41,080 nt of DNA, taken from positions 1 to 41,080 of the IMG/VR virus record IMGVR_UViG_3300032219_002477; one strand, 5' to 3'. A model generated the notes under the pieces. It was not told where the DNA came from. It did not search any database and saw nothing but the letters and a program-made list of their open reading frames with translations. The translations under genes and the position numbers were made by a program. The DNA comes from a virus. Lineage: Duplodnaviria; Caudoviricetes. Below are positions 1-41,080 of this stretch, in pieces (within the stretch, counting starts at the first letter, position 1; each line of letters starts with the position of its first letter).

Positions 1-353
1 GAATCCCTCAGGAATAGAAGTAAGACCGTGCAAATCAAGGGAACCGCCGACTGTTGGATTGAATCCCTCAGGAATCGAAGTAAGACCGTGCAAATCAAGG
101 GAACCGCCGACTGTTGGATTGAATCCCTCAGGAATCGAAGTAAGACCGTGCAAATCAAGGTAACCGCCGACTGTTGGATTGAAGCCCTCAGGAATCGAAG
201 TAAGACCACTCAAATAAAGGGAACCGCCGACTGTTGGATTGAAGCCCTCAGGAATAGAAGTAAGACCACTCAAATCAAGGGAACCGCCGACTGTTGGATT
301 GAATCCCTCAGGAATCGAAGTAAGACCACTCAAATAAAGGGAACCGCCGACTG
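1..353. repeat. 60-bp tandem repeat, about 6 copies, coding on the minus strand
   Basis: Near-identical units starting at 1, 61, 121, 181, 241 and 301. Confidence 0.98.
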
Positions 354-423
354 ACTCAATTCCAAAAAATTGGTTAGTTGTTAAATTGTGTCTTTTGCAA
401 AATTCTAATTGTTCTTTGTTCAT
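1..423 (-). CDS. LRR-like tandem repeat protein, 3' end runs off the window (not in ORF track)
   Basis: ATG at 423 gives MNKEQLEFCKRHNLTTNQFFGIES followed by about 6 copies of VGG[S/Y]L[D/Y]L[S/H]GLTSIPEGFNPT, open to the edge; TAAATTTG box on the minus strand at 450-457. Confidence 0.9.
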   Translation of the reverse strand, partial: MNKEQLEFCKRHNLTTNQFFGIESVGGSLYLSGLTSIPEGFNPTVGGSLDLSGLTSIPEGFNPTVGGSLYLSGLTSIPEGFNPTVGGYLDLHGLTSIPEGFNPTVGGSLDLHGLTSIPEGFNPTVGGSLDLHGLTSIPEGF

Positions 424-468
424 GGTTTTTTGTTTATTATTTATTGTATCAAATTTAACTATTTATTT

Positions 469-1848
469 TTAACTACCAAATTTTAATTTAATATTTTCTA
501 AAATCAACGTAACCCATTCATCATTTCTAATATATGGATTTGAGAATCCTTTTTTTGAGCCGTTTATTACGTTTTCGTGAAGTCCAGAAATATCTTTAAG
601 AATACGTTTATTTTCCAAGTATTCATTTGGAAGAGAAAGCGCAAAATTAACAAAATCATTATCTAGTAATGGATAACGTGTTTCCATTGTAAAATATCCT
701 CCGATTGTATCTTCAATATTTAGAACACCTTCCAAGAATTTCAAATTGTATTCGAAATGCGTTAAATTAACAGATTCGACTTCATAAAATGATGTTCTGT
801 TTATTACCTGTTCTATCGGTTTATTATTTCGATGTGGATAACCTCCAAAAAATTCGTCACCACCTGCACCTGAATACATAACTGTTGCAAATTTTGAAGC
901 AAATTCTGTAAGTGCGTAGTTTGTGTAACTTGAACCGACTTTTGGATCAACCAATAAATCAACAATTTTTGTAATGTATTCATTGAATAATTCTTCATTG
1001 CAAATTAACGACAAATGAATTCCTTTCGAATTTAGTTTGATGTTTTCAATTTCTGAAAAATTTGAATCCAAGTAATCAACAGAAAATGAATATTTCGGAG
1101 CAATAAATTTTGCAATGATTCCAGAATCAATTCCACCTGAGAGAAATACGCAGTCGTTTAAATCAGTTACCCCAGACGAATTATTAATTTTGTTCCGATT
1201 GCAAGAAATTTCGAATAATTGTTTTAATTTTTTCTTCGCATCTTCATAAGAAATTTCGATTTTCGAAGGAATAACAAAAGGTATTTTTTTAACACGTTTC
1301 ACACCTTCAAATAGTGTTTCAGATAAAACACCTAATGAAATTTGAAAATCCAAAACCGATTGTTCACATAATTTTATTTGTGGATTTGCATTCAGTATTG
1401 ATTTGATTTCAGAGGAAATAAATGTTTTACCACCGTATTTGTATTCGTATAGTTTTTTGATGCCGTATCTATCTGTAAACGTGTGCCAAATTCCACATTG
1501 AAAAACAAATACTGCAAAAAATCCATTTAATTCATCCAATCTTTTTAGACAAAATTTGTCCAAAAACTTCACTAATAATTCAGTATCACAATTAGACTCC
1601 AATTCGATGTTATATTTCTCTGCAAGTTCTTTGTAATTCGAAATAAAACCATTAAAAAACAGCGTTGTATTTCCGTAAACATACGGTTGTTGGTCTGCAT
1701 TCTTATCTGTAATTGGAAGCCATTTGAAATTAACCAACGCACCGTGACAATAAGACGTATTTTCAATTGTGCCACGTTTAGAGGCAACTTCAACCATTTT
1801 ATTTAGGTCGTTTTGATTTCCGTTAATTACAGCGTTTATTCCACACAT
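469..1848 (-). CDS. asnB: AsnB-family glutamine-dependent amidotransferase, compact form
   Basis: N-terminal MCGI (Ntn Cys), NGFISNY, CDTE, DRYGIKKLY, SSEIK; synthetase motifs LSGGIDS, SGAGGDEFFGGY, ETRYPLLD, KKGF. Confidence 0.9.
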   Translation of the reverse strand: MCGINAVINGNQNDLNKMVEVASKRGTIENTSYCHGALVNFKWLPITDKNADQQPYVYGNTTLFFNGFISNYKELAEKYNIELESNCDTELLVKFLDKFCLKRLDELNGFFAVFVFQCGIWHTFTDRYGIKKLYEYKYGGKTFISSEIKSILNANPQIKLCEQSVLDFQISLGVLSETLFEGVKRVKKIPFVIPSKIEISYEDAKKKLKQLFEISCNRNKINNSSGVTDLNDCVFLSGGIDSGIIAKFIAPKYSFSVDYLDSNFSEIENIKLNSKGIHLSLICNEELFNEYITKIVDLLVDPKVGSSYTNYALTEFASKFATVMYSGAGGDEFFGGYPHRNNKPIEQVINRTSFYEVESVNLTHFEYNLKFLEGVLNIEDTIGGYFTMETRYPLLDNDFVNFALSLPNEYLENKRILKDISGLHENVINGSKKGFSNPYIRNDEWVTLILENIKLKFGS

Positions 1849-1850
1849 GG

Positions 1851-2753
1851 CTAAAAAATAAAATGAAATTTTTCTTTAATAATTTTCGTGTCAATAAATT
1901 CAGAATTATTCCATTTTGCAAATGGTGTCATATTCGTTTCTGATTTAATATCCAATGCGAAAAGTTTTTTCTCTTTCATTGAAAACGTGTGGATTGTATG
2001 TGGTGTAATTTTCAGTTTATCCTGCATTGATTTATCTAAAACCAAAGAGTCTCTATTTTCCCACGGCATCCAATCCCATTGATTCATAAGTCTAGCAGAA
2101 ATCGCACGCGCTGCACCTGCTGTATGTCCTTTTCTGTAAACCTCAGTATAACCACCCCAATAAAGCGATTTTCCTGAAACAGTATCATAAAAATAAAAGT
2201 CAGTAACTCCAATAAAATCAACACCGTTTCGCATGTGAATAGCATATTCATCTAATAACTCAGGTGTCATAATATCGTCACTTCCAAGGCAAAGCACGTA
2301 ATCAACTCCTAAATTCTTACAGGCGTATGTTGACGCGTTTACTTTGGCGGCTAATGGTTCGTTTGGAATTTCGATGTATTTGAAACTCGTTAAATGATTC
2401 TGTTTCATTCTCCTACCAAAAATAAATTCAGAGTGAATAAAATCTTCATCCTGAATACTTCCAGAAATAACCAATGAAATTTCAAATTGAGGGCATTTCT
2501 TGCGTAAATTTTGAACCCCTGAATAAAACATATCTACCACCTCTGGTCTTTTCCAAACACTAGCTACAATTGCAAGTTTTATTTTTCTGTCTCCAATTGG
2601 TTCTGAATAGAAAATCTCTTCAATTTTTTTTCGATGGATTAAAATATTTGCTGCACCTGGTCGAATTTGGTTTTCGTTAATGATTTTATCCTTACAAAAA
2701 ACCATTCCATTTAAACCTGTAAGTGAGTTACTGAGGACTTTAAATTTTCTCAT
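1851..2753 (-). CDS. GT-A fold (GT2-like) glycosyltransferase with an extra N-terminal domain of about 47 aa
   Basis: IVASVWKRPE first-strand motif, PLAAKVNA, and LGSDD acidic motif typical of GT2-like enzymes. Confidence 0.75.
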   Translation of the reverse strand: MRKFKVLSNSLTGLNGMVFCKDKIINENQIRPGAANILIHRKKIEEIFYSEPIGDRKIKLAIVASVWKRPEVVDMFYSGVQNLRKKCPQFEISLVISGSIQDEDFIHSEFIFGRRMKQNHLTSFKYIEIPNEPLAAKVNASTYACKNLGVDYVLCLGSDDIMTPELLDEYAIHMRNGVDFIGVTDFYFYDTVSGKSLYWGGYTEVYRKGHTAGAARAISARLMNQWDWMPWENRDSLVLDKSMQDKLKITPHTIHTFSMKEKKLFALDIKSETNMTPFAKWNNSEFIDTKIIKEKFHFIF

Positions 2754-2766
2754 TGTTTATTGATTA

Positions 2767-3051
2767 TTAATTATTATCTGAACGTATTTCAGCGCACTTA
2801 GTACAATAAGTAAATGAATTAAATGCGCTTTGTTTATAATCGTGTTCACAAATATCAGTATCTTCAGAATCAGATATAATTTCTATACTGTCTATTTTTG
2901 ATTTAATTATTTGTAATTCATAAAGGATATAACACAACAAACCCATTACAAATAAATGTAAATAATTTTTATGCAAATAACAATATAGAAACCCACCTAA
3001 AAAATAAAGTACTGTGGTATAAAAATAAAATGCACCTGGTTTTTTCTTCAT
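2767..3051 (-). CDS. Small membrane protein with C-terminal Cys/His motif
   Basis: Two hydrophobic segments followed by CEH...CTKC; first gene of the leftward operon. Confidence 0.65.
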   Translation of the reverse strand: MKKKPGAFYFYTTVLYFLGGFLYCYLHKNYLHLFVMGLLCYILYELQIIKSKIDSIEIISDSEDTDICEHDYKQSAFNSFTYCTKCAEIRSDNN

Positions 3052-3062
3052 AAATTACAATT

Positions 3063-3124
3063 TTAAATATTTTCCTTAAAATATGGAAAAACAAATATAA
3101 ACATTATTTGATAATCTAATTTTG
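3063..3124. promoter_or_regulatory. Divergent Bacteroidota-type promoters plus TTTTCC-N9-GGAAAA operator
   Basis: TAATTTTG (+, 3117-3124), TATATTTG (-, 3092-3099), palindrome at 3070-3090. Confidence 0.65.
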
Positions 3125-3158
3125 TTACCTAAGAAATTTACTTAAAAAATTCAATAAT

Positions 3159-4670
3159 ATGATTTCAAACGCTGTCGGAACCGAAAGAATTTCTCAAGTT
3201 GTGGGATATAAAATCACAAAAGGCAATTTCAATGAGACATCTCCAAACTTACCACAATATGTTGCTATTTTCGGTGAGGCAAACGTTGAATTTCAAGACA
3301 ATTTAAGTACTGCACCTGTTGAAGTAACATCTGCACAACAAGCAGGAACACTTTATGGATTTGGTTCACCAATTTACCACGTAATGAGAATTTTACGTCC
3401 TGTAAATGGTGGTGGAATCGGTGGAATTAAAACGGTTGTTTATCCTCAATTATCACCTGAAAGTGCTACTACAAAAATTTTGAAAGTAGAAATCACAGGA
3501 ACAGCAACAACAAACGGAACACACACCGTAGTTATTGCAGGTCGTAATTCTATTGATGCACAATCTTACAGCTATAATGTTGTAACAGGTGATACTCCAG
3601 ACGACATTTACACTAAAATTGAAAACGCAGTTAACGCTGTAATTGGTGCGCCTGTTAATGCAAGTGCATCTGAATACGATGTTGAATTTGAGTCTAAATG
3701 GGCAGGTGCAACTGCTGAGGATTTGAGTATCTCAATTGACACGAACGGAAATACATTAGGATTGACTTACGCTGTAAGTGACGAACAAACAGCAATTGGA
3801 ACACCTAGCATTTCAGCTTCATTAAATTTGATTGGTAATGTTTGGGCTACTATTTTAGTAAACACATACGGAACAAACACAACTGTAATGAGTGCATTAG
3901 AAGCATTCAACGGTATTCCTGACCCAACGAATCCAACAGGTCGTTTTGCTGCAATTGTAATGAAGCCATTAATTGCATTGACAGGTTCAACTATTGAGGA
4001 TCCATCTTCAATTACAGATTCAAGAAAAGCGAATTGTACTATTGCGATTTGTCCTGCACCTTTATCTGATGGTTTACCTTTAGAAGCTGCTGCAAATGCT
4101 TGTTTATTACTTGCAAGAATTAACCAAGATACGCCACATTTAGACATTAGTTCATTGTCTTACCCAGATATGCCAACACCTACTTCAATTGGTACAATGT
4201 CAATTTATGATAATCGTGATGCAATCGTTAAAAAAGGTTGTTCAACAGTTGATTTGGTTAACGGTGCATACAAGGTAATGGATTTCGTTACTACATACCA
4301 TCCTGTTGGAGAAATTCCTGCACAATTTGCGTATGTTAGAAGTCTTACAATTGATTTCAATATTCGTTACGGCTATTATTTGTTAGAACAACAAAACGTT
4401 GAAGGTTGTGCAATTCTTACAGATGACCAAACGTCCGATGCTGACAACACGATTAAACCGATTCAATGGAAATCAATCATTACTGCTTATGCAGATGACT
4501 TAGATAATCGTGCATTGATTGCAGACCCTTCATTTATGAAATCTTCAATCGTTGTAGGTTTGTCAACAAATAATCCTGACAGATTAGAGTCATTCTTTAG
4601 ATACAAACGTAGTGGATTCTTTAGAATTGGTTCAACAACTGCTGAGGCAGGATTCAATTTCGGTAATTAA
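3159..4670 (+). CDS. Tail sheath protein (Mu gpL-like)
   Basis: 503 aa; AGTLYGFGSP sheath N-terminal motif; C-terminal NPDRL; directly before the tube gene. Confidence 0.9.
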   Translation: MISNAVGTERISQVVGYKITKGNFNETSPNLPQYVAIFGEANVEFQDNLSTAPVEVTSAQQAGTLYGFGSPIYHVMRILRPVNGGGIGGIKTVVYPQLSPESATTKILKVEITGTATTNGTHTVVIAGRNSIDAQSYSYNVVTGDTPDDIYTKIENAVNAVIGAPVNASASEYDVEFESKWAGATAEDLSISIDTNGNTLGLTYAVSDEQTAIGTPSISASLNLIGNVWATILVNTYGTNTTVMSALEAFNGIPDPTNPTGRFAAIVMKPLIALTGSTIEDPSSITDSRKANCTIAICPAPLSDGLPLEAAANACLLLARINQDTPHLDISSLSYPDMPTPTSIGTMSIYDNRDAIVKKGCSTVDLVNGAYKVMDFVTTYHPVGEIPAQFAYVRSLTIDFNIRYGYYLLEQQNVEGCAILTDDQTSDADNTIKPIQWKSIITAYADDLDNRALIADPSFMKSSIVVGLSTNNPDRLESFFRYKRSGFFRIGSTTAEAGFNFGN

Positions 4671-4692
4671 TTTTCAATTTAAAACATAAACA

Positions 4693-5094
4693 ATGGCTGT
4701 ACACGGCGATATTACAGAGGTAAGATATAACCATCCAACTTTAGGAAGTGGCATATTTTTTCCAAAAGCAAACGAAGGGAATGTTTTTGATCCTGGAGGA
4801 CTTCGTAACAATGACGACACGTCAATGGTTGCAGGTAATGGAAGCGTTATGTTTCAGAAAAACCGTATTGCAGCTTCATTTACTGTTTTGATTGAGAATG
4901 ATTCTGTTTCACGTAAAGATTCTGAAAAGGTTAAAAACTTACAGGCATCTAGTGCGAATGCAGATTTCACAATTACACACGTAAATGGTTCTGTTTGGAA
5001 AGTTACAGGACAGCCTGTTGGAGCAATTGAAGTTGACGTTAATGCAGGTACATTTACCTTGAAAGTAGTAGGTAAAGCTGAGCAGATTGCGTAG
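4693..5094 (+). CDS. Tail tube protein
   Basis: 133 aa beta-rich protein directly after the sheath. Confidence 0.8.
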   Translation: MAVHGDITEVRYNHPTLGSGIFFPKANEGNVFDPGGLRNNDDTSMVAGNGSVMFQKNRIAASFTVLIENDSVSRKDSEKVKNLQASSANADFTITHVNGSVWKVTGQPVGAIEVDVNAGTFTLKVVGKAEQIA

Positions 5095-5102
5095 TCGAAA
5101 CT

Positions 5103-5161
5103 GATTAACAGTACACGTATTACACGATTAACAGATTACACGGTTAACAGATTACACGGTT
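5103..5161. repeat. 16-bp tandem repeat ATTACACG[A/G]TTAACAG, about 3.5 copies
   Basis: Units at 5119, 5135 and 5151 plus a degenerate one at 5103. Confidence 0.85.
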
Positions 5162-5193
5162 CAAAATATTCGTAACACACAATACAAAATAAG

Positions 5194-5589
5194 ATGCAAG
5201 TTTCAAGAGAAGTAGCCGAATCTGACGTTCAACGTTGGTTAGAAGCTAAAAGAATTAGACAATCAAAAAAAACGTTATTAGCAGACAACGTTGAAGCGTT
5301 GGTTGAAAGTGTAATGGAAGGTTTTATTACGATTGACGAAAATTGTAATTTAACTCAAATTTTACGTTTTCCTGTTGGTTTAAATGAGAATGTAAAACAG
5401 TTGAGTTTTAAAACTCGTTTACAAGTTTTGGAAGTTAGTCCATTCTTGAAAAAAGTTGAACAAGGAGACGGAGACGGACGTGTTTTAGCATACATTCTTG
5501 CTGCAACAGAACAACCATTGGGAATCATTCAATCATTAGATACTGAGGACTTAGGAGTGGCACAATCAGTAGCGGTTTTTTTTCTGTAA
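5194..5589 (+). CDS. Tail assembly chaperone, short form
   Basis: Lies between tube and tape measure; ends ...VFFL on a run of 8 T. Confidence 0.85.
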   Translation: MQVSREVAESDVQRWLEAKRIRQSKKTLLADNVEALVESVMEGFITIDENCNLTQILRFPVGLNENVKQLSFKTRLQVLEVSPFLKKVEQGDGDGRVLAYILAATEQPLGIIQSLDTEDLGVAQSVAVFFL

Positions 5590-5771
5590 TTAGTGACATT
5601 GTTAGTTTAAATAATGCCATTAATACAGTAGTTCGCTACCACCATTGGACACCTAAAACAATTGAAAGTCTGTATCTTGACGATGCAGACTTTTTTGGTT
5701 TATTGTATTGGTATGATGACGTGATGGAAGTGATTAAAGAAATAAATGAAAAAATGCCTAAACCTGAATAA
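5583..5771 (+). CDS. Tail assembly chaperone -1 frameshift extension, 62 aa (not in ORF track)
   Basis: The -1 frame after T8 (5576-5583) reads SVISDIVSLNNAINTVVRYHHWTPKTIESLYLDD...KPE and stops at 5771, adjacent to the tape measure ATG. Confidence 0.85.
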   Translation, partial: SVISDIVSLNNAINTVVRYHHWTPKTIESLYLDDADFFGLLYWYDDVMEVIKEINEKMPKPE

Positions 5772-7658
5772 ATGAAATTAGTAATCCCTGCAGTATTTAC
5801 AGCCGTTGATAAGTTTTCTGGACCATTGTCTAAGATGCAAAACAATGTTGGCGGATTTGCTAATAAAATTCAGAATGCAGGTAGTACAGCAATGGCAGTT
5901 GGTAGAAGTACTGCATTGTTTGGATTAGCATTAGCAGCACCATTAATTGTGGCCACAAAGGCAGCAGTTGAGTTTGAAGATAAAATGGCTGACGTTGCCA
6001 AAACAACAGGACTTACAGGAAAAACATTAGACACGTTAGGAAAATCATTAGTTGATTATTCCACTACTACACGAACATCAATTGATGACTTATTGAAGAT
6101 CACAGAAATTGGTGGTCAGTTAGGTATTGTACAAAAAGACTTATTATCATTCACAAAGGCAGCAGATAAATTCAATGTTGCATTAGGTGCAGATTTTGGA
6201 AGCGTTGATGAAGCTGTAACACAAGTTGGAAAAATCAAACAATTATTTAAAGACACTAGAGGTTTAGATGTTTCTGCATCCATTATGAAAACAGGTAGTG
6301 CTATAAATGAATTAGGTGCAATGGGTGCAGGTACGTCTGCTAATATTTCTGATTTTACCTTACGAATGGGTCAATTACCAGACGCATTGAAAGGAAGTGT
6401 TACAGACACGTTGGCGTTAGGTACGTATTTGGAAGAGTTGGGAATTAATGCCGAAATTGGTTCTGGTGGATTGACAAGAATGTTATTAGTAGCAGGTCAA
6501 AAAATTGACAAGTTTGCAGTACAAATGGAAATGAGTTCCATTGAAGCAAAGAAATTATTGTCTCAAAATCCTACTGAATTCGCTAAGAAATTTGCCGTTT
6601 CATTCAAAGGATTGAAACCTGAAGTTTTAGCACAAAAATTAGAAAAACTTGGAATTGGAACACAGGAAACGATTAAGGTAATTGGTGCATTAGGTTCTAA
6701 TATGGATCGTTTGACAGAGTTGCAAAAATACTCAAACGATTCATTCACCAAAGGCACAAGTTTACAAAACGAATACAACACCAAGAATAAAACAACAGCG
6801 GCCCAAATGGCTAAGTTGAAAAATACGGTCAAAGCGTTGACCTTAGAAATAGGTCAGGCAATGTTACCAATTGTAAAATCATTAGCAGATGCATTACTCC
6901 CTGTTATTCGTGGCATATCTAAATGGATGAAAGACAATCCAAAATTAACTGAAATGATTGTTAAGGTCACAGCAGCAGTTGCTGCATTTGCATTCGCTGT
7001 AAGTGGAATAGCATTCGCAATTGGAACGTATCAGAAAGCTGTTGCATTAGCAGAAACGGCACAATGGGCATTTAATGCAGCAATGGCAGCAAATCCAATA
7101 GGTTTAATCGTAGCAGGAATTATTGCAACGATTGCATTAATAGTTCAAGTCATTCGCAAATGGGACGAATGGGGTGCAGCAGTTGCCTTATTTATGGGCC
7201 CAATTGGTTTAGTAATCGCGTTAATTATGTCACTTAGAAAACATTGGACTTCATTGGTGAATGTTTTTAAAACGGATGGAATTATTGCAGGATTCAAACG
7301 TTTAGGATTGGTTATTTTGGATGCGTTGTTATATCCAATGCAACAATTCTTGAAATTGATTTCTAAGATTCCAGGACTTGGATATTTAGCAGGAACAGGA
7401 GCCGACAAAATACAGCAAATGCGAAACAATTTATTACCACAGGAATCAAATATTTCAAGTGGTTTAGTTTCTGCAAATCCTGACAAGGCAAAAAATGATT
7501 CTAATTTATTCAATATGACTGAAATCATTAAGCAGTCACAAGAAGAAAAATCTGTTAAGATTGAATTCACAGGATTACCTGAATGGATGAAACCTACTGT
7601 TAGTAGTTCGACAAATAAAACGATTCCAAAAACTTCAAAAACTTCTAGCCGTGGTTGA
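5772..7658 (+). CDS. Tail tape measure protein (TP901-type core)
   Basis: AVDKFSGPL N-terminus, AAVEFEDKMADVAK core, ANPIGLIV hydrophobic C-terminal region. Confidence 0.95.
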   Translation: MKLVIPAVFTAVDKFSGPLSKMQNNVGGFANKIQNAGSTAMAVGRSTALFGLALAAPLIVATKAAVEFEDKMADVAKTTGLTGKTLDTLGKSLVDYSTTTRTSIDDLLKITEIGGQLGIVQKDLLSFTKAADKFNVALGADFGSVDEAVTQVGKIKQLFKDTRGLDVSASIMKTGSAINELGAMGAGTSANISDFTLRMGQLPDALKGSVTDTLALGTYLEELGINAEIGSGGLTRMLLVAGQKIDKFAVQMEMSSIEAKKLLSQNPTEFAKKFAVSFKGLKPEVLAQKLEKLGIGTQETIKVIGALGSNMDRLTELQKYSNDSFTKGTSLQNEYNTKNKTTAAQMAKLKNTVKALTLEIGQAMLPIVKSLADALLPVIRGISKWMKDNPKLTEMIVKVTAAVAAFAFAVSGIAFAIGTYQKAVALAETAQWAFNAAMAANPIGLIVAGIIATIALIVQVIRKWDEWGAAVALFMGPIGLVIALIMSLRKHWTSLVNVFKTDGIIAGFKRLGLVILDALLYPMQQFLKLISKIPGLGYLAGTGADKIQQMRNNLLPQESNISSGLVSANPDKAKNDSNLFNMTEIIKQSQEEKSVKIEFTGLPEWMKPTVSSSTNKTIPKTSKTSSRG

Positions 7659-8118
7659 TCTAAAAATAATTGAAAATTTTAACGGTGGTGACGTTGTTTA
7701 CATTGGTGGTGATTTCAGATTAACACACAGTTTTGACACGATGGTTTACCTTGCATTGTTTGGAGGAAATATTGAGGTAAAGAATGGAGGACAATTCAAC
7801 GGTCAAGAGGAACAAAATGTCGATTGGTGGGGAAATACACTACTCATGCAAGAAACACCATCCACGAAATACGTTTCATTAACAGAAAAGACACTCAGTT
7901 CTGTTGCAATGACATCTTCGTCACTTGAAAAAATCAAACGTGCAGTTATTGAGGACTTAAATTTTATGTCACAATTTGCGAATATTTCTGTAAGTGTTTC
8001 AATAATTGGAGTTGATAGATATATTATTTACATTCGCATTGAAAGACCATTGAATTTAGAATCGCAGGAATTTACCTATATTTGGAACGCATTTACGCAA
8101 ACTGTAGAAATTAATTAA
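7651..8118 (+). CDS. Baseplate protein, Mu gp46-like
   Basis: VYLALFGG...DWWGN motif, EDLNFM; directly before baseplate J. Confidence 0.8.
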   Translation: MVDLKIIENFNGGDVVYIGGDFRLTHSFDTMVYLALFGGNIEVKNGGQFNGQEEQNVDWWGNTLLMQETPSTKYVSLTEKTLSSVAMTSSSLEKIKRAVIEDLNFMSQFANISVSVSIIGVDRYIIYIRIERPLNLESQEFTYIWNAFTQTVEIN

Positions 8119-8120
8119 GC

Positions 8121-9281
8121 ATGATAAGAATACCAACATTAAGCGAGTTATACAACCAAATAGTAGCGGACTTTGAATCTGAATTAGGTGAATCTATTCC
8201 ATTGTTTGGAAAATCATTTTTAAGAGCAACGGCAGCGGTTCAAGCTGCTAAATTGTGGATAAACTACAAAATAAATGCATTCGTTCAGAAAAATTCGTGG
8301 GTTGACACAGCAGACCCAGAAAGTATGGGAGGTTCATTGGAACGTTTCGGAAGAGTTAAATTAAATAGAAATCCATATCCTGCAACAGCAGGTCAATATG
8401 TTGTAACTGTAACAGGAACAATTGGAGCTGTTATTCCACCACGAACGATTTTTAAATCAAATGATAACGCATTAAATGCAGGTAAATTATTCATTTTAGA
8501 CAATCAATATACATTGGTTGCAGTTAGTGATTCGATTACACTCAGAGCCTTAGAAATAGGCGTTGATTCACGTTTGAATGTTGGAAATCAATTAACGTCA
8601 ACAACTCCAATATCATTGGTAAATTCATTAGCTGTTGTAAGTTCAGAAACTGTTGAGCCGTTTTCTGCTGAGGACATAGAAGTTTACAGACGAAAAATAA
8701 TTGAATCGTTCCAATTAGAGCCACAAGGCGGTTCTAGTAGTGATTATCGTTTATGGGCAAATGAAGTGCAGGGAGTTGCTCAAAGTTATCCATTTGCTGT
8801 AAGTGGTCAAGTAGGACAGGTAAATTTATTCATTGAAGCTACAATCGAAGATTCAACAGACGGTCAAGGTTCGGCATCTAGTGGATTATTAGACGATGTA
8901 AAGGCTAACATTGAACTTCCAATTAGTGGCGTTCCTGCTCGTAAGCCTGTTGGAAATATCGTAAATTATTTATCCGTTACTCCATTGGAAGTAAATATAA
9001 ACGTTGCAGGATTTCAAGGATTAACGACTGATATTGAAAATTTAATTTTGGGTGCATTGACTGAGGAAATTGTAAAAATTCGACCATTTGTAAGTGCTAT
9101 TGATATTGTTTCAAAACGAAATGACACGCTGAACACCAATAAAATTATCACAACAATTTTAACGACTGTTCCAGGTTCTGTATTTGGCACAATCACACTT
9201 GAAGTTGATTCTGTTGCAACGGCATCTAAGACGTTTGCAGGTGGCGAAATTCCATTCTTAAATTCAGTAATTTATGTGTAA
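8121..9281 (+). CDS. Baseplate J / Mu gp47-like wedge protein
   Basis: IPTLSELY, DTAD, PQGGSSSDYRLWANEVQGV motifs. Confidence 0.92.
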   Translation: MIRIPTLSELYNQIVADFESELGESIPLFGKSFLRATAAVQAAKLWINYKINAFVQKNSWVDTADPESMGGSLERFGRVKLNRNPYPATAGQYVVTVTGTIGAVIPPRTIFKSNDNALNAGKLFILDNQYTLVAVSDSITLRALEIGVDSRLNVGNQLTSTTPISLVNSLAVVSSETVEPFSAEDIEVYRRKIIESFQLEPQGGSSSDYRLWANEVQGVAQSYPFAVSGQVGQVNLFIEATIEDSTDGQGSASSGLLDDVKANIELPISGVPARKPVGNIVNYLSVTPLEVNINVAGFQGLTTDIENLILGALTEEIVKIRPFVSAIDIVSKRNDTLNTNKIITTILTTVPGSVFGTITLEVDSVATASKTFAGGEIPFLNSVIYV

Positions 9282-10860
9282 TTGTTTGACATTGAATGTT
9301 GATTCTATAAATTCAGAATTAACCATTTCAGGAACTCTGAATGGAAAAAACACATATTCAGACGGCACATATACTGTTAGTTGGAATGGTAGTAGGTGGG
9401 AGGTTTATGAGGGGACAAATGAGTGTGAAGCTATAAGATGTACATTTGATTATGAAGGAGAGACTTATGTTTATGAAGGTTTTATTACAGGAATATCAAA
9501 TGGTAAAAATACTTATGGTTTTAATGAAGTAATTCCATCTCCAGGGGGTGACGTAGCACAAGGATTTGATGTAGGTTGGGACGGGGTTAGATGGGTATGT
9601 TCTCCACTTGTGAATAGTAGTGGTGGTGGAAATTATAATTATACTGATAATTTAATCCCTGCTTTTGATACTTGGATTTACGGTGCAGGTCCTTTAGTTT
9701 CTAATATAAATACAGAACTTATTTATAAAACCTGTGAATGTGTAAGATTTAATTTTGAATATAACTCTATAAACTATGACTTACATTTAAATAAATACGG
9801 AATTTTATTAGGTGAAAATTGGTATATATTATCAACAAATACATATTCTAGTGAAGTTTTTTTTACAGAATTAGGATGGGTTTTTAGATTTTCAATAGAT
9901 GGTTTTAGTACTCAATATATTTCAAATAATTTAATTTCAAATAATTGGGTTTTTCAAGATTCAGGTGAATTTGAAGTTTTAAATTTATCTAGTAATATTT
10001 GCAACCTAATCGGAACAAACACATCAAACACCGTTTGCCCTCTAGGAATTTTCATACCAATAACTGTAACGAATGTAAACATTACTGAATGTTTCAATGA
10101 AAACGACATACAGCCGTTAATTCAGTTGACAGAACAACTTTATCCAACAGGTAGAGGATTTAATATTCACATTGGTAGTTTCATTCGCAAAATGCACCTT
10201 GCGTTAAACAGGTCGGAATCTCGTTTGAATGATAACACCTTAGATATTTTAAACGGCATTTTACCTGACAATGATAGTTTCACAGTTGAAGATGCGACAC
10301 TTTGGGAACAACGATTAGGATTGATTACGAATGATGCAGTTTCTTTATCGAATCGTAAATTAGCTATCATTCGAAAGTTGAATTATCCGGGAACGATTGT
10401 TGCACGCCAAAGTGGTGGTTTTATAGAATCACAATTACGATTAGCAGGATTTGACGTTTACGTTCACGAAAATCCAGATTTGATTAGTATTGAAAATTTA
10501 TTGTATTCGATTAGTAATGTTTCAGTTTCGGGTTTATCGAATTCAGGTAGTTTTAATGCAGGAAATATTTTTACTCAGTTTTCGGCATTATTCGACTATT
10601 TGAACTCAGGTAGTTTCAATGCAGGTAGTTCGAATTCAGGACAAGTGTATTATAAAGGAAAGGTTGCAAATCACATTAATGAGAATTTAGATGCTACATT
10701 TTTTCATCAAAATAATTGGATAAAAACGTTTTTTGTTGGAGGTGAAAATTTAGGAGAATTTGCCACAGTTCCAATTGCAAGAAAAGACGAATTTCGACAA
10801 TTGATATTGAGATTGAAACCAACTGAAACGGTTGCATATTTATTGATAGATTTCACGTAG
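9274..10860 (+). CDS. Baseplate wedge protein (Mu gp48-like) with an N-terminal Cys-containing repeat extension of about 275 aa
   Basis: QLYPTGRGF...ILPDND...WEQRLGL...RKLAI domain from about aa 280; follows baseplate J. Confidence 0.8.
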   Translation: MCNCLTLNVDSINSELTISGTLNGKNTYSDGTYTVSWNGSRWEVYEGTNECEAIRCTFDYEGETYVYEGFITGISNGKNTYGFNEVIPSPGGDVAQGFDVGWDGVRWVCSPLVNSSGGGNYNYTDNLIPAFDTWIYGAGPLVSNINTELIYKTCECVRFNFEYNSINYDLHLNKYGILLGENWYILSTNTYSSEVFFTELGWVFRFSIDGFSTQYISNNLISNNWVFQDSGEFEVLNLSSNICNLIGTNTSNTVCPLGIFIPITVTNVNITECFNENDIQPLIQLTEQLYPTGRGFNIHIGSFIRKMHLALNRSESRLNDNTLDILNGILPDNDSFTVEDATLWEQRLGLITNDAVSLSNRKLAIIRKLNYPGTIVARQSGGFIESQLRLAGFDVYVHENPDLISIENLLYSISNVSVSGLSNSGSFNAGNIFTQFSALFDYLNSGSFNAGSSNSGQVYYKGKVANHINENLDATFFHQNNWIKTFFVGGENLGEFATVPIARKDEFRQLILRLKPTETVAYLLIDFT

Positions 10861-10954
10861 GATTTAGAATCACGTATTTTACACGGTAACGCATATTTTA
10901 CAGAGAAACAAATATTTTAAACAGAATTCATAACTTTACACAAAACAACACAAA

Positions 10955-11509
10955 ATGAAATTACTACAAAACAACACCAGAGCAGGTGCGCCAGATGCAG
11001 ATTATCCATTTGGGTATATCGTTGACGAAGACGGTTCTAATAATGGAACATTCATTGATTCAAATTTCTTGAATGACCTTTGGCAATTGAAAGAAAAAAT
11101 GTTTGACCAATCGGGAATTACTGCAAATGGTTTGCCAGATAATCAAACAAACGGATTTCAGTTGTTTGAAGCATTTATGAAAGTTTTGAAACCTTATAAA
11201 ATGGCTACAATTTCAGTTACACAAACAGGAACAAATGCACCTGTCATTACTGAAATCGGACCTAATGATATTGGAACAATCACAGGCGAATATACTACAA
11301 CAGGTAGTTATAAACTTGTGTCAACAGGTAATTTTGACACAGGCAAAACATTTGTTGTTAATGGTCAATCAACTGAAACTGATTCAATCGTTAAAGCAAC
11401 TCCTGCAACTGTCAATTACATAAGTTTAGCATCTTACGTAGCGACAACAGGTTCGTCTGCTAATGGCAAAATAACTTCGATGCACATTCAAATTATGGTT
11501 TTCGATTAA
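10955..11509 (+). CDS. Short tail fibre or baseplate-attached protein
   Basis: DYPFG...NNGT...NDLWQ...GITANGLPDN resembles Mu-type fibre N-termini; follows gp48-like gene. Confidence 0.65.
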   Translation: MKLLQNNTRAGAPDADYPFGYIVDEDGSNNGTFIDSNFLNDLWQLKEKMFDQSGITANGLPDNQTNGFQLFEAFMKVLKPYKMATISVTQTGTNAPVITEIGPNDIGTITGEYTTTGSYKLVSTGNFDTGKTFVVNGQSTETDSIVKATPATVNYISLASYVATTGSSANGKITSMHIQIMVFD

Positions 11510-11518
11510 TATTGAAAT

Positions 11519-12322
11519 TTGAACCATACCTTTAAAATAGAATCAAAATCTGTTGATGAATTAGCAGGAAAATTACAGCAAATTTCACGCAGTAGTTTTC
11601 CTGTTGCTATTCGACAAACTTTAAATTCTGCTGCATTCGATGTTAAAAAAACAACGATGCCAAAGGAAAGTGAAAAGGCGTTTGAGAATCGAAGTAAGAA
11701 TTTTTTCAAAGCAAATTCAAAGGTTATTCAAGCAAATGGATTCAATGTAAATACGATGCAGTCAGAGGTTGGTTTTTATGAAAATAACTTGAAAAATCAA
11801 CCTACAAATTACACTGTTAAGGATTTGGAACAACAGGAGAATGGAGGGAAAATTGATGGACGTTCGTTCGTTGCATTGAAACAAATTCGTAATTCAAGTG
11901 GATTGGTTAAAGCAAATCAAAGAATGGAATCCATTCGAGAGAAACCAATTACTAGAATGTCACAAACAGGACGTGTAACAAATAAAAGCGGTTCAAAACA
12001 AATTACATTGAGTAAATCACAATCATTCGTTAAAGCGGCTATGAGAGCAATTAAAGAAACGGACGGTTTGATTATGTCTAAGAAAAATTCAGACGGTGAA
12101 CAAATTGTAAGTCGTGTAATTTCAGTTTCTCAGTCACTTGGAAAGAATCGTAAATTGAAGATTAAAACACTTCGAATGTACACCGTTAAGAAAAATAGAA
12201 AGGTAACTCCAAAGGCTACACATTTCATGCAACATTCTGCTGAAAAATCTGCTGTACTAATGGAGTTTCATTTCCAAAAACACGCATTAAATATTTTACG
12301 AAAAAATGGCTTGGTCAACTAA
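11519..12322 (+). CDS. Basic tail/neck completion protein (lambda Z / Mu G-like)
   Basis: Very basic; AIRQTLNSAAFDVKK; TTG start is uncertain. Confidence 0.55.
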   Translation: MNHTFKIESKSVDELAGKLQQISRSSFPVAIRQTLNSAAFDVKKTTMPKESEKAFENRSKNFFKANSKVIQANGFNVNTMQSEVGFYENNLKNQPTNYTVKDLEQQENGGKIDGRSFVALKQIRNSSGLVKANQRMESIREKPITRMSQTGRVTNKSGSKQITLSKSQSFVKAAMRAIKETDGLIMSKKNSDGEQIVSRVISVSQSLGKNRKLKIKTLRMYTVKKNRKVTPKATHFMQHSAEKSAVLMEFHFQKHALNILRKNGLVN

Positions 12323-13523
12323 CATAGAAAACGAAATTCAAATCATTACAGGTGATAACCTCACTTATAATCCGTTGTACACCATAACTGATAATTCAGA
12401 GGATTTTAACGTTACAGAATTTAATTTCCCAAACATTGCAGGAACGTTAGTTGATAGACGTGAAGTAATGGGAAGAAAATTCACACTTGAATTAGCATTT
12501 CAAGGTGATGACCATTTAGACGTTGCAGAACGTTTCAGAAAATCTTCGCATAATAAAAACCCTTGGAAAGTTTCACATCCAATATACGGTGATATTTATG
12601 CACAGCCGACATCTATTAAATATGATTCGTCTGGATTAAGCATTACAAAAATTTCCTGCACGTTGATTGAAACAATATTGAATGAAGCACCAAGAACGAC
12701 AGTTGATCCTGTTTTGAAAGCTAAATTCGATATAGATAACGCAAATGAATTAGCATCTGAAACATTTGGAAATGATTCTTTAGCAGGTGCAGAATCGAAT
12801 AATTTATTGAATGATTTACAAGCATTAAACAAAGTAAGTTCGTCATCTGTTGCAAGTGGTGAACAATCAAATGATTTATTCAATAAATACAATGATACCA
12901 TTTCAAAGGTTACGGATGCGAATGTAAATCCAAGTGAGGTAATATTTGCCGTTCGTGACTTACTTACATTTCCTGCATATTTCAATCAAACGGTTCAAAA
13001 CAGAATTGAAGTTTTCAAGGCTCAAATTGATACGTTGCTAGACATTGAAGATTTCAGTTTATTTACTGATATGGACAAAAAACTATTTCAGAATAGTTTA
13101 ACTACACTAATGAATGGAATTTGTTTAAGTGCCATTACTCCAATAGGTAATGAGTACCAAAATGCGAATGATGTTGTTTTTGTGATTGGAACGATTTCTT
13201 TTTATTGGGATTCAATCGTTACTGTTTTAGATGGTTTTCAATCAACTACTTCCATTGGATGGAATGCAGATTACAACATTGTTTATCCAACTCAGTCATT
13301 TGTAAGTTTTGTTGTATCTTCATTGATGGGAGTTGCAATGTCTGCTAAACAAGAACGTATTTTATTAACTGAAAAGGACACCAACGTTATTGTATTGACA
13401 CATAGAATTTACGGCATTGATGACGCACAAAACAACATTGATAATTTGATTAGCCAGAATAACATTGGAGTCAATGAAATGATTCAAATTAAAAAAGGAC
13501 GTGAAATAAAATACTATATATGA
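12306..13523 (+). CDS. Mu gpN-like (DNA circularisation) baseplate protein
   Basis: EFNFPN...MGRKFTL...FQGDDH...HPIYG N-terminal domain; C-terminal LysM-like tail. Confidence 0.85.
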   Translation: MAWSTNIENEIQIITGDNLTYNPLYTITDNSEDFNVTEFNFPNIAGTLVDRREVMGRKFTLELAFQGDDHLDVAERFRKSSHNKNPWKVSHPIYGDIYAQPTSIKYDSSGLSITKISCTLIETILNEAPRTTVDPVLKAKFDIDNANELASETFGNDSLAGAESNNLLNDLQALNKVSSSSVASGEQSNDLFNKYNDTISKVTDANVNPSEVIFAVRDLLTFPAYFNQTVQNRIEVFKAQIDTLLDIEDFSLFTDMDKKLFQNSLTTLMNGICLSAITPIGNEYQNANDVVFVIGTISFYWDSIVTVLDGFQSTTSIGWNADYNIVYPTQSFVSFVVSSLMGVAMSAKQERILLTEKDTNVIVLTHRIYGIDDAQNNIDNLISQNNIGVNEMIQIKKGREIKYYI

Positions 13524-14617
13524 TTCTTAAAATTAACGATAGATTTATAAATCGAAAAGTTGATTTCTTCAATGAATTTTCGGTTACATTGGTTCACGAT
13601 AGCGTGGCTAGTGTTTTCGGTTGTTCGTTTTATTTTGACCCAAATAATAAAGAACACAAAGAATTTGCGTGTGTTTCTCATTACCACGAAGTACAAGTTG
13701 AACACAAAGGAGAATTATTGATTACAGGCGTTATGACTTCTCAAAATTTCAAACGTTCTGCAGTAAAATCAATGGCTTCATTTGGTGGTTATTCAAAACC
13801 AGGAGTTTTGGAAGATTGTGAAATTCCGACTAGTTTATATCCATTACAAACGGATGGAATGTCACTCAAACAAATTACTGAAAGATTGATAAATCCATTC
13901 AAATTAAAACTGATTGTGGATAGTTCCGTAAGTGATCGAGTAAATAAGACATTCAAAACCTCAAACGCATCTGAAACGCAAACAATTAAAGGCTACCTTA
14001 CTGAATTAGCGACACAAAAAAACATTATCATTACGCACGATGAATTTGGGAATCTATTATTTACAGAATCAAAAACTACTCAAAAACCGATAATTGAATT
14101 TATTGACGGCGTAGGAAATATGAATGGAACGTTTTTTCCTGCAACAGATATTGAATTAAATTTCGATGGTCAAGGAATGCACTCACATATTACATTACAA
14201 AAACAAGCGTCCGAGGATGGCGGAAATGCAGGCGAATATACTATTAGAAATCCGTATGTAATTGGTAGTTATTTTAGACCTTCAGTAAAATCTCAAAGTT
14301 CAGGTGATGACAATGATACAAGTTTGGCAGCACGTCAAGAATTAAGTAAGGAACTCAAAGGATTGAAACTTACAATAAAATTAGACCGTTGGGACATTAA
14401 CGGCAAAATCATTCGACCAAATAATATTATTTCGATTTACGATCCTGAAATTTACATTTGGAAGAAAACAGAATTCTTTATTGAATCGGTGGATTTTCAA
14501 GGAAATGAGAAATCGCAAACGTGTACATTGCATTGTGTTTTACCTGAAGTTTACCAAAATGGAAAAGTAAATAGTATTTTTGCAGGAATTAATCTTCATC
14601 CTGGGAGCGGTTTATAA
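13520..14617 (+). CDS. Baseplate hub protein (Mu gpP/gp44-like)
   Basis: GYSKPGVLEDC, HDEFGNLLF, IIRPN motifs; position. Confidence 0.85.
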   Translation: MILKINDRFINRKVDFFNEFSVTLVHDSVASVFGCSFYFDPNNKEHKEFACVSHYHEVQVEHKGELLITGVMTSQNFKRSAVKSMASFGGYSKPGVLEDCEIPTSLYPLQTDGMSLKQITERLINPFKLKLIVDSSVSDRVNKTFKTSNASETQTIKGYLTELATQKNIIITHDEFGNLLFTESKTTQKPIIEFIDGVGNMNGTFFPATDIELNFDGQGMHSHITLQKQASEDGGNAGEYTIRNPYVIGSYFRPSVKSQSSGDDNDTSLAARQELSKELKGLKLTIKLDRWDINGKIIRPNNIISIYDPEIYIWKKTEFFIESVDFQGNEKSQTCTLHCVLPEVYQNGKVNSIFAGINLHPGSGL

Positions 14618-14628
14618 AATAACAACCA

Positions 14629-15165
14629 ATGAATCTAACAAAAGTCATATCAACATCATTCGACACCATTAACAGATTGAAAGTTAAGTTCCTTCGATTT
14701 GGTAAAAGTGATGTTCAAGAATGTATTGAATCTTCACCTTATGGAATAGATTCAAATCCTATTCAAGATATGATTGCTATTTACGCACCAACAGAACAAA
14801 GTGGTAGTAATTACATCATTGGTTATCTGAATAAAAATAGAGTTGCAGAAATTGGAGAAAATCGTTTATTTTCAACAGATGAAAATGGAAATTTACAAGC
14901 GTGGATTTGGTTAAAAAATGATGGTAAAATTCAAGTATTAGGAGACTCAGATAATTTTGTTCGTTACTCAAAGTTAGAACAAGCATTTAATGAATTGAAA
15001 GCAAGTCACAATGAATTAGCTGAAAAATGGAATACGTTTGCAACAGCGTATGTTCCGGGTAGTCCTGCAACAGTTGGTTTACCTCCGACACTTGCAACGT
15101 CAATTGTTCAACCAAACACCTCAGATATTTCAGGAGCCAAAATAGATGAAGTTCAAACATTGTGA
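14629..15165 (+). CDS. Baseplate spike (Mu gp45-like)
   Basis: PYGIDSNP and GENRLFS motifs; follows the hub. Confidence 0.8.
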   Translation: MNLTKVISTSFDTINRLKVKFLRFGKSDVQECIESSPYGIDSNPIQDMIAIYAPTEQSGSNYIIGYLNKNRVAEIGENRLFSTDENGNLQAWIWLKNDGKIQVLGDSDNFVRYSKLEQAFNELKASHNELAEKWNTFATAYVPGSPATVGLPPTLATSIVQPNTSDISGAKIDEVQTL

Positions 15166-15196
15166 TTTATTTTATAAATTTGATAAAAAATAATAA

Positions 15197-15508
15197 ATGT
15201 CAGTAGTATTCGTAAAGCGTGTTGATTTGTGTTTTGATTCCACAACAACATTACAAGCAAGAATTGAAAAAATAGACACATTGATTGATTCATTGTTAGA
15301 TGTTGCGTTGGCGTGTATAACTCAAGGTAATATTGCAGAATATGAAATTGACACAGGTCAAACACGCAACAGAGTTAAGTATAATTCTCAGGCTCAAATA
15401 ATGGCTTCAATTGACGCATACGATAAGATTAGACAAAAATACATCAACAAATTGACACCTCGAAAAGTGCGTTTAGTTGATTCACAAAATTTTAGACGAA
15501 GACAATGA
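15197..15508 (+). CDS. Head-closure protein, gpW-like
   Basis: EYEIDTGQTRNRVKY hairpin; overlaps the portal start; TAAATTTG box at 15175-15182. Confidence 0.75.
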   Translation: MSVVFVKRVDLCFDSTTTLQARIEKIDTLIDSLLDVALACITQGNIAEYEIDTGQTRNRVKYNSQAQIMASIDAYDKIRQKYINKLTPRKVRLVDSQNFRRRQ

Positions 15509-17103
15509 GTAGAATATTAGATTTTTTTGGTTTTGGAAAAACTGTTAGTTCAGTTTCTGTAAATCCTCCTGCAATAAAAACACCACCACCATCTGCTGAA
15601 TATGTAGGACGCATTTACTCAGTTCGTTTTGATGGTGAAAAAAACTTAGGTGAAGGTGGTCCAATACTTGACTATGGAATTGACCATTATAGATTAGCTG
15701 CTAGAAGTTGGCAAGCGTATTTAGATGACACCGTTGCACAAACGATAATTAATCGATTTACCATTTGGGTAATGGATAAAGGATTAAAACTACAATCTAA
15801 TCCATTGAAAGTAGCATTAGAATCTGAGGGAATAACAATTGATTCTGAAAAATTCAATGAAATTACTGAGGCGCGTTTTACTGTTTGGGCAAAATCAATG
15901 CATTCAACATTGAGCAAAAATAGATCAATGAATAAACTTGCAATTCAAGCATTTAAACACGCTAAAATTGGTGGTGACTGTTTGGTTGTACTTCGATATG
16001 ATAAAGGCGTTAAAGTTCAAATTATTGATACTGCTCACTTGAATAGTCCGATTGGTTATCAAGTTGAAGCAGGTAGAAGGGTTATTGATGGTGTAGAAAT
16101 TGATGTTCTTACAGGTGAACACGTTGCATACCACGTAAGAAAAAAAGACCGTATATCCACACAACGTATTCCTGCATATTCTAGTACAGGATTTAAAACT
16201 GCATTTTTGGTTTATGGTTCTGAATATAGAATGGATAATCAAAGAGGTGTACCTGTAATTGCTACTTCACTTGAAAGAATAAAAAAATTAGACAGATATT
16301 CAGAGGCAACACTTGGAAGTGCTGAGGAACGTCAAAAAATTGCTTATTCTATTGAACACCAAATCGGAGGAACAGGAGAGAGTCCATTAACTCAAAGTTT
16401 GGCAAAGGCGTATGATTTGGAGTCGAACGATGGCAGTGAATTACCTGTTGATTACATTGGAAGACAATTAGCGAATGACGTTTCTGCATCGACAAATAAA
16501 CAGGCGTTTAATATGCCTATTGGTGCATCAATGAAGTCATTAGAATCTAAGAATGAATTGTATTTTAAAGATTTCTGGGAATCAAATTCAAATATTATTT
16601 GTGCAGCAGTTGGAATTCCACCAAATGTAGCTTTCAGTTTGTACAATGATTCATTTTCGGCATCCAGAGCAGCAACAAAAGATTGGGAACATACAATTGA
16701 AGTTGAAAGAGATTCATTCATTGAACAATTCTATGCACCAATTTATCAGTTTTGGTTATTCTTTGAAGTGTTGAATGGTAAAATAAATGCACCTGGTTAT
16801 TTGAATGCTTGGAAAGAGGAAAATTGGTTTTCATTGGAGGCATATTCAAATGCTAGATTTACAGGACCATTATTCCCACACATTGATCCATTGAAAGAAG
16901 TTAAAGCAGAACGTGAGAAACTTGGAACTTTGGCTGCACATATTCCATTAACAACAGTTGAGGCGGCAACAGAATTTTTAATGTCAGGCGACAGCGATTC
17001 AAACGCATATCAATTTGCTGAGGAATTGAAACAGGCTAAGGACTTAGGATTGGAAGCTGTTGAAAAAACACCTGTTGTAAACGTGAATGACGTTAATCAG
17101 TAA
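15505..17103 (+). CDS. Portal protein, lambda family
   Basis: GDCLV, DGVEID, QRGVP, FSASRAA, HIDPLKEVKA motifs. Confidence 0.93.
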   Translation: MSRILDFFGFGKTVSSVSVNPPAIKTPPPSAEYVGRIYSVRFDGEKNLGEGGPILDYGIDHYRLAARSWQAYLDDTVAQTIINRFTIWVMDKGLKLQSNPLKVALESEGITIDSEKFNEITEARFTVWAKSMHSTLSKNRSMNKLAIQAFKHAKIGGDCLVVLRYDKGVKVQIIDTAHLNSPIGYQVEAGRRVIDGVEIDVLTGEHVAYHVRKKDRISTQRIPAYSSTGFKTAFLVYGSEYRMDNQRGVPVIATSLERIKKLDRYSEATLGSAEERQKIAYSIEHQIGGTGESPLTQSLAKAYDLESNDGSELPVDYIGRQLANDVSASTNKQAFNMPIGASMKSLESKNELYFKDFWESNSNIICAAVGIPPNVAFSLYNDSFSASRAATKDWEHTIEVERDSFIEQFYAPIYQFWLFFEVLNGKINAPGYLNAWKEENWFSLEAYSNARFTGPLFPHIDPLKEVKAEREKLGTLAAHIPLTTVEAATEFLMSGDSDSNAYQFAEELKQAKDLGLEAVEKTPVVNVNDVNQ

Positions 17104-17415
17104 TTATTCAGCGATGTAAATTTGAGTAGGTCGTTCATATTCTGAATGACCGCTCGCATCTGCTGAATAATCTAAAACCTTACAAATATTTGGTTTATTA
17201 TTGGATTTACAAGCGTAATGAATTTGGCAACCTGCAACAATAACATGATTTTCCTCGCTTCCAATTTTAGCATACCAATTAGTAGATTTTGAATTGGTTT
17301 TTATTCCTAAGAATGAATCTTCAATTATTTCAACTTCACCCCATATAGAACGATATAATTTACCATCTGGAGCAATAAACCAATTATCTGTTGTTATTAA
17401 ATATTTCCCTTTCAT
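17104..17415 (-). CDS. Hypothetical protein in an antisense cassette
   Basis: 103-aa ORF filling the gap; starts just after the RHH gene stop. Confidence 0.75.
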   Translation of the reverse strand: MKGKYLITTDNWFIAPDGKLYRSIWGEVEIIEDSFLGIKTNSKSTNWYAKIGSEENHVIVAGCQIHYACKSNNKPNICKVLDYSADASGHSEYERPTQIYIAE

Positions 17416-17417
17416 AA

Positions 17418-17591
17418 TTAATCCTCCTTATAATTCCTTACATTCTCAGGTTTAGTATTTACATATTCTCTCAGTACAGGTTTTAGCGACTGAGAGAGTG
17501 TCAATCCTTGATATTTAGCAATATTCTCAAGTTGTTCCTTTAAGTCGTCTGGAACGTTTGTAATTCTAATTTCGTTGTATTTCTTTGCCAT
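17418..17591 (-). CDS. Ribbon-helix-helix (Arc/CopG-like) regulator, 57 aa (not in ORF track)
   Basis: MAKKYNEIRITNVPDDLKEQLENIAKYQGLTLSQSLKPVLREYV...: strand-helix-G-x-T-helix RHH pattern. Confidence 0.85.
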   Translation of the reverse strand: MAKKYNEIRITNVPDDLKEQLENIAKYQGLTLSQSLKPVLREYVNTKPENVRNYKED

Positions 17592-17595
17592 GAAT

Positions 17596-17662
17596 CAAAA
17601 TTAAATATTTTCCACGAATTAAGGAATAAAAAAAATGATTTTATTTTGACAGTCTATTTTTG
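17596..17662. promoter_or_regulatory. Divergent promoters (RHH gene and head protease) with TTCC-N9-GGAA operator
   Basis: TAATTTTG (-, 17596-17603), TATTTTTG (+, 17655-17662), TTCC 17610-17613 and GGAA 17623-17626. Confidence 0.65.
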
Positions 17663-17668
17663 TGTAAT

Positions 17669-18691
17669 ATGAATGAAATTCTAATTTACGGAGGTATTTA
17701 CGAGTGGTCAGCATCTGAATTCATTAAGGCATTTGCCGAAATTGAAGGTGATTCTGTTGTTGTTCGTATGAATACAGATGGTGGCGACCCTTTAATGGGA
17801 CACGGTATGGTTGCGCGTTTACAAGAATTTGAAGGAAATAAAACTGTAAAGGTTGATGGTAAAGCATATTCAACAGGTTTTTTCATGTGTTTGTATGCTG
17901 ACAATGTAGAATGTTTAGATGTTTCACAATTCATGGTTCACCGTGCATCTTATGGTGAATGGTTTGAAAAATCTGAGTATTTCACACAGCCTTTGAGAGA
18001 GAATTTAGCTTCAATCAATGCTGACTTAGAAAAGGCTTTCAGAAATAAATTAGATGTTGCTGAATTTGAGAAAATCAAAGGCGTTAAGGTTAAAGATATT
18101 TTTTCAATGGATTCAAGAATTGATGTTTTCTTGACTGCCAAAGAAGCTAAACAAGTTGGATTGGTTTCTAAAATCAATACCATTACTCCGAAAAAAGCAC
18201 AGGAATTGAAAGCTAGTTTTAGCAAATTAGCTGCTAGATATGATGTTGATTTTTCGAGTGTTGTTGAAACACCAAATGCAGGTGAAAACAGTAATTCAGG
18301 TGTTAATCCTAGCGCAAATAACAAAGTAAATAATAAAAACAAGTATATGACAATTGAGCAGTTCAAAGCTGAAAATCCTGAGTTGTTTGCTCAGATTCAG
18401 TCAACGGCAGTCGAAACTGAAAAAGACCGTGTGAATGCGTGGTTGAAATTCATTGAAGTAGATGCCAAAGCGGTAACAGAAGGAATCAAAGAAGGTAAAA
18501 ATTTGTCTCAAGAGGCAATGGCTGATTTTTCCGTTAAAATGTTTGCCAAAAACACAACAGAAAAAGTAACAGCAGAAGGTAAAGAAACCGTTGTTGAAAC
18601 TACTGTTGTTGACAATAAAGAGAGTAATCAACCAAATCCACTTGCTGACTTCGCTGCTGAAGTTCGTAAAAAAGCGGGTTTAAAATCATAA
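17669..18691 (+). CDS. ClpP-like head maturation protease with C-terminal scaffold region
   Basis: MNTDGGD, KAYS (Ser), FMVH (His), FLTAKEAKQVGLV; internal MTIEQFKAENPEL scaffold-like start; ATG 17669 preferred over TTG 17660. Confidence 0.9.
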   Translation: MNEILIYGGIYEWSASEFIKAFAEIEGDSVVVRMNTDGGDPLMGHGMVARLQEFEGNKTVKVDGKAYSTGFFMCLYADNVECLDVSQFMVHRASYGEWFEKSEYFTQPLRENLASINADLEKAFRNKLDVAEFEKIKGVKVKDIFSMDSRIDVFLTAKEAKQVGLVSKINTITPKKAQELKASFSKLAARYDVDFSSVVETPNAGENSNSGVNPSANNKVNNKNKYMTIEQFKAENPELFAQIQSTAVETEKDRVNAWLKFIEVDAKAVTEGIKEGKNLSQEAMADFSVKMFAKNTTEKVTAEGKETVVETTVVDNKESNQPNPLADFAAEVRKKAGLKS

Positions 18692-18694
18692 ATC

Positions 18695-19126
18695 ATGGGA
18701 GCAGATAACGTTTTACAGACAGGTAGTCAATTGATTACTAATTTCACTACTGAAAAAATCTTTCTTGGTGGAAATCAATATGAAACAGGAAACTTCGTAG
18801 CTGATGGCTATGACGATTGTTTACCTGGTTTAGTAGTTGGAAGAATCGGTTCAAGTGGAAACTTAGTGCCTTTAGAATCAACTGCAACAGATGGTAGCCA
18901 ATACCCTGTTGGAATTTTAGTTAACCAAGTTGACGCTGGTGACGAACGCGAAGCAACTATTTGTGTAGGTGGTGAAGTTGACGAAAGCAAAGTATTGTTT
19001 ATCAACGAATCTGATACCTTAAACACAGTTGTTGCAACTAGACGTTTGAGAGACCGTATCAAAGGTGACACATTGGGAATTCTCTTAGTACAAATGGACG
19101 AGTTGTCAAATTTCGACAATTATTAG
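18695..19126 (+). CDS. Head decoration protein (lambda gpD-like)
   Basis: GLVVGRI...ATDGSQYPVGIL motif; lies between protease and capsid. Confidence 0.85.
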   Translation: MGADNVLQTGSQLITNFTTEKIFLGGNQYETGNFVADGYDDCLPGLVVGRIGSSGNLVPLESTATDGSQYPVGILVNQVDAGDEREATICVGGEVDESKVLFINESDTLNTVVATRRLRDRIKGDTLGILLVQMDELSNFDNY

Positions 19127-19157
19127 TCAGTTTCCACAACAATAATTTTTTAAACAA

Positions 19158-20327
19158 ATGAAAACAATTTTCACTTTATTAGCGGTTGCATTTTCCGCAT
19201 TAGTATTCGGAGGTTCCGCGTACTTTATTCCAACTGCAATTGCATTCGTTGGATTGTCATTCTTACTTCCAAAGGGAGTAGTGGCAGAAACAATCGGTTT
19301 AACTCAAGCACGTGGAGTTTATACTGATACAATGGTTGCATTGTACAGAGAACGTGTATCTGTAATGTCGTTTTTTAGATCGTTTTTCCCACCAAAAACA
19401 GTTATGTCTAAACTTGTATCTATCGAAGTTCGTAGAGGTTCTGAGAAGATTGCAGTTGACGTAATTAGAGGAACATCTGGAAATGGTAACAAAGCAACTA
19501 AATCGACTGAAAAAGTTATGTTACCACCTGCTTACCACGAATTCTTTATTGCAAATCACTTAGACGTTTATGACCGTGCAATTGGTTCAACTGACCCTAC
19601 TGCAATGGCTTCATTAGCGCAAGAATCTGCTGAAATGTTGCAAGACATTCAGGATAAAATTGACCGTGCAATTGAGAAAATGTGTGCAGACGTAATGACT
19701 GATGGTATTATCACATTGGTAAATGGTGATTCTATTGACTACAAGAGAAAAGCAGCTTCAAAAGTAGCATACAACTCTACTCACAATTGGGCTGACAATT
19801 CTGTAAGTCCTTACGTTACATTTGCAAATGCTGCTAAATTCTTACGTGAAGTAGGTAAATCACAAGGTTCAACTTACAATGTAATTTTAGGTGGCTCTGC
19901 AATGAGTGCATTATTAAACAATGAGAAATTCTTAACTAGACAAGATTTAGTTAATATGAGATTGGATAATATTTCAACTCCTGTTAAAAATTCAGTTGGT
20001 GCAACTTACCATGGTAGAATTACAGAAGGTTCTTACTCATTCGACTTGTGGACTTACCCAGAAGTATATGAAGATGCAAACGGTAATATGGTTCCGTACA
20101 TGGATGCTAAAAAAGTAATCTTTACTGCTGAAATGCCGAAATTCCAATTAGCATTCGGATTAGTTGAGCAGTTGTTAGATGGACAAGTTCCACAAACAGG
20201 ACCTTACTTAGTTTACGACACAATCGACACGGAAAAAACAAGTCATAAAGTTCACATGAAATCATGTCCACTTCCAATTCCTGTTGCTATTGACCAACTC
20301 TATACTATCCAAGTTCTCGCATCTTAG
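19158..20327 (+). CDS. Major capsid protein (lambda gpE family) with hydrophobic N-terminal extension
   Basis: SFFRSFFP, IDRAIEKMC, IDYKRKA, WTYPEVY, MKSCPLPIP pattern of E-family capsids. Confidence 0.92.
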   Translation: MKTIFTLLAVAFSALVFGGSAYFIPTAIAFVGLSFLLPKGVVAETIGLTQARGVYTDTMVALYRERVSVMSFFRSFFPPKTVMSKLVSIEVRRGSEKIAVDVIRGTSGNGNKATKSTEKVMLPPAYHEFFIANHLDVYDRAIGSTDPTAMASLAQESAEMLQDIQDKIDRAIEKMCADVMTDGIITLVNGDSIDYKRKAASKVAYNSTHNWADNSVSPYVTFANAAKFLREVGKSQGSTYNVILGGSAMSALLNNEKFLTRQDLVNMRLDNISTPVKNSVGATYHGRITEGSYSFDLWTYPEVYEDANGNMVPYMDAKKVIFTAEMPKFQLAFGLVEQLLDGQVPQTGPYLVYDTIDTEKTSHKVHMKSCPLPIPVAIDQLYTIQVLAS

Positions 20328-20346
20328 TTTCTTGAATGTAGAAAGT

Positions 20347-20378
20347 AAAAAGCCACTCTTAATAGGGTGGCTTTTTTT
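20347..20378. terminator. Bidirectional intrinsic terminator
   Basis: AAAAAGCCACTC-TTAATA-GGGTGGCTTTTTTT between convergent genes. Confidence 0.9.
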
Positions 20379-20400
20379 GTTGGGTGGGAAATTAAAATTA

Positions 20401-20649
20401 TTACCCAATCTGTTTATTCTCACTCACCACCGATTGAAATAAAGCTGAATTTGTACCAACTTGTCCTGTTGCCTTAATGAAGTCAATTTCGACCTTTGCA
20501 GACTGAATTATCACATTTGCAAGATTTGCTATTGCTTTTGCTTTTTGTACCTCTTCATCAACGTTTTTGTCTTTACAATCTTCATCATTTAATCTTTCAA
20601 GTGCTAAGAAAATGTGATCGCGAACGTCTTCCATTTTATTTTTTGCCAT
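20401..20649 (-). CDS. Conserved small helical phage protein
   Basis: DHIFLALERLND...KAKAIANLA; overlaps the end of the HNH gene. Confidence 0.75.
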   Translation of the reverse strand: MAKNKMEDVRDHIFLALERLNDEDCKDKNVDEEVQKAKAIANLANVIIQSAKVEIDFIKATGQVGTNSALFQSVVSENKQIG

Positions 20650-21271
20650 AACTATTTATTTTTTGTATTAATTTATTTTTCAATTTGATTACTTCCAATA
20701 TTTCACTTGGAATATTTACGTGTGAATTTTTACGCATTAAGTCTGCATAACTGACCATTTGTAAGTTGTTTATTTGACAATTCAAAGAGTTACCATCAAT
20801 GAAAGTAATTTTCATATTTTCGGGAATCTTACCATTATGAAGTTGCCAAATTACGCGGTGTAAAAGATGCCAATTAGAATCTGAAATTTTGATGTACAAA
20901 TAAGGAATACCTGTATTATCAATTCTCTTCACAATTTTTCCAACTTCTTTGGTATTATGTGGCTTCAATCCTTTCTTAAACATTGTACGTTGACATTTTT
21001 CATACGTTTCAGGATTCATTTTCTTTCCTTTGTTGAATGGAATATTACCTTTTTCAAATTTGGTATTTCCTCCAAGATTTGTTCCTGGTCTTAATCTTCC
21101 AGAAAAAGGAGAGTTTAAATATTGCTCAGATTTCTTTAAGCCTAATTTATTTGCTTTATGATAAACAGAAGTAAGTGGAATTCCTAATTCCTTAGCAAGT
21201 AAATAAGTAGGAGTATTTGGATATTTTTCTACCAATGTGTTTATTATCGTTTCTGTAAATTTTACTCTCAT
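20636..21271 (-). CDS. HNH endonuclease-like protein with N-terminal HTH and FxKGxxP repeats
   Basis: HRVIWQLHNG...FIDGNSLNCQINNL; FEKGNIPFNKG and FKKGLKPHN. Confidence 0.88.
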   Translation of the reverse strand: MRVKFTETIINTLVEKYPNTPTYLLAKELGIPLTSVYHKANKLGLKKSEQYLNSPFSGRLRPGTNLGGNTKFEKGNIPFNKGKKMNPETYEKCQRTMFKKGLKPHNTKEVGKIVKRIDNTGIPYLYIKISDSNWHLLHRVIWQLHNGKIPENMKITFIDGNSLNCQINNLQMVSYADLMRKNSHVNIPSEILEVIKLKNKLIQKINSYGKK

Positions 21272-21274
21272 TGA

Positions 21275-21562
21275 TTAACGTTTTTCATTTCCTCCAATCA
21301 AATCATTGTAAGCCTTTTCAATCTCAGGAACTTCATCCACAAAACGGCAAAAATATTTGATAATTCGTTCTTGGTGAATAACCATTTTTTTTGATCTATC
21401 AAACTCATTTGTCAAAGCAACGTGTTGTCTGAGTAATCTTTGATATTCAGTATCACGTGTTTTAATAATGGATTTGATTTCTTTAGTTTGGTAGTATTGA
21501 ATTGCTATCACAATAGCGCATCCAAGTATTACAAATAAAAGTGCAATGTTAATTTGATTCAT
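21275..21562 (-). CDS. Membrane-anchored hypothetical protein
   Basis: N-terminal transmembrane segment followed by coiled coil. Confidence 0.7.
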   Translation of the reverse strand: MNQINIALLFVILGCAIVIAIQYYQTKEIKSIIKTRDTEYQRLLRQHVALTNEFDRSKKMVIHQERIIKYFCRFVDEVPEIEKAYNDLIGGNEKR

Positions 21563-21704
21563 TGTATTTGGTTTAATTGTTTACGTTTTAAAAACCCCTC
21601 CTATTTGTGTTGTCATTGAAATTCCCAGGTTTCGAATTGGCGGAGGGGTTAGTTTTCCAATGGTACGTTTGCCGATTATGTACGATTAGAGGCTTACCAG
21701 AGCC

Positions 21705-21947
21705 TTATTTAATAATTCTACTAGCGTTTATACTTGGAGCCATTGAATAGTTGCCATCAACAACAAATTCAGAATTATTCCAAACCTTAACACGTCTAGT
21801 AATTTTTTCGTCTTTTCTTTGAAAGCGTTCAAATGTCACACTTTTATCTGTTCTTTTAATACAGATGTATTTAGGTCTTAAATCGCTGTCGCCTACGTAT
21901 GTCATTTCGTAAACGTTACCTACTTCAAATTTAATAATTTCGCTCAT
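21705..21947 (-). CDS. Hypothetical protein (SH3-like beta pattern)
   Basis: KFEVGNVY...IKRTDKSVT; promoter on the minus strand at 21967-21997. Confidence 0.7.
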   Translation of the reverse strand: MSEIIKFEVGNVYEMTYVGDSDLRPKYICIKRTDKSVTFERFQRKDEKITRRVKVWNNSEFVVDGNYSMAPSINASRIIK

Positions 21948-21966
21948 TTGTTTCTTATTGATGTGT

Positions 21967-22036
21967 CAAAATTAATACATTATTTTTAATAACAAAACAT
22001 TTTTTAAATTATTTTTATTTTTTTTGATTAAATTTG
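21967..22036. promoter_or_regulatory. Divergent promoters
   Basis: Minus strand TTTG-N18-TAATTTTG (21967-21996); plus strand TAAATTTG (22029-22036). Confidence 0.7.
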
Positions 22037-22054
22037 AATAATTAAATCAATTGT

Positions 22055-22297
22055 ATGAAAAGATATTTTGTAAAATCGTTGTCAGTACTTGGAAAAAATA
22101 ATAAAAAGTACGAAGCAGGACAAGAAGTAAAAGCTTCTAATTTTGAAGAGGGAGTTATTGACATTTTGGTTAAAGAAGAGCATTTGGAGGTTAAAGAAGA
22201 TGAGGTTGCAGAAACTCCAATCGTTGAGGCACCTACTGACTCCAAAAAATCAACAAAAAAATCTAGCAAAGCTAACACCTCAGATTTCGTTGACTAA
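22055..22297 (+). CDS. Small head-associated protein in the lambda FI position (putative packaging chaperone or capsid-binding protein)
   Basis: First sense gene after the capsid and before the FII-like gene; domain of about 45 aa plus an acidic/Lys-rich tail. Confidence 0.6.
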   Translation: MKRYFVKSLSVLGKNNKKYEAGQEVKASNFEEGVIDILVKEEHLEVKEDEVAETPIVEAPTDSKKSTKKSSKANTSDFVD

Positions 22298-22656
22298 TGG
22301 GACTCATTGACCAATTAAAAAAAGACGTTGCATCCATTACCTCAAATACAAATGATTTTGGGGTAATGGTCAACTTTGAATTTGGAGAATTTACTTGCGA
22401 GGTTTCTTGCTTACAAACAGCACATCAAAACGGCATTGATGCAGATGGTATGCGTGTGAATTCAAAAATTTCAAGTGTCGCTGTATCTGAACAGAATTTA
22501 GTTGCCTTGGAATACCCTACTAGAAATGAATCTAATGAAATTACTTTTCGAGATCACATTCTTACAATTGATGGAAATAAATATATCGTTACAGAATTCT
22601 ATCCAGATGAAACAGCAGGACTTATTGTTTTGTTTTTGGGGACGTATTATGATTAA
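22297..22656 (+). CDS. Head-tail joining protein (FII-like)
   Basis: 119 aa beta-rich; IDGNKYIVTEFYPDETAGLIVLFLG. Confidence 0.7.
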   Translation: MGLIDQLKKDVASITSNTNDFGVMVNFEFGEFTCEVSCLQTAHQNGIDADGMRVNSKISSVAVSEQNLVALEYPTRNESNEITFRDHILTIDGNKYIVTEFYPDETAGLIVLFLGTYYD

Positions 22657-22680
22657 AACACGCACGACACACACTATAAT

Positions 22681-22734
22681 GGTATGATTAACACATTAAC
22701 GGTATGATTAACACATTAACGGTATGATTAACAC
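22681..22734 (+). repeat. 20-bp tandem repeat GGTATGATTAACACATTAAC, 2.7 copies, each encoding MINTLTV-stop
   Basis: Units at 22681, 22701 and 22721; the last contains the ATG of the next gene. Confidence 0.95.
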
Positions 22735-23959
22735 TCTGATAGGTCAGCAAAATTTCGAATTAATTAGAGATAGAATAGCAGAAATTCTGTCAACTGAAAT
22801 TGCACATCAAGCAACTTTGGAAGGTCACGATTTATGGACTGAAAATATATTCGTTTGGCTTGAAAGAACTGCACCGTTTGACAAAACGGAATTACCTTGT
22901 ATAAACGTTTCATTGTCTAGTGGTGAATTTGATAATTATAAGGCTACAGGTGACAATGACGGAAACTACCAATTTGATATTGATGTTTACACAAAAGGCG
23001 TTTATACTTCAACTGATAATGGTGACACAAAATCAACGGTTTTACTGCATCGAATTTTAGGAGTTTGTAAAACAATTCTTACAAATGAGCAATATAAATC
23101 ACTTGGATTTGAAAGTAAATTCATTGGTAATAGAAATATTAGTTCAGTTCAGATTGCTGATCCAAATTCAATGCGTCGTGAAAATGAAACTGAAAGTATT
23201 CGTTTAGGACGTTTAGTTTTCAAAGTAAGATGTAACGAAACAAATACAACAGCAGTTCCAATTGATTTAGATTCATATGCTACAACTGTAAGACTTTACA
23301 ATACTGCACAAGGATATTTTTATTCTACAAATAATACATTACCTCCAACACCTCCGAGTTGTACTGTCAGAGCAACTGTAATCAATTCAAATGATACTGA
23401 GATTACTTGGAAAAACGTTACTGATTTAGATTTCTTAATTGAAATTCCAGACGTTACTATCAAAGTCGTTAATTCAGAACAAACAGAAATCAATTCAGAA
23501 GTTGTTGCCGGTGGAATAAATGCAGAAATTGAAGCACCAGGAGTTACAATTACAGATGGTGGCGATACATTTGAACAACCTGCAGGAACAACTTATGCGT
23601 GTTCAGGTGGACCGACTGAAATAAATGTTCGAAATGAAAACAGTACGTATTCAGTAAATACTGATGCGGATTTGGTACTTCCAAATATCACAGCAAACGT
23701 AATTGATAGCGAAGGAACGATTATTAGTTCAGAGGAATTACCATCCGTTGAAGATTTAAGTTTAGTTGCACCAAATGGAACGGTAACTATTATAAATTCA
23801 GAAAACACAACCATTGGAAGTAAATCTGTAAAATCGAATGGAACGGAAAATTTTGAATTAGAAGATACGCAAATTGTTTTTAAAGAAAATGGAGTTGAAA
23901 TAGGTAGTGTTACCTTTCCGACATTAGAACCAAATACCACAATAAATATTATCATGTAA
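22724..23959 (+). CDS. Tail terminator-like protein fused to a C-terminal repeat region
   Basis: FELIRDRIAEIL...ELPCINVS...FDIDVY N-domain; TLPPTPPS linker; VINSxxTxI repeats. Confidence 0.7.
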   Translation: MINTLIGQQNFELIRDRIAEILSTEIAHQATLEGHDLWTENIFVWLERTAPFDKTELPCINVSLSSGEFDNYKATGDNDGNYQFDIDVYTKGVYTSTDNGDTKSTVLLHRILGVCKTILTNEQYKSLGFESKFIGNRNISSVQIADPNSMRRENETESIRLGRLVFKVRCNETNTTAVPIDLDSYATTVRLYNTAQGYFYSTNNTLPPTPPSCTVRATVINSNDTEITWKNVTDLDFLIEIPDVTIKVVNSEQTEINSEVVAGGINAEIEAPGVTITDGGDTFEQPAGTTYACSGGPTEINVRNENSTYSVNTDADLVLPNITANVIDSEGTIISSEELPSVEDLSLVAPNGTVTIINSENTTIGSKSVKSNGTENFELEDTQIVFKENGVEIGSVTFPTLEPNTTINIIM

Positions 23960-24909
23960 TGGATCCAATAACAGCAAATTTAACTAATAGTCAAACTCCA
24001 ATAGTTGTTTCAGCTAATCAAACAGCTTTAAATGATAGGAGTTACACCGTTGTTGCGAATAGCACGTTTACAGACCCGTCACCTGTTGAAGGCAAAGGTT
24101 ATCGCGTATTTGTACGTAATGGAGCAGCAACAATTAATTCAGTTGCTTATACAGAAAATACTACAATTATTCGTTTGTTTCATTCGGGTTCGTGGGTTTC
24201 TTATGTTACAACAGGAACGAATACAGGCAACGAAACAACATCCACAATTGGCGCAATTGTAAACGGTGCAAGTTCAGCAACTCCTAACGATACTGATTTA
24301 GTTACAACCGTTGAAAGTTCAGTAGTTAAGAAAATTACATGGACAAATGTAAAAGCGTTCTTAAAAACCTACTTTGATACAATCTACACAACGACAAGTG
24401 CAGTTGCATCACAGATAACAACAGCGTTAAGCGGTTATGTAGTAGGTAACGCACCAATAACGGCAGGAACTTACCACGAAGTAACGGTCGATGCAAAAGG
24501 ATTAGTTACAGCAGGCTCTGTTAAATGGGGTTTACTTAGTGGGAATCCAAACTCAGCAACAGGTGCGACCTCAGGTACAGCTAGATATTTCACATTTGGC
24601 GATGGTACACCTCAAAATGGTTATACTTTCAGGCAAATTACTTTCGTTCAACCAACAGTTGTAAGGTACTTATATTTAACAACAATCACTTCGCAACCTG
24701 CAACAGGAAGTTGTGTATTTACTGTTCAAAAGAACGGAGTTGATACAGGAATTGTAATAACTGTTCCTGCAGGTTCTGCACCTGGTGTTTTTTCAGAAAC
24801 TGCAACTCAAGTTTCATTCAATGCAGGAGAGTCAATTACTTTAAAGTCTGTAAATAATGCTACAACTACAAGCTGTGTACTAGCATCTAACTCGATTGGA
24901 ATATCATGA
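23959..24909 (+). CDS. Thr-rich fibre or collar protein
   Basis: ITAGTYHEVTVDAKGLVTAG fibre repeat motif; C-terminal beta domain. Confidence 0.7.
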   Translation: MDPITANLTNSQTPIVVSANQTALNDRSYTVVANSTFTDPSPVEGKGYRVFVRNGAATINSVAYTENTTIIRLFHSGSWVSYVTTGTNTGNETTSTIGAIVNGASSATPNDTDLVTTVESSVVKKITWTNVKAFLKTYFDTIYTTTSAVASQITTALSGYVVGNAPITAGTYHEVTVDAKGLVTAGSVKWGLLSGNPNSATGATSGTARYFTFGDGTPQNGYTFRQITFVQPTVVRYLYLTTITSQPATGSCVFTVQKNGVDTGIVITVPAGSAPGVFSETATQVSFNAGESITLKSVNNATTTSCVLASNSIGIS

Positions 24910-25091
24910 TAGTAATTACTACAAATTGCAAATTCTACTTAGACGCTACAGATATCGAATTGGGGCGTATTCACGAACAATTAATAGACTTGTTGAAAGA
25001 TAGTTCAAAATTAGAACGATTCAAACAACTTTTAGAGGACGATAATAATAGTGCGTTTAGTATATTTGTAGCTGAAAATAATGTTCAATAG
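24906..25091 (+). CDS. Hypothetical protein, possible fibre partner
   Basis: ATGA overlap with the fibre gene. Confidence 0.6.
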   Translation: MIVITTNCKFYLDATDIELGRIHEQLIDLLKDSSKLERFKQLLEDDNNSAFSIFVAENNVQ

Positions 25092-25204
25092 GTAAAATAA
25101 TGCTAAATAGGTAAGTAAAATTCAATAGGTAAACCTACAACAGTTATAAACCTACAACAATTAAAACGACAATAGTTATAAACCTACGATAATTAAAACA
25201 ACAA
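25087..25204. repeat. Intergenic direct repeats (AATAGGTAA x3; 32-bp unit x2)
   Basis: AATAGGTAA at 25087, 25106 and 25124; AGTTATAAACCTAC... at 25142 and 25174. Confidence 0.8.
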
Positions 25205-25223
25205 CATAAATAATTACAAAACA

Positions 25224-25733
25224 ATGAAAAACTTATTCTTCTACTTAATTGTCACAGTTACAACATTTTTAGCACCAATTGAATTGGTTTGTTTTGTTTT
25301 AATGTTTATCATGGGAATTGATACAATTGTCAAAATTCTATCTTTGCGTACTATTTCCAAAAAAGAGGAAAGACCATTTAGAGATTTGTATAAGTCCAGA
25401 ATTGCACGTAAAGGATATTTTTTAAAGGTTGTTGGATATATGATAATGGTTTTGCCATTACTTCCATTGGATGTGTTTTTCTTAACTCCATTTGCTGTAA
25501 GGTCAACTGCAACATTAGGCTACGATTTAGGAAAAATATTAACTCCTGCATTATTCACAAATGGACTATTGGTTATTTTCTGTTTGATAGAATTATCTTC
25601 AATTAATGAAAATTGGTTTGATTTTTCGGGAAATAATATTTTAAGTGGCGTTTCAAAAACTATCAAAAAAACGAAGTCGGTTTTACTCAAAGCGTCAATT
25701 TTTTATAAGGAAATTAAGAATGATAAGGAATAG
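25224..25733 (+). CDS. Holin
   Basis: Several hydrophobic segments, FLAPI, MGIDT, IELSSINEN (E-x-x-S-I-x-E-N holin motif), basic C-terminus. Confidence 0.8.
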   Translation: MKNLFFYLIVTVTTFLAPIELVCFVLMFIMGIDTIVKILSLRTISKKEERPFRDLYKSRIARKGYFLKVVGYMIMVLPLLPLDVFFLTPFAVRSTATLGYDLGKILTPALFTNGLLVIFCLIELSSINENWFDFSGNNILSGVSKTIKKTKSVLLKASIFYKEIKNDKE

Positions 25734-25736
25734 TTG

Positions 25737-25803
25737 TATATTTGTGAAGGTTTAAGGTTTATTTGGTTCATGGAATCCTCAGAGAAATTTGAGGATTTTT
25801 TTT
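25737..25803 (+). ncRNA. Candidate small RNA of about 50 nt (promoter box, G/U-rich tract, terminator)
   Basis: TATATTTG 25737-25744, then GGTTTAAGGTTTATTTGGTTCAT, then a terminator hairpin. Confidence 0.4.
25774..25803 (+). terminator. Intrinsic terminator after the holin
   Basis: AATCCTCAGA-GAAA-TTTGAGGATT followed by a T run. Confidence 0.85.
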
Positions 25804-25811
25804 GTTAAATA

Positions 25812-25842
25812 TTTTGATATTAAAAATAAAGTATTAAATTTG
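25812..25842 (+). promoter_or_regulatory. Bacteroidota-type promoter
   Basis: TTTG-N18-TAAATTTG, nearly identical to the promoter at 21967-21997. Confidence 0.75.
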
Positions 25843-25857
25843 ATAAAAAATAAACCT

Positions 25858-26004
25858 ATGAAGAATTATATTTATGTCCAAGGATTTGGATTTATCAGAA
25901 AGGAAATAAAAAATCCGCACAGATTTTATAAAATGTTTCGCGCTAGAAATTTAGCGTGTTTTTCGATTTACAGAACACCATCCCAAGAAACAGACTTAAA
26001 TTAA
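25858..26004 (+). CDS. Hypothetical protein, 48 aa (start revised)
   Basis: ATG downstream of the promoter; the track's start lies inside the terminator. Confidence 0.55.
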   Translation: MKNYIYVQGFGFIRKEIKNPHRFYKMFRARNLACFSIYRTPSQETDLN

Positions 26005-26009
26005 TCGTT

Positions 26010-26183
26010 ATGCCAGAATTATATTTAAAAACCAAAACAGGTAACGATATTCAGTTTTCTGCCATTGATGAAGAAAATGAAATCGAAGTAGTGATGTTAC
26101 GTGATGATGCGTATTCGTGGCTATCAGTTGACCAAGTAAAAGAATTAATCGAATTTTTACAACAACAAATTAAAGAGAAATGA
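26010..26183 (+). CDS. Hypothetical protein, 57 aa (start revised)
   Basis: MPELYLK...LSVDQVKELIEFLQ; ATGA overlap with the next gene. Confidence 0.65.
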   Translation: MPELYLKTKTGNDIQFSAIDEENEIEVVMLRDDAYSWLSVDQVKELIEFLQQQIKEK

Positions 26184-26656
26184 AAATAAATTGGAATTTA
26201 ATAATGACCATCCTATTTGGGATATTCATTTCAGTAGTAATTGGTTTTTCATTGTTTGGTTGCAAGTCTCCCAAAACAATCACTAAAACTGAATGGAAAA
26301 CAATTCGCGACACTTTGATTATCAACGGTGACACAATCATTCGTAATATCGAAGTCAATCAGGATTGTCCAGAATGTAAGCCTAAAACACGTTTCGAAAC
26401 ACGTTTAGAGTATAGACTTGATAAACGTAGATTGAAAGCGTTAGAGCAAAAATATAAGGATTCGTTAAATACTTTACGCAAAATGAATGAATCGAATAAT
26501 AAAGCGAAAGTTAAATTGAATCGCACTGATAAAAAAGCTGAAGTTAAGAACAATAAAAATAATAACTCCGATTGGTGGAAGTTTTGGGCTGGTTTTGGTG
26601 CTTGTTTTGCCGGTTGTGGCTTGACGCATTTTGTAATTAAAAAATTAGGGTTATGA
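26180..26656 (+). CDS. Putative unimolecular spanin
   Basis: Signal peptide with lipobox LFGC, coiled-coil middle, C-terminal hydrophobic segment WWKFWAGFGACFAGCGLTHFVI. Confidence 0.7.
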   Translation: MKINWNLIMTILFGIFISVVIGFSLFGCKSPKTITKTEWKTIRDTLIINGDTIIRNIEVNQDCPECKPKTRFETRLEYRLDKRRLKALEQKYKDSLNTLRKMNESNNKAKVKLNRTDKKAEVKNNKNNNSDWWKFWAGFGACFAGCGLTHFVIKKLGL

Positions 26657-27528
26657 AAACTGTTAATTCAATAAGTGGTGGTAAAACTTCAGCTAAAATG
26701 TTAGTTGATTTTCCTGCTGATTATAATATATTTCAACTTGTAAGAACTAATGAAGTTTTATTTATGAAAGGTAAAGATGAACCGACGAGGAAATTAATAT
26801 CTGACAGAATAGGACGTGAATTCATAGGTACTTTAGAAGAGGATGAATGTATTTATACAATATTAGATTTAGAGCAGTTTACAGGTCAAGAAATTATAAT
26901 AAATTCAAGTGAAAAAACATTTGAAAAAATGATTGAATTACATGGAACTAGATGTTTGCCATCAATTTTAAGAAGGTATTGTACTGAAGAATTAAAGATA
27001 GATGTTGCTTTTGATTGGTGGAAAAAAAACATCAATGAAATAATTGAAATGAGAATTGGTTATCGTGCTAACTAAATGAATAGAATGGGTACAATGATAA
27101 AACGGTGTGATAAAAATAGAATACTTTCACATAAGATAATTGTTGGATCCAAAGAAACTAAAAAAGGTATTCAAAACACTTGGGACGAAATACAATGGCA
27201 AAAACCTTATTTTCCATTTATTGAAAATAAACCAACTTTTAAAGACCAAATTGAAATTTATTGGAAAGATAAACCTGTAAGGTTTGCTGAATTTAATAAT
27301 TGTGTTGGTTGCTTCCATAGAGAACCTGCATTACTAAAGTATATGTGGGAAAAACAAGCAGATAAAATGCAAGTATTTTCTGACTTTGAAAAAAATAGAA
27401 AATATAAAAATGACACTTTTAAAATGAATGATAATATTACATACGAAAAAATTAAAAACCTTAATTTAAACGTAAAATTAACAGCAAGTAATTTTACAGA
27501 TTGTGATTCTGGATATTGCGGACTTTAA
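26653..27528 (+). pseudogene. PAPS-reductase-like (PP-loop, Cys-rich) gene split by an in-frame TAA at 27073-27075
   Basis: SISGGKTSA, RYCTEELK, IGYRAN-stop-MNR, NCVGCF, CDSGYCGL; the two track ORFs are in one frame and adjacent. Confidence 0.75.
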
Positions 27529-27529
27529 A

Positions 27530-27610
27530 ATGAACCTCCGCAACCTACTATACGAATTTTTAACGGCTGTATTAATCAGCTACATTATTTACTTAATATT
27601 TTTGAGATGA
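27530..27610 (+). CDS. 26-aa hydrophobic peptide (not in ORF track)
   Basis: MNLRNLLYEFLTAVLISYIIYLIFLR; fills the gap exactly, with ATGA overlap. Confidence 0.5.
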   Translation: MNLRNLLYEFLTAVLISYIIYLIFLR

Positions 27611-27876
27611 AAAAACTAAAAAAAGGCGACATCGTTACGCCATTCAAACACACACATAGATTCACGTTTGAAAAGGAATACAAAGTTGAATCAGTTACCG
27701 GTAAATGGTTCGTAGCAATCAACGACAAAGGATTTAAACAAGAATGCTACATTGAAGATTTTACCAAAGTTGAACAATCAAACGCACTTGAAATGATAAC
27801 GGCTGTTTTGTTAATCGTTGGGGTATTGTTTGCAAGTGCGGTTGTAGTTGCTAGTTATTTATTTGAGGGGATTTAG
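27607..27876 (+). CDS. SH3-like domain with C-terminal membrane anchor
   Basis: KKGDIV...TFEKEYKV...INDKG followed by a hydrophobic tail. Confidence 0.65.
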   Translation: MKKLKKGDIVTPFKHTHRFTFEKEYKVESVTGKWFVAINDKGFKQECYIEDFTKVEQSNALEMITAVLLIVGVLFASAVVVASYLFEGI

Positions 27877-27878
27877 TT

Positions 27879-28106
27879 ATGAATTTAAAAGAAAGAAAAT
27901 CAAAAGTAGCTTTGTGTAAAAAATGCAAAGGATTTGTTTTAGCAAGTCACACCGACTACATAACAAAATCAACAGAGAAAGAATTTACAGAACTTACTAA
28001 TTGGGGTTTTGAAGTGAAGATTGAAACTTTAGAAAAAACAAGAAGTAGAAATCTAGTATTTACCTCAAAGTTAAAAAATGGTAAGTGTGAAACTTGCAAT
28101 AAGTAA
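27879..28106 (+). CDS. Hypothetical protein with two CxxC motifs
   Basis: CKKC and CETC. Confidence 0.65.
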   Translation: MNLKERKSKVALCKKCKGFVLASHTDYITKSTEKEFTELTNWGFEVKIETLEKTRSRNLVFTSKLKNGKCETCNK

Positions 28107-28109
28107 ACT

Positions 28110-28169
28110 ATGAAATCAAAATTCCTTATCTTCGTAATCATTAAAGAAATTATAAAACTATTCAGATGA
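28110..28169 (+). CDS. 19-aa peptide coupled to the endolysin start (not in ORF track)
   Basis: MKSKFLIFVIIKEIIKLFR; its TGA overlaps the endolysin ATG. Confidence 0.4.
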   Translation: MKSKFLIFVIIKEIIKLFR

Positions 28170-28735
28170 AACCAACAATTGAACAAATTATCAAAGGCTT
28201 TGAAAATATCGGAGCAAAGATATTCAAAGAACCAAACTCGATTAACTTATTCGGAGTTCGTACAAACGAAAATGAAGCGAACACGTTTAACGATTGGGGC
28301 GGTGCTTTCTATTGGGACGACAAAGGTATTTTACACAGCTTAATAATTCCAATCACAACAGATGCTGGAGTTTACTATCGTTTGCATCCAATGAATAAAC
28401 TAGGAACTGCAATAATGGTTCACGACAAGCAATACTTAGGATGTTACCAACTTATGGACAAAGGGCATATGGGTCAAAAAGCATTTAAGCAAATTAAACC
28501 TATGGACTATTGGCGCGATAATGATAAAGATTCTAAACTTGAAACGGGCGGAAAAATTTATACAGAAATCGCTGCTACAAATTTTCACTATATGGGCAAA
28601 GGTAATCTTGTTAATAATTGGAGTGCTGGATGTCAAGGTGCAAGTGTTGAAAATATGAACGCACTTTACAAATTTGTTGAGGTGCAAAAAGGCAGGATTT
28701 ATTCTTATACATTGATCCACGAAACGAGTCTATAA
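28166..28735 (+). CDS. Putative endolysin, L,D-transpeptidase (YkuD)-like His/Cys peptidase
   Basis: NLFGVR, TTDAG, WRDNDKD, NFH...NWSAGCQ resembling the H-x(n)-S-x-G-C motif. Confidence 0.65.
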   Translation: MKPTIEQIIKGFENIGAKIFKEPNSINLFGVRTNENEANTFNDWGGAFYWDDKGILHSLIIPITTDAGVYYRLHPMNKLGTAIMVHDKQYLGCYQLMDKGHMGQKAFKQIKPMDYWRDNDKDSKLETGGKIYTEIAATNFHYMGKGNLVNNWSAGCQGASVENMNALYKFVEVQKGRIYSYTLIHETSL

Positions 28736-28761
28736 ATTCGGAGTTGAACGCCTGAATTTTG

Positions 28762-28786
28762 AGCCACTTTAACGAGTGGCTTTTTT
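28762..28786 (+). terminator. Intrinsic terminator
   Basis: AGCCACT-TTAACG-AGTGGCT followed by a T run. Confidence 0.85.
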
Positions 28787-28812
28787 AAACTAAAAATTTT
28801 AAAACCAAACAC

Positions 28813-29040
28813 ATGGACACTAGACTTAATTTTATCAAAGAACCACTTTTTATTGGTGGATTTCTTGCATTTGGATTGACTTTCTATTTTGGAAGGAATA
28901 CAGATGCAAAACAAACTATTAAAAATCAAACTCAATGCGATTTAGACACGTTAGGAACGCATTGTGTTACTCAGATACATTCTGATACAACTGACTTTAG
29001 AAAACGTTATTACGAACATTTATACGTGAATACGAAATGA
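28813..29040 (+). CDS. Small membrane protein
   Basis: One hydrophobic segment. Confidence 0.6.
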   Translation: MDTRLNFIKEPLFIGGFLAFGLTFYFGRNTDAKQTIKNQTQCDLDTLGTHCVTQIHSDTTDFRKRYYEHLYVNTK

Positions 29041-29225
29041 ACACCATCTATTTTGGCGCAATAACCATTGAACACAAGAAAAAACTTATCGAAGTAAAAC
29101 AAGCAGTTTTTAAGTCTGGAGCCACAATTTATAAGCCTTTCAAAAATCCATTCAAAGAACCTGTTCAAATCATTACTTGTGATTTAAACTGCAAGGTTGT
29201 TGGTGGATATCGGAAAAATAATTAA
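29037..29225 (+). CDS. Hypothetical protein
   Basis: ATGA overlap with the upstream gene. Confidence 0.6.
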   Translation: MNTIYFGAITIEHKKKLIEVKQAVFKSGATIYKPFKNPFKEPVQIITCDLNCKVVGGYRKNN

Positions 29226-29262
29226 ATTTGTCTTGCATAATACAATTTAAGAGGTCGAATAA

Positions 29263-29297
29263 AAAAAACCGCTATTCTTAATCGAGTAGCGGTTTTT
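29263..29297. terminator. Bidirectional terminator
   Basis: AAAAACCGCTA...TAGCGGTTTTT between convergent genes. Confidence 0.88.
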
Positions 29298-29319
29298 AAT
29301 TTATATGGTTTTAGTAAAA

Positions 29320-30126
29320 TTAATCCTCAAAATCAGTAGCGACTGCATCCTCAACAACTTGTGAATTTACCTGAATAACAGTCTGTGGTGCTTCATTTGT
29401 ACTATCTGGATAACGCATAGACATATTCTCAGCATCTTCAATGATAGCTTGATCCGATTCAACAGCTTTCTGAATATCAATTGTCATTGGACCATACTTA
29501 AAAATGGACTTCAACATTGTTTTCTTTGCCATTTCATCAAAATTTTGCTTCCAAACAGAATTTGCCTTATCGTAAGATTGGGAATATTTTCTTCCATGTT
29601 CCTCTAATTGTGCAACGGTTTTGAATAACAATTTCTCAAAACCATTATTCAGTTTGAAATATGCAGAATAACCTACAATTTTTCCTGTTGGCGGTTTTGT
29701 GAAATCGAAATCTATTTCACTTGTAAGAGGGTTATAACTCTTGAATTGACTTTCGTATATTTCAGTAGCCGAAATGGTCTTATATTGACCAGAACGAATT
29801 GCTAATTGCAAAAGCCCTTTATACCCAATTTGGAACTGAGCCACTTGTTTTTTCACCCATTGACCATTGACATTTACTGACTGATTGTAAGGAACAATAT
29901 AAGCGTGTCCAATATTGTTATTGATAGGTAAATTTAAAACTGCTGCCATCATTGCAGCCTGATAAATTGACTTTGGTTCTGCATTCACAAGTAAGTTGTT
30001 TGTGCTTACTGCCTGCATTACTGAGGTTATAAAAACCTTTGAATTTTCTCCAAGTAATTCTTGGAATTTTTCTGTTACGTCTTTTCTTACAAAGAAATCT
30101 TTAACTGTTAACTGATTGTTTGACAT
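29320..30126 (-). CDS. recT: RecT-family single-strand annealing recombinase
   Basis: GHAYIVPY, AQFQIGYKGLLQLAIRSGQY, WKQNFDEMAKKT. Confidence 0.95.
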   Translation of the reverse strand: MSNNQLTVKDFFVRKDVTEKFQELLGENSKVFITSVMQAVSTNNLLVNAEPKSIYQAAMMAAVLNLPINNNIGHAYIVPYNQSVNVNGQWVKKQVAQFQIGYKGLLQLAIRSGQYKTISATEIYESQFKSYNPLTSEIDFDFTKPPTGKIVGYSAYFKLNNGFEKLLFKTVAQLEEHGRKYSQSYDKANSVWKQNFDEMAKKTMLKSIFKYGPMTIDIQKAVESDQAIIEDAENMSMRYPDSTNEAPQTVIQVNSQVVEDAVATDFED

Positions 30127-30150
30127 ATATTTATTTTATTTGGTTACTTA

Positions 30151-30384
30151 TTAAAATAATTCCAATTGACTATGCGCTGCACAATCAACCTCTTCAATGA
30201 TATCAACATATTCTCGAATTATGTTGAACCAGACTTGTTTTGTTTTTGTGACTTTAATTAAATTTTCACACGGTTTAACGTTTATTTCTTTGTGTCCTGT
30301 ACAAAACATTGAACCGATTGTACATTCTTTGAAAGGACATTGTTTTGGGTACGTGCCGCCGTTAAATTCTGTTTGAATATTCAT
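30151..30384 (-). CDS. Cys-rich hypothetical protein
   Basis: CPFKECTIGSMFC. Confidence 0.65.
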   Translation of the reverse strand: MNIQTEFNGGTYPKQCPFKECTIGSMFCTGHKEINVKPCENLIKVTKTKQVWFNIIREYVDIIEEVDCAAHSQLELF

Positions 30385-30390
30385 TGCATC

Positions 30391-30714
30391 TTAAATCAAA
30401 AAATCATTAACTAAGAAATACGATTTCTGAAATCCTATTTCCTCCCCTCTATTATCAATCACAACAAAGCTACTTTCATTCTCTTTGACTAAAATGTATT
30501 CTTTGTTTTTGGTTAAGAATATCGAGAAATCAACTAAACAGAATACAGATTTTACATTGTCGTACATTGCAGCAGTTTGACCCTTTGAAAATTCTCTGAA
30601 TGGTTTCGAATCTATCCAAAATGGATTTTGTAAGCCTGTTTTAATGGAATCGTAGCCGAGTTGAAATGCGTTTTTCGTATCGAATATATTTTTAGTTTCG
30701 TGTTCGTTACTCAT
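30391..30714 (-). CDS. Hypothetical protein (Rmf-like N-terminal motif plus SH3-like C-terminus)
   Basis: AFQLGY...G.QNPF; LTKNKEY...IDNRG. Confidence 0.6.
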   Translation of the reverse strand: MSNEHETKNIFDTKNAFQLGYDSIKTGLQNPFWIDSKPFREFSKGQTAAMYDNVKSVFCLVDFSIFLTKNKEYILVKENESSFVVIDNRGEEIGFQKSYFLVNDFLI

Positions 30715-31478
30715 ATATCCAACGGTTTAATGTCGTTTCCAAACATAGGCCACGTATTTGTTTCACGACAAATTTTCAAGTCATTCAAATCCTGTAAGAA
30801 TTGTTCACGTCCATTTGCAAGTGTGTTATTTGTCGCATAGAAATAATTCACTAAATATGGTGGCTTTTTTTCCTGAGCAATAAAAATAAACGCATCTAGT
30901 TCAATGCCGTTTTGTAGAAGTCCCTCAGAATAAATTGCAGCTTGACGGTTGTATCCATATTTTTTAGCGTGGTACGGAAAACCATTAGTCGATGCGTCCT
31001 CAGTTGTTTTATAATCCAATCCAATAATTCCTTTGGAAATTTGATCGGGACGGCATTTACAAAAAATTCCTGTTTCTGGATTTTGCCAAAAATACGATTG
31101 TTCAACAATTTTATCTGAAACAAACAATAAATCTCTTACCGTTCTGTCATTTTCTAAAACACCTCTCATTTCTTTGAGTGTTTCATATTCTGACATTGAA
31201 ATTATTGTTTTATCTGAATGCGTTTCTTTGAAATTATCACGTCTTTTCATTGAGCCTTCACCTTTGAAAGTTGGTGAAATTACAAATTCATCATTCCATT
31301 TATTTGGTTCAAGAACAAAACCATGTGCAGCTTTTCCGAAATCAAATGTTTTAGTAGAGTCGTCCTTATATTTTCCTGAAAGATATTTCCACCAATACAG
31401 ATATGGTGATTGTCTGAATACATCCAATGAAGATTTGGAAACGTGCGATTTTAGGAGGTGGTATTGTTCTGAGGTCAT
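30711..31478 (-). CDS. RecE/exonuclease VIII-like PD-(D/E)xK exonuclease
   Basis: VSKSSL, FGKAAH...LEP, CKCRPD, DYKTT, YNRQAAIY, AQEKKPPY. Confidence 0.92.
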   Translation of the reverse strand: MTSEQYHLLKSHVSKSSLDVFRQSPYLYWWKYLSGKYKDDSTKTFDFGKAAHGFVLEPNKWNDEFVISPTFKGEGSMKRRDNFKETHSDKTIISMSEYETLKEMRGVLENDRTVRDLLFVSDKIVEQSYFWQNPETGIFCKCRPDQISKGIIGLDYKTTEDASTNGFPYHAKKYGYNRQAAIYSEGLLQNGIELDAFIFIAQEKKPPYLVNYFYATNNTLANGREQFLQDLNDLKICRETNTWPMFGNDIKPLDI

Positions 31479-31621
31479 GCTCTCTCGATTTTAAAACCTT
31501 GTGAATAATTTCCTGTTTCTTTAAGTTTATTAATCTTCCAACGGCATAATGCAACGTTTGGAAATGTCCAACTTTCAATGGGTTGTTTTGAGGCTAAGTT
31601 GAAGTAAATTAATTTTTGCAT
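31475..31621 (-). CDS. Hypothetical protein, 48 aa (not in ORF track)
   Basis: MQKLIYFNLASKQPIESWTFPNVALCRWKINKLKETGNYSQGFKIERA; ATGA overlap with the exonuclease start. Confidence 0.65.
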   Translation of the reverse strand: MQKLIYFNLASKQPIESWTFPNVALCRWKINKLKETGNYSQGFKIERA

Positions 31622-31726
31622 GTTGTTAGGTTTTTTGGTTTTTATTTGGTTTTCGATTCGATTATCAATCAGTTTTTAATCAGTTTTCGTTTCTGTTTTC
31701 GATTCGGTTATGAATTAAAATTTTTA

Positions 31727-31773
31727 CAAATGTATTAAAAAAAACATATTAAATAAAAATAATTGTATATTTG
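31727..31773. promoter_or_regulatory. Divergent promoters for the recombination and replication operons
   Basis: TACATTTG (-, 31727-31734) and TATATTTG (+, 31766-31773). Confidence 0.7.
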
Positions 31774-31793
31774 CAGAACAAAAAATATATTTT

Positions 31794-32006
31794 ATGAATG
31801 TTTATGACGAAATAAAAAAGGATTGTGAAGAGGTAGGAATTACCGTTCACGCCTTATGTCTGGAAGCTAAAGTTGACAGGCAAATAATTCAACGGTGGTC
31901 TAAGGAAGACCCTAAATCTATTAAGATTTACAAGCAAATTAAAAAAACGATTACTGAAATGAAAGCAATTCGTGATGCTGAAAGTTTGGAAACTGAAAAC
32001 GATTAG
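31794..32006 (+). CDS. Cro/XRE-like HTH regulator
   Basis: GITVHALCLEAKVDRQIIQRWSK HTH pattern; first gene after the divergent promoter. Confidence 0.8.
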   Translation: MNVYDEIKKDCEEVGITVHALCLEAKVDRQIIQRWSKEDPKSIKIYKQIKKTITEMKAIRDAESLETEND

Positions 32007-32008
32007 TT

Positions 32009-32230
32009 ATGGACGGAACGTGGAACCCAGAACCTAAAAATGAAAAACCATACACAATAAAACTCAGTCGTTTGTGTAAAGGAAAAACTGCACCTGTTGG
32101 TTTTCAATTTGTAATCGTAAAATCTAAGCGTGGTTATTCCTCTCAACTAATCAAAGGAACGATTATAGACGAACAGAAAGAACAACTTGGAGAAATTCTG
32201 TACAATCAAATTATTAAGGGAATTAAATAA
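32009..32230 (+). CDS. Hypothetical protein
   Basis: ORF within the operon. Confidence 0.6.
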   Translation: MDGTWNPEPKNEKPYTIKLSRLCKGKTAPVGFQFVIVKSKRGYSSQLIKGTIIDEQKEQLGEILYNQIIKGIK

Positions 32231-32238
32231 ATAAACCT

Positions 32239-32697
32239 ATGTTTAAAACAATCCTAACAGGTAACATCGGAAATGATGCCGAAGTTACATCATTCGACAA
32301 TGGAAGTAAAGTTGTCACATTCTCAGTTGCTCATTCTAAAAAATGGACTGATAAAGCAGGCGTAAAGCAAGAAAAAACAACGTGGATTCGCTGTAATATG
32401 TGGAAACAAGAAAACCTTGCTCAGTACCTTAAAAAAGGCACTAGAGTAATGGTTGAAGGCGAGATTGAAGCACGTGCATACACTAATAAGGAAGGGCAAA
32501 CTGTTACTTCATTGGAGTTGAATGTTTTTGCTATTGAAATGCAATCATTTGCCGAAAAATCTAATGATGGTGCGAATACTCAGGGTGCTGTTAATACTCA
32601 GGGTGCTAGTGCTGTAAGTCCTACAACAGGAAATAATACCGTGAGTAATACGAAATTCACACCTGCACACGAAGAGGAAAGCGATTTACCGTTTTAA
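32239..32697 (+). CDS. ssb: Single-stranded DNA-binding protein
   Basis: GNIGNDAE, TFSVA, YLKKGTRVMVEG, C-terminal DLPF. Confidence 0.97.
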   Translation: MFKTILTGNIGNDAEVTSFDNGSKVVTFSVAHSKKWTDKAGVKQEKTTWIRCNMWKQENLAQYLKKGTRVMVEGEIEARAYTNKEGQTVTSLELNVFAIEMQSFAEKSNDGANTQGAVNTQGASAVSPTTGNNTVSNTKFTPAHEEESDLPF

Positions 32698-32755
32698 TTC
32701 AGATTACGATTAACCAGACCGCCGCTACCAAAACACCTATTAAACCAAATCTAAG

Positions 32756-34252
32756 ATGCTAAGACCCTACCAACTTAAAGCCGTTGACGAAGTTAAAACC
32801 TCATTACGTGATGGGAAAAAAGCACCTATTTTAGTGATGCCAACAGGCGCAGGAAAAACAGTTGTTTTTTGTCACATTGCAGAAAATGCAGTAATGAAAG
32901 GGAAACGAGTTTGGATTTTAGTACATCGAGTTGAACTACTGAGACAGACTTCTAAAAAACTGCATGAAAACGGTGTAAATCATGGTTTAATAAATCCAAA
33001 ATACACGCCAAATTTACAACTGCCTGTTCAAGTGGCATCGGTGCAAACGTTGGTTAATAGATTGGAACGTTACGAAAAACCTGACTTGATTATCATCGAT
33101 GAATGTCATCATGCAGTAGCAGGGAGTTACGTTAAAATCCTGAATAAATGTCCAAACGCATTGATAATTGGAGTAACAGCAACTCCAACACGTGCAGATG
33201 GAACAGGATTGAATCAAATTTTTGATGACATCATTATAGGTCCACAAATCTATGAATTGATAGAAATGGGATTTCTTGTTAAACCAATTGTTTACCGTCC
33301 TCCACAAAAAAATAAAATCGATCTTTCAGAATTGAAAATGAAAGGCTCTGATTACGACAAAGAACAAATGGCGGAAATTATCGACAAACCATCCATTACA
33401 GGTGATGTAATTTCGCATTATAGACAATACGCACATGGAATGGCAGCAGTTGTTTTTTGTGTTTCTGTTGCACATGCTGAACACGTTGCTGCTGAATTTC
33501 GGTCTGCAGGTTACAAGGCATATTCTGTTGACGGTTCAATGGAGGACGATTTAAGAACACGTTTACTTGGAGGATTAGAAGATGGAACGGTTGAAATAAT
33601 TACTTCGTGTGATTTAATTTCTGAAGGAACAGATATTCCTGCAATTGGTTGTGGAATAATGTTAAGACCTACACAATCACTTAGTTTGTTTATTCAACAA
33701 GCAGGACGAATTTTGCGACTTTCACAAGGTAAAAACAAAGCAATTTTATTAGACCACGTAGGAAATACAATTTTGCATGGTTTACCTCAACAGCATCGTG
33801 AATGGACTTTAGAAGGTCAAAAGCGTAATAAAAAATCAAAGAATCAAGAACCTGCAATTAGAGTGATTCAATGTCCTTCGTGTTATGCAATGTATTTTCC
33901 AAATCCTGAACATAAATGCGAAGTTTGTGGAACTTTGGAAGAAATATCTTCACGTGAATTATTGCATGTTGACGGTCAATTGGAGGAGGTAACTGAGGAA
34001 CAAAAAAAACGATTAGAGGAACAAAAACTCCAGATAAAAATCGACAAACAACGCGAAGTTTCACAAGCTAGAACATTAGAAGAACTTCTAAAAATTGAAA
34101 AAGACCGAGGTTACAAGCGTGGATGGGCAACACGAATGTTTAAGCTAAGAGAGGACAGAATGATAAATAATTCTGTTAAATTTGAAACCCCAACGATTTT
34201 TGAGACTGAAATAATTCAGGAATTAGATATTGTTGATGATGAGTTGGAATAA
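32756..34252 (+). CDS. Superfamily 2 DExH helicase with C-terminal zinc finger
   Basis: LRPYQ, PTGAGKT, DECHH, TATP, SEGTDIP, QQAGRILR, CPSC...CEVC. Confidence 0.95.
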   Translation: MLRPYQLKAVDEVKTSLRDGKKAPILVMPTGAGKTVVFCHIAENAVMKGKRVWILVHRVELLRQTSKKLHENGVNHGLINPKYTPNLQLPVQVASVQTLVNRLERYEKPDLIIIDECHHAVAGSYVKILNKCPNALIIGVTATPTRADGTGLNQIFDDIIIGPQIYELIEMGFLVKPIVYRPPQKNKIDLSELKMKGSDYDKEQMAEIIDKPSITGDVISHYRQYAHGMAAVVFCVSVAHAEHVAAEFRSAGYKAYSVDGSMEDDLRTRLLGGLEDGTVEIITSCDLISEGTDIPAIGCGIMLRPTQSLSLFIQQAGRILRLSQGKNKAILLDHVGNTILHGLPQQHREWTLEGQKRNKKSKNQEPAIRVIQCPSCYAMYFPNPEHKCEVCGTLEEISSRELLHVDGQLEEVTEEQKKRLEEQKLQIKIDKQREVSQARTLEELLKIEKDRGYKRGWATRMFKLREDRMINNSVKFETPTIFETEIIQELDIVDDELE

Positions 34253-34285
34253 AAAATAACCACCAAAAAAAAAACCCAAACTAAG

Positions 34286-34735
34286 ATGCAAAAAGAATCA
34301 AACATATTAAAATTACTATCCGTGAAACTTTCACAATTGAGAGTTTCAATTTTTAGAAATAACGTAGGTACAGGATGGGTTGGTGAAACTTTCAAAATCG
34401 CAAAACCAACGACTTTAATTTTGAATGGTAAACCTGTTCAAGTTACAACAGGTGATTTAATAATCAAAAATCCACGTCCTTTAAGAGCAGGATTACATGA
34501 AGGTTCTAGCGATTTAATTGGATGGAAAACTGTTGAAATTACACCAGAAATGATTGGTAAAAAAGTAGCCATTTTTGTTTCAATTGAAGGTAAAACAGAT
34601 TTTGGAAGGGTTTCAGAAACTCAAGCTATTTGGTTGCAAAATGTAAAAAATGCAGGTGGTATTGGTTACGTTTGCCGAAATATGGAAGCTGTTGAAAAAT
34701 GCTTGAATGATTATGACCAACAACTGAAAGCATGA
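34286..34735 (+). CDS. VRR-NUC nuclease
   Basis: FRNNVG, GSSDLIG, IEGK, Q..WL...GG. Confidence 0.9.
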   Translation: MQKESNILKLLSVKLSQLRVSIFRNNVGTGWVGETFKIAKPTTLILNGKPVQVTTGDLIIKNPRPLRAGLHEGSSDLIGWKTVEITPEMIGKKVAIFVSIEGKTDFGRVSETQAIWLQNVKNAGGIGYVCRNMEAVEKCLNDYDQQLKA

Positions 34736-37416
34736 GTGACATTAAACAACTGAAAGCCGACACCAATATTGTTGATGTCGTTTCTAAATACGTGTCACTT
34801 GCAAAGAAAGGTCCTGAATATGTTGGTAACTGTCCATTTCACGAAGACAAAACAGCATCTTTTAAGGTCAACGAAAAAAAACAGATATTCAAGTGTTTTG
34901 GTTGTGGTGAAGGTGGTGACGTGTTTAATTTTCTGACTGCTCAAGGAAAATCATTAGGTGAAGCAATTCAAGAGATTGAAGACCCTTTAAATATTGAAGC
35001 GCGTCAGTATGGCGTCACTAAAAACGAATCCTTAAAAAAATCTGAAACAACAGTTTGGAATACAGTTTTCCCATTTCCTGAACTTAAAGAAATTTCACAT
35101 TACGAATACGGAACACCTCATAAGATTTGGACATACGTTGACGAAAATGGAAATGATATTTTGCACGTTTGTAGGTTTAATTTTGCAGATGGATCAAAAC
35201 AAACACTTCCATTAGTTTGGGCATCAAATGGTAAATTCAATGGTTGGCGATGGATGAAAACCAAAGGATTCAACACACTATATAATTTGGACCTATTGAA
35301 ACAATATCCACGAACGAATGTAGTTTTAGTTGAAGGAGAAAAAACAGCACAATACTTACAGGATTTAGTTACACCATCGAAATTATTATTTACAACGTGG
35401 TCAGGTGGTGCAAATGGTATTCACAATGTCGATTTTTCACCACTTACTGAAAGAAATATTATTGTTTGGCCAGACAATGACAAATCACAAAAATATGGTG
35501 ACAAGCATAAATTAGCAGGGCAAATCAAACCATGGCACGAACAACCAGGGAATGAAGCAATGTTGAAAGTTGCGTCGTTGATTCAAACGAATTGGAAACG
35601 TTGGGTAAATGTTCCTTCGCAATATCCTCACAAATGGGATGGTGCAGACGAAGATTGGATTGATGAAGATGCAGTTATTAAATTTGTTCGTGATAACATG
35701 GTTGAAATTCCAATTATCACAAAGGAAATTGAAACTGCTGTTATCGAATCCAAAGAAAAGAAATTCGTTTATGATTCAACTAAAATTTTTGAAAACGATT
35801 ATTTCCGATTCCTTGGATATGACAAAGACGAAACAGGAAAATTGAATTATTATTTTTTCGCATTTGATGCAAAATCTGTTATTCGATTGTCACCATCTTC
35901 AATGACAAAATCAAATCTAATGATGTTGGCTCCAATAAATTGGTGGGAGCAAAGTTATCCGGGAAGTAAAACGAATATCAACATTGATGCTGCGCAGCAG
36001 TTTTTAATTGGTTATTCACATACAGTAGGAATTTATTCTGCTAAATCAATTCGTGGTCGTGGTGCATGGTTTGATTCTGGAAAGGTTGTAATTCATACCG
36101 GTGAACATTTAATCGTGGATAATGAAACTGTTCCATTAATGAATTTTAGATCAAAATACGTTTATGAAGTTTCTGAAAAAATTGATTTCGCACAAACACA
36201 ACCACTTGACAGTAATACAGGAAAACAGATTCTTTCAATGATTAAAAAATTTAAGTGGGAACGCGAAGTAAATGCTTACTTACTTGCAGGGTGGTGTGTG
36301 ATTAGTCCATTTTGTGGTTTATTAACTTGGAGACCTCATGCATGGGTAAATGGTCCATCTGGTTCAGGTAAATCATGGATAATGGAAAACATCGTTAAAA
36401 AATTGATTGGAGACATCGGAGTAGTTATGCAAGGACGTTCAACTGAGGCATACATAAGAGGTAAATTAAAAAACGATGCATTACCTGTAATTTTTGATGA
36501 AAGCGATGTTGATGCAAGTTATTCAGACAAGGAACGAATGCAGAACAATTTATCACTTGTAAGAGCATCTTCCTATGGTAAAGGTGGCGTAATTGGTAAA
36601 GGAACACAAACAGGAGGTTACAAGGAATACACCATAAATTCGTGTTTTATGTTTTTCTCGATCGGAGTGCAATTAAATCAACGTGCCGATTACTCGCGTT
36701 TTTCAATGCTTGGATTGAAAGCGTTTGAAGGTTATCAAACAGATTCTGAATTTGCAACATTTATTGATAAATGGAATTCTATTGTTTCAGATGACGTGGT
36801 TAAGCAATTGCAAACACGAACAATGAGATTACTTCCGAAAATCATTAAGAACTCAAAAACGTTTTCGGATGCCGTTTCTGCTGAAATTGGTAATCGTAGA
36901 ATTGGGGATCAAGTTGGAGGAATGTTAGCAGGTGCATATTCACTTGGAAATGAAGATGAAATTTCAATGGAAAAAGCAATTGAGTTTATCAAAAAATTAT
37001 CGTGGGAAGAGGAAAAAGGATTGGAGCAAACTAAAGATGAAATTCAATTACTTAGTAAATTAATGTCGCATATTACAGCAGTTGAGGGTCAATATTCAAA
37101 ACACGATAGAACCATAGGCGAATTAATTTCGATAGTTTTAGGTACTGATTTTGAAAGTGACATTACAATTGATGCAGCAGATAAGAAATTACGTAGAATC
37201 GGAATCAGAGTTAAAAATGATGAAATTTTGATTTCCAATAGTTCGAATGAGATTTTTAAAATTATAAAAGAAACTTCGTGGTCAGAGAATTACAATAAAA
37301 TTCTTGAAAGAATTGAGGGTGCAAAGAAAATTGATTCAACGACATTTACTCCTGGACTTCGTTCACGTGCAGTTTCTATTCCTGCGTTTTTGATAATGAA
37401 GGGGATGGATTCGTAA
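34732..37416 (+). CDS. Primase-helicase fusion (CHC2 zinc finger, TOPRIM, P-loop helicase)
   Basis: CPFH...CFGC; VEGEKT...WPDND; GPSGSGKS; IFDE. Confidence 0.92.
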   Translation: MSDIKQLKADTNIVDVVSKYVSLAKKGPEYVGNCPFHEDKTASFKVNEKKQIFKCFGCGEGGDVFNFLTAQGKSLGEAIQEIEDPLNIEARQYGVTKNESLKKSETTVWNTVFPFPELKEISHYEYGTPHKIWTYVDENGNDILHVCRFNFADGSKQTLPLVWASNGKFNGWRWMKTKGFNTLYNLDLLKQYPRTNVVLVEGEKTAQYLQDLVTPSKLLFTTWSGGANGIHNVDFSPLTERNIIVWPDNDKSQKYGDKHKLAGQIKPWHEQPGNEAMLKVASLIQTNWKRWVNVPSQYPHKWDGADEDWIDEDAVIKFVRDNMVEIPIITKEIETAVIESKEKKFVYDSTKIFENDYFRFLGYDKDETGKLNYYFFAFDAKSVIRLSPSSMTKSNLMMLAPINWWEQSYPGSKTNINIDAAQQFLIGYSHTVGIYSAKSIRGRGAWFDSGKVVIHTGEHLIVDNETVPLMNFRSKYVYEVSEKIDFAQTQPLDSNTGKQILSMIKKFKWEREVNAYLLAGWCVISPFCGLLTWRPHAWVNGPSGSGKSWIMENIVKKLIGDIGVVMQGRSTEAYIRGKLKNDALPVIFDESDVDASYSDKERMQNNLSLVRASSYGKGGVIGKGTQTGGYKEYTINSCFMFFSIGVQLNQRADYSRFSMLGLKAFEGYQTDSEFATFIDKWNSIVSDDVVKQLQTRTMRLLPKIIKNSKTFSDAVSAEIGNRRIGDQVGGMLAGAYSLGNEDEISMEKAIEFIKKLSWEEEKGLEQTKDEIQLLSKLMSHITAVEGQYSKHDRTIGELISIVLGTDFESDITIDAADKKLRRIGIRVKNDEILISNSSNEIFKIIKETSWSENYNKILERIEGAKKIDSTTFTPGLRSRAVSIPAFLIMKGMDS

Positions 37417-37444
37417 TAAAAATTATTTTTTTTTTATAAAATTA

Positions 37445-37474
37445 TTGTGTATTAAAAAAAATACGTTAAATTTG
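37445..37474 (+). promoter_or_regulatory. Bacteroidota-type promoter
   Basis: TTG-N19-TAAATTTG with TATTAAAAA in the spacer. Confidence 0.65.
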
Positions 37475-37497
37475 TTACATAATTAAACCCAAAAACC

Positions 37498-37716
37498 ATG
37501 TATTCAAAAATCACAAAAATTTCAACTCTCCATTCAATTGGGGTAATTGATGACAAATTATTTAATGTTCTTGCTGACAATTCAATTTTTGATCTAAATC
37601 AAATGGAAAAAATTACAATGAGAAATTTCAGAAATATGAAAGGAATCGGAGAGAATTATTTCAAAATTGTCGTTGGATTGATGGTTGAAAGAAAATTGGA
37701 GTTTTATATTAGGTAA
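37498..37716 (+). CDS. Stand-alone RNA polymerase alpha-CTD-like protein
   Basis: FNVLADNSIFDLNQM..T...F..MKGIGE matches the alpha-CTD pattern N.L....I..I.DL...T...L...NLG by eye, without gaps. Confidence 0.7.
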   Translation: MYSKITKISTLHSIGVIDDKLFNVLADNSIFDLNQMEKITMRNFRNMKGIGENYFKIVVGLMVERKLEFYIR

Positions 37717-37720
37717 TCGA

Positions 37721-37834
37721 AATTTACTGAGTAATCAGAATTTACTGAGTAATAACCAAATTTTTAAATAACCAAAATTTTATTAAGTAAGCAGAATTTT
37801 TAAGTAAGCAGAATTTTTAAGTAAGCAGAATTTT
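37721..37834. repeat. Intergenic tandem repeats (18-bp period x2; 17-bp TAAGTAAGCAGAATTTT x3)
   Basis: Units at 37721 and 37739; 37784, 37801 and 37818. Confidence 0.9.
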
Positions 37835-37865
37835 ATATTAAGTAACCAATAAATCAAAATAAAAA

Positions 37866-39212
37866 ATGGAAACAAATCCAGAAAACACAACTGAAAACAA
37901 CGTAATTATTACCTACGAAAACGTTGAAGCACTAAACGAAAACTCATTGAAAGGATTCCTCCTTACAACTGAGCAAATGGCAGATGTTGCAATCGGTCAA
38001 ATGATTATTCAAACCATTGAAAGTGACGAAGCATTAAACCAAAAAATTGAAAGCTACAACGCATTAATGATTAAAGGAATCGAAGATATGGTTTCTTATA
38101 AAATGGTTGATGCAGCAATTAAGGACTTGAAAAAACTTCGTACATCAATTTCTAAAAGTCGACTTGAATTGACACGTCCTGCAGATGCGTACCGTGAAAA
38201 ATTAATTGAAGCTGAACGTTCCAGAGTTGAAAAATTAAAAACGTTGGAAGCTAAATTGATAGCCGACAAACAAAAAATTGACGATGCAATCAAAGCTAAA
38301 CGTGAAGCTACATTTATTGAACGTTCTCAAAAATTGCATGAAGTAGGCTACACCATTCAAAACAATCTGTTTGTTTTAGGTGCGTTTCATATTCCAAGTG
38401 ATCAATTGTCAGACATGAATGAAGATGAATTTGAACGCTACATGGAACACGGACATGACGAAATGAAACGCCGTGAAGCTGAAGCACAAGCAATCAAAGA
38501 AGCCAAAGAACAAGCCGAAAAACAAGCACAATTGTTAGAACAGGAACGTTTACAGTTGCAACAACAACGCGAGCAAATGGCTGCTGAAATGGAAGCAATG
38601 AGACAGGAACGCGCTAAGATGGCTCAAGAAATGGAGGATTTAAAACTCCAAAAACAAGCATTAGAAGAAACTTACACGAAGGTTGAATCTGAGGTGGTGG
38701 CTGAAAATAATGCACCAACATTCGAAACTTCAGAGCAGAAAAACATTAAATCGTTTTCTGAAAAAATGCAAGAATTGGAGGCGCAAGGTAAAACGTTGGT
38801 TGAGGTTACTACTGAGAAAACAACCAATAATGCGCCAACTCAACCAGAACCTGCACCAACAACGTTTATCAATCCACAAGGAGAGGAAATGCAACAGTTG
38901 AAAGATAAGGTTGCTCAGAATAAACAAACGGCTACTGACGGAACGGATAATGGAACGGTTAATGGAACTGTAAGCGGAACACAACCACAACAAAAACCTG
39001 TTGACAAAACATCCGTTTCATACACTATTGGTTTCAATGCCGTGAAATCTTCAATTTTGGAAGCATTCAAGAACCCTGACTTTAAATCCAGAGTAAATCT
39101 TATTGCAGGTGCAAAGGATAGTTTAGAGCAATCAATTCAGATTTTAAATAGTGCGACTTCGAGAGTTGAATTATTTAAAGCTATTGAGGCAATGATGCCA
39201 GTAACTGAATAA
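37866..39212 (+). CDS. Long coiled-coil phage protein (DUF1351-like N-terminus)
   Basis: LKKLRTSISKSRLEL..PA..Y; E/Q/K-rich heptads; low-complexity linker. Confidence 0.7.
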   Translation: METNPENTTENNVIITYENVEALNENSLKGFLLTTEQMADVAIGQMIIQTIESDEALNQKIESYNALMIKGIEDMVSYKMVDAAIKDLKKLRTSISKSRLELTRPADAYREKLIEAERSRVEKLKTLEAKLIADKQKIDDAIKAKREATFIERSQKLHEVGYTIQNNLFVLGAFHIPSDQLSDMNEDEFERYMEHGHDEMKRREAEAQAIKEAKEQAEKQAQLLEQERLQLQQQREQMAAEMEAMRQERAKMAQEMEDLKLQKQALEETYTKVESEVVAENNAPTFETSEQKNIKSFSEKMQELEAQGKTLVEVTTEKTTNNAPTQPEPAPTTFINPQGEEMQQLKDKVAQNKQTATDGTDNGTVNGTVSGTQPQQKPVDKTSVSYTIGFNAVKSSILEAFKNPDFKSRVNLIAGAKDSLEQSIQILNSATSRVELFKAIEAMMPVTE

Positions 39213-39233
39213 ATTATTTTTAGTATAAAACAG

Positions 39234-39265
39234 AAAAACCTGAGTTAATCGCTCAGGTTTTTTTT
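39234..39265. terminator. Bidirectional terminator
   Basis: AAAAACCTGAG-TTAATCG-CTCAGGTTTTTTTT. Confidence 0.92.
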
Positions 39266-39341
39266 GTGCTATAGGAGTCACACAAATTTTCAATCGTACA
39301 AATTATGGATGAATATCGTTTGGCAAATATAATCAAAATAA

Positions 39342-39962
39342 CTAATCTTCCAATTCATCTTCAAAATCCACTTCCATTATTTCAGAATCGTTTTCGTGTT
39401 CAACCATGGATTTGTTTTCCAATTCCTCAACACGTTCAGTCGTTTCTGGTGCATCCTGAACAACCTCAACAATCTTCGATTCCTCAAACTGTTTCACCTT
39501 ATCTTTAATTCCTTCAAATGGAAGCGGTGACATGATATTGAAATCAACGATTTTGTATTGTAAGTCTTTCATTTTTGAATAAATATCCATTTCAATTAAG
39601 TCATATAATTTCTGACTCAATGATTTTAATGTCATGGCTTTATTTATATCTCTGAACACTTGATTTTCCCTCACAATAAACACATCGTTATTCTTTCTAT
39701 TGTATGCGCTTACGTGTACTCTAAGTGATGCCAAATCAATATTATCAAACGTCACTTTCTCAAGTCCTACATTTGCAAGTTTTTCCAATACTGTTTTTCT
39801 TACAGATTGAGTTTGATAGCGTTTTGATACACGCGTCAATTCTATATAACCATTTCCAATGTGTTTTAATTGAAATTTCGACTTAGTTTCATCTGGAAGA
39901 GTTGAGTAAAACATTTCATTCACATTGGTAATTTCTCCAATTTTCATTTTTTCTAAATACAT
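39342..39962 (-). CDS. Hypothetical protein with acidic tail
   Basis: 206-aa ORF; TATATTTG box on the minus strand at 39989-39996. Confidence 0.75.
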   Translation of the reverse strand: MYLEKMKIGEITNVNEMFYSTLPDETKSKFQLKHIGNGYIELTRVSKRYQTQSVRKTVLEKLANVGLEKVTFDNIDLASLRVHVSAYNRKNNDVFIVRENQVFRDINKAMTLKSLSQKLYDLIEMDIYSKMKDLQYKIVDFNIMSPLPFEGIKDKVKQFEESKIVEVVQDAPETTERVEELENKSMVEHENDSEIMEVDFEDELED

Positions 39963-40263
39963 ACTTAAATTTTTATACGTTAATAGTGCAAATATATAAA
40001 ATAAAATTTAAACTTAGTTTTATATTTTAATGATTTATAAAACAAATCGCATAAAATATATTATAGTAGCAAATCAAAACCTAAGATTTTTAAGTTTGCA
40101 CATCTAATTATTATATAAAAATTACGTATAATATTTATATGTGCAAATCATTTTAAAATTTGAAACGTTTTATATTTTAAAAATAACATTGAAATATTTT
40201 GAAAATAATTATTTTTTTAATCGTTTTGTAAAATTTTTATATCTATAAACTTTTATTTTAATA

Positions 40264-40640
40264 TGTTGCTATTAATAAAAAATAACACTTGCAACAAAAT
40301 TCTGTTGCAAAACAACAAAAATAAATTAGCTTTGATGCACGTTAAACCCTTATACAATAAGACTTTCAGTAAATTTGCAACAAAACAACGTAAGTTTCAA
40401 GGTAGATATATATATAGACATATAAATATATACAACAAAATAAAAAGTCCTATATATCTATATATGTATATATAGTAAATATGTTGTTGTTTTGTTGCAA
40501 ATCTTTCGGAAATCCAACAGCAGTAAAGGATTCAGCAAGCAACAAAATTTTTTTTAACCGTTGCTAAATTGAAAATTCTGTTGCAAATATTTTTAAGTGT
40601 TTGTTTATCAGTACGTTAACGTGCAACAAAATTAACAACG
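40264..40640. repeat. Iteron-like GCAACAAAA / TGTTGC cluster, putative replication origin
   Basis: Multiple direct and inverted copies around a TA-alternating core in non-coding AT-rich DNA. Confidence 0.6.
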
Positions 40641-41035
40641 TGCCATTTACTCATGATTCATGGCAGATTCATAGCATACCACACCACCAAATCACAACGA
40701 CTTTCAAATCACAACGGCATCATTACCCATAATTCACAGCACCTAATACGCTGACAATTCATAACGAATACCCAAATACACCAGATTATCATTCAAAACG
40801 TAATTATCTAACAACTAAACACGTACTCACGATATATGAAATACACGCTAAATTTTAATTATGACGCATTATAACTATGTAAGTAATATAATCTATTAAC
40901 TTAATGCGTTTAACGCTATTAAATCGAATAAAAATAATATGTATTTAATTTAACTAATTACTTTTAATTATTTGTGTGTTATTTTTTGTTACTAATAACA
41001 TACTTAACCGCCACAATATGTCGTAGATAACTTAA

Positions 41036-41080
41036 AGGTACTCCGAGAGTTACGTTTGAAATGGTCAAAATATGCGAAGC
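41036..41080 (+). other. Possible cos packaging site region (cosQ-like AGGTACT)
   Basis: AGGTACT resembles lambda cosQ GGGTCCT; head genes are lambda-type; terminase is absent from the window. Confidence 0.35.

Follow-up and report, generated by a model that had tools for sequence, protein, structure and literature searches.

Genomic context of the locus

The window, the whole 41,080-base virus record analysed here (estimated completeness 82%), carries the genes of a contractile tail together with a head module of the lambda type (portal, ClpP-like protease, decoration protein, capsid E and Hc1); no terminase gene was found in it. Among cultured phages the capsid protein is matched best by FCV-1-type phages of Flavobacterium columnare, Flavobacterium phages make up 79 of the 125 records matching it, and most head and tail genes of the window have counterparts in FCV-1, suggesting that the host belongs to the Bacteroidota. 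The glycosyltransferase (GT) gene and the gene for an AsnB-family amidotransferase lie near the left end (Table 1). Both the 2 nt spacing between them and the divergence of this operon from the tail sheath gene are as the earlier note described. That note had treated 469..3051 as one system, but the 94-aa ORF inside this span is probably no part of it: it occurs in the two closest records only, occupying the site of the second GT gene of other relatives, and was excluded from the system. Neither the window nor either of its two closest records has an upstream second GT. Promoter and terminator scans gave chance-level results.

Table 1. Features of the window discussed in the text
Feature	Position	Strand	Description and evidence
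AsnB-like class II glutamine amidotransferase	469..1848	-	459 aa; starts 2 nt past the GT stop; N-terminal Cys, SGGxDS loop; Pfam GATase_7 and Asn_synthase above cut-off
GT	1851-2753	-	300-aa ORF
Short linker and GT-A domain	1851..2612	-	Alignment, Foldseek, VIA, hydropathy
GT N-terminal 47-aa domain	2613..2753	-	HMM tests; AF2 pLDDT 91.5; fold searches
94-aa ORF	2767-3051	-	Within 469..3051
Tail sheath	3159-4670	+	Divergent from the GT/AsnB operon
Major capsid protein, lambda E-type	19158..20327	+	Pfam Phage_cap_E, E 5e-24; 34% identity to the FCV-1 major head protein
Four ORFs between the capsid and 22055 genes	20401-21947	-	ORF list; one HNH
Small stand-alone protein	22055-22297	+	80 aa; domain, acidic linker and basic tail; immediately 5' of Hc1

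Beyond the AsnB gene there is a further minus-strand ORF (1-423) whose product has a leucine-rich-like repeat of 20 aa (5.9 copies at a 60-nt period), and the left end of the window stops within this tandem repeat. Two other records (L001 and L002) also terminate inside the same ORF, so the repeat probably breaks assembly. No contig extended the left end, and a search for closer relatives spanning the missing region gave just the two known closest records.

The N-terminal domain of the glycosyltransferase

The ungapped alignment from which the earlier note started, between the first 45 residues of the GT and the small protein encoded at 22055, is correct in its coordinates and in its 10 identities out of 45. 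The pair has 22 BLOSUM-positive positions and a score of 43, and shuffle tests gave p = 0.003 for the identities and 1e-5 for the score. Pairwise BLASTP of the GT against the 22055 protein gave no match, so the link needs profiles. Among the best 120 of 227 GT homologues, 92 carry an N-terminal extension of at least 40 residues and 28 do not. An HMM of the 92 N-termini placed the 22055 frame first of the 575 segments in a six-frame translation of the window (47.9 bits, E 2.7e-14), the next unrelated segment scoring 6.1 bits. In the reverse direction an HMM of 120 stand-alone proteins gave the window GT a score of 25.3 bits (E 2.8e-7), against 5.8 bits for the next unrelated hit, a test that is not fully independent because these proteins were gathered with a profile that included GT N-termini. 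When 13 GT extensions of greater divergence were made into a profile, it matched the stand-alone profile with a probability of 97.9%. With profile comparison significant in both directions, the homology of GT residues 1-47 to the 22055 protein is confirmed at the sequence level. Searches of the domain sequence against the PDB and Pfam gave nothing meaningful.

In the AlphaFold model residues 1-47 form a domain of their own (pLDDT 91.5 over residues 1-49) and the GT-A fold spans residues 57-271, in agreement with the claim that the GT-A domain begins only after the N-terminal segment. The assignment to GT-A is structural: the top Foldseek match is SpsA (E 4e-9), and VIA superposes the enzyme on WrtF with a Z of 19.1 and an r.m.s.d. 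of 2.7 over 188 aligned residues. Trp67, Arg69, GSDD 157-160 and Asp240 are invariant in the alignment, and the acidic metal-binding motif that goes with a GT-A fold is conserved; matches of the homologues to Pfam GT2 families are weak or partial. The closest folds are those of cell-surface GT2 enzymes, and the window GT has no transmembrane segment (maximum hydropathy 0.81).

Position, architecture and fold of the stand-alone form

In seven of eight related records the gene for the stand-alone protein immediately follows the major capsid gene, and Hc1 is then next in six of these seven, the contig ending in the remaining one. The eighth has an insertion of ∼2 kb between the capsid and stand-alone genes, as in the window. 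The claim that the 22055 protein occupies the FI position of a head module is thus borne out by the slot in relatives but is less direct in the window, where four minus-strand ORFs intervene after the capsid gene. An insertion of similar size separates the capsid and FI-like genes of G001 and is absent from seven other relatives. FCV-1 gp24 (57 aa), a homologue that is nearly nothing but the domain, lies between the major head and Hc1 genes, and the lambda gene order puts FI in the same slot.

With an E-value threshold of 0.001, a profile search for the domain returned 912 clusters. Nearly all of the best 150 of these are small and consist of the domain, an acidic linker and an HeH-like or basic end. 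By a rough pattern, 102 of 147 stand-alone proteins have an HeH-like motif or a basic tail; when seven short ones were scanned with Pfam HeH, one scored above the cut-off and two weakly. The fused domain is more basic, with a mean net charge of +3.6 (71 sequences) against +1.2 for the stand-alone domain (113 sequences) when kinship is ignored, and of +5 against 0 in the window.

YqbF of Bacillus subtilis has a comparable layout, namely the domain plus an HeH, and the C-terminal domain of lambda gpFI is reportedly its head-binding part. The modelled domain matches YqbF (PDB entry 2HJQ; Z 4.3, r.m.s.d. 2.5, 45 aligned residues) and the gpFI C-terminal domain (PDB entry 2LSM; Z 4.2, r.m.s.d. 2.1, 44 aligned residues), but these low scores are nearly tied with, and outranked by, those for the GINS B-domain (Z 5.5) and the RNA-binding ribosomal L9-N domain (Z 5.0). 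In Foldseek, YqbF is third without reaching significance, and many small phage proteins match at a TM score of about 0.8. The structural comparison with gpFI therefore holds as a match of predicted fold to 2LSM but does not single it out; going by the model, the fold by itself is compatible with either capsid or nucleic-acid binding. At the sequence level the proposed relation to gpFI failed: no similarity was detected by profile against the single lambda FI sequence or with Pfam Packaging_FI (PF14000). An Atlas match (0.82) to a cluster with 26% Packaging_FI members is a lead only, and a weak match between the FI N-terminus and the stand-alone C-terminal region (E 0.037) was discounted. What the stand-alone protein shares with gpFI and YqbF is a gene between those for the capsid and head closure and the same small fold, and position and fold together point to an FI analogue. 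Unlike either, the domain is found here fused to GTs.

The same observations bear on where the fused domain would dock. One alternative is that the module glycosylates the virion but that the domain docks on an assembly partner other than the capsid shell (the neck, the tail, the terminase or the acidic linker that the FI-like protein contains), with tail or neck proteins as acceptors. The complementary charges of a basic fused domain and acidic stand-alone linkers would suit this, the GINS-B match shows that this fold can serve generally for protein contacts, and the module is a neighbour of the sheath gene in myoviruses and is surrounded by presumed tail genes in a second group of phages, where the domain is retained although five near-complete records gave no stand-alone copy. 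Against it, the stand-alone family occupies the FI slot, and the reported role of gpFI is to connect complexes of terminase and DNA with procapsids (PMC4493119, citing Popovic 2012). We regard docking away from the capsid shell as unlikely, with some probability left to it.

Distribution of the fusion among phages

The survey of relatives gave a divided answer: the fusion is common (92 of the best 120 of 227 homologues), but the 28 GTs without the extension include those of myoviruses with the full module. The domain is also not confined to one enzyme. Ten domain-bearing proteins of at least 200 residues fell outside the first GT search; six are long or tandem stand-alone forms and four are GT fusions from three families. 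One of the four (P0240) belongs to the same family as the window GT, two (P0185 and P0258) combine a second GT family with another GT2 domain, and the last (P0290) is a third, GT2-like protein, with a Pfam E value of 0.009 that is under the cut-off. No fusion to any other enzyme class occurred among the best 150 of the 912 clusters. In a tree of 51 GT cores the presence of the domain needs four gains or losses, three of them forced by well supported branches; the domain-less label of L006 on this tree reflects only the end of its contig at that point.

Each of the 14 extensions from myoviruses reaches at least 17 bits on the stand-alone profile. In the second phage group, which has a different capsid-like protein, the GT domain is diverged (-0.1 to 23 bits), and no stand-alone copy was found in five near-complete records. 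A tblastn search with the GT against 50,697 cultured phage records gave no match. Among 185,579 cellular genomes, in a scan that detects close relatives only, it has a single locus with phage-like neighbours by eye (L060), and this GT is free of the domain; non-phage GTs with the same N-terminal segment, which would speak against a phage-specific fusion, were thus not encountered. The L060 contig (G050) is 43 kb long and belongs to a Peregrinibacteria MAG, into which a phage contig may have been binned.

AsnB and the sugar-tailoring module

The AsnB homologues retain the N-terminal Cys in 65 of 65 cases and the SGGxDS motif in 64 of 65. The window protein lies under every NCBIfam cut-off. It resembles WbpS/WbqG (TIGR03108) in its AsnB fold, its intact catalytic motifs and a gene beside those for GTs and a sugar acetyltransferase; it differs in being encoded by a phage and in length (459 residues against a model of 628 positions), and scores 93.6 bits against a cut-off of 816.9. 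WbpS-type enzymes form uronamides in protein-linked glycans (PMC6025236, PMC7468200). The order of events given in the earlier note, in which a sugar is added and then amidated, is doubtful, because the proposed substrate of WbpS is a UDP-sugar that is amidated ahead of transfer (PMC6025236); amidation is therefore no less likely to precede transfer than to follow it.

In our survey 139 loci were reduced to 103 distinct ones by removing identical cores, and the profiles used for counting were built from those same loci. AsnB lies within 2.5 kb downstream of the GT in 59 of the 66 loci of testable length, and is adjacent to it in 37, so the linkage first seen in the window is conserved. As a description of the whole system the pair is too small, since relatives add an acetyltransferase and extra GT-like genes: a hexapeptide sugar acyltransferase, nearest NeuD/PglB and LpxA but under the cut-off, occurs within 4 kb in 51 of 54 loci and a further GT-like gene within 5 kb in 25 of 32. 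The extra GT-like genes form four families, two with weak library matches only and two GT-like by eye. Some loci also contain inserted sulfotransferase and methyltransferase genes. The acyltransferase and extra GTs are absent from the window; the acyltransferase may lie in the missing part of the record. Fusions within the module, of AsnB with the acyltransferase (L004:10861-12855) and of two GT families in a single polypeptide (L007, L009, L013 and L018), support a shared pathway.

Sheath, terminase, protease or capsid genes accompany the module in 25 of the 31 loci of at least 15 kb, which is modest evidence because the genomes are so small; terminase genes adjoin it in many loci. In the second phage group (L011, L012, L032, L033, L036, L040, L042 and L053) up to three GT-like genes are interleaved with genes presumed to encode tail, scaffold and capsid proteins, and a different small protein with an HeH end is encoded right before the scaffold-like gene.

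AsnB and NeuD/LpxA-like acyltransferases are characteristic of loci for O-antigen and capsule, as are sulfotransferases and methyltransferases. This gene content, together with the cell-surface enzymes that are nearest in fold to the GT, would suit a module that changes a glycan of the host surface (LPS or capsule) and so excludes competing phages, the N-terminal domain being incidental or regulatory. Such a role leaves a morphogenesis domain on three GT families unexplained, and the module genes are located among virion and packaging genes. Tyrosine integrases are rare (two of 50 records and none of 13 near-complete ones), which weakens the case for lysogenic conversion. We consider a host-surface target improbable.

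DNA as an alternative acceptor

The earlier note had offered DNA modification during packaging as the alternative. The GT would then modify phage DNA, possibly at packaging, and the basic N-terminal domain would bind DNA or position the enzyme. The neighbouring terminase genes fit this, as do the charge of the fused domain and a fold in common with the nucleic-acid-binding L9-N, and phage GT-A enzymes that glycosylate DNA are reported (bioRxiv 2023.12.21.572611). The same source describes these enzymes as co-occurring with 5mYOX or thymidylate-synthase-type genes and as bearing an R...DDD...EDY/F motif. Here, thymidylate-synthase family genes were found in none of 50 records and none of 13 near-complete ones (control, 10 of 14); this absence of DNA-priming genes argues against DNA as the acceptor. 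A C5-methylase is present in none of the 13 near-complete records (five of 21 overall), and a search for TET/JBP dioxygenases gave none in 50 records but, being run without a positive control, is left out of this argument. The EDY/F motif occurs in just seven of 115 homologues, the GT core has a mean net charge of +0.4, and the set of several GT-like genes with acyl-, sulfo- and methyltransferase genes resembles glycan assembly. The window GT thus shares with the DNA-glycosylating enzymes (Pyle et al.; JGT-like) the GT-A fold and a phage origin, and differs from them in having no thymidylate-synthase-type or consistent C5-methylase partner, in a family consensus outside which EDY/F falls and in a non-basic core. 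The alternative is accordingly weakened on the side of the priming genes but keeps the basic domain and the terminase neighbours in its favour, and we judge it decidedly unlikely.

A model for head-targeted glycosylation

We take both the shared domain and the conserved module as established. The best single explanation for them is head-targeted glycosylation of the virion with an amidated, often acylated sugar, on which our confidence is evenly balanced. A more far-reaching form of it, in which several uncultured phage lineages of 35-55 kb coat their own heads with an amidated, acylated glycan and have repeatedly joined a capsid-docking domain of the FI type to different GTs as a portable address tag, is plausible but falls slightly short of that. 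The suggestion that a capsid-binding domain was reused to tether the GT to heads is favoured by the shared domain and by the FI-like slot and fold; the tie with L9-N and GINS-B, the absence of FI sequence similarity and the many GTs without the domain count against it.

In the mechanism that we propose, the GT and AsnB would be part of a glycan-building module with which the phage decorates its own virion. The stand-alone protein would be an FI-type packaging chaperone, its N-terminal domain binding the prohead and its HeH or basic tail binding DNA. In the fusion a GT would stand in place of the DNA-binding part of the chaperone, with the domain predicted to dock the enzyme on the head; the enzyme may therefore be concentrated on the capsid protein in the cytoplasm. 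AsnB would convert a host UDP-uronic acid to a uronamide, and in relatives acylation of the glycan would fall to the NeuD/LpxA-like acyltransferase and its extension to the one to three further GT-like proteins. Candidate benefits to the phage are shielding, charge and particle stability. Because the GTs can lack the domain, and because it is more basic when fused than when it stands alone, DNA retains some probability as the target.

Relation to known virion glycosylation

Mycobacteriophages decorate the capsid and the tail tube with glycans (PMC12363180, PMC12619734), and virion glycosylation of Che8, Corndog and Myrna is credited in these papers to Freeman et al. (2023). In common with the system considered here, the GTs are phage-encoded, often several per genome, and the proposed targets are the structural proteins of the phage itself. 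The passages concerned do not mention a targeting domain, an AsnB or an acyltransferase, all of which are present in this system or its relatives; conversely, a C-terminal acceptor extension is not evident here, and it is in Flavobacterium phages that the capsid has its closest cultured relatives. Virion glycosylation itself is therefore already known. No account of a GT fused to a capsid-binding domain, or of this module, was found in a search of mainly open-access literature.

In the literature searched, glycosylation of tailed-phage virions is described for mycobacteriophages only, and the passages concerned do not state how the enzymes reach the particle. If head-targeted glycosylation is correct, it would extend the phenomenon to a broad set of uncultured Ficleduovirus-like and other phages, would add tailoring of the sugar (amidation, acylation and sometimes sulfation or methylation) and would make the 47-residue domain a targeting mechanism that is open to testing. 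The large unannotated domain family (912 clusters at 50% identity) would then also gain a function, and the domain would be a candidate small capsid-binding tag.

Candidate acceptors on the virion

The major capsid protein is the proposed binding partner of the domain and the proposed acceptor. No conserved Ser/Thr C-terminal extension was seen by eye on the capsid or tail-tube proteins; the acceptor could be internal. The start of the capsid ORF (19158-19290) encodes a hydrophobic extension of ∼44-55 residues (19-residue hydropathy 1.8-2.5), which could be a membrane anchor or a cleaved leader. It is found in the window and in four of the eight related records (L062, L063, L064 and L071); the capsids of the other four are ∼350 residues long and have no such extension. 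Elsewhere in the window, a 316-aa ORF (23959-24909) has the highest Ser and Thr content (28%) of the 27 window proteins compared, and its homologues lie at other positions in L024, L059 and L046; its product is a possible glycan acceptor or fibre.
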